Origin: Nitrospirota bacterium
GTDB taxonomy: Bacteria; Nitrospirota; UBA9217
Length of the DNA stretch: 64,000 nt
Assembly: GCA_963737155.1 (NCBI GenBank)
Contig: CAVTRN010000001.1
Coordinates: 1,440,001-1,504,000 of the forward strand
Direction of reading: 5' to 3'
How positions within the stretch are numbered: position 1 is the stretch's first letter; each line of letters begins with the position of its first letter. The translations under genes were made by a program, and so were the position numbers. The notes beneath the pieces are model-generated. The model searched no databases. It was not told where the DNA came from and was given only the letters and a program-made list of their open reading frames with translations. This document shows, one piece after another, positions 1-64,000 of this stretch.

Positions 1-355
1 GACCGCATCCAAAGGCCATAAGGGTCAGAAAGCCCGATCTGGAGGCGTGAAAGGTGCCGGCTTTGAAGGCGGTCAGATGCCTTTGCAGCGCAGGATCCCC
101 AAACGGGGATTCACAAATATCTTTCGCAAGGAATACGCAATTGTGAACCTGTCAGAGCTTGAGAAAATCGGCGGGACCGACCCGGTAACACCTGAAATGC
201 TTGTACAGAAGGGCCTAATTAAGGACTTGAAAACAGGGGTCAAGATTCTCGGCATGGGTGAACTGAAATCCAAGCTGACTGTCCGTGCCCATAAGTTCAG
301 CAAAAGCGCTCTGGATAAAATTCAGGCGGCTGGCGGCAAGGCTGAGGTGATTTAA
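1..355 (+). CDS. rplO: 50S ribosomal protein L15 (5' partial)
   Basis: Frame open from position 2: [33 protein letters not shown]; directly upstream of secY. Confidence 0.97.
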
Positions 356-358
356 CCC

Positions 359-1657
359 TTGTTCACTGGCCTGAAAAACATATTCAATATACCAGAACTT
401 CGGAAGCGCATTATCTTTACGCTCTTGATGTTGGCTGTATATCGTATTGGCGCCCATATCCCCACGCCTGGCGTCAAAGGGGAAGCGCTCAGTCAATTTC
501 TGCACCAGTCCGCAGCCGGGCTGATGGGTTTTTTTGACATGTTTTCCGGTGGAGCTTTGTCGAGAGTCACGATATTTGCTCTCGGGATTATGCCCTACAT
601 CACGGCCTCCATTGTGCTGCAGCTTCTGACTGTGGTGATGCCTCGTCTTCAGGCGTTAGCGAAGGAAGGGGAGGCTGGCCGCAAGAAGATTACCGAGTAT
701 ACGCGATATGGAACAGTTCTCATCTCCGGATTTCAGTCGTTCTGGATGGCAGTCGGAATAGAAAAGATGGGTGGCGGTGCATTTGTTGAGTCGACCGGAT
801 GGTCGTTCCGCATTCTCACCATGATTACGCTAACCGCGGGAACGACGTTCATCATGTGGCTTGGAGAGCAGATAACCGAGCGCGGGATCGGAAATGGCAT
901 ATCCCTGATAATTTTCGCAGGCATTGTTTCTGGCTTCCCCCGTGCGGTTAGCAACACCTTAGGCTTGGTAAGCGCGGGTGAAATTGCCTATTTCATGGTC
1001 TTTATCATTATTGCATTAATTATCGCAGTTGTTGCAGCGATCATCGTGATGGAGCGCGGGCAGAGGAAAATTGCGGTGCAATATGCTCAGAGGATGGTGG
1101 GGAGAAAAATTTACAAAGGACAAAGCACGCATCTCCCCCTCAAGATCAACTCCTCGGGGGTTATTCCTCCCATCTTCGCATCTTCAATCCTGCTTTTCCC
1201 AGCTACTATAGCGGGCTTTGTTCAGGTACCGTGGCTTCATTGGTTTGCACTGCAGCTTTCACCCGGGAAACTGCTCTATACCCTGGTATATGTGGTTATG
1301 ATTATCGGGTTCTCCTATTTCTATACCGCTATCGTGTTTAATCCGGTTGATATCGCGGATAATTTGAAAAAATACGGTGGTTTCATCCCGGGGATCAGGC
1401 CAGGGAAGAAGACCTCCGACTATCTATTTCGTGTTTTGAACCGCATAACACTTGGCGGCGCACTGTATCTTGCCGCAGTATGCGTTTTGCCCGATATATT
1501 TTATAAGTTTCTCAATGTGCCGTTTTATTTCGGAGGGACATCGCTTCTCATTGTCATCGGTGTGGCTCTCGATACGGTTTCGCAGATTGAGTCACACTTA
1601 ATTCAAAGACACTACGGAGGTTTTCTGAAGGGCAGCGTTGTTAAAGGGAGACGTTAA
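359..1657 (+). CDS. secY: Preprotein translocase subunit SecY
   Basis: IFALGIMPYITAS, GEQITERGIGNGISLIIF and FGGTSLLIVIGV motifs; spc operon position. Confidence 0.98.
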   Translation: MFTGLKNIFNIPELRKRIIFTLLMLAVYRIGAHIPTPGVKGEALSQFLHQSAAGLMGFFDMFSGGALSRVTIFALGIMPYITASIVLQLLTVVMPRLQALAKEGEAGRKKITEYTRYGTVLISGFQSFWMAVGIEKMGGGAFVESTGWSFRILTMITLTAGTTFIMWLGEQITERGIGNGISLIIFAGIVSGFPRAVSNTLGLVSAGEIAYFMVFIIIALIIAVVAAIIVMERGQRKIAVQYAQRMVGRKIYKGQSTHLPLKINSSGVIPPIFASSILLFPATIAGFVQVPWLHWFALQLSPGKLLYTLVYVVMIIGFSYFYTAIVFNPVDIADNLKKYGGFIPGIRPGKKTSDYLFRVLNRITLGGALYLAAVCVLPDIFYKFLNVPFYFGGTSLLIVIGVALDTVSQIESHLIQRHYGGFLKGSVVKGRR

Positions 1658-1672
1658 TGACTAGGAGTTGCC

Positions 1673-2422
1673 ATGATTATTCTCAAGTCCCTTCAGGAGA
1701 TCGAAAAGATACGGAAAGCGTGTTTAATAGTATCGGATGTTCTTGACCGTATTCGCGAGCATGTTCGGCCCGGTATCAGTACTCAGGCTCTTGATGAAAT
1801 TGCCGAGGGGCAGATTCTGATCGCAGGTGCAAAGCCGGCTTTCAAAGGATACCGCGGGTACACGAAGACGCTTTGTACATCGATAAACAGCGAGGTTATT
1901 CACGGAATACCTGCGAAAGAAGTTGTCCTTAAAGCGGGGGATATCGTAAGCATCGATGTAGGAGCAATCGTAGATGGATTCTACGGCGATGCCGCCGTTA
2001 CGATACCAGTAGGAATTATTTCAAAAGAAGCTGAACGGCTTATCAGGGTAACCGAAGAGTCTCTTTACCGCGGCATTGATCAGGCAAGAACAGGCAAGAG
2101 GCTGTATGATATCTCCTACGCTGTTCAAAGTCATGTTGAGGCTCACGGGTATTCGATAGTTCGAGAATATGTTGGGCATGGGATCGGTCGGAATCTCCAT
2201 GAAGACCCCCAGATCCCGAACTTTGGTTCTCAAAATCAGGGGCCAAGGTTAAAGTCTGGGATGGTTCTTGCGGTGGAACCGATGGTAAACGCTGGTGGCA
2301 GTGCAACAGTTGTTAAAGATGATGGTTGGACGGCCGTAACGTCAGATGGTAGCCTTTCCGCTCACTTTGAACATACTATCGCGATTATGCCGGATGGCCC
2401 CTGGATACTGACAAAGAAGTAA
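1673..2422 (+). CDS. map: Type I methionine aminopeptidase
   Basis: HGIP, GDIVSIDVG, GHGIG..LHEDP, AVEPM and SAHFEHT motifs. Confidence 0.97.
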   Translation: MIILKSLQEIEKIRKACLIVSDVLDRIREHVRPGISTQALDEIAEGQILIAGAKPAFKGYRGYTKTLCTSINSEVIHGIPAKEVVLKAGDIVSIDVGAIVDGFYGDAAVTIPVGIISKEAERLIRVTEESLYRGIDQARTGKRLYDISYAVQSHVEAHGYSIVREYVGHGIGRNLHEDPQIPNFGSQNQGPRLKSGMVLAVEPMVNAGGSATVVKDDGWTAVTSDGSLSAHFEHTIAIMPDGPWILTKK

Positions 2423-2459
2423 ACGGCAATAAGGCAAAGATGCAAAGAACCGAGAGGAT

Positions 2460-2678
2460 ATGGCGAAAGAAGATTCTATAGAGGTTCAGGGTACTGTATT
2501 GGAAACGCTTCCTAACGCAATGTTTCGCGTGGAAATGGAAAACGGGCATAAAATACTGGCGCATATATCAGGGAAAATGCGCATGCATTTTATTAAAATT
2601 CTTCCAGGAGACAAGGTAACGGTTGAACTTACTCCCTATGATCTGACTAGAGGCAGGATTACTTATCGTTTTAAATAG
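2460..2678 (+). CDS. infA: Translation initiation factor IF-1
   Basis: [36 protein letters not shown]. Confidence 0.98.
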
Positions 2679-2741
2679 AGCTCCTCTAGTATCAATGCAA
2701 GATTGATTTTAATAATCTCAAGGAAACGGAAGTAACAAAAC

Positions 2742-2855
2742 ATGAAAGTTCGTTCATCAGTACGAAAAATTTGCCCAAAATGCTCTATTATTCGTCGCAA
2801 AGGCATTGTGCGCGTTATTTGTGAGAACTCTCGCCACAAGCAGCGGCAGGGATAA
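2742..2855 (+). CDS. rpmJ: 50S ribosomal protein L36 (below ORF-track size cutoff)
   Basis: Translated by hand: [37 protein letters not shown]; between infA and rpsM. Confidence 0.96.
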
Positions 2856-2956
2856 TTTTAGAGGACCGAGTAGGGACTGTTTGATGGGGGCTCCAGCTGC
2901 AAGAGGGTTGCATATAAAGTGTAGCCAGCCTAAAACCATGGACTTGAGGAGGAAAT

Positions 2957-3349
2957 GTGGCACGAATTGCCGGGGTAGATCTCCCCAAAGATAAAAAAAT
3001 CGAGATAGCGCTTACGTATATTTACGGCATCGGGCCGACATCCGCCAAGAAAATTCTTGCGGAATCAGGAATAGACCTAAATATAAAGAGCAGCAATCTG
3101 ACCGAATCTGACATCGTTAAAATCCGTGCAATTCTGGATCGCGATTATACGATAGAGGGTGACCTCCGCAGAGATGTGACGATGCACATAAAACGTTTGA
3201 TGGACATCGGCAGCTACAGGGGGTTGAGGCATCGTAAAGGTTTGCCGGCCCGTGGCCAGCGCACAAAAACGAATGCCAGAACGAGAAAAGGCCCAAAGAA
3301 GTCGGCAATGTCTGGAAGGGGCAAGAAAAAAGGTTTGTCAAAGGTATAA
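2957..3349 (+). CDS. rpsM: 30S ribosomal protein S13
   Basis: [42 protein letters not shown]. Confidence 0.98.
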
Positions 3350-3419
3350 CGCCGACAAGGGCTGACGCCGCTGTCGCATGAGATTTCTGGACAACCGGTG
3401 TCTCTCATAAGGAGGAATA

Positions 3420-3794
3420 ATGGCTAAGAAGGGCAAAGAAAGAAAGAACGTGGCCAGTGGAGTAGCACATATCCATGCTTCGTTTAACAATACGATTGTA
3501 ACGATTACGGATACCGCAGGGAATGTTATTACTTGGTCTAGTTCCGGGAACAAGGGCTTCAAGGGGTCTCGAAAGAGTACGCCCTTTGCATCACAGTTGG
3601 CTGCAGAAGCGGCTGCCAAGAAAGCCATGGAACACGGTATGAAGCAGGTTGAGGTCTACGTCAAGGGACCGGGGACAGGTAGAGAGTCGGCAATTCGTTC
3701 AATTCAGGCTGCTGGGCTTGAAATTGTTGCGATCAAGGATGTTACTCCGATTCCCCACAATGGGTGCAGGCCGCCGAAGCGGAGACGGGTATAG
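3420..3794 (+). CDS. rpsK: 30S ribosomal protein S11
   Basis: [40 protein letters not shown]. Confidence 0.98.
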
Positions 3795-3829
3795 TTTCTT
3801 GGAACTGGGTTTAACACAGGAGGAATCAC

Positions 3830-4459
3830 GTGGCACGGTATATTGGATCAGTTTGTAAGCTCTGCAGAAGGGAGGGCTTGAAGCTCTTTCTGAAGGCTGA
3901 GCGTTGTTATACGGATAAATGCGGTATCACTCGCAGGAGCTATCCTCCCGGCCAGCATGGCCAGGCGCGCATCAAACAATCTGAGTACAGCTTGCAGCTG
4001 AGAGAAAAGCAGAAAATCAGACGGGTGTATGGAGTACTTGAGCGTCAATTCCGCGGCTATTTTGAAAAGGCTGAACGGATGAAAGGCGTTACCGGAGAAA
4101 ATCTGCTGCAGCTCCTTGAACGGAGGATTGATAACGTTGTTCAGAGAATGGGCTTTTCCGGCTCTAAAAAAGAAGCTCGACAGCTCGTACGCCACGGCCA
4201 TATTCTGATCAACGGAAAAAAAGTTAATATTCCGTCTTATCTGTTAAAGGCGGGCGACGTGGTTGAGCTTCGTGAAAAAAGCAGGGGGATTGCGCAGATT
4301 CAACAGACCCTTGCAGCCGTGGAGAAGCGAGGCTTCCCTTCTTGGCTGGAAATCGACAAAGCGCAGTTCAGAGGAAAGGTTTTATCCTTACCGGTCAGGG
4401 ATGAAAGCACGATGCCGACCGTTAAGGAACAGCTTGTCGTCGAACTCTATTCGAAATAA
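3830..4459 (+). CDS. rpsD: 30S ribosomal protein S4
   Basis: [40 protein letters not shown]. Confidence 0.98.
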
Positions 4460-4565
4460 TTTTATTTTGATGCTGAGAACGGCACTGAGGACTGCGTGAG
4501 TGCCATTATAATAGGCATTCCTTGCTCTTTTTATAAATAGTTTTTCACTCCGTTCTGGAGGACCC

Positions 4566-5588
4566 ATGCTCAAAAAAGCCAAAGATTTTCAGATGCCTAA
4601 AAAACTTCAATATGATCCGAAAAAAACAAGCGACACCTATGGAAAATTCACGGCCGAGCCTCTAGAGCGTGGTTTTGGAACTACTCTGGGCAACTCCCTA
4701 CGCCGGGTTCTTCTCTCCTCCCTTGAGGGATCTGCTATCACCTCACTGAAAATAGCGGGAGTTCAACACGAGTTCTCGAGTATTCCGGGTGTGATCGAAG
4801 ATACGACGGATCTGATCTTAAACCTCAAGGAGGTCAGACTCAAACTTCATACGGATAAGCCCAAGACTCTGATCCTCAGGTCCAAGGGGCCGGGAGAAGT
4901 TACAGCAAAAGACATAGAAGCGGATGCGGAAGTAGAAATTTTGAATCCTGATCTCCACCTTGCGACGATCGATAAAAATGGTAAACTTGAGCTTGAGATG
5001 CGGGCACGTCGTGGTCGAGGATACGTTGCATCGGATAGAAACAAGGAACCCGGTCAGGCCATTGGGGTTATTCCGATCGATTCCATTTTTTCACCAATAC
5101 GCAAAGTGAATTTCAAGGTTGAAAACGCCCGCGTCGGCCAGGATACCGATTATGACAAGCTTGTTCTCGATGTCTGGACAGACGGAAGCATCAAGCCTGA
5201 TGATGCCGTTGCCCACGCTGCAAAACTGCTGAAGGATCACCTTTCGATCTTCATTCATTTGCCCGAGGAAGAAGAGGACCTCCCGGTCATGGAAGAAGAG
5301 ATCAAGAAAGTCCCTTCGTTCAATGAAAATCTTCTGCGCAGCGTGAATGAACTTGAGCTTTCTGTGCGGGCGGCAAACTGTCTCAAAAATGCAGGGATTG
5401 AAACCATTGCCGAAATGGTACAAAAGACCGAAAGTGAAATGCTCAAAACCAAGAATTTCGGAAGAAAGTCATTAAACGAAATAAAAGAGATTCTTGCAGA
5501 GATGGGGCTTTCATTGGGCATGAAGGTCGACGATAAAATCGTCTCTGAGGCCAGGCGGCTGTTGGCGGAAAAACCGAGTGAAGCATAA
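4566..5588 (+). CDS. rpoA: RNA polymerase alpha subunit
   Basis: [22 protein letters not shown] and [19 protein letters not shown] motifs. Confidence 0.98.
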
Positions 5589-5625
5589 TATAACCTAATA
5601 ACATAATATTGGCAGGGACAACAAA

Positions 5626-6048
5626 ATGAGACATGGATGCGCAGGCAGACAATTTGGTAGAAACTCAGGGCATCGCAAGGCTTTGCTCCGAATGCTCGTA
5701 ACAGCGTTACTGAAAAATGAAAAAATTGAAACCACGACGGCCAAAGCAAAAGAAATAAGGCCTTTGGCGGAAAAAATGATTACCCTCGCGAAGAGGGGGG
5801 ATCTACATGCACGTCGTCAGGCTCTGAGCTTTATTCAGGATGACTCCGTTGTAAGCAGCCTGTTTGCACAGATTGGTCCACGGTTTTCATCCCGTGCCGG
5901 AGGCTATACACGCATTGTTCCGACTCGCAATAGGCCTGGTGATGCGGCTCCAATGGCAGTAATCGAATTGGTTCAGAGGGAAAAAATTGAAGCTGAGGGC
6001 ACAAAGCCCAAGGGGAAGACTAAAGCAGACAAGACAGCGGCTGCATAA
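5626..6048 (+). CDS. rplQ: 50S ribosomal protein L17
   Basis: [44 protein letters not shown]. Confidence 0.97.
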
Positions 6049-6114
6049 TTCTAAAATTCCATTTGGCTGTCAATTCGAACAGGTTGTTTCTGTGCGGTTT
6101 AGCCGCTAATATAT

Positions 6115-6166
6115 AATGCAATTAAAAGAGGCAAGAGCGTAAGCTCTTGCCTCTTTTAATTGCATT
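6115..6166. terminator. Intrinsic (likely bidirectional) terminator after rplQ
   Basis: Perfect 24-bp inverted repeat aatgcaattaaaagaggcaagagc-GTAA-gctcttgcctcttttaattgcatt. Confidence 0.85.
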
Positions 6167-6451
6167 TGCAGGCAATTTCTTTTGTGTTAAAGACACAAGA
6201 TCAGCCGATAGAAGTGGGAGGGGCATTTATAATGGGATCGCCGGTTATGGAACTCCGTCTTTATTCCAGAGGCAGATACTGACTTCCGGCTCGATCGGGT
6301 ATTGACGAAGTCACGCAGGATGAGGAACATCTTGACGGTACCCCCTCTTGGTCATGCCGGTTGAGAGTGCAGGAAAGACTAAATGGTCTATAGTATCTTC
6401 TGAGCATAAAAAAAAATAATTTAGGCGTCTTCCTTGTTTTGAGATTACTGC

Positions 6452-8012
6452 GTGGCTGGTGAAAAAATTATCGTAGTTGACGATGAGGATATAATCAGGG
6501 ATCTCTGTAACCATATTCTGAGTTCGGAAGGATATATGGTTACAACGGTAGAAAACGGGGAAAAGGCTCTCGATGAGCTCACACGTGCACCGGCGGACCT
6601 TTTGATCACGGATATCGCAATACCGGGAATGGAAGGGTTGGAGCTTTTCGAACGCGTCAAGGATCGGAACCTCGAACTCGTCACAATTTTCATCACGGGA
6701 CATGGTTCGCTGGATATCGCCATCGAGTCCCTCATGCGCGGGGTGGACGGCTTCGTATTGAAGCCATTCAACCAGGAAGAGCTGCTCGGCACTGTCAGCC
6801 GGGCGATCAGCAGGAGCAAGCTGAAAAATGAGAACATCAGGCTCAAAGCGTTGATTCCACTTTTTGAAATCAGCAGACTTCTGGTTACCGAGATCGATCT
6901 CGCTATCACCTGTTTAAGATCATAACTGAGGTGCTGGTGCAGGAATTTGCTGTGGATCGCGTTTCCCTGATGCTCATGGATGAGGTGAGCGGAAATCTCC
7001 TGATCCGCGCTTCCCATGGCTTACCGACGGAGATGGCGCTGAAAGCACGGCGAAAAATCGGAGAGGGCGTGGCAGGGTTGGTGCTCAAGCAACGTAAATC
7101 TTTGATCATCTCGGAAGGAAAGCATCCGGATCGGGAGGTGATGGACGTCATCAACCGCGAGGACATGCCGGCATCATCCATGTCAGTACCGCTTATCGGC
7201 AAAAATAAAAATTTTGGCGTGCTCAACTTAAGCAAGTTTTCGGGATCTCCCTTTACGGCAAGCGATCTACAGATTGTACTGATACTGTCAAGTCAGGTAG
7301 TTACTGCCATGGAGAACGCTGCGCTCTATGAAGACCAAAGGGAAAGCTATTTCAGAACAGTTCAAGCCCTCGTTGCCGCCGTCGAAGCAAAGGACCTTAA
7401 ACTCGCTGGCACTCGACGAATGTTACCAGATACGCCGTGGCGATCGCCCGGGATATGGGTATGAGTCCGACGCAGCTTGAGGAAATACATGTTGCCTCGA
7501 TTCTCCACGATATAGGCAAGATCGGCATCAGTGAGTTGATAATCGGTAAGCCGGGACGCCTCAGCCAAGAGGAGTTCGACATTATGAAAGACCATCCGGC
7601 TCATGGACTTCGAATTTTTGAGCCCATCGGTTTTTCAGTGTCTATTACGAGCGCGATCTTTCAACATCATGAACGCTATGACGGCAAGGGATACCCCCAG
7701 GGGCTTGTCGGCGACCACATTTCACCGGCTGCGAGAATTCTGAACGTGGCAGACACCATCGATGCGATGGTCTCCGAACGGCCCTATCGTGGGAGAATAT
7801 CCAGCCAGGAAGTTCTTCTGGAACTGGAGCGGGAAGCAGAGAGACAGTTCGATCCTCTCGTTGTTGAATCGGCGAAAATACTGATCGAAAAAGGCCTTTT
7901 AAAACTCGGGATGCATCCCTATTACCAGTCCGCCAGACTTGAAAGAACGGGGAGAAATGGGGAAAAAAACAGCACAGCAATAGCTCTAAAGGCAACATTG
8001 TGCGGATGGTAA
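6452..8012 (+). pseudogene. REC-GAF-HD-GYP response regulator split by two frameshifts
   Basis: Consecutive ORFs 6452-6925 (receiver), 6931-7464 (GAF) and 7437-8012 (LHDIGKIG, HHERYDGKGYP); frame changes near 6905 and 7397 join them. Confidence 0.85.
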
Positions 8013-9414
8013 GGCAGAAGACGTCCTTCGTGTCCACACAGCGGGAAGAGAAACCTGCGAAGTCCCATCCGAGCGTCGAAACGAGCGGTAACGGTTACAT
8101 TGATATGCTCCACTACCTCGTCAATAGCGTAAAGACAGAGATCATATCACTGGATTGAGACAGCTGGATAAGAGTTTTCAACGCTGCGATCGAAAGGCTT
8201 TTTGGTCTGCCGCGCATGATGGTGATTGGTAGGCATATAAATGAAATTGGCCGAATGATGGATTCTGATGATCATGGTCGCCATGCAGCTTTGTGAGAGG
8301 ATTTGCAATGCTATATGGGCTGTGGGAGCCGAGCTTTACCTTGATTTTGGTCTTATTACTCAACCCGGAAATTGAACTTCCATGCGTTACGCGGCTATCC
8401 TATCAGCAGTATGGCTTGGTCCGTTAACACGGTTTTATACGTTTTCTCCTGTTGCTTGGTGTCTGAACGCATAGTTTGTTAGAACATAATGCCATATAAT
8501 ATAACAAATTATCGGGCGACAAAGCCCCTTAGGCGTGGCTAAAATCCCGTTGCTTTCATCCGCAAGCCGACTATTACGGCGTCGACAATAAATTGCTTTA
8601 TCGGACTTCTTACTTCTGGTTGGGGATTTTAATAATGAGAATGTCAGAAGTCTCGTCTTACGTACTGTCATCCTAAAAATGGCGTTGATGCGATGTTTCT
8701 CATAACATCAATAGGATGCTTTTAATTTTTCGTTAATCCGTTGGGTAAGCATTTAAACTGCGCAACAGTTGCCACGATTTACGGCAATGTCTTATTTTTT
8801 TGATGACCATTTCGGTTTTGCTGCCGAATTTAGGTTTCCTACGCCAATGCAGCTCGCTGTCTGGAAGCCCGCAAAGGCCCCCCTGAAGCAATAGTTGCGC
8901 ACGATGGTAACTCTCCTGGCACAATTCAGTAAACAGCAGAAAACGCTTGACTAAAGGATGTTACTTTGATATATTCGACTCAAGTTAGTGCTCTAAAACA
9001 CCTGCAATAGCAATTCTTTTTTTTCTCGAATAACAGTAGCAGTTTGTAATAGTGGCAGATGCAAGCGATTTATACTATCTATGATTACCACTTGCAGACC
9101 TACATATCATCAAGGTTACTGCATCCCCGAAGAGAAGGAACATGCTCCTGCCTTGCGCTCTCTCTCGGGACCTTTCGCAGAAGTTGAACATTTTGCCTTA
9201 AAATTAAGAGTTGACAGCAGTTCATTATTTGATGTTGGGTCTCGTTACTTCTGTCACAACCGGTTCCGTCACATTATATCTAAAGAGAGGGGGGGTGTCG
9301 CGAACTCATAAAATTTTGTTTCATAAGAATTGCTGCTGTGTTTTTCGTAAATAACCTAGGTCATGACGTGTTCCGCTGTAGATCGGAACGAATCTATTTT
9401 AGGGAGGATAAACG

Positions 9415-10770
9415 ATGAAGAAGCTTCTCGTAGTTTTTGTTGTACTGACAATGGTTTGCTTCAGCTCAATGGCATTTGCTGACATGTCAGATGTTTCAGT
9501 AACTGTCGACGGTAGCGTACAAATCCGAAGCAGGGATTTTGAAAACCTCAATTTCGATAAGTTTAATGATGCGGGTACTACCCGCGACACGCAAGAGAGA
9601 ATCATGCTTGATGTGAATGCCAAGGCGGGTGATGATGTTAAGGGTAAAATTTCGCTTTGGAACGACTGGGAAGACTGGGGCAACTTAGAATCTGCAGAAG
9701 GTACTGGCTTTGGTAGTCCTGCAAAATCAGGAATAGATGTTAATTCCTTCGGTTTTCGTGAAGCATGGATGAATTTCAATGTACCCGGCATCCCGGTAAA
9801 TGTTACAGCGGGCCATCAGCTTCTTCAGCTTGGTAATGGCTGGTTCCTTCGCAATAAGCATTACGGTGATGATGCGTGGGTAGTTGCTAATGTGACGGGA
9901 CCTAATACTGTAGCTGCTGTTAATATAAAGGCCGCTGAGATATCAACTCATAGCTCTGATCAAGCTATCGATGGCTACGCTCTTCTCGACGTCTTCAAGT
10001 TGGCGGATAACATGACAGTTGGTGCTGATCTGACAAGTGTGTTGGACCGTGCTAACTCATTGGGATTGGGAGGCGCTGGGGCCCCCGGATCAGTAGCTCT
10101 CTATAATCTTGGCTTGAATTTTAATGGGACCCTTGGCCCCTTGGTATTGTCAGCACAGGTTGACGGTCAAGCCGGAAAAACAGACACTGCGCTGGGTGCG
10201 AGTTTCGAGGGCAACGAAGTCGTAATTCAGGGTAAGGTGCCGATTGATCCTCTTACGATTAGATTCACCGCTGCACGTGGTTCGGGCGACAACGGTATCG
10301 GATCGACCACTCCAAGAAGGGACCCGAATTACGAGGGCATGCAGACCCTCCTGGATATAGATCCGCACTACACCTTCCTTTACGAGTATAAGATTCCCAC
10401 TGCTGCAGGAGCTGCCAACTACTTTGGCGGGGTACACACAGGGTTTGAGAATACTACAGCACTTAGCCTGGGCGCTCAATTTGCTGCTTCTAAATCTGTG
10501 AACTTCGGTATAGATGTATGGTGGTTGCAAGCAACGGAAGCAGCAAACGTAGCAAACTTAGTCGGTACGGGTGCGAGTGCTATAAATGGCGGACTTTCGC
10601 ATAATATCGGGTGGGAAGAAGATATTAACCTTAATTGGCAGCTCTATAATAACCTCTCATGGAACTGGGTGGCTGGCTACTTCACGCCAGGAAATGTCTA
10701 TCAGAGTCATAATGGCGCTAATGCTGATGCGGCATACGGCCTCCAGGGTGTACTTGCCCTAACATTCTAA
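9415..10770 (+). CDS. Outer-membrane beta-barrel porin (alginate export/OmpJ-like)
   Basis: Signal peptide ending AFA, amphipathic beta-strand pattern, C-terminal Phe, strong RBS (ggagga). Confidence 0.75.
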   Translation: MKKLLVVFVVLTMVCFSSMAFADMSDVSVTVDGSVQIRSRDFENLNFDKFNDAGTTRDTQERIMLDVNAKAGDDVKGKISLWNDWEDWGNLESAEGTGFGSPAKSGIDVNSFGFREAWMNFNVPGIPVNVTAGHQLLQLGNGWFLRNKHYGDDAWVVANVTGPNTVAAVNIKAAEISTHSSDQAIDGYALLDVFKLADNMTVGADLTSVLDRANSLGLGGAGAPGSVALYNLGLNFNGTLGPLVLSAQVDGQAGKTDTALGASFEGNEVVIQGKVPIDPLTIRFTAARGSGDNGIGSTTPRRDPNYEGMQTLLDIDPHYTFLYEYKIPTAAGAANYFGGVHTGFENTTALSLGAQFAASKSVNFGIDVWWLQATEAANVANLVGTGASAINGGLSHNIGWEEDINLNWQLYNNLSWNWVAGYFTPGNVYQSHNGANADAAYGLQGVLALTF

Positions 10771-10799
10771 GCTCGGTTTTCTGTATTTTTTTCTGATTG

Positions 10800-10835
10800 A
10801 AAAACCCCCGGAGGAGAAATCCTCCGGGGGTTTTT
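10800..10835 (+). terminator. Intrinsic terminator after porin
   Basis: aaaaacccccggagga-gaaa-tcctccgggggttttt. Confidence 0.9.
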
Positions 10836-11190
10836 GGTTACGGAATTCAAAAAGGAGACGCCCGCCTTGGCCTTATCGATCCTGCACTATCCTTTTTCAC
10901 GATTATTAGCGCCACTCTACCGCAAATCCGCATTCCGGGCTTGGCCCGAAATGCATTTTTCCCTTATGGTTTTGCATCCCTGCTTTCGCAAGAATGATGT
11001 ACTGAGACGTGTACAGATTGCGAGACCATTCATAATCCCAAATAAGTGATAAGTTAATTTGATAGGATAATTAGACTTGAGACGTGCGATTTAATGTGAT
11101 AGTATACAACACTTCGTTGGAATACATCATATCTGATCGTTCAATTTGCTCCAAATATTGGAATCGTTAGGAAAGCAAAGGGTAGGGGGC

Positions 11191-13518
11191 ATGGATCGTG
11201 ACAGCTGGCAGAATTATCAGGATCTGATCAACTGCATCCCTGATCCGGTCATTATTATCGATAATGGCTGCCGCATCACCATGGTCAACGATGCCCTGCT
11301 TGAAATGCAGGAAGATTCCCGCGAAAATCTTATAGGCAATTCCTGTCATAAAGTCCTTCATCACCAGGACCTCCCCTGTCAGATGTCCGAATGCGGTTGC
11401 CCCTTCAAGGAAGTTCTCAGCTCAGGGAAGCCGCTCAAGCTGACCCACCGCCATTTTTCGAAGCAGCGGAAAGAAGTCCTTGTGGAGCTGGTGGCTTCTC
11501 CGATCAAAAGCAGCGACGGCGCAATAGTCGGGATGCTCGAGTTAATACGTGATGTCACCATCAGTGCGCGACTTGAAGAGAAGAGCAGACAGTCGCTCGC
11601 ATTTCTAACAAGTGTTCTCGAAGGCATCGGTGAAGGCGTTGTGGTGGTGGACAGAGACTATCGCATCCTCTCTGCAAACAAGGGTTACCTCAATCAAGTG
11701 GGAAGTGTGCATGAGCATGTCGTGGGAAGGCATTGTTATGAAGTATCGCACCACTTTGCATCTCTCTGCAGTGGGAGCAAGCATGATTGTCCGGTGCGTG
11801 TCGTGTTTGAAACAGGCCGTCCAGAGAAGGCCATGCATGTACACTATGACCAACAAGGCAGGGAAATCTACGTTGAATGCCATGCCTATCCTATTGAGGA
11901 CTCGTCAGGCCAGGTCATCAGCGCTATCGAGACCCTGAATGATGTTACCGAGCGCGTGCAGCTGGAGTGGATGCTCAAGGAGTCTGAAGAAAAGTACCGA
12001 GACCTGTATGATAATGCGCCGGACGGATATTATTCTCTTGCTGAGAATGGCCTCATTGTTGAAGTGAACAAAACTTTTCTGGACATGCTCGGCTATCGCC
12101 GTGACGCAGTTGTTCGGAAACTGTTTATTGAAGAACTGTTGTCCGAAGACAGCATCCAGATATGCCACAAAATATTTCCGGAGCTAAAAAAGACTGGCAG
12201 GATAGAGCACTTGGAATTGACTCTGGTGAGGAAAGATGGATCGTTACTGCCGATTATGATGAATGCCTCGGCTTTATATGGAGAAGAAGGCAACTTTTTC
12301 ATGAGCCGGTCGGTGGTTCGGGATATATCAGAACGGAAAAAGGCCGATGAAGATAAACGAAAACTTCGGGAGCAGCTGTATCAGTCGCAGAAATTGGAAG
12401 CACTCGGGACGCTTGCGGGAGGGATCGCCCATGACTTCAATAACCTACTGGCATCCATCCTCGGCTACTCTGCCCTTGCAAAGGTGGATTTAAACGACGG
12501 AGATCCGTTGTATCGCCACATCGAGATCATAGAGAATGCGTCGCTGCGTGCGTCGGAACTGACCGAGCAGCTGCTTGCTTTCGCAAAAGGCGGGAAATAC
12601 GATGCAAAGCCCAATGATGTCAATATCATTGTGGGAGATGTAGCCGCGCTCCTAGTACGCACAATCGGCAAAAATATCACGCTGAATGTCAATACTGACA
12701 AAAATCTCCGGCCTGCTATCTGCGATGCTGGCCAGATCCATCAGGCTATTCTGAATCTGAGCATCAATGGACGCGATTCCATGCCTCAGGGCGGGAAGCT
12801 TACCATCCGGACGGAAAACGTCCGGATGGATATAACAGACGTACAGTATCTCGTCGATGTCCCGCCGGGCGATTATGTCCGCATATCCGTGTCCGACACC
12901 GGCGCAGGAATGGATCGCCAGACCCAACAGCATATGTTCGAGCCTTTCTTTACCACCAAGGAAAAGGGAACCGGTTTGGGACTGGCTCTCGTGTACGGCA
13001 TCATTAAAAAGCACAACGGGTTTATTCAGGTATGCAGCGAACCAGGACGTGGATCGCTGTTTGAAGTGAACCTCATTGCCTGCACCGACGAGTATGTTTG
13101 TACGGAAAAGGGGGATAGAATGGAACTACCTCGCGGCACCGGGACGATCCTGGTAGTGGATGACGAGCCGCTTGTCATGCAACTTGCCAGAGATATCTTG
13201 AAACGCTTCGGTTACAGTGTGCTGACCGCGGGTTGCGGAGAGGAAGCCGTGGCGCTTTATCGGCAGCAGCCCGGGGAGATTAAGGCTGTCGTACTTGACA
13301 TCGTTATGCCCGGCATGGATGGGAGGGAAGTTTTTCGGCAGCTTCGTAACGTTAATCCCCATGTTACTGTCATTATTTCAAGCGGGCACAGTCATGACAG
13401 TGATGCCGACGATCTGCTGATGCAGGGCGTAGCCGGTTTTGTGCAGAAACCCTATCGGATTGCCGATCTTCTCCATGTGGTGAAAGACGCAGTGGAGGGA
13501 GCGAACAGGGGCAAGTAG
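11191..13518 (+). CDS. PAS-domain hybrid sensor histidine kinase/response regulator
   Basis: Three PAS domains, H-box GGIAHDFNNLL, FEPFFTTK..GTGLGL, C-terminal receiver (ILVVDDE..LDIVMPGMDG). Confidence 0.93.
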   Translation: MDRDSWQNYQDLINCIPDPVIIIDNGCRITMVNDALLEMQEDSRENLIGNSCHKVLHHQDLPCQMSECGCPFKEVLSSGKPLKLTHRHFSKQRKEVLVELVASPIKSSDGAIVGMLELIRDVTISARLEEKSRQSLAFLTSVLEGIGEGVVVVDRDYRILSANKGYLNQVGSVHEHVVGRHCYEVSHHFASLCSGSKHDCPVRVVFETGRPEKAMHVHYDQQGREIYVECHAYPIEDSSGQVISAIETLNDVTERVQLEWMLKESEEKYRDLYDNAPDGYYSLAENGLIVEVNKTFLDMLGYRRDAVVRKLFIEELLSEDSIQICHKIFPELKKTGRIEHLELTLVRKDGSLLPIMMNASALYGEEGNFFMSRSVVRDISERKKADEDKRKLREQLYQSQKLEALGTLAGGIAHDFNNLLASILGYSALAKVDLNDGDPLYRHIEIIENASLRASELTEQLLAFAKGGKYDAKPNDVNIIVGDVAALLVRTIGKNITLNVNTDKNLRPAICDAGQIHQAILNLSINGRDSMPQGGKLTIRTENVRMDITDVQYLVDVPPGDYVRISVSDTGAGMDRQTQQHMFEPFFTTKEKGTGLGLALVYGIIKKHNGFIQVCSEPGRGSLFEVNLIACTDEYVCTEKGDRMELPRGTGTILVVDDEPLVMQLARDILKRFGYSVLTAGCGEEAVALYRQQPGEIKAVVLDIVMPGMDGREVFRQLRNVNPHVTVIISSGHSHDSDADDLLMQGVAGFVQKPYRIADLLHVVKDAVEGANRGK

Positions 13519-13598
13519 CAAAGATATTGTTCACAGATTCTTCTACGCTTCCGAGGTTTTTCCATGCTTCTTGTCATATGTCTCTTGCCTTTTTTTAC

Positions 13599-13849
13599 CG
13601 AAACATCCCGAGAAAGCCCCTGCTTTTAGCCATGGGGAAGAATGCGGTAACTTAGCAACTACAGGACTTACTTATGTGATATAGTTGGTGCTTAAATGTC
13701 CAGTAAAGTAAAAATGCAATCTTTTATCCATGAGTCTCGCCTTGTAGCGACTTCCAAAGACTACCGGATGCTCAATATCCGTCCGTTGCTGCCAGGCGAT
13801 TGCTAGTACTGCCGTTAGAACCCTTGGCCTTAGACATGGGACGGTTCAG
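13599..13849 (+). mobile_element. Non-autonomous IS200/IS605 derivative (~250 bp, internally deleted tnpB)
   Basis: TTAC target, left hairpin AAAG-cccctgcttttagccatgggg, TnpB-like N-terminal fragment (SFIHESRLVATSKDYRMLNIR), right hairpin GAAC-ccttggccttagacatggg-acggTTCA. Confidence 0.7.
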
Positions 13850-14697
13850 GGATTCTGTAATTTCGCGGCTTTTACAACGTGTTTTAACAGAACCCGCGTG
13901 GTTACAGTACCGACGCCGCCGGGTACGGGTGTAATGGAGCCCGCAACTTCCTTGGCAGGCTCGGTGTCAACATCGCCGAAGAGCTTATCTCCCTCCACGT
14001 TAATACCGACATCCATGACCGTTGCACCGTTTTTAATGTAGTCTTTCGTGATCATCCTAGCCTTCCCGATGGCGGCCACCAGGATGTCGGCGCGGCGGCA
14101 GACGCCGGGAAGGTCCTGCGTACGGGAATGACACACCGTGACCGTGGCGTTTTCGCCCAGTAGCAGCATGGACATGGGCTTGCCCACGACCATTGAGCGA
14201 CCGATGACTACGGCTTCTTTTCCACTCATTGGAACCTGATAGAAGCGTAGGATTTCCATCACCGCCTGTGGCGTTGCGGGCGGGAATCCAGTCATGTCTC
14301 CGGCCATGATTTTGCCGGCATTCACCGGGTTAAAGCAGTCAACATCCTTTTCCGGCGCAAGAATGTGCTTGACAACCTCCTCAGTGATCTGCTTAGGGAA
14401 GGGGCGCATGACAATAATGCCGCTGATGTTTCTGTCCGCGTTTCGCTCTTTCAATATCCTGACGAAATCATTCTGGCTCGTTGTGCCGGGTAGCTGTTCG
14501 ATTTCGCAGGCGATCCCGTTTTTCTCAGCCATCTTTTTCGCGCTATTCGCGTAGGTGACTGAATCGGCTGCTTCTCCCACGATCATGATCCTGAGCGCCG
14601 GATTGACGCCTTTCGCCTTGAGTTCCTGCACGTCTTTCTGGATGTCCTGGTCCATTTTCTGAGCCACTTCTTTACCGGTTAATAGTTTTGCTGGCAT
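13846..14697 (-). CDS. folD: Bifunctional methylenetetrahydrofolate dehydrogenase/cyclohydrolase
   Basis: PEKDVD, PATPQAV, GRSMVVGKP, DVGIN and ITPVPGGVG motifs. Confidence 0.95.
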   Translation of the reverse strand: MPAKLLTGKEVAQKMDQDIQKDVQELKAKGVNPALRIMIVGEAADSVTYANSAKKMAEKNGIACEIEQLPGTTSQNDFVRILKERNADRNISGIIVMRPFPKQITEEVVKHILAPEKDVDCFNPVNAGKIMAGDMTGFPPATPQAVMEILRFYQVPMSGKEAVVIGRSMVVGKPMSMLLLGENATVTVCHSRTQDLPGVCRRADILVAAIGKARMITKDYIKNGATVMDVGINVEGDKLFGDVDTEPAKEVAGSITPVPGGVGTVTTRVLLKHVVKAAKLQNP

Positions 14698-14814
14698 GGA
14701 TGCTCCTTATTTGTAGTAAGAGGATCAAGTATCATGGACCAAGTGGCACGGGAAAGAGGAGACGCATGAAAAGAAAGTACTTCCTTATCCCCTGTTGTTC
14801 GATCCTTGTATTGT

Positions 14815-15441
14815 TTATCCCATCTTTTTATACGTCGTTGCCATCACTGATTTTTCAAGGGCTGCAACCCGTGCGAGAACATATTCCATGCGGGACCAGG
14901 TTGCATTGTTATAGGATTCGTCTTTGATGCTGTTTACATTGATTTTAACATTTAGCGCTGCACTCTGAGCGCAGGCCTGGGCCAGAAGCACGGCGACGCC
15001 GGCATCGCTCACCGCGGCAACATTGCCGATATCAGCGGCGCGCTCTGCGAGTTTGGCCACATCGAGGGACTTCAGGCCGATCTCGAGGGGGACCTGGCAG
15101 GCTTTTTTGAGGGCCTCCTGCATTTTAGCGGTGCGGGCCGCCTTTTCTGCGTCTGTGTTCTTCGGCATTTTATACACTTCCGAGAGGGCGCCGTATGCCT
15201 CCGTATCCTTCTGGATCAGCTCTTGCATTTCTCCGCGAAGTTTTTCCGATTCCGTCAGGAGAGCCTCGATTTGCGGTTGAACATCCTTGTACTTTTCCTT
15301 TCCGAGCGTCAGGTTTGACACCATGCTGACGAGCGCCGCCCCGAGCGATCCAGTAAGTGCAGCCACGCTTCCACCACCCGGCTCGGGTGATTTACTTGCC
15401 AGCTTATCCATGAAATGCCGTAAAGGTTGATCGATATACAC
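14815..15441 (-). CDS. Formiminotetrahydrofolate cyclodeaminase/cyclohydrolase family protein
   Basis: LASKSPEPGGGSVAAL..GNVAAVSDAGVA..LNVKIN; GTG start after ggagg; adjacent to folD. Confidence 0.9.
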   Translation of the reverse strand: MYIDQPLRHFMDKLASKSPEPGGGSVAALTGSLGAALVSMVSNLTLGKEKYKDVQPQIEALLTESEKLRGEMQELIQKDTEAYGALSEVYKMPKNTDAEKAARTAKMQEALKKACQVPLEIGLKSLDVAKLAERAADIGNVAAVSDAGVAVLLAQACAQSAALNVKINVNSIKDESYNNATWSRMEYVLARVAALEKSVMATTYKKMG

Positions 15442-15696
15442 AGCTACCTCCAAGTTTTGTTAAGTGATGTGGGATAAAAAGAATAATGAAAGAGCGATAT
15501 TTTGTCAATAAAAAATTTCGAGTCTGTTCATTTCGGCAAAAACTTCAAGGAACCAGCGGAAGGCTAATTATAATTAGATTCACTTATAGTCGCAATTTGA
15601 GAATAAATCAATCAGAAAATATTAAACTTTCTCTTGACTCTATTTGGCGAGCTTTGGTATTATAAAGATTGCCGATCGAGGGGGATTGTAACGTTC

Positions 15697-16413
15697 ATGG
15701 ATATTTCACACGGATTAACGTTCTCTGTCTTGTTATTTTCGTCGTTTATGGGACTTATCTCCTTCGCTTCTCCTTGTATACTGCCACTGATACCTTCCTA
15801 TGTATCATATATTACCGGGATCAGCTATGATGAGCTCGTAAGCCGCGAATCGCGTAAGCGCAACATGAACATAACCCTGCTGCACTCGCTTGCATTCGTC
15901 GCCGGTTTCACGATCATCTTTGTGCTGCTCGGAGCGACAGCAAGTCTAGCTGGTAGCGTCCTTTTCCGGCATCTCGATGTCATACGGATTGCCGGCGGCA
16001 TTCTTATCATTATCATGGGCATATTCGTCATGGACGTCGTAAATATTCCCTTTCTGCAGCGCGAGGCTAAGCTGCATCTGAAGACGCGTCCCGTGGGGTT
16101 CGTGGGAACACTCATTGTGGGGATGATTTTTGGGGCGGGCTGGACTCCCTGCACGGGTCCCTTCCTGGGATCGGTTCTTGCGCTGGCCATGGAAACAGAT
16201 ACCATGGGTAGAGGAATGGCGCTTCTTACATTTTATTCGCTTGGCCTGGGAATCCCCTTTATTGTTTCAGCCATTGCGATCAGCGCTTTCCTGTCTTCGT
16301 TCAACAGGCTGAAAAAACATTTTAAAATCATTAAAATAGTGAGTGGCGCTGTTCTGATCGTAATGGGCGTGCTCCTCATCATGGATAAAATGACGATCCT
16401 GATAATTCATTAG
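15697..16413 (+). CDS. ccdA: Cytochrome c biogenesis protein CcdA
   Basis: SFASPCILPLIP and GWTPCTGP motifs, multiple TM helices. Confidence 0.92.
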   Translation: MDISHGLTFSVLLFSSFMGLISFASPCILPLIPSYVSYITGISYDELVSRESRKRNMNITLLHSLAFVAGFTIIFVLLGATASLAGSVLFRHLDVIRIAGGILIIIMGIFVMDVVNIPFLQREAKLHLKTRPVGFVGTLIVGMIFGAGWTPCTGPFLGSVLALAMETDTMGRGMALLTFYSLGLGIPFIVSAIAISAFLSSFNRLKKHFKIIKIVSGAVLIVMGVLLIMDKMTILIIH

Positions 16414-16437
16414 AAATTCTAGGGGAAGAAGGAAATT

Positions 16438-16860
16438 ATGCCAGCAGACGGTTTGGATGTATTAAAAGACAAGGATGCGCCTCTCTACACAATGGGTGTT
16501 GCCGCCAAGCTCGTGGGAACCACAGCCCAGACCCTACGGCTTTACGAGAAACATGGATTGATCCTCCCGACGCGGGAGCGCAGGAACCGGCTGTATACAG
16601 AGAACGATATCAAATGGTTAAGATGCATCCGCGAGCTGATTCATTCCAAGAAAATCAGTATCGAAGGCATCAAGAAACTACTCGATTACGCCCCCTGCTG
16701 GGAGATCAAGGACTGTCCTGATGAACGCCGGGTTGTCTGCACGGCTTTCACTGACAAGGGCAAACCCTGCTGGGAAACAACCCGGTGCCGCATGGAAAAT
16801 GACTGTTCTACCTGCGTTGTATTCCTGAAGAACGAGAAAAAAGCGACAAAGAAGCAATAA
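16438..16860 (+). CDS. MerR-family regulator with Cys-rich (two-CW) C-terminal domain
   Basis: TLRLYEKHGLI..RLYTENDI HTH; PCWE..C..C..PCWE..C..CSTC. Confidence 0.85.
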   Translation: MPADGLDVLKDKDAPLYTMGVAAKLVGTTAQTLRLYEKHGLILPTRERRNRLYTENDIKWLRCIRELIHSKKISIEGIKKLLDYAPCWEIKDCPDERRVVCTAFTDKGKPCWETTRCRMENDCSTCVVFLKNEKKATKKQ

Positions 16861-16912
16861 TAGCTGTTCAAATCGCTTGAAAACTGTTTTTAGACGGTTT
16901 GTATTACAATTT

Positions 16913-17587
16913 TCAAGGATGCTCCTCCACCCAGACCTCTCCTGTTGGCGTTGTTTCCTTCTTCCAGATAGGGGTAATCCTCTTTAACTCATCAATGCAG
17001 AAACGGCAAGCTTTGAATGCCTCGTCACGGTGGGCCGCGGCAACGGCGATCAGCACGATATCCTCCCCCACCGGAATCGTTCCAATGCGATGCACGATCG
17101 TCACATCGATCACCCCGAAGTCTGAGATTGCCTGGGTCCTGATCTCAGACAATTTCTTTTCCGCCATGCCCGGATAATGTTCGAACTCTAGCTTCGTGAC
17201 CTCTTTGCCCTTCGATACATCCCTCGTTGTGCCGATGAAGTTGACGAGTGCGCCGATGGAGGTCGAAGACCTCTTAAGCGATTCTACTTCCTGTTCGAGC
17301 GAGAAGGGTTTTTGCTGAATACGGATGCGACCGGACGTTTCATTTCCTCCTGCAAAAGGTGGCATAAGCGCAATCTCATCGCCGTCCTTGACAAGGGCGT
17401 TGTACTTGACGAACTCCTGGTTCACCGAGACCATGATGGCGCACGAGGTAAGGATATCTGATAAGACGGGAAGTTCCCCAGACACCTGACGGAGGAGGTC
17501 TGATACAGCCTCAGTTTTGCCCGGGAGTTGGATTTCACCTGTGCCAGCTTTGTCTTTCAGTATGGCGAATAGTTTGATAGTGATCAT
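16913..17587 (-). CDS. moaE: Fused molybdopterin synthase MoaD-MoaE
   Basis: N-terminal MoaD (IKLFA..DGDEIALMPPFAGG) followed by MoaE (HRIG..HRDEAF..IDELK..PIWKKE). Confidence 0.92.
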   Translation of the reverse strand: MITIKLFAILKDKAGTGEIQLPGKTEAVSDLLRQVSGELPVLSDILTSCAIMVSVNQEFVKYNALVKDGDEIALMPPFAGGNETSGRIRIQQKPFSLEQEVESLKRSSTSIGALVNFIGTTRDVSKGKEVTKLEFEHYPGMAEKKLSEIRTQAISDFGVIDVTIVHRIGTIPVGEDIVLIAVAAAHRDEAFKACRFCIDELKRITPIWKKETTPTGEVWVEEHP

Positions 17588-17971
17588 CTGGTTTTTAACC
17601 TCACTTACAGAGATGCAGGACGGAGATCACACCGGCTCACGATAGGGAGAGCGCCTGAATAATTTTCACAAAGAAGGTATCACCGTTATTTCCGAAATGC
17701 CAGGAACGACCCCGTTCACGATCTCCATGGCCCCTTTTACGGTCTGAACAAGATTCGGGATAAGAGCAGGTCTTTGTGTGAGCTGGACTTCGAATTGCTG
17801 CCACGAACTCTGCACACCGTTTCGGATCGGTACGAGTCAATTGTAAATTAAAATGGGTCAGGCCAGCCACTAAACTGAGTACTGCGAGCAGTATCCAACC
17901 GATCATATGCATTAATTGGAAATTCATTCATTCGTTTGCAAAAATGCTGATATTATAGATCAATCAAGATA

Positions 17972-18811
17972 TCATTCTCCGGCAAGGAGCGGCTTATCAG
18001 AATGTGCAAAAACTCCCCTCGATTCCGCCTCCACGAAGAGCCTGTGGATTGCGCGCAATCCTTCCGCACCCAAATCCAGAGAAAAATCATTTACGTAGAG
18101 ATCGATGTGACTTTTCATCACCGCTTTATCCATTTCCTGACTATGCTGCTTGCAATAATCCATGACTTCGTCGAGATGCGTCCGGGCATAGTTAAGACTT
18201 TCTTGTACAGCGGCCTCGACCCGGAGAAGCAAGTCCCGGCCGAGGGAGCGCCTTCCCAGAATTCCGCCGAGCGGAATTGGGAGTCCTGAGTAGTCTTCCC
18301 ACCATTTGCCAAGATCGAGCAGATTCGCGAGATTGTACAGAGGATAGGTGAAACGACTTTCATGAATTATGAGCCCCGCCTGAACTTCTCCACTTGATAC
18401 CGCATTCATTATTTTATCAAAGGTCATGATGCGTACCGAGGAGATCGAAGGATCAAACAAGCGAAGAAGGAGATAGGCTGTCGTGAGCTTGCCGGGGATC
18501 GCAATGACACCGTGTTTGAGATCGGCAATACGGGTTCCCGGTTTACCGACAATGAGCGGACCGCAACCCCTGCCGAGCGCGCTGCCGGAACGAAGGAGAG
18601 CATAGCGCGTTCGCAAATGACCAAGAGCATGGTACGAAATTTTTGTGATGTCCAGCGCGCCGTCGAGTGCCATCTGGTTCAGCGTCTCGACATCTTCAAG
18701 CTGTTCGCGAAAGGCAACCCCCGGGATTACGACCTTCCCGTGGATGAGCGCATGAAAGATGAACGTATCGTTCGGGCAGGGAGAATAGCCGATGGTAATG
18801 GTCTGCGTCAT
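17972..18811 (-). CDS. mqnD: 1,4-dihydroxy-6-naphthoate synthase (futalosine pathway)
   Basis: IGYSPCPNDTFIF, ALGRGCGPL, IIHESRFTY, LPIPLGG; start placed at MTQTIT, overlapping the mqnB stop. Confidence 0.93.
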   Translation of the reverse strand: MTQTITIGYSPCPNDTFIFHALIHGKVVIPGVAFREQLEDVETLNQMALDGALDITKISYHALGHLRTRYALLRSGSALGRGCGPLIVGKPGTRIADLKHGVIAIPGKLTTAYLLLRLFDPSISSVRIMTFDKIMNAVSSGEVQAGLIIHESRFTYPLYNLANLLDLGKWWEDYSGLPIPLGGILGRRSLGRDLLLRVEAAVQESLNYARTHLDEVMDYCKQHSQEMDKAVMKSHIDLYVNDFSLDLGAEGLRAIHRLFVEAESRGVFAHSDKPLLAGE

Positions 18812-19536
18812 GAAGCCCAGCCCTCCACTATGAACCGGACAGCCTGCTGCACAGCCAGTGCCGCCTTGGGTGTGTCCCAATTCCGGATATCGCGGTCTTC
18901 CACGATGTTCGAAATTCCGCGAACCTCGATCCAGGGAATCCCGTGCAGTGCAGCAACATGGGCCGCAGCTGCGCCTTCCATATTTTCGCACAACCCATGA
19001 TAGAGGTTCTCCAGATCTCGTGCTCGCGCGGAGGTCCCGGTGCAGGTAGAAAGGGTGACGAAGGTTCCGATATGCACCTCCTGTGCTAAGGTTTGCCGGT
19101 GGGAGACGAGTGTCTTGAGCGCATGCTTCAACGGAGCTTCCGCGGCTGGATAGGTTGTGTATATAACCGACGTGGCTGTCTGAAGGAGTGGAATGCCAAT
19201 GAACTTAGTATCCTTGAACCCGTCGAGAGTTAGCACGCCTTCATCGCCGGCGATTTCTTCCTTTGCGAGAGCAACATCGCCGATCTTCGCTCCTGAAGAG
19301 GGATAAGCGCCGCCAATGCCGAAGATGATCAGTGTTTCCGGTTTGTATTGCGCCAAGAGCGTTGCGGCATGGGCTGCGTTGACCTTTCCCATTCCACCGG
19401 CGCAGACGATAACACGCTGTCCAGCGATTATCCCTGCAATGATCGACTTGGAGCCCGCCGTTTTGGTCTCAGACGCCGACACCGATGCTAAGATGTGCTC
19501 GACTTCGGCTCGGACGGAGCAGAGGAGGGCTATCAT
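18808..19536 (-). CDS. mqnB: Futalosine hydrolase
   Basis: GGMGKVNAA, GIGGAY, CENMEGAAAAH..EVRGISN; adjacent to mqnD. Confidence 0.9.
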   Translation of the reverse strand: MIALLCSVRAEVEHILASVSASETKTAGSKSIIAGIIAGQRVIVCAGGMGKVNAAHAATLLAQYKPETLIIFGIGGAYPSSGAKIGDVALAKEEIAGDEGVLTLDGFKDTKFIGIPLLQTATSVIYTTYPAAEAPLKHALKTLVSHRQTLAQEVHIGTFVTLSTCTGTSARARDLENLYHGLCENMEGAAAAHVAALHGIPWIEVRGISNIVEDRDIRNWDTPKAALAVQQAVRFIVEGWAS

Positions 19537-19783
19537 GTAAGATTCCCCTATATCTATTTGAAAAATTATGATTTAAAATGTTTTATGCCAAGTTCAGAGA
19601 GACTATAACCAGTATGTAAAACATTGGATTACTCTAAAAATACTCTTAAATATACCACAGTTTTAATTGCACTTCCATGGCAAATTTGTTATCATAGGCG
19701 CGATTTTAAAGGATTTTCCGAGTGAACCCTTTTTCCATTCAAGGGAGCGGCGTAGAGGGATGTCGCATTACTGGAGGGGGAAG

Positions 19784-20995
19784 ATGTTAAGATTTTTAAC
19801 AGCGGGAGAATCCCATGGCGAATTGCTGATGGGGATTATAGAAGGTATGCCTGCCGGTCTTCTTATCCGGGTCACCGATATAGACCGCGATCTTAGCCGA
19901 CGGCAAGCAGGCTACGGTCGCGGAAACCGCATGAAAATCGAAAAGGACTCAGTAAAGATTTATACCGGCGTGCGATGGGGAAAAACGCTTGGTGGCCCCA
20001 TCGGCTTGATGATCAGGAATAAGGATTGGGAAAACTGGCGCGATAAGATGTCCCCAGATCCGATGTTTCTGAATTCCGCTGACCCGGTCACCCGTCCTCG
20101 TCCGGGCCATGCTGACTTGGCGGGCGTTCTCAAATATGGCATGACTGACATCCGAAATATCCTCGAACGCTCGAGCGCAAGGGAGACGGCCATGCGTGTG
20201 GCAATCGGCGCCGTGGCAAAGCGGCTGCTTGACGAGTTTGGTATTGATGTGGTGAGCCATGTCCTTAGTATTGACGGCGTTTTCGCCAAAGTACCCAAGC
20301 TATCGGTTGCTGATCTTAAAAAACGCGTTGAGGCCTCCGAACTGCGGTGTGTTGACACCGAGGCGGAAAAACGGATGATGCGGCGGATTGATGAGACAAA
20401 GTTGGCCGGTGATTCACTGGGCGGTGTGTTTGAAGTGATCATCAGTGGTGTGCCAGCTGGACTCGGCAGTCATTCTCACTGGGACCGGAAACTGGACGGC
20501 AGGCTTGCGGCGGCGCTTATGAGTATCCAGGCCATCAAAGGCGTGGAGATCGGTGCGGGCTTTGGAGCGGCAAACCGCCCAGGCTCGATGGTGCACGATG
20601 AAATTTTCTGGAACAGGAAAGATGGCTTTTACCGGAAGACTAATATGGCCGGCGGGATTGAGGGTGGTATCAGCAACGGGGAGATCATTACGCTCCGCTC
20701 CGCCATGAAGCCCATCCCTACGCTCATGAAGCCTCTCCGCTCTGTTGACTTGACAACCAGAAAACCTTTCAAAGCGAGCGTCGAACGATCGGATGTCTGC
20801 GCCGTGCCCGCGGCCGGAGTAGTTGCCGAGTCAACGGTTGCCTTTGAGGTCGCATCGGCCATGATCGAGAAGTTCGGCGGCGATAATATTGACGAAATGA
20901 AGAGGAACTACCACGGGTACCTGACGCACCTCAAGGCTCGAATGGGCGTGGAGGAGGAGCAGGGGAAGAGGTTGAAGTCGGCAGGCAAAAGATAG
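19784..20995 (+). CDS. aroC: Chorismate synthase
   Basis: MLRFLTAGESHG, RPRPGHAD, ERSSARETA, MKPIPTL motifs. Confidence 0.97.
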   Translation: MLRFLTAGESHGELLMGIIEGMPAGLLIRVTDIDRDLSRRQAGYGRGNRMKIEKDSVKIYTGVRWGKTLGGPIGLMIRNKDWENWRDKMSPDPMFLNSADPVTRPRPGHADLAGVLKYGMTDIRNILERSSARETAMRVAIGAVAKRLLDEFGIDVVSHVLSIDGVFAKVPKLSVADLKKRVEASELRCVDTEAEKRMMRRIDETKLAGDSLGGVFEVIISGVPAGLGSHSHWDRKLDGRLAAALMSIQAIKGVEIGAGFGAANRPGSMVHDEIFWNRKDGFYRKTNMAGGIEGGISNGEIITLRSAMKPIPTLMKPLRSVDLTTRKPFKASVERSDVCAVPAAGVVAESTVAFEVASAMIEKFGGDNIDEMKRNYHGYLTHLKARMGVEEEQGKRLKSAGKR

Positions 20996-21069
20996 AAAAA
21001 ATTCTGGACGCCGGGCTGCACTGATATTTATTACCTTCCTCTGATTCCTCCGAGGCGAAACTAAGAACT

Positions 21070-21585
21070 ATGTTCAAGAACATCATTCTAACGGGGTTCA
21101 TGGGCGTCGGCAAAACAAGCGTTGGTATGCGATTGGCGAAGGATATAGGATTTTCCTTCGTAGACACCGACGATCTCATCGAGGCTGATCAGAAGATGAC
21201 CATCACCGAAATTTTCGCGAAACTTGGCGAGCACCACTTCCGTGATATCGAGTCTGGGATCATTCAACGGGTTATGGTTGGTGAAAACCAGGTTATCTCA
21301 ACCGGCGGCGGTGCCATGATCCGGGACGGAAACCGGGCAGCATTCAAGAAAGCAGGCCTTGTGGTCTGCCTGTCTGCCCGGCCCGAGGTGATCTACAAGC
21401 GCATCAGGCTTGAGACACATCGTCCCCTGCTCCAGACACCGGACCCCCTGGCAAAGATCAAGGAAATGCTCGACAGCCGCGCTGCATTTTATGCTCAGGC
21501 CGATGTGACCATCGATACTTCGGAAAAATCCATCGACGATATAATCCTCAGGATTAAAGAGAGAATTAAGCATGCATACTGTTAA
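21070..21585 (+). CDS. aroK: Shikimate kinase
   Basis: GFMGVGKTS P-loop, DTD, STGGG, RPLL. Confidence 0.95.
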   Translation: MFKNIILTGFMGVGKTSVGMRLAKDIGFSFVDTDDLIEADQKMTITEIFAKLGEHHFRDIESGIIQRVMVGENQVISTGGGAMIRDGNRAAFKKAGLVVCLSARPEVIYKRIRLETHRPLLQTPDPLAKIKEMLDSRAAFYAQADVTIDTSEKSIDDIILRIKERIKHAYC

Positions 21586-22654
21586 TGTAGACCTCGGCGA
21601 GAGGAGTTACTATATTGCTCTTGGGGTCAGTCTGGATCAGTCTGGTGCGGAGCTGCAAGGGTTTGGATTCGGCAGAAAAATGGCCGTGGTTACGAATCCC
21701 TCGGTCAAGAAGCTTTACGGGCAGCGTGTGGTGGACAGTCTCAAGGCCGCGGGTTTCCTCGTCATGTCCATCGAAATCCCTGACGGCGAAAAATTCAAAA
21801 CACTTGACTGGGCCAACTCGATCTATTCAGCGCTCCTTATCAATAGCTTCGACCGTAAATCGGCGCTTGTCGCGCTCGGCGGTGGTGTGATCGGCGACAT
21901 CACCGGTTTTGCGGCAGCCACATTTATGCGCGGAGTGCCATTTGTACAGATACCTACAACACTCCTTGCCATGGTCGACAGCAGCGTCGGCGGCAAGACC
22001 GGCGTGAACCATCCCTTGGGGAAGAACATGATAGGCGCGTTTTACCAGCCGAAAAAGGTAATCATGGACCTCGACGTGCTCAAGTCGCTGCCGAAGGAGG
22101 AATTTCTCGCCGGCATGGCCGAAGTCATCAAGTATGGCATCATTCGGGATGCGTCATTTTTCGACTATCTCGACATTAACCGGGAGAAAATTCTTTCTCT
22201 CGATCCTTGCGTGTTGGAGCATATCGTACGGCGGTCCTGCGAGATCAAGGCGGAAATAGTGAGCAAGGACGAGCGCGAAGGCGGTCTCCGTGCTATCCTT
22301 AATTTCGGCCATACCGTGGCGCATGCCGTTGAGACAGCCGAGAACTATTCGTTGAGCCATGGTCATGCCGTTGCCATCGGGATGGTCTACGCTGCGCAAC
22401 TAGCGCACAAAAACGGTCTCTGCGACGGTTCGGTGCCCGAGCGGGTGAAGAAACTTCTCGCATCCTATGGTTTGCCGATCAGTCTTTCGGCGCTCAGCAG
22501 GAAGCCCACGATAGCCGAACTCATAGGTGCTATGCAGGTGGACAAGAAGGCGGAAGACGGGAAAGTGAAGTTCGTCTTACCGACTAAGATTGGTGCAGTG
22601 GTTATTACGAAGGACTGGGAAGAACAACACCTATTGGAGCTGATTTCAGAGTAG
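21572..22654 (+). CDS. aroB: 3-dehydroquinate synthase
   Basis: GGGVIGD, PTTLLAMVDSSVGGKTGVN, LNFGHT motifs. Confidence 0.97.
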   Translation: MHTVNVDLGERSYYIALGVSLDQSGAELQGFGFGRKMAVVTNPSVKKLYGQRVVDSLKAAGFLVMSIEIPDGEKFKTLDWANSIYSALLINSFDRKSALVALGGGVIGDITGFAAATFMRGVPFVQIPTTLLAMVDSSVGGKTGVNHPLGKNMIGAFYQPKKVIMDLDVLKSLPKEEFLAGMAEVIKYGIIRDASFFDYLDINREKILSLDPCVLEHIVRRSCEIKAEIVSKDEREGGLRAILNFGHTVAHAVETAENYSLSHGHAVAIGMVYAAQLAHKNGLCDGSVPERVKKLLASYGLPISLSALSRKPTIAELIGAMQVDKKAEDGKVKFVLPTKIGAVVITKDWEEQHLLELISE

Positions 22655-22834
22655 CAGGCGTCGGTATAAGGAGGGAGTCGTTAGCGAATATCTCTGGCAC
22701 TACCCGTTCTGTAACAAGGATGAGACCGTGACCGAGTAAGGCAAGCACGGCGCTTTTGCCAATCTGATTCTCGAAAACTCAGATGATACAACCTCCTAGG
22801 TTTCTAGGGGGTTCTCAACTGTTCAATCGTTAAT

Positions 22835-23109
22835 CACTGCTGTCCAAAATAGACTTAAATAGCCATTGTGGTCAAAAAAGCACCTTGATTTTATTAATGA
22901 TGATACAGCACCCTGTATCGAGGTTCCTTTATGGTTCAGTATGCTGTCCAATATATCGAAGGACGCTCAAACTGTTTGTTTTCGCGATGATAAAGCAATT
23001 TTATCTGCAAAACAAGGGGTTTAGAGCTGTATTAAACAATCGATAAAGCCTGGGGCTCCGTTTAAGTCAAAATGCTGTCTAAAACAAAAAGCTATTTTGG
23101 ACAAGAGTG
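22835..23109. mobile_element. MITE with IS4-type terminal inverted repeats
   Basis: TIRs cactgctgtccaaaatag / ctattttggacaagagtg (16/18 match); flanking 9-bp near-direct repeat atcgttaat/attgttaat; no transposase. Confidence 0.7.
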
Positions 23110-23196
23110 ATTGTTAATTGTATATTAGCAACTTTTATGATATATTATTTGCAGCGTAATTTAAAAATAAGGGCTAAGCATCAGTAATCTAACAAC

Positions 23197-24902
23197 TTGA
23201 GTCCACAAAAAGTGTCGAATAAGAAAAGAACCAAAAATAAGAATGTTGGTGGAAAAGACACCCTGTCATTCACTGCAAATATATTTCTGGATGATCATTC
23301 CTACCCGGAAATAAAGACCTCTCTTTATGCCATCCTCGACAATATGGGCATCTTGTATGGCCGTATAAAGAGGACTCTGTTCAAAGACTGCATTCGCTCC
23401 GGCAAAAAACAACAGAATTAAAGAACGAATACCTGTCAACGTACAAGATCACTGCACGGCAGTACAATGCAGTCCGCTATGACCTGGACGGGAATATCAA
23501 GGCGGTAACGGAAATCAACAAGCTCAGAATCCTGGATCTTGAAGAGAAAATAATATCGGTAAAAAAGTGGATTGCAAACAATGAGTCAAGAATACTCAAA
23601 ATAACGGATGATGTGAGTATCCCAAGCACTGAAAAAAAGATCCAGGCAAAGGAGCTTCAGTATCGTGTTGATAATAAGAAACGAAAGCTTGCTTCTTTGG
23701 AGCAAAAGCTTTCCAAGCTCAGGGAAGATCAGAAAAACCGGCGGGTAAGGATTTGTTTCGGGTCAAACAAGATATTCAGAAAACAATTTTCCCTGGAGGA
23801 AAACGGGTACAAGAGCCACAATGAATGGCTCCTGGACTGGAAAAGGTCTCGCAATAACACTTTCTTTTGCCTTGGCTCGAAGGACGAATCGGGCGGGAAC
23901 CAAACGTGCACCCTGAAGTCCGATGGGACGATGAGATTAAGGGTCCCTGATTGTATGAAGGACAAATACGGGCAATCCATTATAATTCCCCGCATAAAAT
24001 ATCCCTATGGTCAGGAACATATCGAAACGGCCCTTCAGGCCGGAATAGCGATTTCTCACAGGTTTACCAGGGGCGAGAAGGGCTGGTACCTGCACACGAC
24101 GGTAGATATTCCAAAGGCAAAAACAGTTACTTACAAGCCAAAGGAAATCGGGTCTATCGGAGTGGACGTCAATGAAAAAGAAATCGCGGTTAGCGAGACC
24201 GACCGGTACGGGAATTATGTCAGGAGCATAACATATCCATCCTGCGTTAAGGATTTGCGTACTGAACAGACAGAAGCAATGTATAGCGATATCTGCAAGT
24301 CCATCGTGGACCGGGCAGCCAAGACGGGAAAACCTATATCCCACGAAGAACTCGATTTTAGCAAGAAGAAAGCTTCCTTAAAAGAGCAGGGCGTTACTTA
24401 CGCAAGGATGCTTTCCGGTTTCGCCTACGGAACCTTCCTCACCCTGCTGGATAGAAGGGCGGCAAAACATGGCGTTTCCGTGCTCCCGGTCAACCCTGCT
24501 TTCACCACGACCATAGGGAAATTTAATTACGTGGACCGCTATGGTATTACGTCGCATGAAGCTGCGGCGCTGGCCATCGCGAGACGCTCTCAACATTTCA
24601 GTGAAAGGCCTGATTCCGCCAGAATCGCGCCTCCCGTACCTGCAAGGAATCGGGGGGTGCATATCTGGAGCATTTGGAGAAGGCTGAAGACGAGACAGGC
24701 GGGCGGTAGCATTAGCCTGACCGGCTCAAGGCGGTCCTTACAGGACTCCTCAGGTTGCGCTGAACCACAAACGAAATTTACATCAACGAAGACAGCGCAA
24801 TCCATGCGGCCACCTCTTGCTACAATAAAGAGTGTGCACCGCCGCATGGGATCCCAATTCAAAAATCACGGGACTTGGGTGAATCAGAGGCATGCGCCCT
24901 GA
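23197..24902 (+). pseudogene. tnpB: IS607-type TnpB-related RNA-guided nuclease, one frameshift at ~23410
   Basis: ORFs 23197-23421 and 23613-24902 join by a -1 shift at GGC AAA AAA C; ITARQYN, RICFGS, GSKDE..GNQ, RuvC-I IGVDVN, RuvC-II EELDF, VNPAFTT, HEAAALAIARR. Confidence 0.8.
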
Positions 24903-24995
24903 CGTTAACCGGCAGCAGCACTGTTCGGCTGCCGTCCTAGTATGTGGAAATAAAATACTATGGTTTCAGGAACGGTTGAACAATAAGATCAGGGT
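24760..24995 (+). ncRNA. Putative TnpB right-end (omega/reRNA) scaffold plus flank-derived guide; 5' boundary uncertain
   Basis: Hairpins cggcagc..gctgccg (24910-24934) and tagtat..atacta (24938-24960), then ..tttcaggaacGG at the junction with unrelated ISL3 sequence. Confidence 0.5.
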
Positions 24996-25120
24996 GATAA
25001 AGCGCCAAGCCTATGGTTATCGAGATGAAGGATATCTTTGTCTCAAAATTCTGACCTGTATGTTGTCTTACATTTGGCCAAAAACGGCTTAAATTTACCC
25101 ACAAGTATTGCAAAAGATCC
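24976..25120 (+). mobile_element. ISL3-family remnant (transposase C-terminus and right end)
   Basis: LNNKIRVIKRQAYGYRDEGYLCLKI is the ISL3 C-terminal motif; terminus ..cccacaagtattgcaaaagatcc. Confidence 0.8.
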
Positions 25121-25213
25121 ACAATATTTTGTCATAAAAGGCAAGGCAGGGAACGCTTCCCTGTTTTACTTTTATTCTGGATGTTTCCTCAACAATTTGC
25201 TACTCTACTGCCC

Positions 25214-26500
25214 ATGTTGATACGCACCTCCGCTTCGCGCAATCCCTGGTCCTTCCTTCCCACGCTTTACTTCGCCGAGGGCCTGCCGTATGTACTTATC
25301 AATACGGTGTCCGTTATCCTGTACAAGCGCATGGGCATCGATAACGCAGACATTGCCTTTTGGACAAGCTGGCTTTATCTTCCATGGGTCATCAAGATGT
25401 TTTGGGGCCCCTTTGTGGACGTATATTCCACCAAACGAAAGTGGATCCTTGCCACGCAAACGGCGATGAGCCTCTGTATGTTGCTCATCGCCGTTTCACT
25501 CAGGTCCGATGAGTTCTTTTATCTGTCCCTAGCAGCTTTCCTTGCAGGCGCATTCGTCTCCGCGACCAATGACATTGCTACGGACGGGTTCTACATGCTT
25601 GCGTTGCCGGAAAAAGAGCAAGCCCTCTTTGTGGGACTGCGGGCGGGTTTCTACCGGCTAGCAATGATCTTCGGTACGGGTTTCCTGGTCTATGTCGCTG
25701 GTATGCTCGAGATGTCGAGCGGCAATATCTCCTGGAGCTGGTCGATGGTCATGGTATTATCGGGGGTGATATTTGCCGCCGTAGCCGTATATCACAATTT
25801 TTTACTACCCTTTCCTGCAAGAGACGGCCGCCGAACTGCTGTTGAGAAGGACAACGAATCGTCCTTTGGAGAGGTCATTCGCGCTTACTTCAGACAGGAA
25901 AAGATCGGCGTCATGCTGGCATTCATTCTGTTCTACCGCTTGGGCGAAGCAATGCTCCTGAAACTGGTTTCACCTTTCCTGCTTGATCAAGGCAGTGCAG
26001 GGGGGCTTGGGCTCACGACTGAGGAGGTCGGGCTGGTTTACGGGACAATAGGCGTTGTTTGCCTGGTAAGTGGTGGTATCCTCGGAGGTTGGCTTATAGC
26101 GCGGTTCGGTTTCAGGCGGTGCGTCTGGCCCATGGTGGTCATCATGCATCTACCGGACCTCTTGTTCGTGTATATGGCTTATGCGCAGCCCGGAATTGGC
26201 TTTGTCTATCCTCTAGTGGCGCTGGAGCAGTTTGGATACGGTCTGGGCTTCACGGTGTTTACGGTTTACCTCATGTACTCAGCAACGGGTAAATATAAAA
26301 CATCGCATTATGCCATCTCAACAGGGATTATGGCGCTTGGTATGATGTTGCCGGGGTTTATAAGCGGTTGGCTCCAACAGTCGCTAGGGTACAGAAGTTT
26401 TTTCATCATCGTCTGCTTCTTGACCATTCCCGGCATGCTGACCATCCCGTTTCTTCCTAAAGACCGCTTGGAAATGTCGAAAGAAGTGCCAGAATCGTAA
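25214..26500 (+). CDS. AmpG-family MFS permease
   Basis: PWSFLPTLYFAEGLPY, LPWVIKMFWGPFVD, SATNDIATDGFY; about 12 TM. Confidence 0.88.
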   Translation: MLIRTSASRNPWSFLPTLYFAEGLPYVLINTVSVILYKRMGIDNADIAFWTSWLYLPWVIKMFWGPFVDVYSTKRKWILATQTAMSLCMLLIAVSLRSDEFFYLSLAAFLAGAFVSATNDIATDGFYMLALPEKEQALFVGLRAGFYRLAMIFGTGFLVYVAGMLEMSSGNISWSWSMVMVLSGVIFAAVAVYHNFLLPFPARDGRRTAVEKDNESSFGEVIRAYFRQEKIGVMLAFILFYRLGEAMLLKLVSPFLLDQGSAGGLGLTTEEVGLVYGTIGVVCLVSGGILGGWLIARFGFRRCVWPMVVIMHLPDLLFVYMAYAQPGIGFVYPLVALEQFGYGLGFTVFTVYLMYSATGKYKTSHYAISTGIMALGMMLPGFISGWLQQSLGYRSFFIIVCFLTIPGMLTIPFLPKDRLEMSKEVPES

Positions 26501-26511
26501 CCTCAAGAGAA

Positions 26512-27144
26512 ATGAACTCTCTCGCCACTAAACCGTAAGAACGATTGTAGCGGGGGTTTCAAGGTTCCCGACGGAGGCGACCTGGAGGCATTTGCCCTCA
26601 TACTGTCTTACTTCCATCTCCCCGCGCGTGACTTCGGACCGTTCCGGCCCTAGTTGCTGCTTTTTCTTTAACCGCATGGCACGCGTTGTTTGCATTACAG
26701 CAATCTCGCCGGCAACCAGCATCTGGGTTCCCCTGTTTTTGACAGAGCGGGATGCATTAAAGTCGGCGTTTGCTGCAAATCCGCAGCGTTGGCATTCGAA
26801 TATCGCCTGAGATTGGAGATTATTAAGGTGAGTGTGCAAACGGTTCGAACACGCCTACGACGTGCCGTGTGGCGGGACGACTATGACGAGCTTGTTTTCT
26901 CTTCTGGCTATGTAGGCGAGGCGGTGAGCAGCTTTATATTGCCCCAGAGGACTCCAAAATCGTTTTATTGAGGCCTGACTTGGCGGCAGCTCCGTTGGGA
27001 AGGCATGTACTGGTACCATTTTCCGCTAGTTTAGGTTCCGGTGCTTTGGTTATGTTCTCGCCTTTAAGATCCTCTAATACAATGCTCTGCATCGGAATCT
27101 ATATATCCCCCCTCTGGGAGACGGGGTTTTTTTCGACATGGATG
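26512..27144 (-). mobile_element. tnpB: Degraded IS200/IS605 element with tnpB 3' fragment
   Basis: Minus-strand fragments IVLEDL..PNGAAAKSGLNKTIL and FECQRCGFAANADFNAS; left hairpin aaaaccccgtctcccagagggggga after TTAT; right end gaaacccccgct..tagtggcgagagagttcat. Confidence 0.75.
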
Positions 27145-27244
27145 ATAAAATTGTCTCTATGTCTGGGGAGACAATGTAAATAATAAGAGCTTAACACAAA
27201 TAGAAATGCGGATATCATAGTGGATAGACGGCGTGTGGATGCAG

Positions 27245-27745
27245 TTAATCCTTCGTATCTATCGATTTTCCTTCTGAGAGGTCTTCAATTTTTCTGGCTT
27301 CCGCAGCCTTGGTTAACAGTTCTCCACGACTTTGCATCGCCTTTTCTGCCGCATCAGGGTCCTTCTTGAGTTCATAACTCGCTACAAGTGCTTCGTAATA
27401 ATGGGCCTCCTCGGTATAACTTCGCGATCGACGCAGAACTCCTTCCTTGAGCTGCGACTCCTCCTTGATAATTCGCTGCAACACTGCAATGGCATCATCT
27501 GGCCTGTTTTCCGAATTATATGCCACGGCTAGCCGGTAATCGAGGAACCGCAGCTGGCTTTCAAGGATCGCGGCATATAAAGGGTCCTGCTTCGCTCGTG
27601 TATTGTCTTTCGAATGTGCGAGATCAGCTCTCTCTGCTGCTATGATGGCGCTTTCCGGCTTTGATGGTTCTTTTATCAAAAAGAGGACCAGAAAAACCGC
27701 AGCGACGAGGATAAAAAACGCGATTATTTTGATATGTGGTTTCAA
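27245..27745 (-). CDS. Membrane-anchored helical (TPR-like) hypothetical protein
   Basis: N-terminal TM helix; YRLAVAY..DDAIAVLQRII and HYYEALVASYE..AAEKA TPR-like pattern. Confidence 0.6.
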   Translation of the reverse strand: MKPHIKIIAFFILVAAVFLVLFLIKEPSKPESAIIAAERADLAHSKDNTRAKQDPLYAAILESQLRFLDYRLAVAYNSENRPDDAIAVLQRIIKEESQLKEGVLRRSRSYTEEAHYYEALVASYELKKDPDAAEKAMQSRGELLTKAAEARKIEDLSEGKSIDTKD

Positions 27746-28685
27746 GGGAAGACGTCCTTACGCTCGCCAGGGCGAACAGGATAGGAGTTTAAGATCAGGC
27801 TATATGATGAAAAAGATAATACAACATAAAGGAAAAGGCAAGGGAAAAGCAACATCCCGAAGGTTGCGGAGTTTTATATTTTATGATAATACTATCGAGG
27901 ATGATGGTCAGGTTGCGGAGAATTCGTTATTCATTAAAGGGGCTCCTCAGCAGAATCTGTGGATAAAAAATCAGCATTTAAGGAAAAGTCTCGCATTCCG
28001 GCATAACCATTATGCTAATTTATAGTTGCATTGACGTCACATTTGCCATTGCTGTCTTTATTCATCGTTGCTTACAACGCAGGTGATAAATCTCACTGTG
28101 ACATTTATTAGCCTATTCGCTAGTGATGAGATCTTGCAATCACGCGTAATTACAGAACAAATACGGAATCGTAATCTAAAAAATATCCACAGATTCAGCG
28201 GAGGAGGCATTAAAGGCATCTGGCCGTTTCAACCAGTACCTTGCGAAGGGTCCAGCTCATGCGAAGCACTCCTTGAATTTGCTTTCAGTCCATACGAACT
28301 CGTCCCTGATCAAGATTGATTTTATTTGATTATTTTTATTCTGGAAAAGCTGGATGTTGCCGATGTAGATTGCCTCATCGTCGGGTTTGACCTCAAGCCG
28401 TTAAAACTGTCAAGTTTGTCTTTCTTGAAATCCCTAAGTTGTCTCCCGCCATACAGGACAAAAATGTTTCTGAACTCCCACGACTTGTACGTTTTAAGCT
28501 TCCGATCCCCCTCCTGAAGCTACGGATGCAGTTTGATTCGGTCGAAATTTAACGCTTTGGCCGGCCACCACGTTCATGATGCTTGTCACTTGCTGCACCG
28601 AACCTCTGGAAAGGCCTGCGCCCGCTTCGAGCATATCATGCTGAATAAAGCTGATTAATTGTGTGCGCATCATTTGCAGCCCCGC

Positions 28686-29159
28686 CTATTCAACGATCGT
28701 CACCACCATGCCCGCCCCCTGTCCCGCGATCCTTCCTGCGACTGTGCCGAGTACATTCTTCGGTGAGTGATGGGATCTCCCTACGACGATGGCCCGGCAG
28801 TTGCTGTCCTTTGCCTCTTCGAGGATACTGTCGGCAACATCCGTCGAGTCGGACACAAATTTCGTCCGGATTCTTGCGGTCGGCATCCCCTTTGCGGTAA
28901 GCGTATTCACGGCCTTGCTAAACAGCGGTTCTATCTTGGCCTTCTGAGCGAGAAGCCATTTATCCACGACCTTAGATCGATCCTGCTTCTCATCATCGGA
29001 CAGGATATGTCCCTCATCCCAGAAAATCGCGGGAAGGTTCGGGAGCACATGCACGAGGCTGACTTCCAAATCGTCGTCAAGGCCGAATTGCTGTGCTACA
29101 TATTCAACCGCTTTCATGGCGCTCTGTGATTCATCCAATGCTATCAGCATCTTTGTCAT
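28686..29159 (-). CDS. Universal stress protein
   Basis: KMLIALDESQSAMKAVEY..LVHV..IVVGRS..LGTVAGRI. Confidence 0.9.
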   Translation of the reverse strand: MTKMLIALDESQSAMKAVEYVAQQFGLDDDLEVSLVHVLPNLPAIFWDEGHILSDDEKQDRSKVVDKWLLAQKAKIEPLFSKAVNTLTAKGMPTARIRTKFVSDSTDVADSILEEAKDSNCRAIVVGRSHHSPKNVLGTVAGRIAGQGAGMVVTIVE

Positions 29160-29306
29160 TTTTCTTCCTCCAGGGTACTTTTATTGTAGCGTCGGATCAG
29201 GGCCGATAGTCGCGGCTGTCGCCCGAAAACACCATATATAATGAGGATAATATATCCTGAGGGAAAAGGCAAGGGCGGTTCTGGAAAAAAAAGAAGGGGA
29301 AAACCG

Positions 29307-29657
29307 TTAATATGTGCCGTCACCCTGAATCGATCGCACGAACTGCTCCGCAAGCCGTCCGTTCCTGCCCCCAGCAGCAAGGGCCCACTGGATCGCGAGT
29401 CGCTCAAGCTTGTTCCCGTCCATGCGGACGCCATACTTCGTAGCGTAGGATGTGACTATCTCCAGGTAGGTATCCTCGGAAAAGTGGTAAAAGCCAAAGC
29501 GCAGGCCGAAACGATCCACAAGCGAGATCTTCTCCTCCACCGTATCGGAAGGCCGAATCTCGTCGCTGTCATTGTCCGAGAACCTCGTGGTGATCAGATG
29601 TTTCCGATTCGATGTTGCATAGAACAGTACGTTTGCCGGGATTTGTTCCAGACCGCC
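29307..29657 (-). pseudogene. DUF815-family AAA+ ATPase, 3' half only (interrupted by Tn7-like end)
   Basis: GGLE..PANVLFYATSNRKHL..EEKISLVDRFGLRFGFY..A.QW....GGRNGR.AEQF; homology stops at the TGT end. Confidence 0.85.
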
Positions 29658-29883
29658 TGTCACAAACAATAATAAAAGAGACTGATAGTAATTTTATATT
29701 TTAATTAACCTATTGTAAATATGAATTAAAATAATTAACCATATCCTTGCCAATACAAAAATAATACATTATATAATTAAACTATAACATAATATAACGA
29801 TACAACATTTAATATTAACAATATATATTGATAACAAGTTGCAGTAAGTTGACAATAATATTATTTTCATTTATAATTAAATC

Positions 29884-30558
29884 ATGCCAGCACGCAAAAT
29901 ACGCAGAAATTACAGGTCGGTAACTGGAATTTTCCCCAGCATATTCAAAAATGGTCGGGGTGTCGCTTACGAGTCCCCTTTGGAGAGGGATTTTTTTACT
30001 CTATTGGAGTTCGATGATAATGTGAAAACATATGAGGAGCAACCAGTGAAGATACTTCATAAGAAGGGTCGAAAAACGATACCCTATTACCCCGATTGTC
30101 TCATTACTTACATACCCGAAATAAAGCGAAAGGATCTTCTCCTGGATGTCAAGGATACGGACACTATTGAGAAAACTAAAGATGATTACGAATATAGGCG
30201 TGATGTCGTCGCGCGTTACGCAGAAGAACACGGACAAGATTATGCAGTTTTTACAGAGAAGGAAATCCGGACAGTGTACCTTAAAAACGTGAAGTTTCTC
30301 TATCGCTTCGCTCGTGCTCCACAGAATCTCAATGAAGTGCAAATGATGATCAAGGGCAGCGGGGTTGCTGGTGCGCTTCTTGCCGTAAACGAACTTCTTG
30401 CAAAGTTGACACCGGACAAGAAGCGACAAATGGAAATACTACCTTCAATTTGGCATCTTGTGTGTATCAAAAAGATATCTACGAACTTAGACGATAAAGA
30501 ACTAAATATGAAATCCATCCTGAATGTAACCAATGATACGCGACAACGGCAGAGATGA
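29884..30558 (+). CDS. tnsA: TnsA endonuclease
   Basis: RSVTG..YESPLERDF..LEFD..EEQP..YYPD..DVK..TEKEIR..YLKNVKFL. Confidence 0.92.
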   Translation: MPARKIRRNYRSVTGIFPSIFKNGRGVAYESPLERDFFTLLEFDDNVKTYEEQPVKILHKKGRKTIPYYPDCLITYIPEIKRKDLLLDVKDTDTIEKTKDDYEYRRDVVARYAEEHGQDYAVFTEKEIRTVYLKNVKFLYRFARAPQNLNEVQMMIKGSGVAGALLAVNELLAKLTPDKKRQMEILPSIWHLVCIKKISTNLDDKELNMKSILNVTNDTRQRQR

Positions 30559-30756
30559 CGAAAAAAAAGACAGTACATGGTAAGCGCTTCTCGGTGTGAC
30601 TGTTTGGTACTAATCGGCAGTAACAGATTAGCATATCCCGTTTTGACTGTGTTCGCCGATCCGTGGAGCAAATCGTCAGGATAGATATGGCTTACATCGA
30701 AAGGCGCTAAATGCTGCGGTTGATACTCAGTAGATAGTCGTTCCTGAGGTTATAAT

Positions 30757-32715
30757 ATGGGCTTAGTATCCTTCACACCTGGAAGTATAGTTTATTCGGG
30801 AAAAGACCGTTATGAGGTAGTGGCAACATCTGATCTCAAGAACGTTTTGGTCAAAAAATCGGACACAGGCGAGAATAAAATCCTACCCGTTGCTTCCTTG
30901 AGATCTACTCCCGAAGAGGATAGCCCAGCAGACAGCGGAATCAGTACTGTTGGGCACATCGATGACAAACTATGGGCATTAGCTCTTTGGCGTCAAGAAG
31001 TGATTAAACCTCTTTTGAAGAATGGACGCACCAAAAGTGAGGTTATCGCACGTGCGAAACATTTTGAAGTCAGTCCGGTAACTGTCTACCGATGGATTGC
31101 CGATTTTGAGACTACAGGCACTACCAGCGCCTTGGTTCCGAAATACGATCAGCGTGGAGGCAGCGGAAAAACCAGATTTAACAAAAATGGGGAAGAAATT
31201 ATCAGTGCAACCTTGACAAAACTTTACCTTAACAAACAACAGTTGAAACCCACGAAAGTATACGATGAAATAAAAAGACTTTTTTCTCTCGCCAAGCTTA
31301 CCCCACCTCACATGAATACGATGATTAACAGAATCAAAACGTTTTCTAACAGGGAAGTGGCGGCGGCCCGTAAAGGCAAAAAATGGAGTCAAGACCACTT
31401 TGAGGAAAAAACAGGGCATTATCCAGGAGGCAAGTATCCGCTTGATGTCATACAGATCGATCACACCATGCTTGATGTCCATATTGTTGATGAGAAGCAC
31501 CGCGAGGTATTAGACCGTCCATGGCTCACGGTCGCAATCGATGTATTCTCGAGGGTGATCGTTGGTTTCTATATATACCCGGACCATCCAAGCTATTTCT
31601 CTGTGTCCCAATGCCTCGCCAATGCGTTTCTACCAAAAGACAAGTTTTTAAGATCAGTCAATGTCGAGGGCAACTGGGATGTCTGGGGCCGACCTTTTTC
31701 GATCTTCGCCGATAACGCCTGGGAGTTTCAGGGGGTCAATCTTAAGAGAGTATGCGCTGAATACGATACAATTCTTGAATGGCGACCAGTGAAGCACCCG
31801 GAATACGGCGGACATATTGAGCGCCTTTGCGGTACGCTTAACAATGAGATACATAGCCTGCCAGGAACGACATTTTCTAACATCCAAGCTAAAGGACAGG
31901 CGTATAACTCAGAGAAAGAAGCTGTAATGACAATCGCCGAACTTGAACATTGGTTCACTGATCTCGTAGTAAACACTTATCACAAAAGACCTCATTCAGG
32001 AATCAACGATATGTCACCCATGGCGAAATACGAGATGGGGATTCGCGGGGACGATACTACGCCTGGAACCGGACTCCCGACTGCCTTTGAGGACGAAGAT
32101 CGACTGAGGATCAGCCTTTACCCGCATTATATGAGGTCTGTAAGACGGGATGGTATCGTAATAGAAAATGTGCACTACTATCATGACGTACTCAGGAAGT
32201 GGATTAATGCATCCAAGGGGAGTAGAAAGAGACTATTTGAAGTGAACTATAATCCCCGCGACATGAGCGTAGTTTACTTCTACGATCCGGAGCTTAAAAA
32301 GTATTTTCCAATACCTTACAGGAATATGACTCATAAACCGTTGACACTCTGGGATATCACTGCCGAGAAGAAGTATTTACACGAGCAGGGCATGAAAACC
32401 ATTGACGAGGCCAGCATCTTCAGATCATATGAACGCAGGATGCACATAGTCGAAAATTCGACGGAAAAAACGAAACAGGCGCGTAAAGAGTCTCGCAAAC
32501 GGACCGAAGTGCGGGAATTCCACAAACGTAAGCATAAGCAGGAAACGCAGCCGGCAGAGCATTCCAAAAACGGAAATAATGTATCGAATGTTGCCGACGC
32601 TGGACAAGACAAGAAGTCCATATTTACCGACCTGTTAAAAAATGCAAGGCCCTTTGAGGGAATAAAAGTGATACATAGGAAATCTGAAAGGGGTTCGGAT
32701 GGTGACGAAGGATGA
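30757..32715 (+). CDS. tnsB: TnsB/TniA DDE transposase
   Basis: QIDHT, RPWLTVAIDVFSR, DNAWEF, YGGHIERL..PGTTFSN, YNPRDMS. Confidence 0.93.
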   Translation: MGLVSFTPGSIVYSGKDRYEVVATSDLKNVLVKKSDTGENKILPVASLRSTPEEDSPADSGISTVGHIDDKLWALALWRQEVIKPLLKNGRTKSEVIARAKHFEVSPVTVYRWIADFETTGTTSALVPKYDQRGGSGKTRFNKNGEEIISATLTKLYLNKQQLKPTKVYDEIKRLFSLAKLTPPHMNTMINRIKTFSNREVAAARKGKKWSQDHFEEKTGHYPGGKYPLDVIQIDHTMLDVHIVDEKHREVLDRPWLTVAIDVFSRVIVGFYIYPDHPSYFSVSQCLANAFLPKDKFLRSVNVEGNWDVWGRPFSIFADNAWEFQGVNLKRVCAEYDTILEWRPVKHPEYGGHIERLCGTLNNEIHSLPGTTFSNIQAKGQAYNSEKEAVMTIAELEHWFTDLVVNTYHKRPHSGINDMSPMAKYEMGIRGDDTTPGTGLPTAFEDEDRLRISLYPHYMRSVRRDGIVIENVHYYHDVLRKWINASKGSRKRLFEVNYNPRDMSVVYFYDPELKKYFPIPYRNMTHKPLTLWDITAEKKYLHEQGMKTIDEASIFRSYERRMHIVENSTEKTKQARKESRKRTEVREFHKRKHKQETQPAEHSKNGNNVSNVADAGQDKKSIFTDLLKNARPFEGIKVIHRKSERGSDGDEG

Positions 32716-33607
32716 TGTACATGCGGAAAGCCTCATTCCAGATGCACGGGCAGTGCTCGACTTGGACGATAAGGCCAGAGTGGATTATATCCGGCAGGAG
32801 AAGTGGATCCCGTATACTCGGGCAAACGAGATATTAGCCAGCCTTGAGGAACTTCTGATCACACCGAAGAAGTCACGGATGCCAAGTATGCTCATTGTTG
32901 GCGACTCAAACAATGGCAAATCCAGTATTGCACAAGAGTTCCTCCGTCGCCACCCACCTACTAATGGCATTGAGTCCGAAGCGTATCCCGTTATTTGGAT
33001 AGAAGCCCCGAATACCCCGGACGAGGGTAGGTTGTATAACAATATTCTGAAGCATCTTCTAGTGCCGTTCAAGTACAAGGACATGCCCTCGAAAAAAGAG
33101 CATGAGGTTGATTATTATTTCCAGAAACTTGGCACCAAAATGCTCATCATAGACGATATCCACAACATCTTGAGCGGACCCATAACGAAACAGCTAATAT
33201 TTATGAATGCTTTAAGAACTCTAAATAACAGTTTGTATATTCCTATCGTACTCTTGGGAATAGAAACAGCCTTACAAGCTGTTGCTACAGACAAACAGAC
33301 AAGCAGTAGGTTTCCACCTGTTGCGCTGCCTAAGTGGAAGCCTAATCAAGAGTATGTGTCGCTATTGCTTAGTATTGAAATGATTCTGCCTTTGAGAAAA
33401 GCATCCAATCTGGCTTCTGAAGAACTGGCTCCTTTAATCCTAGATCTTTCCGAAGGGTATATCGGGGATATTGTCGAATTGATGAATACCGCCGCTATCT
33501 ATGCCGTCCAGGCCGGGATTGAGCGGATCACCTCCAAAGTGATTTCTGCATGCGGTTACATCAAACCTTCACAACGAAGCCTCAAGGTAGGGCTGGAGAT
33601 AGTATGA
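32699..33607 (+). CDS. tnsC: TnsC/TniB AAA+ ATPase
   Basis: WIPY.RA, RMPSMLIVGDSNNGKS Walker A, MLIIDDIHN Walker B, SRF..LPKW, SEGYIG. Confidence 0.92.
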   Translation: MVTKDDVHAESLIPDARAVLDLDDKARVDYIRQEKWIPYTRANEILASLEELLITPKKSRMPSMLIVGDSNNGKSSIAQEFLRRHPPTNGIESEAYPVIWIEAPNTPDEGRLYNNILKHLLVPFKYKDMPSKKEHEVDYYFQKLGTKMLIIDDIHNILSGPITKQLIFMNALRTLNNSLYIPIVLLGIETALQAVATDKQTSSRFPPVALPKWKPNQEYVSLLLSIEMILPLRKASNLASEELAPLILDLSEGYIGDIVELMNTAAIYAVQAGIERITSKVISACGYIKPSQRSLKVGLEIV

Positions 33608-34796
33608 TGGGGTAGCAAACTTATATAGCGCCCAACTAAAGAAACGCCAGTTTGCGGTCAGGCTTAGACCAGAGAATAGTGAACTTCTCTCATCTTGGTT
33701 GGCAAGGACCATTTATGGCCATATGGTCGATTCCGCGACCTTTTTTAGCCTCTACTTTCCAGAGCGACAAAATATTATCTGGAAACGGGATATAGACCTA
33801 ACAGCCGATGATGAATTTTTGGAGATATTGTCTTATAAGAGCGGTCTGCGTTTCGGAGACCTCCTAGATCTTACGTTGAGATCATATGAGTCATATCTTG
33901 CGGAAAAGATATCCACTGTAGCAGCAAACCATTTTATTCAACCTTTGGGGAATTTTGGTCGAATGACAACAATGTACGGGCTGAGATTCTGTCCTATATG
34001 TCTGAAGGAAGATAAAATTCCTTTTTTTAGAAAAACATGGAGACTTTCTTTTTCAACGGCCTGTATTAAACACGGATGTTTCTTGCTGGACAGATGCCAG
34101 AAGTGCAATTACTCGATTTCCATTTTTAGGCGATTTTATGATCATGGCTTTCCTCATTGCTATAAATGCGGGGCGGAATATAAAAACGCAACGCCGGAAT
34201 TAATCACCGCCGACTCGCATGGGCTCCAACCTATCAAACAATTATATAACATACTGGATTCTGGCGTGTTTAGATTTTCCAACCGTTATACTTACTCCTT
34301 TTTATTCTTTGAGATGTTGTACAAGGTTATCAAACTCGTATGTTTCTGGAAAAAGGATAAGGCGTTCTTTGGTCAGCAAGATGATGTGTTATACAGAAAA
34401 CTTATGTTCAACGAGCCCATTCACAGATATCTGACAGATTACCCATTAAAGGTCCAACACCTTCTTTTTTCCAACGCAATGGATCTTTTTAACGGCCTGC
34501 CGGATAAACTTGTCGGGTTTTTAACTGCCAATAATATGAGAATGTCCGATCTAGTACATGACCTCAAATATGTTCCTTTTTGGTTTGCCGAAATTGCGGA
34601 ACAGTTCAATCTCGATCAGAGAGCTGTGACTATAGACGAGGTTCGTAATGCTATAACATACTTAAAAAAGAGGAATAAACTCGTTTATCGGCAATCTGTC
34701 GCGGATCTCATGGGGGTTTTCAATTTTAATCCCAAAAAGCGACGGGATATTAGTAAGCTGTTTAATAAAGTCGGGCGTTTTTATTTAGCTGCTTGA
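33604..34796 (+). CDS. tniQ: TniQ/TnsD-family target selector (start region possibly frameshifted)
   Basis: RPENSELLSSWLAR, FCPICL..RKTWRLSF.TACIKH..LLDRCQKC..CYKCG; frame open from 33603 but ATGs at 33604/33607 are out of frame; track start is TTG 33699. Confidence 0.88.
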
Positions 34797-34819
34797 TGAG
34801 GCTAACACATGCAATGATA

Positions 34820-35050
34820 TGCTATACGATTATGCTCCAACCGAGACTATCCCACTGTTGGATGCCCTATATACTTCAGAGTTGGGACTATTCTTAAACT
34901 TCTGTATGACTGCCCGTACCAGACCATGGAAGGACTCCACATAGTCATCGCGGATGTCATTGAACGATGCAACAAGTACTGACTTGTGGAAAAACATGGC
35001 TTCAGAAGCCTGCGGCAGGCATACGATCAGCTTCAGCTTAAAGTAGCCAC
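34820..35050 (+). pseudogene. Possible integrase/transposase fragment
   Basis: RYDYAPTETIPLLDALYTSELGLFLNF resembles the C-terminal part of rve-type transposases; broken frame. Confidence 0.35.
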
Positions 35051-35273
35051 GTAAGTACTATATTGTGTCCAAGGTACCAGGTGCGCTACACTTTAGTTCC
35101 GTTAGTTCCTTATTTCCAATAAATTAAAAGTGTGATATATTTCTACTGTATCTTCAAACCCCGTCTTACATTATCTGAGTCGATCGAATTCCATTAACAC
35201 CAGACTTCAGAATTATCGGGAGCGGTTCAATTCCTATAACAATGTTATGTGGCAACATAAATCGGAGTCAGAT

Positions 35274-35657
35274 ATGCCTACCTCTGAAATAATTAGAGCC
35301 TTTTTGTCTCATGCATCATCAACGAGTTCACGTTCAACAGCTCTTCAACCGCTTAGTTGGCTCACTGGAATATTGATATCAGGCTTAGTTATTGCACCCA
35401 AATGGAAGGCACCCAATTGGGTGCTTATTTTAATAGCGATTATGTTAGGTCTGACAGTAGCCCTTTTTTTGGCTAGCTACGGGTATTACGCATTAAAAAA
35501 ACCAGATGCCCTGCGTTCCGAGCGTTTTACATTATCCAAAATGGCTATTGAAAAGAATCTAATCGGAGATAATACTACTGGATTAACAGAAGTCGCAGAT
35601 TTTGGCGAAACAACGTCATTAAAAGTCCTTCCTGATAAACAGGGTGCTAAAGAATGA
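35274..35657 (+). CDS. Small 2-TM membrane hypothetical protein
   Basis: RSTALQPLSW..2 TM..PDALRSERF; RBS ggag upstream. Confidence 0.65.
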   Translation: MPTSEIIRAFLSHASSTSSRSTALQPLSWLTGILISGLVIAPKWKAPNWVLILIAIMLGLTVALFLASYGYYALKKPDALRSERFTLSKMAIEKNLIGDNTTGLTEVADFGETTSLKVLPDKQGAKE

Positions 35658-35944
35658 AGAACATAGCGATTAGCTTGAATGCTGGATTACCAAATCAGCG
35701 GAATGAGATAACAAATTTATTCTCAAACAACGATTGGGCATATTGGCACTGGATCGATGATTTCTGGATCGTTCAGGTGCCAGACGAATACACCCCCCAA
35801 TCGCTTTACGAAAAATTGGGTAAATTACCTAGTCTTGGCTCCTCAACTATCCTTGTTTTTGAATTCCAAGGGTCGATTACCTACTGGGGTATTGCCGAAG
35901 AAGAAGCATGGAAGTGGCTGAGTGTCATAGGTGTAGCCGGTTAA
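35654..35944 (+). CDS. Small hypothetical protein (ferredoxin-like-fold pattern)
   Basis: ATGA overlap with upstream gene; YWHWIDDFWIV..ILVFE..YWG..AWKWL. Confidence 0.65.
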   Translation: MKNIAISLNAGLPNQRNEITNLFSNNDWAYWHWIDDFWIVQVPDEYTPQSLYEKLGKLPSLGSSTILVFEFQGSITYWGIAEEEAWKWLSVIGVAG

Positions 35945-36080
35945 GCACTGTGCTAAATTTGTGTTAAAAGTGTTCAAAAAGGACAGAACAGTAAAATAGA
36001 TAGAGTTAACAGAACAGCAACAACCTCTTGATTGTGAAAGTAAAACGGGAAACCAGGCAACAAATCAAGGTTTTTTTCTT

Positions 36081-36124
36081 CTTTCACGGCGATAGCAGGG
36101 GTTCGAATCCTCTTGGGGACGCCA
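36081..36124 (+). other. tRNA-Glu(TTC) 3'-half fragment; integrase att-site scar
   Basis: ctttcacggcgatagcaggggttcgaatcctcttggggacgcca matches anticodon loop to CCA of tRNA-Glu; no 5' half/D-arm upstream. Confidence 0.85.
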
Positions 36125-36325
36125 ACAATTCCTAAAAGAATCAGAACTTTTACGGTTCTGGTTCTTTTTAATTTTTGGTACACAGATAGTACACATTTGA
36201 CTGCGGACGGTCCCATCATCAGTAGCCTCTCCTCTTGTAAATTCCTGCTGCCTGTTTTATACTCATTTTGATCAATTAGCCCGAAAAGTTTACCTTCTAA
36301 GAACAACAAAAAGCTGGGAGGCGTT

Positions 36326-37462
36326 ATGTCGTCGATAGAATGCGCTTTCTGTGGCACACCTATTACCGAACAAAACGACTCCAAAGAGCATTTGATCGCA
36401 AATGCAATAGGGGGGAGAAAAAAAATCAGTGGCTTCCTTTGTAAAGTTTGCAATAGTATATCAGGGAAAGATTGGGATGCTGAGCTTGCTAAACAACTAA
36501 ACCCCCTCAGTTTATTTTTTGGGATTATTAGAGAAAGAGGTGAAGTCCCATCACAGATAGTGGAAACAACCAAAGGCGATCGACTTCAATATAATCCTGA
36601 CGGCAGAATGAGCCTGCCAAAGCCCGAGTACAAGGAAGAGTCGCTCGGCGCAGGCGTACAAATAAGCATAAAAGCGAGATCACTCAAAGAGGCGCGGCAA
36701 ATGCTTGCTGGAATTAGAAGAAAGTATCCGAAAATCGAGACAAATGGATTACTTCAGAATGCCAAACGCGAATCTTTCTATTCGAAAGATATGCTTAAAT
36801 TCAGTCACTCATTTGGAGGGCATAAGGTTGGACGAGCACTGGTTAAATCAGCTTTTGGGCTTGCTGTTGCTGCGGGTGTTAATCCCAAATCATGCGAGAA
36901 TGCCATTAACTATTTGACTAAAGAAAATTCAGAGGCATGTTTTGGATATTTTTACGAGCGGGACCTGATAAAAAATCGGCCGGACGGTGTTGTATTTCAC
37001 TGTGTTGCTGTGAATGGTAATCTAAAAACACGCCAACTTCTCGGATATGTGGAGTATTACGGCGTTCGAAGAATGATAATTTCTCTTTCTGATTCGTATG
37101 ATGGGCAAGAGTTCTCTAACGTTTATGCGATTGATCCCATTTCGGGTAACGAGATTGCTCTTGATGTTGACCTTTCACTTACACCAGAGGAAGTGAAAGC
37201 CGCATATCGATACGAGAAGATTCCGCCGGGGTCGGTTGAATCTGCCTTTAAAAAAGTTATTCTAATCGGTTTAGAAAAGGCTTTTGAAAAAGAGAAAAAC
37301 AGGGCAATAACGGAAGCGGTCGAATACGCTATTAAGAATTGCGGAGCGGCAGAAGGCGAGCTTTTAACAGAGGACCATACGAAAAAATTAATAGGCCTTA
37401 TAATGGAAAAGCTAGAGCCTTACTTAATGCATCACACCAAAGATCATTCGGAACGGAGATAA
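36326..37462 (+). CDS. HNH endonuclease family protein
   Basis: CAFC..DSKEHLIANAIGG..LCKVCNS..G..D. Confidence 0.85.
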   Translation: MSSIECAFCGTPITEQNDSKEHLIANAIGGRKKISGFLCKVCNSISGKDWDAELAKQLNPLSLFFGIIRERGEVPSQIVETTKGDRLQYNPDGRMSLPKPEYKEESLGAGVQISIKARSLKEARQMLAGIRRKYPKIETNGLLQNAKRESFYSKDMLKFSHSFGGHKVGRALVKSAFGLAVAAGVNPKSCENAINYLTKENSEACFGYFYERDLIKNRPDGVVFHCVAVNGNLKTRQLLGYVEYYGVRRMIISLSDSYDGQEFSNVYAIDPISGNEIALDVDLSLTPEEVKAAYRYEKIPPGSVESAFKKVILIGLEKAFEKEKNRAITEAVEYAIKNCGAAEGELLTEDHTKKLIGLIMEKLEPYLMHHTKDHSERR

Positions 37463-38342
37463 AATCTTATGTGGAAATCAAACCCGACCTTCGGAAACTT
37501 AGTCCTCCCTACGACGACCTCCGTAAACATCGTCGGACCAAGTTTGTTCAAATCCTTCATGTCAGTTCAGCAATGCGCACACTTAAGGGTTTCATAGCCC
37601 AGCGCCTCACCATAATGCTCCCATTTGCCGCCATCTTGGGGCACACTGGGAAATCCTGAACCGTAGCCATAATGAGACATCCTGAAATAGAAAAGGCTGG
37701 CACGGCATTTCCGCCAGGTAGCCTTTAGGTTCGTAACTTAAACCGATTTCAACACATCATGCATTATCCGAATTATTCATGCACTCGCTTTATTTGGTCG
37801 ATAGACCCGACAACCTTTAACGATGCCGCTTCTACCGCCTTATACATCTGCTCAGCTTTTTCTCGGTTCCCGGTGCGGTAAGCTGCAATTGCTTCCTTCG
37901 ACAGCCGGGTTGTATTTCTTTATGAGGTTCTACCACTGTCTTGTAGCTTAGCATCTGCCCGCAAATTATCTGGTCTTCTTTGTCGTACCACTTCCCGAAC
38001 CTGCATTGGCGATTGTGGAAGTGGCTTCTATGTTCTTTGTAACCTCTTCGGTTGCCGCCGACTGTTCTTTCTATAACGCACAATATATGATTATGGACTT
38101 CATTTCCATCACGTAGGCAAAATGCTTTATGATAAAGTTGATTATTTCCAATAAACGAGAAATGTGATATGCTTCTAACACACTTTCAGATTGCATATTA
38201 CAAAAACGGGGGTATAGCACGTCCCTCTGAATAACAACATCTAGACCTTGTGTGTGAGTTCCAGACTTATATTATAACTAGTCGTTAAACCCAAAACTAA
38301 GAAACCTGTATTTTAACTCAGCATTAGTATGAGGAATATTGA

Positions 38343-39233
38343 ATGGCACGACATAGAACAAGTCCACTTGAGGATTTCTTCTTAATAGTGATCAGAAAAA
38401 TCCCCTGGTGGGTTTTTGTTTTTTTGGCGCTGATATCATTTTCGGTGTTGCATTTTTTTGCCACTAGACCTTTGGTAAACATAGGCCCAGTTTACCTGCT
38501 AAAAAGAACTATTCAAATGTTGGCTATGTTCGGACAATACCTTATCCTTATTTTTATTGGTCTTGTAGCTCTATTGTCAGCCATGCAGAAAAAGCTGTAC
38601 GGCAGAACGGAGTCACGCTTCGATGTTGCTGCTTTGAATGAAATGAGCTGGGAGGATTTCGAGAGGCTAGTCGGCGAATACTATGAACGTGTTGGTTTCC
38701 AAGTTACACGGACAGGCAGCGATGGCCCCGATGGTGGTATAGATTTAGTGCTACGTAAAGATGGCGAAACACATCTAGTACAGTGCAAACAGTGGAAGGC
38801 ATATAAGGTCGGGGTGCAACCGGTCCGAGAGTTCTACGGAGTAATGGCCGCGCGTGGTGTAGCTGGTGGATACTTTGTCACCTCCGGCGCATACACCGAA
38901 GCGGCTCAGGAATTTGCACAGGGCCTCAATGTTGAATTGATTGACGGGGGCAAGCTCGTGGATATGATTGACTTGGCGCGAAAGAAGCCTACAGCGTTAG
39001 CTATTAAAAACGAATCAGAACAATTGGCCATTACACCAGTCTGTCCAAAATGTGGCGCAGAGATGAATAAACGGGTCGGGCGTCTAGGAAACACTGCTGG
39101 TAAGGAATTTTGGGGGTGCAGCACCTTTCCAGAATGTAACGGCACTCGACAGCTGGAGTATGCCGCCAGCGATGGGGTTACACTTACAGTGTCATCGAAA
39201 GCGGCTACTTCTGTGCCAGAAAAAAAGAGTTGA
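38343..39233 (+). CDS. Mrr-family restriction endonuclease with N-terminal TMs and topoisomerase Zn-ribbon
   Basis: SWEDFERLVGE..DGGIDL..VQCKQW..VREFYG..VTSG..ELIDG; CPKCG..FWGCSTFPEC. Confidence 0.9.
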   Translation: MARHRTSPLEDFFLIVIRKIPWWVFVFLALISFSVLHFFATRPLVNIGPVYLLKRTIQMLAMFGQYLILIFIGLVALLSAMQKKLYGRTESRFDVAALNEMSWEDFERLVGEYYERVGFQVTRTGSDGPDGGIDLVLRKDGETHLVQCKQWKAYKVGVQPVREFYGVMAARGVAGGYFVTSGAYTEAAQEFAQGLNVELIDGGKLVDMIDLARKKPTALAIKNESEQLAITPVCPKCGAEMNKRVGRLGNTAGKEFWGCSTFPECNGTRQLEYAASDGVTLTVSSKAATSVPEKKS

Positions 39234-39921
39234 CCCGATTGTGGTGCGGAGCTGTTTTGGTTCAAGAGCGGTCAATATATTTACGGCTGTATAACTGTAA
39301 GAAAGGATGGCCAGTGGAGCTGGCGTGGTATCGTGGTATGATGAGTCGTGTTTGTGACCATTAGAAATGTATGACTTTGCTTCACAGGTTCACCGCAAAA
39401 CCGTTAAGGAATGACTGCTTCCGTCCATTGCCCATATTCGTTTTTCACAGGGTTAAAAAAGACGGAACCTTAGGAGTGACAATTTACGTCAGTTTTTTGC
39501 CATAAATTGGCAATTCTTATGTTTTTTTATTATACTTCCAGTTAATTTCGTTAAAAAAACAATGTATTATTAAAAACCTCATGTTAAGCATATTAATTGC
39601 ATGTTTATGCGTAGAAAATATATAAATTAGATTATAATTTATTAATATATAGCTCTTAATAAAAATTGTGTTGATTTTTATGATACAATAAGTTAAAGTC
39701 AACTCTAATTTTAGCCGAAAAGTTATCTAGTAGATTGTTGAACAGCCATCCGTACGTTTATCCTTCAACCGAATTAGGCTGAAGAAAGGGATAAGTTGAA
39801 GAGGGGTATTATTAGTGATCGGTAAACTTGCCGAACTATTCAAAATATTCTTCAACAAGGTGAGTAGAACATATCTGGGAGCTAGTTATAACAAAATGTG
39901 ATAAAGGGGAGGTAAAATATC

Positions 39922-39951
39922 ATGAGAAAAGGTGACCCGACAGAAGAGTAA
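39922..39951 (+). CDS. Putative 9-aa micropeptide MRKGDPTEE
   Basis: Strong SD (aaaggggaggt) 8 nt upstream of ATG; followed by terminator hairpin. Confidence 0.3.
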   Translation: MRKGDPTEE

Positions 39952-39975
39952 AAGAGAATCTCAGCAATCATTAGT

Positions 39976-40017
39976 AATAAATAAAAAGAGGGGCAATGGC
40001 CCCTCTTTTTATTTATT
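39976..40017. terminator. Bidirectional intrinsic terminator
   Basis: 19-bp perfect stem aataaataaaaagaggggc-aatg-gcccctctttttatttatt. Confidence 0.85.
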
Positions 40018-40033
40018 GGTTATGATATAGAAA

Positions 40034-41635
40034 TTACTTGGTATTCATGATCTCTTGGACATGGTTCAATTGCATGTTCATACTTCTAAAATTAAATGAT
40101 GTGTAATTAACTTTATCGCCCATCGTTTTACAGTATTCTTTAGCCTTGGCCAAATCTTTTGCATCTTTACTCCTTTTGTAGGTATGGTAGTAGAACATAG
40201 CAACGGAGTCAAACATATTACTAGTGGCAGTTTCTTTTTCTAGCAGTGTTTCTAATTCCATGAAGTAGCTTCTGGCAATGTTATAATCCGAATCTGAATT
40301 GGTTAGCACATATTTTTCTAAAGCATACCAGCAAACATTGTTGATCAAATTCTCATAGTCTTGATCTGGAAATGTGCCAGTATTTTTATCAACAATTTTC
40401 CGAGCTTCCATTATTTTTTCTAGTGCAATATCTATATATTCAGAGCCGAGCATCCAATACGTATATGCAAGTCTAGCTTTCACCTTGAATAAATTTTTGT
40501 AGTCACATGCTGGTTGATTATCTAGAATTTTTTCGCTTTCATCGAAAGCAGCTAAAGCGTTTTCAATATGATTCGGGAGATCACTTTGAATAAAATATAT
40601 CTCTCCTATTCGGAAAAATACAACATAGTGGTCAGGATGTTTTTCTTTAACTTTCTCATAAGTTTTTAGCGCTTCGTTGTACTTCCCTTCATAAAATAAT
40701 AAGAAAGCATCCTCCATATCATTCCAATATTGAAGGTTAAGATCACTATCGAAGTCCTGTTTTTTTAACTGGCTAAAAAGATTGGAATAAAGTTCTCGTG
40801 CCTTCTTTAGCCATGGAACTTTTGGATTTTTTAAATTATAGGTTTTAATAAAAGCCCAGTATATTTCGAACTTATCCTTAAAAGGTCCATCTTCAATAAA
40901 TATTTTCGGAAATAACTCTTCTTCATAAGTAAAAAACCCACGTGGTCCAAGCTTTTCATTTGAATATTTATCCCCGCATTGCTCTCTCTCGTTTATCTCC
41001 CTTAAATGAGTCATAAGAACATCCATTGTCTGGAGGTCGCGAGCAAGCAAAGAAAAACTTTTCTTTATATGTGGATGAATACTACCCCTTTTATAAGAAA
41101 GTGAATGCTCTAATTCACCCCATACATCCTGGAGTAGAGTTCTTAATTGAATTTCAGCAGTAAACGACTTATCCCCAACTACTCGTTCGATAACATAATG
41201 TATCGATTTATAACCTGACTTTTTTTCATCGATTAAAGGTATTGCTCGATCGTAATATTTTTTGGTCATTCCGATAATTAGGTCAATATTATCATTATCT
41301 TCCCAATTATATATTTTAAGTTCTCTCAATGAGAAACCGTTTGCCAATAGTGCCCCGAGAAAAAAGTCATGAGTAAGAAAAATATCTTTTTCAAAGAGGC
41401 ACAATAATCTAAAGCCCGCATAGTCCGTTATATTATCGAGTACAGTAATCTTTTTTCGTTTTGTTTTTAAGAATACGCTTTCAGGAGATTTAACACGATA
41501 TTTCGATGTGTAAACCGGAAGGTTTTGTTCTTGTCGTCCCTGTTTTACTATACCGTCTAGTTCACTTAAGATGCTATTGAAACCATGTATATACTTTTTT
41601 ACATATGCAGTAATTTCAGAAAAAGTAATTGACAC
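40034..41635 (-). CDS. RelA/SpoT (alarmone synthetase) domain fused to C-terminal TPR repeats
   Basis: RVKSPES..K, ITDYAGFRL, SGYKSIHY, EIQLRTLLQDVWGELEH..YK; TPR pattern YYEGKYNEAL-like (FYEGKYNEALKTYEKV..FRIGEIYF). Confidence 0.85.
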   Translation of the reverse strand: MSITFSEITAYVKKYIHGFNSILSELDGIVKQGRQEQNLPVYTSKYRVKSPESVFLKTKRKKITVLDNITDYAGFRLLCLFEKDIFLTHDFFLGALLANGFSLRELKIYNWEDNDNIDLIIGMTKKYYDRAIPLIDEKKSGYKSIHYVIERVVGDKSFTAEIQLRTLLQDVWGELEHSLSYKRGSIHPHIKKSFSLLARDLQTMDVLMTHLREINEREQCGDKYSNEKLGPRGFFTYEEELFPKIFIEDGPFKDKFEIYWAFIKTYNLKNPKVPWLKKARELYSNLFSQLKKQDFDSDLNLQYWNDMEDAFLLFYEGKYNEALKTYEKVKEKHPDHYVVFFRIGEIYFIQSDLPNHIENALAAFDESEKILDNQPACDYKNLFKVKARLAYTYWMLGSEYIDIALEKIMEARKIVDKNTGTFPDQDYENLINNVCWYALEKYVLTNSDSDYNIARSYFMELETLLEKETATSNMFDSVAMFYYHTYKRSKDAKDLAKAKEYCKTMGDKVNYTSFNFRSMNMQLNHVQEIMNTK

Positions 41636-42046
41636 CGCTTGTCACCTCCTGATTTTAATAAATCGTGAGTAAGAATATTAGTAGAACGACTCCTTTTCAA
41701 TAAGTTAATTAGCATAGTTTAATTGAACTGATTACCTGCGCCCGTCGATATAAGTCAAAGTCGTGATTCGCATAATCCCTCAAAACGACGCTAGGTAGCT
41801 GACAGCATAGCCAGAGTGTCAGGTGGAGGGGGCCGTTAAGCCCGTTGCGCCGCACCGTGCCTGTCACGTGCGGCATACAGAACCAGCCTGATGAGCGCGT
41901 GATGTAGTGAAGAACCGACATTAAAACCGCAGGAAACTATGGTCATGGTCGGGATGATGGTAGCTTAGAAAAACATCGATGAGAAAATTAAAGTTTCTCG
42001 TCAACGAGATACCTTTTCTTTTTTGACAAGTGCCATTTAAACGGAT

Positions 42047-42122
42047 GCCTATGAATATTTGCGTAACCGGCGCGGAGCATGCGCCAGCGTGCGAAAAGTC
42101 CAGGTTGACGCGGTGGTTAGGC
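42047..42122 (-). other. attC-like integron recombination site (degenerate)
   Basis: Minus strand GCCTAAC-caccGCGTCAACC..GGTTACGC..cataggc; inner inverted repeat with one extra base; contains the read-through stop of the cyclase. Confidence 0.6.
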
Positions 42123-63225: not shown

Positions 63226-64000
63226 TTACAAATTGTACTTAATATCTTGAGCGACGAGCTGCCTGAGGGTTTTTTCGAAATATTCCTTTTGACAAATGAC
63301 GCCGTTCATCTCTCCAGCGTGGATTAGTTTCATATATCTGCATCCGCCGAAACAGAGAGGAAGAAAGCTGCACTCGAGACATTCTTCGTTTTTCCAGGCA
63401 TCGATTCCGTGTGACTTATTATAGTCAATCAGACCGTCAGTAATATTGCCAATGCAGCAATTCTTCCTGCCGATCATCCCCGGACACTTGTAAAGGGTGC
63501 CATCGTAATTCACGACAAGGCTGTCAATCAGCTCTACCATGCATGGTATTGGCATAACTTTTTGAGTACCATATCCTCTTCGCAGTACTTCTTCCCGGAG
63601 GAAAAGGGTAGCTTCGGCTATCCAAGGTTCATTAGGTGAATCGCAGCCATCGTGAAAATCAGGTGGAGCAAATTCGTTGCTCTCGCTAATGACAGGATCG
63701 AACTTGATGACAGAAATCTTATCAGGAGTGAGCCCGTTCTCTGACAAATAATCGAGAAGAAGAGGAAACTCGCGATAATGATTCTGCGTATAATTGCCGC
63801 CTATCTGAATGTGGGTCATAGCACATACTTTTTTAATATTGCTCAATATCAGATCAAATGAACCACGGCCCGATTTGAAAGGCCTATATCTGTCGTGGAT
63901 ATATTTTGGACCATCAAGTGTAACTTTCGCACCTTTCAAACCGAGTGGCGTCAGTATTTTAACTACTTCCGTTGTCAGCAACGTACCGTTTGTCACAAGG
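63226..64000 (-). CDS. Radical SAM/SPASM peptide maturase (geopeptide-maturase-like; 5' end beyond window)
   Basis: TNGTLL, VTLDG..HD..R..GSFD; SPASM C..DGTLYKC..IG..C..C..LPLCFGGC..C. Confidence 0.85.
   Translation of the reverse strand, partial: LVTNGTLLTTEVVKILTPLGLKGAKVTLDGPKYIHDRYRPFKSGRGSFDLILSNIKKVCAMTHIQIGGNYTQNHYREFPLLLDYLSENGLTPDKISVIKFDPVISESNEFAPPDFHDGCDSPNEPWIAEATLFLREEVLRRGYGTQKVMPIPCMVELIDSLVVNYDGTLYKCPGMIGRKNCCIGNITDGLIDYNKSHGIDAWKNEECLECSFLPLCFGGCRYMKLIHAGEMNGVICQKEYFEKTLRQLVAQDIKYNL

Follow-up and report, generated by a model that had tools for sequence, protein, structure and literature searches.

Tn7 carries a heteromeric TnsA/TnsB transposase, an AAA+ TnsC, a TniQ-domain selector and a second, TnsE-type protein; its ends read TGT...ACA and its insertion duplicates 5 bp. 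The selector, TnsD, has about 500 residues and its own DNA-binding domain, TnsC is long, and the element inserts downstream of glmS, sparing the gene, with a conserved coding motif at about +25 to +60 on the tns-proximal side. Elements of the Tn6022/AbaR type combine tnsA, tnsB, a short, TniB-type tnsC, a short TniQ and a TnsE-type protein, also with a 5-bp duplication, and inactivate the coding sequence of an AAA+ ATPase, comM, just upstream of Walker B, so that the 3' half of the gene lies antisense beside tnsA. According to PMC10293859 and PMC11014353, the TniQ of this family has about 369 residues, its TnsC is short, and TnsABC with this TniQ are insufficient for targeting: TniQ does not bind the target alone and needs TnsF (orf3/tniE), encoded in an operon with tniQ, which binds comM. 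In contrast, targeting by the heimdallarchaeal element KTGheim3B was reconstituted with only TnsAB, TnsC, TniQ and an att fragment (bioRxiv 10.1101/2025.07.27.667033). That element, of 13.9 kb and with a fused tnsAB, disrupts a protein-coding att gene, a DNA methylase, and carries an intact homolog 75% identical to it (same source).

The element described here shares features with each of these systems. It begins within a stretch of 64,000 nucleotides (the window; coordinates without prefix refer to it, and those with C1 to the whole contig) from a Nitrospirota bacterium, G000. Reading inward from a TGT terminus at 29658 are tnsA (29884..30558, plus strand; Pfam Tn7_TnsA-like_N and Tn7_Tnp_TnsA_C), tnsB (30757..32715, plus strand; Mu-transpos_C and HTH_28, with an IS481-type match over residues 81-424), tnsC (32699..33607, plus strand; 302 residues, short TniB type, TniB E 4.5e-68) and tniQ (33604..34796, plus strand; TniQ, E 7.2e-19 on the ORF 33699-34796), an order that had been proposed from the letters alone and that the Pfam domains bear out. 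A TnsA endonuclease with a TnsB DDE transposase, and an AAA+ TnsC with a TniQ-domain protein, mark the element as Tn7-like. TnsC and TniQ (357-397 residues) are both short, as in Tn6022 and unlike in Tn7; tnsA and tnsB are separate, unlike in KTGheim3B. Whereas tnsE of Tn6022 lies within the tns operon, the tnsE-like gene here lies antisense at the opposite end, away from the core genes, which also differs from the contiguous arrangement of tnsABCD in Tn7.

The element measures 97,143 bp and ends at C1:1566800 (window position 126800 by extrapolation, outside the window); its G+C content is 43.8%, versus 49.4% for the genome. At the tns-proximal junction the flank ...ccagaccgcc is followed by the proximal end (29658..29883, plus strand), which begins 5'-TGTCACAAAC, and the distal end (C1:1566573-1566800) finishes ...GCTATGACA, followed by ccgcc and gtccatgatcg. 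The termini are thus TGT...ACA with CCGCC on both sides (ccgcc/TGTCAC... and ...ATGACA/ccgcc), at 29653..29657 (no strand) and, outside the window, at C1:1566801-1566805. Each 22-base terminus is unique in the 4.84-Mb genome with up to four mismatches allowed. Weak repeats of the type ACA(A/C)AA(A/T)ATA, putative TnsB sites, occur in the AT-rich ends; their 65 window pairs barely exceed the at most 54 found in 20 shuffled controls.

On both sides the element is flanked by parts of one gene, encoding a DUF815 AAA+ ATPase. The 3' half (29307..29657, minus strand), from codons GGLEQIPANVLFYATSNRKHL... to the stop, matches PF05673 over profile positions 132-247 of 249 (E 1.7e-41, taken on the minus-strand ORF 29307-29669, whose translation reads ...LLFVTGGLEQIPANVLFYATSNRKHL). 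The 5' half (C1:1566801-1567294, minus strand) matches profile positions 3-138; searched at the scale of the genome, the two host halves cover positions 3-138 and 131-247. Joining the flanks with one CCGCC restores an uninterrupted frame of 279 codons, the first 165 residues of which are 59-86% identical to 13 family orthologs (38% to the copy of G010, a more distant homolog). The original prediction, made on the window only, had placed the terminus where DUF815 homology ends, anticipated a ccgcc duplication and called for a search beyond 64 kb for ...ACA-ccgcc followed by the DUF815 5' half; the homology does end at 29657, and the second copy and the missing half are found at C1:1566800. A metagenome contig about 95% identical (796 nt, from X1) supplies the empty site. 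It covers 29083-29657 (575 nt, differing in 21 letters and by 7 gaps), carries a single CCGCC, and continues past 29657 with GTCCATGATCGTTTTCATTTCC..., the sequence found beyond the far CCGCC. The alignment of another contig, from X3 (about 94% identical), begins exactly at 29658; its 55 letters beyond that point do not align at 80% likeness or more, and its flank may therefore be DUF815 or not. In a comparison with sequencing runs the shares were 0.06-0.14, and uncovered stretches carry no information; the X5 contigs, 99-100% identical to the window, were left out as independent evidence, since X5 may be the sample from which the window derives.

The element interrupts DUF815 between the codons for Walker B and sensor 1 and, unlike Tn7, destroys its target. 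The codons for YATSNRKHL, in the sensor-1 region (29595..29621, minus strand), lie 37-63 bp from the terminus, leaving the 36 bases claimed from the start; from their position and conservation they form a candidate recognition region, placed as is the motif of Tn7. All 15 aligned family orthologs keep DYKEMKTIMDGGLE(Q/E)IPxNVLFYATSNRKHL, that is, the pattern DYKEMKTIMDGGLE.IP.NVLFYATSNRKHL, and we regard the block TTYTAYGCNACNTCNAAYCG as the part of DUF815 that may be recognised. In comM and DUF815 alike, a Gly-Gly insertion point is followed by ...VLF..., but at distances that differ by about 6-7 codons, and the idea of a shared DNA motif was dropped. Within the phylum, 106 genomes out of 401 have DUF815, and so do control genomes from cyanobacteria, Thermus, Caulobacter and archaea. 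No other gene split at this site was found among the 106. Partial copies have other origins in G026 (where the contig breaks 17 bp from the site, with a 16-nt overlap), G025 (a contig start) and G007 (truncation next to an IS605-type tnpB, a few codons away); the partial match in G061 covers profile positions 2-82.

We searched for further junctions with the 78-residue tail that the distal end contributes to the broken gene. Among 1.84 billion representative proteins, and with word searches of 5.8 billion proteins, exactly three junction proteins were found: that of this element, P0033 and P0030. P0033, known as a protein only, has 241 residues and comes from a contig of 2,984 bp. In it, as here, the DUF815 5' half is broken after ...MKTIMDGG. 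The tail encoded by its transposon shares 59-62% identity with the one described here, and its host part, of 165 residues, is 97.6% identical to the intact protein of G036, 92% to that of G028 and 86% to that of this genome. As the tail has diverged while the host half nearly matches the intact gene of a different species, we read P0033 as an independent insertion. Recurrence of diverged elements at one codon in two hosts (n = 2), which had been predicted for a specific site, is thus supported at the level of protein sequence. In the third protein, P0030, the tail (78-79% identical) is joined to an NhaA antiporter, at its C-terminus. Because another bacterium carries a diverged relative at exactly this codon, DUF815 looks like a landing site for Tn7-like transposons. 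It also appears to be previously undescribed, as the original prediction had it: no publication in the literature searched names both DUF815 and Tn7.

Other relatives use other sites. The 3' half of comM adjoins the tnsA side, with the same geometry, in 11 of the 22 relatives that bear tnsA; further relatives lie in a YgaP-like gene and a methyltransferase gene (flanks were scanned with Pfam for 55 of 101 candidate upstream ORFs, chosen as longer or nearest the junction; L010 had no ORF). DUF815 was found beside none of the 32 related loci from 185,579 species genomes. A scan of metagenomes for close TniQ relatives gave only L040 and a distant fragment, L041. The L040 contig (13.4 kb) begins within tnsB and lacks a left end; its tnsB is 90% identical to the present one, and DUF815 was not found on it. 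The distal end of L017 was not found within its locus. Relatives at unrelated loci had been named as grounds for rejecting a specific site; the TniQ relatives at or below 49% identity and P0030 do lie elsewhere, but P0033 lies in DUF815. As the elements at or below 49% use other sites, specificity for DUF815 would belong to a narrow subclade. The host differs from those of Tn6022 in that comM was not found in its genome (PF01078, 0 matches); comM is also absent from G036 and G028, and is present in 51 of the 64 genomes of the family.

In a TniQ tree rooted by midpoint only, the protein forms a clade with P0003 and P0005, its closest relatives (78% and 66% identical; support 100/100), within a group of 25 rows (100/99) that includes four comM-targeters; the five rows outside the group with a known site are all comM-targeters. 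Identity to the comM-flanked relatives is only 27-43%. The predicted structure of TniQ (pLDDT 82) has TniQ and TnsD as its best Foldseek matches, at E values of only about 1e-2, and adaptor TniQs of CRISPR-associated transposons are among them. The protein had been put at about 400 residues, which holds from stop to stop (397) but not from the first canonical in-frame start, the TTG at 33699 (365). The conserved frame opens at 33603, and its first 32 codons or so contain no canonical in-frame start, whereas a Shine-Dalgarno sequence and an ATG at 33604/33607, followed by a GGGG run, lie one base out of the tniQ frame. With no in-frame start for its conserved codons, tniQ may need recoding or be defective. 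The two ORFs that follow encode 136 and 96 residues and have no family matches, and the similarity of L040 to the element stops at 34814, 18 bp past the tniQ stop. A tblastn search with two TnsF-like proteins, from L038 and L039, found no match in the element, where a very remote homolog could escape, or in the other comM-targeting relatives.

The original prediction had seen no tnsE nearby. This is true of the window, but a tnsE-like gene (C1:1564848-1566572, minus strand; 574 residues) lies 95 kb away at the other end. Homologs occur in six related loci, and TnsE_C (PF18623) was matched in four of the six aligned family members (28.9 bits for the member in L019, against a cut-off of 26.7). 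The 574-residue protein itself had no Pfam match up to E 1 and none in NCBIfam, PADLOC or the ESM Atlas, and its profile gave a single, chance-level row against PDB sequences. Its model, of low confidence (pLDDT 49 overall, 62-86 in the last 100 residues), aligned with 5d16_A at a VIA Z of 9.9 (rmsd 3.8, 137 residues aligned), the next row scoring 7.4. The cargo, about 90 kb in total, consists mostly of defence genes, Rhs genes and insertion sequences. The part within the window (34797..64000, no strand; Pfam and PADLOC) includes genes for an HNH and an Mrr-type nuclease, a RelA/SpoT-TPR protein, a type IIG/I methylase, an IS4-type transposase and two-component systems, and the element continues to C1:1566800. 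Outside the window the cargo also holds an intact DUF815 gene (C1:1551492-1552286, minus strand; PF05673, E 9.6e-100), which may stand in for the destroyed host gene, much as KTGheim3B carries a homolog of its target. This copy is only about 42% identical to the host gene (40-44% to its halves) and is surrounded by defence genes, 15 kb away from the distal end, which makes replacement less certain.

Together, these observations suggest that the element is a site-specific Tn7-like transposon, related to Tn6022, that entered a fixed position in DUF815 under the guidance of a selector and there probably uses a new attachment site; we put the probability of this account at about three in four. The shared codon could instead reflect not targeting but a single ancestral insertion, perhaps random, passed down vertically to both G000 and the P0033 host. 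The two hosts belong to one genus, judging from DUF815 similarity, and only two DUF815 cases are known. We nevertheless consider common descent very unlikely: co-inherited neutral DNA should not diverge so unequally in flank and element, the P0033 host half being closer to intact G036 than to the gene broken here, and DUF815 is intact in G036, G028 and eight more members of the genus, and empty in X1, so that vertical inheritance would require repeated, precise restorations of the gene. An insertion that was untargeted, or of the TnsE type, and that fell in DUF815 by chance, with no fixed attachment site, would fit the presence of a TnsE-like gene, a related end beside nhaA and a tniQ without an in-frame start. 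Against it speak the two diverged elements, which agree in both codon and orientation, and the geometry shared with the comM relatives, in which tnsA adjoins the antisense 3' half of an AAA+ gene; in genomes of 3-5 Mb the probability that chance would pick one codon twice is negligible, and this alternative is hardly credible.

The site might, on the other hand, be specific and yet be read by another protein of the element, TnsF-like or a DNA-binding protein of the cargo, with the short TniQ acting as an adaptor. The requirement of Tn6022 for TnsF, in spite of a TniQ of similar size, favours such a selector, as do the length of TniQ here and its fold matches to CRISPR-associated adaptors. In Tn6022, however, TnsF is encoded with tniQ, and the L038 and L039 queries found nothing of the kind here; L040, although 90% identical, shares nothing beyond the 18 bp past tniQ; and among the proteins tested, only the tnsE-like one, besides TnsABC and TniQ, had homologs in related loci. 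The archaeal element, moreover, was reconstituted with only TniQ beside TnsAB and TnsC. We consider an accessory selector unlikely.

We favour, then, cut-and-paste transposition into a fixed position of the host DUF815 gene, with duplication of CCGCC. The target selector, most likely TniQ itself, would bind the invariant LFYATSNRKHL codons, which lie on the tns-proximal side at 25-63 bp from the insertion point, and TnsC would then set TnsAB at a fixed distance, much as TnsD acts for Tn7 at glmS; recognition of DUF815 by TniQ is what we infer from these comparisons. The TnsE-like protein would probably serve a second, non-att pathway. The lineage may derive from comM-targeting elements, the target having been switched in hosts without comM. 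A wider reading, which we offer tentatively and hold to be doubtful, is that a Nitrospirota-associated, Tn6022-related subclade re-aimed a short TniQ, without TnsF, at DUF815 in hosts that had lost comM; that a diverged, target-immune cargo copy of DUF815 replaces the gene and makes the host dependent on the island; and that a slip-limited tniQ, made in full length only by a -1 slip or with one extra G at the conserved ATG-GGGG, two codons into the message, throttles the targeted pathway.

Attachment sites decide where Tn7-like islands accumulate and which hosts are open to them. If the present reading is true, DUF815 would add a landing pad within a widespread, uncharacterised AAA+ gene and would illustrate how a comM-targeting lineage turns to another gene in hosts where comM is missing. 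Addiction or compensation may be the role of the spare DUF815 copy, and the start-less tniQ may exemplify control of transposition by recoding. With TnsABC and a short TniQ, and without TnsF or CRISPR, this compact system would also be a test case for the reading of DNA by short TniQ proteins.

The 3' half of the DUF815 gene was found as an ORF on the minus strand (29307-29669) that matches positions 132-247 of the 249-position Pfam profile PF05673 (E 1.7e-41) and whose translation reads ...GGLEQIPANVLFYATSNRKHL. The host flank (...ccagaccgcc) is followed from 29658 by TGTCACAAAC and then by an AT-rich stretch of 226 bp; tnsA (29884-30558), tnsB (30757-32715), a TniB-type tnsC coding for 302 residues (32699-33607) and tniQ, which ends at 34796, come next. 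The YATSNRKHL codons occupy 29595-29621, 36 bases from the terminus. A search of the genome (G000) with PF05673 returned three places, including the DUF815 5' half (C1:1566791-1567198; profile 3-138) and an intact copy (C1:1551504-1552241). The sequence bordering the 5' half, ...GCTATGACA-ccgcc-gtccatgatcg, shows that the element extends from genome position 1469658 to 1566800 (97,143 bp), with TGT...ACA termini flanked by a CCGCC duplication. The end of DUF815 homology at a TGT terminus, the tnsA-tnsB-tnsC-tniQ genes beside it, the 36-bp spacing and the 5-bp duplication ccgcc are thus present as the original prediction had them, and the search that it proposed, for ACA-ccgcc followed by the DUF815 5' half, located the distal end. 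Joining both flanks in a script with a single CCGCC gave a 279-aa DUF815 frame without interruption. Each 22-base terminus occurs once in the genome with up to 4 mismatches allowed, and the element is lower in G+C (43.8%) than the genome (49.4%).

We compared contigs from four public sequencing runs with positions 27500-35500 of the window. A contig of 796 nt from run X1 covers 29083-29657, with 21 differing letters and 7 gaps in 575 nt, and continues for 216 letters past 29657, starting with GTCCATGATCGTTTTCATTTCC, which is the G000 sequence beyond the far CCGCC. Thus, a close relative carries an uninterrupted DUF815 gene with one copy of CCGCC. The alignment of a contig from run X3 (1,446 nt, about 94% identical) starts precisely at 29658, confirming the terminus; 55 further letters of this contig did not align at 80% likeness. 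Contigs from run X5 were 99-100% identical to the window and were left out of the count, as they may come from the source sample.

The truncated host gene reads through the distal end, giving a junction protein made of the DUF815 5' half and a 78-aa transposon-encoded tail. We searched for this tail by words among 5.8 billion proteins and with HMMER among 1.84 billion representatives; a second word search, made with a three-tail profile, covered longer proteins. Exactly three junction proteins were found, with one 3,161-aa protein, matched by HMMER in 13 short stretches, set aside. P0029 is the junction protein of G000 itself. P0033 (241 aa, on a contig of 2,984 bp) consists of the DUF815 5' half up to ...MKTIMDGG, followed by VISNSYCNY..., and its break codon is the one at which DUF815 is broken in G000. 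Its tail is 59-62% identical to that of G000, and its host part (165 aa) matches the intact DUF815 of G036 at 97.6% identity, that of G028 at 92% and the interrupted one of G000 at 86%. We read G000 and P0033 as apparently independent insertions of diverged elements at one position, the second case being known from protein data. A single inherited event would have flank and element diverge together, and would need precise restorations in the close relatives with intact genes; we consider it very improbable. Independent insertion into another host is in line with the repeated use of the same DUF815 codon that was expected of a site-specific element.

In P0030 (155 aa, on a contig of 7,782 bp), the C-terminus of NhaA, up to ...KLLKIKK, is followed by VIITNSYCNY.... 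Its tail, 78-79% identical, is nearer to that of G000 than is the tail of P0033; this relative is located elsewhere. The residue preceding the tail is a lysine, and no lysine codon ends in the T of the TGT terminus in that frame; this junction may therefore be eroded or different.

DUF815 is present in 106 of the 401 genomes that were sampled across the phylum, and no split at the site was seen except in G000. Three partial matches were examined (G061 was left out): those in G026 and G025 were explained by a contig break with overlap and by a contig start, respectively, and that in G007 by a truncation adjoining an IS605-type tnpB. DUF815 was found near tnsA in none of the 32 TniQ-related loci of the species-genome collection.

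In Tn6022, a known Tn7-like relative, a 369-aa TniQ is insufficient and the Walker B codons of comM are bound by TnsF (PMC10293859, PMC11014353). Among the relatives, TnsF-like proteins were found only in loci L038 and L039, and these had no match anywhere in the element, which extends the original observation that no tnsF was seen. Moreover, the metagenomic relative L040 shares no sequence with the element past 18 bp after tniQ, and the model of TniQ (pLDDT 82) is most similar, at a weak E of about 1e-2, to TnsD and to the TniQ of a CRISPR-associated transposon of type I-B. For these reasons TniQ is the best candidate for the selector of the DUF815 site. Recognition of DUF815 would then proceed through TniQ, and the putative recognition region is likely to be the LFYATSNRKHL block, which is kept in 15 of the 15 orthologs aligned and lies on the tns-proximal side, 25-63 bp away from where the element inserted.

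At the start of tniQ (33590-33725), the conserved TniQ frame is open from 33603. No ATG, GTG or TTG occurs in this frame before a TTG at 33699, which falls within the conserved ELLSSWL motif, leaving the first 32 or so conserved codons without a canonical start. A Shine-Dalgarno GGAG and an ATG (33604/33607), with GGGG after them, are offset from the TniQ frame by one base. The layout is identical in L040, and P0003, the closest TniQ relative, was likewise called from an internal Met. A comparison of the window with L040 shows 8 synonymous-only and 4 amino-acid changes in the 35 upstream codons, and 45 and 32, respectively, in the following 232 codons. Given this apparent constraint on the upstream codons, and with the other two frames closed, we conclude that the upstream region is translated. 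Slippage by -1 on G-GGG, or the gain of a single G, would yield a TniQ of about 397 aa, in the size range of the more distant homologs (385-411 aa). The layout may reflect recoding, by a -1 frameshift or transcriptional slippage, or else decay. The tniQ of L040 is interrupted by a 2.6-kb insertion (L040:3362-6004), and a contig of 5,346 nt from X3 shows the same tniQ break, at window position 34416.

A 574-aa ORF adjoins the distal end and reads inward (C1:1564848-1566572, minus strand; L007:11848-13572). Its own sequence had no hit in Pfam (up to E 1), NCBIfam, PADLOC or Atlas. Homologs, 21-29% identical, are found in L017, L019, L020, L022, L025 and L031, all antisense to the tns operon, and 4 of 6 aligned members match Pfam TnsE_C (28.9 bits for the L019 member, against a cut-off of 26.7). 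The AlphaFold model has a pLDDT of 49 overall and 62-86 over the last 100 residues. In a Foldseek-independent search of 48,161 chains, this low-pLDDT model matched best the TnsE C-terminal domain (5d16_A; Z 9.9, next row 7.4; rmsd 3.8 over 137 aligned residues). With moderate confidence, we regard the protein as TnsE-like; it would provide a second pathway, which could account for insertions away from the att site, such as that of P0030. That no tnsE lies nearby, as originally noted, holds within the window and fails for the whole element.

By Pfam, the cargo codes for HNH and Mrr-type nucleases, a RelA/SpoT-TPR protein, two Rhs proteins, an E1/E2/ubiquitin-like set, a NACHT protein and HepT; PADLOC added a type IIG/I methylase, PD-T4-3 (E 2e-103) and a dCTP-deaminase-type protein. 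A defense-type run (L006:6748-13193; C1:1542748-1549193) holds PD-T4-3, the dCTP-deaminase-type gene and a multiubiquitin/E2/E1/DUF6527 set, which adjoins a CapP-like/HTH pair. Insertion sequences are of the IS4 (one), IS256 (two, identical) and ISL3 (two) types. One IS256-type (Mutator family) transposase gene splits a TonB-dependent receptor gene (L004:2756-6165; C1:1504756-1508165); the second, identical 422-aa ORF lies at L007:8162-9430.

The cargo also carries an intact DUF815 gene (C1:1551492-1552286, minus strand; L006:15492-16286), 40-44% identical to the host halves; no other DUF815 copy in the genome is intact. It is neighbored by two deaminase-domain genes and by small unknown ORFs. 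Its target region differs: LKTVLEGS/IEQPPNNVLLYATSNRRHL stands at the insertion point, and the predicted recognition block shows many wobble differences. It is possible that this copy compensates for the destroyed host gene; a heimdallarchaeal Tn7-like element that disrupts a methylase gene similarly carries a copy of that gene (bioRxiv 10.1101/2025.07.27.667033). No spare copy was found in the 7 kb after tniQ in L040.

Apart from TnsB-site arrays, for which the AT-rich ends showed only weak repeats (65 window pairs, with at most 54 in 20 shuffles), the Tn7-like features looked for were found in the element. It shares with Tn6022 a short TnsC, a short TniQ and the habit of disrupting a gene, but lacks the two features that define Tn6022, comM and TnsF. 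Outside supplementary tables, we found no literature pairing DUF815 with Tn7, in agreement with the original view that DUF815 is not a known Tn7 target; papers mentioning DUF815 were, in their accessible parts, not concerned with attachment sites, and pairing COG2607 with transposon returned only an unrelated match. In our assessment, the element has an unusual gene layout and DUF815 is an attachment site new for Tn7-like elements, on the strength of two apparently independent insertions and the empty site.

Among relatives, 11 of 22 loci with tnsA (L015-L019, L027, L032 and L036-L039; L018 and L019 are near-identical) adjoin a comM 3' half, antisense to tnsA, in which the Mg_chelatase profile starts at 83-94; L009 keeps a short comM remnant. 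A YgaP-like membrane-protein gene is interrupted in L008 (L008:5940-6149; TniQ about 48% identical) and a class-I methyltransferase gene in G343 (L070, G343:C5, reverse strand, about 3980-4351; TniQ 45%). L040 comes from the single metagenome scan; it is 90% identical in nucleotides from tnsB to tniQ, and its contig begins within tnsB. In the TniQ tree, rooted at its midpoint only, G000, P0003 (78% identical) and P0005 (66%) form a clade (support 100/100) nested in a group of 25 rows (100/99), along with the comM-targeters L015, L016, L017 and L019. The five rows with a known site outside this group are all comM-targeters; L029 and L033 also lie outside, their sites not being among those known.

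No comM was found in G000 (100% complete), G028, G029, G036 or G037, and 51 of the 64 genomes of the family have it. In G032, G020, G039, G035 and G010, of the same family, comM is in pieces, with the break at Mg_chelatase profile position 93 in G010 and close to 152-158 in the four others, which points to two positions in comM that other mobile elements may use recurrently. Since relatives 45-49% identical interrupt YgaP-like and methyltransferase genes, the target changes quickly within the TniQ clade of G000. On the simplest reading, comM would be the older target, and DUF815, YgaP and the methyltransferase later switches.

Follow-up and report, generated by a model that had tools for sequence, protein, structure and literature searches.

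A conserved micro-ORF accompanies a RelA/SpoT-type synthetase with a C-terminal TPR array and may encode its peptide ligand

The window analysed here, a stretch of 64,000 nucleotides from a Nitrospirota genome, contains a gene for a RelA/SpoT-type synthetase that carries a C-terminal array of TPR-like repeats (SAS-TPR) and, facing it from the opposite strand, a micro-ORF of nine codons; an intrinsic terminator lies between the two convergent reading frames (table 1). An earlier note on this DNA, made from its letters alone, had pointed out this arrangement, and its description proves to be accurate. The synthetase gene is AT-rich (33-34% GC in a genome of 49.5% GC), the small frame opposite it (MRKGDPTEE) follows a strong Shine-Dalgarno sequence, and the terminator has perfect arms, is called on both strands by a terminator scan and folds with a z score of -4.55, a value that 0 of 200 shuffled sequences equalled. 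Comparable hairpins are found in most of the convergent homologous loci, where 14 of the 23 distinct spacers between the two stop codons have z scores below -2. No Rfam family reached its threshold; sraA matched the terminator hairpin twice, but at 31 and 27 bits both matches fell short of the gathering score of 56 and were taken as chance.

Table 1. Features of the SAS-TPR locus (positions are those of the window)
Feature	Position	Strand	Details or basis
Micro-ORF Shine-Dalgarno, purine-rich	39904..39914	+	8 nt between site and ATG
Micro-ORF, 9 codons + TAA, ending Asp-Pro-Thr-Glu-Glu	39923..39952	+	ATG at 39923, stop 39950-39952
Bidirectional intrinsic terminator	39976..40017		Perfect 19-bp arms 39976-39994 / 39999-40017, 4-nt loop, flanking A-run and T-run
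SAS-TPR gene	40034..41635	-	533 aa + stop; ORF list, Pfam, homologues, AlphaFold2 model
TPR-like superhelix, residues 251-533, 14 helices (about seven repeats, roughly 300 aa)	40037..40885	-	Model
Long helix 188-226 and ordered conserved linker 227-250	40886..41074	-	Model, alignment
Synthetase domain (RelQ/RelP-like), residues 1-187	41075..41635	-	Alignment, PDB sequence search, Foldseek
SAS-TPR Shine-Dalgarno AGGAGG	41645..41650	-	9 nt upstream of GTG start

The GTG start codon of the synthetase gene agrees with the N-termini of its homologues in an alignment. The Pfam family RelA_SpoT (PF04607) matches residues 47-184 of the protein with 63.7 bits (cut-off 27), accompanied by a weak match to TPR_6; neither Pfam nor the AlphaFold2 model contains an HD hydrolase, a TGS or an ACT/RRM domain. 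The model of the full protein (mean pLDDT 90.2) consists of a single alpha/beta domain, the long helix, the ordered linker and a set of helical repeats whose 14 paired helices span residues 251-530. An alignment of 31 homologues shows no variation at any of the catalytic-motif residues (R47, K49, S53, K57, D71, G74, R76, Y142, S144, H146, E161, Q163, R165 and T166); in the linker of the same alignment P231 is invariant, and Y237, E238 and P243 are nearly so. With its domain above threshold, its motifs intact and the additional domains absent, the protein belongs to the synthetase-only class, and here Pfam, the alignment and the model all agree with the earlier note. More than 200 full-length homologues were found, among which relatives of 530-600 aa dominate.

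The best matches of residues 1-225, in sequence as in fold, are RelQ and RelP (YjbM/YwaC). The PDB sequence search gave 2be3 at E 3.9e-15 and aligned the catalytic residues to those of RelQ, while in Foldseek the synthetase domain matched RelQ and RelP with TMt values of 0.73-0.79 (5dec, 0.79), all synthetase motifs being kept. The product would presumably be an alarmone of the ppGpp type. RelQ and RelP are stand-alone domains of about 200 aa under the allosteric control of pppGpp or RNA; they lack the TPR array and the predicted peptide partner of the protein described here and are inherited vertically in Firmicutes. The comparison with toxSAS enzymes in the earlier note is less well supported. 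The catalytic domain looks nearest to these housekeeping enzymes and not to the solved toxSAS structures, and among the PDB sequence matches at E <= 0.01, RelQ and RelP are present and no chain of FaRel, FaRel2, PhRel, PhRel2 or CapRel is found. There is nevertheless a resemblance to the toxSAS systems (FaRel, FaRel2, PhRel, PhRel2 and CapRel). There, as proposed here, an accessory synthetase is held in check by a small partner encoded next to it or by a domain fused to its C-terminus, and the modules, in the part of their description available to us, move horizontally and lie at times among defence genes (PMC7229694). In toxSAS the partner is a protein antitoxin encoded in an operon with the toxin, whereas here it would be a predicted peptide of about eight residues, usually encoded convergently; the neighbourhood method used for toxSAS, as described in that same part, works on annotated proteins, so that an ORF of eight codons would probably escape it (PMC7229694).

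The fusion itself has already been named. By its domain architecture, an N-terminal synthetase-only RelA/SpoT domain and a C-terminal TPR array in one chain, the protein resembles the SAS-TPR or DsRel subfamily, whose one characterised member is Tde-SAS (TDE1711) of Treponema denticola (PMC10434055). It also shares with dsRel the catalytic variant Gln-Leu-Arg-Thr-x-Leu-Gln-Asp-x-Trp-x-Glu, present in the dsRel rows, from spirochaetes and Desulfuromonas, of the available portion of a published supplement (PMC7229694). According to the accessible part of its report, the TPR of Tde-SAS is a brake on ppGpp synthesis: with it kcat is about 3-fold lower and Km(GDP) about 6-fold higher, and removing it raises the activity; the enzyme purified from E. 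coli, where no cognate peptide is made, is non-toxic and held back by its TPR even so (PMC10434055). The ligand of that TPR is given as unidentified and its authors speculated on unknown protein partners; this same part of the report makes no mention of a micropeptide, an sORF, an operon or neighbouring genes (PMC10434055). Tde-SAS has 410 aa and four TPR motifs, against 533 aa and about seven repeats here, and the relatives of its size among our loci are only 23-24% identical and lack such a micro-ORF. The earlier idea of a possibly undescribed module holds in part: the fusion was known, and the conserved micro-ORF beside it is the part that appears to be new. Among the openly accessible papers searched, none connects an alarmone synthetase with a micropeptide, and within the same scope there was nothing on a toxSAS with a TPR or on a RelA/SpoT-TPR protein in an antiphage role.

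Among the best 150 of 171 representatives retrieved with a profile of the TPR array (E <= 1e-30), of which the 27 of odd length were checked one by one, the array always follows a synthetase domain, except in fragments that are truncated at the N-terminus, and no fusion to another effector was seen apart from one homologue with an added N-terminal TIR/SEFIR domain.

The locus was acquired horizontally. Its base composition departs from that of the genome and the gene is found in none of 60 related genomes at E <= 1e-30. It sits between genes for HNH and Mrr nucleases, 5.2 kb beyond the tniQ gene of a tnsA-tnsB-tniB-tniQ cluster; it may be cargo of a Tn7-like element, but repeat and pattern searches gave no convincing terminal inverted repeats. 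The named hosts of homologues are mostly diderm bacteria (Pseudomonadota, Thermodesulfobacteriota, Chlorobiota and Nitrospirota), with the addition of one Patescibacteria MAG. The expectation that homologues should be found in defence islands is borne out in part: some loci lie beside mobile or defence genes, but many others lie among housekeeping genes (porin, S9, RecO, Rnf, glycogen phosphorylase, sigma-54). No relative was found on viral contigs (52 pattern matches, none confirmed), and the 37 plasmid records that match do so in the synthetase domain only, 0 of them covering at least 80% of the query. Nor was there a full-length match to the PADLOC profile PDC-S33; residues 138-172 alone align to positions 136-174 of its 349 positions (E 3.6e-9), and this 35-residue stretch is the shared catalytic motif. 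These housekeeping surroundings, the absence of viral and full-length plasmid carriers and the partial nature of the PADLOC match count against a role in defence.

What does accompany the gene was examined at the loci of 53 homologues, drawn from five phyla or more. In a BLAST clustering of all ORFs that reach 70 aa and lie no more than 4 kb from the gene, no protein-coding neighbour was common to more than three of the 53, which leaves the micro-ORF as the sole constant partner. An ORF of 7-14 codons adjoins the SAS-TPR gene in 44 of the 53 loci, most commonly as eight codons of the form Met-x-x-Asp-Pro-Thr-(Asp/Glu)-x-stop. This motif emerged, in the window and in 3 of 19 homologues, from an unbiased listing of downstream convergent short ORFs with a Shine-Dalgarno sequence. 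A six-frame search for its strict form, Asp-Pro-Thr-(Asp/Glu)-x-stop, located it in 22 of the 53 loci at a distance of -50 to +500 nt from the stop codon of the gene; four further occurrences in those loci were all tiny ORFs beside the SAS-TPR gene, and about 355 kb of locus DNA held no unrelated match. A more permissive pattern at the nucleotide level (start, 1-4 codons, GAY CCN, 2-3 codons, stop) matched 42 times in 68.8 kb of flanks, in 37 of the 53 loci, versus 3 times in the remaining 313 kb of locus DNA. Clade-specific variants in 7 further loci bring the total to 44, a count to be read with the qualification that the patterns were set after the first matches had been seen and that these seven second-tier variants were chosen post hoc. 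Within the genome of the window the motif occurs three times in six frames over 4.84 Mb, about the expectation from base composition, and only the micro-ORF among the three has a start codon; the significance of the motif stems only from its recurrence beside homologous genes. From that frequency about 0.02 strict matches would be expected by chance in all 53 flanks, versus the 22-26 observed. All six frames of the whole genome gave no host protein with the motif at its C-terminus that the peptide could be mimicking.

The pattern of conservation is that of a coding sequence. In the 23 distinct ORFs of the strict class the third positions of the codons for Asp, Pro, Thr and Asp/Glu are free to vary (Pro: A12, T6, C4, G1; Thr: A12, C6, G4, T1), conservation is confined to the first and second codon positions, and the flanking bases are unconserved; an ATG stands exactly three codons upstream of the motif in 19-21 of the 23, though it formed no part of the search pattern. 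Of all 44 micro-ORFs, 42 start with ATG and 30 have eight codons. The question raised in the earlier note, whether homologues keep a convergent short ORF with its Shine-Dalgarno sequence, can thus be answered in the affirmative, with the reservation that the arrangement varies. A Shine-Dalgarno match of at least 4/5 precedes 38 of the 44 micro-ORFs (28% of 7087 control ATGs), and a 5/5 match precedes 19 (3.3% of the controls); 28 of the 44 are convergent and downstream, 9 are downstream and 5 upstream on the same strand, and 2 are divergent upstream. The peptide being kept while its position varies, its product would seem to act in trans. The predicted peptides, rich in Arg/Lys, Asp, Thr and Asp/Glu, are charged and acidic as well as short, and their variants track clades.

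With the patterns used, no micro-ORF was detected in 9 of the 53 loci, seven of which form one clade (L008, L025, L039, L043, L044/45 and L061) that retains Y393 and W394 in the TPR. Short ORFs sharing 4-mers within 1.5 kb of L008, L025, L039, L043, L044, L061, the short-flanked L033 and L058 showed chance-like overlaps only. Apparently, either the enzyme can exist without a peptide of the recognised type or the peptide of these loci escapes the patterns. The whole loci of ten distant or truncated relatives (L062, L063, L068, L072, L094, L095, L046, L029, L038 and L017; three cut by contig ends) contain no micro-ORF of the Asp-Pro type; the same analysis covers six SAS-TPR-like relatives that are shorter or more distant, forms of about 400 aa included, and these show none.

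Variation in the peptide is accompanied by variation in the TPR. Six residues (E345, Y393, W394, N432, N473 and S518) stay constant where the peptide has the common motif and differ in clades whose peptide is a variant; for Y393 and W394 there is no exception among the 24 rows with the common motif. The two lineages with Phe instead of Thr in the peptide both have Phe in place of Y393, and loss of W394 is restricted to the two lineages that lack the peptide Pro: it becomes Lys where this Pro is Glu, and Glu or Asp in the Magnetococcales variant. A His takes the place of N473 where the Asp/Glu of the peptide is Asn. Among the class-specific columns within helices, 14 of 17 fall on alternate ("A") helices, which would form the concave face, an assignment made from the helix alternation and the general TPR consensus and not from coordinates. 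This co-variation involves few lineages and is confounded by their shared descent.

The conserved ORF and its co-variation with the TPR together make the micropeptide, as the ligand of the TPR, the leading reading, and the modelled fold of the array agrees with such a role. We consider it likely that the two genes form a mobile module in which the peptide binds the TPR and sets the rate of alarmone synthesis. The first gene would encode a RelQ/RelP-like small alarmone synthetase whose seven-repeat C-terminal TPR serves as regulatory sensor, and the second would be a separately transcribed micro-gene, usually convergent and with a bidirectional terminator in common. Translation of the latter would yield an unprocessed cytoplasmic peptide of about eight residues, Met-x-x-Asp-Pro-Thr-(Asp/Glu)-x, that may sit in the concave TPR groove, in contact with Y393, W394 and the conserved Asn and Ser of the following repeats, and the bound peptide would set the activity of the synthetase. 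As to the direction of this control, we lean only tentatively, and with less than even confidence, to a labile ligand that signals "all is well" and holds the brake in place. If its supply stopped, because a phage had shut down transcription or translation in the host, because the cell starved or because the module was lost, the peptide would be degraded, the vacated TPR would allow alarmone to be made and growth would be arrested, in a minimal version of antitoxin-like or guard logic. The explanation as a whole, with this off-ligand direction included, is accordingly put forward as somewhat short of an even bet. That the peptide is specifically a labile antitoxin or guard, whose continuous translation silences the enzyme until phage takeover or loss of the element shuts off expression and an alarmone burst follows, we find doubtful.

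The micro-gene supplies a concrete and synthesisable candidate for the missing SAS-TPR ligand. Should the peptide prove to be that ligand, a dedicated micropeptide would join ribosomes, nucleotides and protein antitoxins as an input to alarmone synthesis. The principle of the peptide-TPR receptor would extend beyond the quorum sensing of Firmicutes, and neighbourhood screens based on annotated proteins would be seen to miss partners of eight codons. If the guard reading were also true, the module would represent a new and minimal type of toxin-antitoxin or abortive-infection system, spread horizontally among several bacterial phyla, and its synthetase would be the first RelA/SpoT-family enzyme under dedicated micropeptide control.

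The same pair may also be read with the opposite sign, the intracellular peptide activating the enzyme by releasing the TPR brake, such that alarmone follows the rate of peptide production and the module acts as a gauge of expression capacity or as a condition-specific inducer. By analogy, the ligand-free TPR of Tde-SAS, which represses and whose removal raises activity in the available account (PMC10434055), would speak against the off-ligand direction and fit an activating ligand at least as well; linkage and co-variation suit both signs, and most of the micro-ORFs (28 of the 44 being convergent) are transcribed on their own, which allows independent regulation. However, the Shine-Dalgarno sequences appear constitutively strong and no regulator gene is conserved, so that there is no obvious conditionality, and it is hard to see what a mobile, sporadic module would gain from a self-activating growth brake. 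We therefore regard activation as unlikely, though still to be taken seriously.

A TPR receptor beside a tiny peptide gene is also the layout of the RRNPP systems (Rap, NprR, PlcR, PrgX, AimR), in which peptide variants diverge together with their receptors, and a peptide that is released, builds up outside the cell, is re-imported and reports cell density could have alarmone as its output. Unprocessed peptides made without a leader do signal through the TPR-type RopB in Firmicutes, as far as the accessible part of the source goes (PMC10518010). A model of the TPR alone (pLDDT 94.5) has among its structural neighbours the peptide-bound Rap, NprR and PlcR (Z 14-15) and AimR, the RRNPP proteins as a group covering Z 13-15.3. 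But this match is unspecific; LGN, MalT, OGT and APC subunits tie with it at a helical-repeat baseline, and it is not taken as a sign of kinship with the RRNPP receptors, the modelled fold being no closer to them than to generic TPR proteins. RRNPP receptors act through an HTH DNA-binding domain or a Rap-type phosphatase, whereas the sole other domain here is the synthetase; the peptides are charged and acidic, and their 7-9 residues leave no room for an export signal; no transporter, peptidase or export gene is conserved near the loci, and the hosts are mostly diderm, not Firmicutes. Quorum sensing is in consequence improbable.

It is more improbable still that the element works as RNA or in cis, be it an antisense or small RNA or a leader whose ribosome occupancy governs termination, controlling the 3' end of the synthetase mRNA in the manner of a type I toxin-antitoxin system. 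Most loci are indeed convergent with a terminator in common, and in two near-identical loci the stop codons of gene and micro-ORF are only 5 nt apart, so that the transcripts must overlap. Against this stand the confinement of conservation to codon positions 1-2 with free wobble and unconserved flanks, the retention of start codon, Shine-Dalgarno sequence and stop, the 16 of 44 micro-ORFs that lie on the same strand or upstream, where antisense pairing to the 3' end is impossible, and the sub-threshold level of the Rfam matches, which fall on the hairpin.

An ordinary housekeeping synthetase of the DsRel type with a hitch-hiking or chance micro-ORF is disfavoured, and we give it very little credence. 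The family is known and non-toxic in the sole case tested, in the available portion of that work (PMC10434055), many loci lie among housekeeping genes and one clade lacks a detectable micro-ORF. Yet chance does not account for the excess of strict motifs, the ORF is kept over at least five phyla and in four arrangements while other neighbours change, and its peptide co-varies with the TPR.

That the peptide is instead a substrate or precursor, held by the TPR and modified, for instance on the Thr hydroxyl, by a RelA/SpoT-type transferase is hardly credible: the Thr is conserved in the main class, and the 7-residue gene-encoded precursor of microcin C demonstrates that very small peptides can be enzyme substrates, but we know of no peptide-modifying activity in the RelA/SpoT fold, no export, immunity or maturation genes are conserved near the loci, several clades have Phe, Ile, Glu or Ser in place of Thr, and the nucleotide pyrophosphokinase residues are all RelQ-like.

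The SAS-TPR gene of the window, the nine-codon ORF that converges on it (hereafter the micro-ORF) and the 19-bp terminator between the two are all present as the earlier note had described them (see table). Runs of A and T flank the hairpin, terminator prediction is positive for both strands, and it folds much more stably than shuffled sequences (z = -4.55). The gene is AT-rich, as claimed, with 33-34% GC against 49.5% for the genome. Pfam recognizes a RelA_SpoT synthetase domain at residues 47-184 (63.7 bits, cut-off 27) and gives a weak TPR match; hydrolase, TGS and ACT domains are absent from its matches, again in agreement with that first description; every synthetase motif residue is invariant in an alignment of 31 homologues, in which conservation extends through the linker and the entire C-terminal half. 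The same genome encodes one long RelA/SpoT homologue (722 aa) on the other contig.

Features of the window around the SAS-TPR gene and its micro-ORF
Feature	Position	Strand	Remarks
AT-rich stretch	29650-29880		repeated A/C-rich words, just upstream of tnsA
TnsA-like endonuclease	29884-30558	+	Tn7-like transposition set
Mu/TnsB-type transposase	30757-32715	+	Tn7-like transposition set
TniB/TnsC ATPase	32699-33607	+	Tn7-like transposition set
TniQ	33699-34796	+	Tn7-like transposition set
67-nt direct repeat	35104-35170 / 38136-38202		70% identity; both end TTACA; after tniQ, before Mrr gene
HNH_5 nuclease gene	36326-37462	+	stand-alone, 378 aa, domain N-terminal
Mrr-type restriction nuclease gene	38343-39233	+	stand-alone, 296 aa; Mrr_cat and topoisomerase-type zinc-ribbon domains
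Shine-Dalgarno site of micro-ORF	39904-39914	+	purine-rich, 8 nt before ATG
Micro-ORF	ATG 39923, TAA 39950-39952	+	nine codons
Terminator hairpin	arms 39976-39994 and 39999-40017	both	between the two stop codons; perfect 19-bp arms, 4-nt loop
SAS-TPR gene	40034-41635	-	533 aa, GTG start
AGGAGG site of SAS-TPR gene	9 nt upstream of GTG	-	read from sequence
Weak cyclase-like ORF	42261-43073	-	270 aa, directly upstream of SAS-TPR gene, 52% GC
93-nt direct repeat	43855-43947 / 51104-51196		82% identity, 7.2 kb apart, intergenic
Direct repeats of 86 and 103 nt	48192-48396 / 48934-49134		88-89% identity, 740 nt apart
Response-regulator/HD-GYP gene	48887-49960		start overlapped by the preceding repeats
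Insertion sequence	54184-56175		20-nt inverted-repeat ends 54184-54203 / 56156-56175, 95% complementarity
DDE_Tnp_1 transposase gene	54272-56116		within the insertion sequence
Fused type I methylase-specificity gene	57030-59456		after the insertion sequence

The protein has more than 200 full-length homologues (214 matches at E <= 0.001 among 8000 scored candidates); all 120 of those listed carry PF04607, and most have 92-100% query coverage and 35-60% identity. In an AlphaFold2 model (pLDDT 90.2) the N-terminal domain is closest to RelQ/RelP, both in sequence (2be3, E 3.9e-15) and in fold (TMt 0.73-0.79), and a sequence search at E <= 0.01 returned no solved toxSAS (toxic small alarmone synthetase). 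Over the C-terminal 300 residues there are 14 paired helices (pLDDT 94.5 when this part is modelled alone), which match many TPR structures with Z of 13-15.6. Rap, NprR and PlcR with bound peptide are among these matches, as are LGN, MalT and OGT, so the helices have a TPR fold that singles out no one family. A profile of this TPR domain retrieved 171 cluster representatives at E <= 1e-30 among 1.84 billion proteins (210 at 1e-10 and 968 at 1e-3, with a sharp drop past E 1e-30), and in the best 150 of the 171 the domain always lies behind a synthetase domain or in an N-truncated fragment. Only one member was seen to carry a further effector-type domain: P0109, a homologue of 748 aa, has a TIR/SEFIR domain (residues 12-143) ahead of the synthetase-TPR body. 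The synthetase-TPR fusion as such is not undescribed, since the SAS-TPR/DsRel kind is already known; the window protein is a new member of this subfamily or a sister to it, and differs from the known proteins in its longer TPR array.

Homologous loci were collected from species-representative genomes (22) and metagenomes (80), and those in which the match extended to query residue 529 or beyond and a stop codon was present were retained, which gave 52 loci and, with the window, 53. Contig ends excluded L003, L017 and L022, the lack of a stop excluded L057, and L029, L038, L046-L048, L051, L062, L063, L066 and L068-L104 were partial or distant matches. The retained loci include near-duplicates, the 48 rows of the tree representing 44 different proteins. 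Among L004, L005 and L010, near-identical SAS-TPR genes and micro-ORFs are shared by bins that carry the labels Chlorobiaceae and "beta proteobacterium", and a closely related one comes from a Roizmanbacteria bin; either the transfer was very recent or contigs were mis-binned.

When these loci were checked for the short ORF and its Shine-Dalgarno site, a micro-ORF was found in 44 of the 53. Two cultured strains, Chlorobaculum thiosulfatiphilum DSM 249 (L007) and Solidesulfovibrio aerotolerans DSM 16695 (L016), carry both the gene and the micro-ORF. An unbiased list of short ORFs that converge on the gene from the 350 nt beyond it and are preceded by a Shine-Dalgarno site gave peptides ending in the motif at three of 19 genome loci and in the window. 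With patterns that were set only after the first matches were known, the strict motif Asp-Pro-Thr-(Asp/Glu)-x-stop, sought in six frames, occurs between -50 and +500 nt of the SAS-TPR stop in 22 of the 53 loci, and the looser nucleotide pattern (start, 1-4 codons, GAY CCN, 2-3 codons, stop) gave 42 matches in 68.8 kb of flanks (37 loci) versus 3 in the remaining 313 kb. By chance, about 0.02 strict matches would be expected across all 53 flanks, at the rate of the window's 4.84-Mb genome, where the motif has three six-frame occurrences and a start codon at the micro-ORF only. Elsewhere in the 53 loci (~355 kb) the strict motif appears just four times, always in tiny ORFs adjoining the SAS-TPR gene (three same-strand upstream, one convergent at 537 nt). 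Clade-specific variants, picked post hoc from short ORFs behind a Shine-Dalgarno site, occur in seven more loci: 12-14-codon ORFs whose peptides end in (Ser/Thr)-Pro-Thr-Asp-Glu-Glu-Glu (three loci), Asp-Glu-Thr-Asp replacing Asp-Pro-Thr-Asp (one locus) and a 7-codon Met-x-Asp-Ile-x-x-Leu (three Magnetococcales loci, twice in one). The doubled case, in a Magnetococcus (L021), consists of identical tandem copies 114 and 270 nt downstream, in the same Shine-Dalgarno context.

No micro-ORF was detected in nine of the 53 loci. Two of these (L033 and L058) have short flanks, and the other seven form one clade that keeps Y393 and W394 while N473 and S518 are changed (numbering of the window protein); there the peptide may have diverged past the search patterns or been lost. 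Ten distant, shorter or truncated relatives also lack it, including forms of ~400 aa, the size of the characterized Treponema denticola enzyme Tde-SAS, and thus the pairing may be confined to the long SAS-TPR subfamily (about 530-600 aa).

The conserved element has the signature of a gene. Among 23 distinct strict-class ORFs the wobble bases of the four motif codons are free (Pro A12 T6 C4 G1; Thr A12 C6 G4 T1), an ATG stands exactly three codons before the motif in 19-21, though it lay outside the search pattern, the region from -16 to -22 is purine-rich, and the stop is mostly TAA, with no conservation beyond. Of all 44 micro-ORFs, 42 start with ATG and 30 have eight codons; 38 follow a Shine-Dalgarno site that matches at four or more of five positions, versus 28% of 7087 control ATGs, and 19 follow a full 5 of 5 match, versus 3.3% of controls. 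Their placement varies (28 convergent downstream, nine same-strand downstream, five same-strand upstream, two divergent upstream), and convergent pairs usually have a hairpin terminator in common (z < -2 in 14 of 23 distinct spacers). An RNA or cis mechanism, such as an antisense or leader element, is very improbable, because the peptide is conserved while its position, strand and flanking RNA are not; this pattern argues for a coding gene whose product would be a trans-acting peptide.

Peptide and TPR array also vary together. On a quick maximum-likelihood tree (48 rows, five N-truncated rows omitted) receptor clades and peptide variants go together, and we compared 24 rows with the common motif to the 24 others, a comparison that offers few contrasts, and these linked by phylogeny. 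All common-motif rows have Y393 and W394. In both lineages where the peptide's Thr becomes Phe, Y393 is Phe too, and the Pro-Thr-Asp-Glu-Glu-Glu clade has Asn at this site; W394 gives way to another residue only where the peptide's Pro is lost (Lys where Pro becomes Glu; Glu/Asp in Magnetococcales); N473 becomes His where the acidic peptide residue is Asn; and E345, N432 and S518 are altered in other variant clades. Within helices, 14 of 17 class-specific columns fall on alternate helices. If the TPR consensus is, as we take it to be, an aromatic residue at 4, Leu at 7, Gly at 8 and Tyr at 11, W394 occupies position 5 and E345 position 9, and both would face a ligand on the concave side. That the micro-ORF is unrelated to the synthetase seems to us hardly credible.

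The synthetase and the micro-gene form a two-gene unit: the micro-gene is conserved as coding sequence, the two are inherited together in five or more phyla, and the peptide co-varies with the TPR. Here the peptide is probably the ligand of the TPR array. For its effect we lean, tentatively, toward a short-lived "off" ligand: a self-encoded, strongly translated and presumably fast-degraded peptide would report only the expression capacity of the cell, a guard or antitoxin-like circuit would benefit a sporadic mobile module, and the TIR-fused P0109 hints at conflict biology. According to the report on Tde-SAS, the one member of the SAS-TPR kind that has been studied, kcat is about 3-fold lower and Km(GDP) about 6-fold higher because of the TPR, the product is mainly ppGpp, the enzyme is non-toxic in E. 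coli, and the authors name no TPR ligand (PMC10434055). These data are equally compatible with an activating ligand, a reading that we regard as less likely. The synthetase and its peptide would behave either as RRNPP/leaderless-peptide pairs do, with an alarmone synthetase as the output here, or as toxin-antitoxin pairs do, with the micropeptide as antitoxin; in membership tests the pair lacks some defining features of each family. Secreted quorum signalling is a most improbable role for the peptide, and there is scarcely a chance that it is a substrate of the enzyme. As far as the literature searched extends, a conserved micropeptide partner is undescribed. The neighbourhood screen that defined the toxSAS modules used annotated proteins (PMC7229694), and an 8-codon ORF would presumably escape it.

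The module is accessory and mobile. At E <= 1e-30 the SAS-TPR gene is absent from 60 related genomes (14 at genus level, 22 at family level and 24 at phylum level) and, judging from a GC content 16 points under that of the genome, it is a recent acquisition. No conserved protein-coding neighbour was found; among the 101 neighbouring ORFs scanned across homologous loci, out of 171 listed, mobile or defence-type genes (a TIR-TPR STAND protein, an HsdR fragment, HipA, IS21, integrases, DUF499/DUF3780, a CAP12/Pycsar TIR protein, a type I specificity subunit and transposases) occur as well as housekeeping ones (porin, S9, RecO, Rnf, glycogen phosphorylase, sigma-54). Viral contigs and plasmids yielded no full-length SAS-TPR gene. 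In the window the gene lies 5.2 kb past a tnsA-tnsB-tniB-tniQ cluster (29884-34796), with the HNH_5 and Mrr nuclease genes in between and the weak cyclase-like ORF on the opposite side. The Mrr-type protein matches PDC-S02, type IV methyl-directed restriction and the ZorD nuclease domain in PADLOC; the 270-aa ORF has no PADLOC or NCBIfam match and falls just below threshold for the adenylate/guanylate cyclase catalytic domain (E 1.9e-4, 21.5 bits, cut-off 21.9). A defence role for the module is only suggested.

Several repeats accompany these genes. Repeat and pattern searches downstream found no inverted end matching the AT-rich stretch before tnsA, and the 67-nt direct repeats may be transposon-end remnants from stacked insertions. 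Farther along, the repeats at the start of the response-regulator/HD-GYP gene suggest that its receiver domain was in part duplicated in tandem; an intergenic 93-nt repeat is also present, as is an insertion sequence with a fused type I methylase-specificity gene after it.
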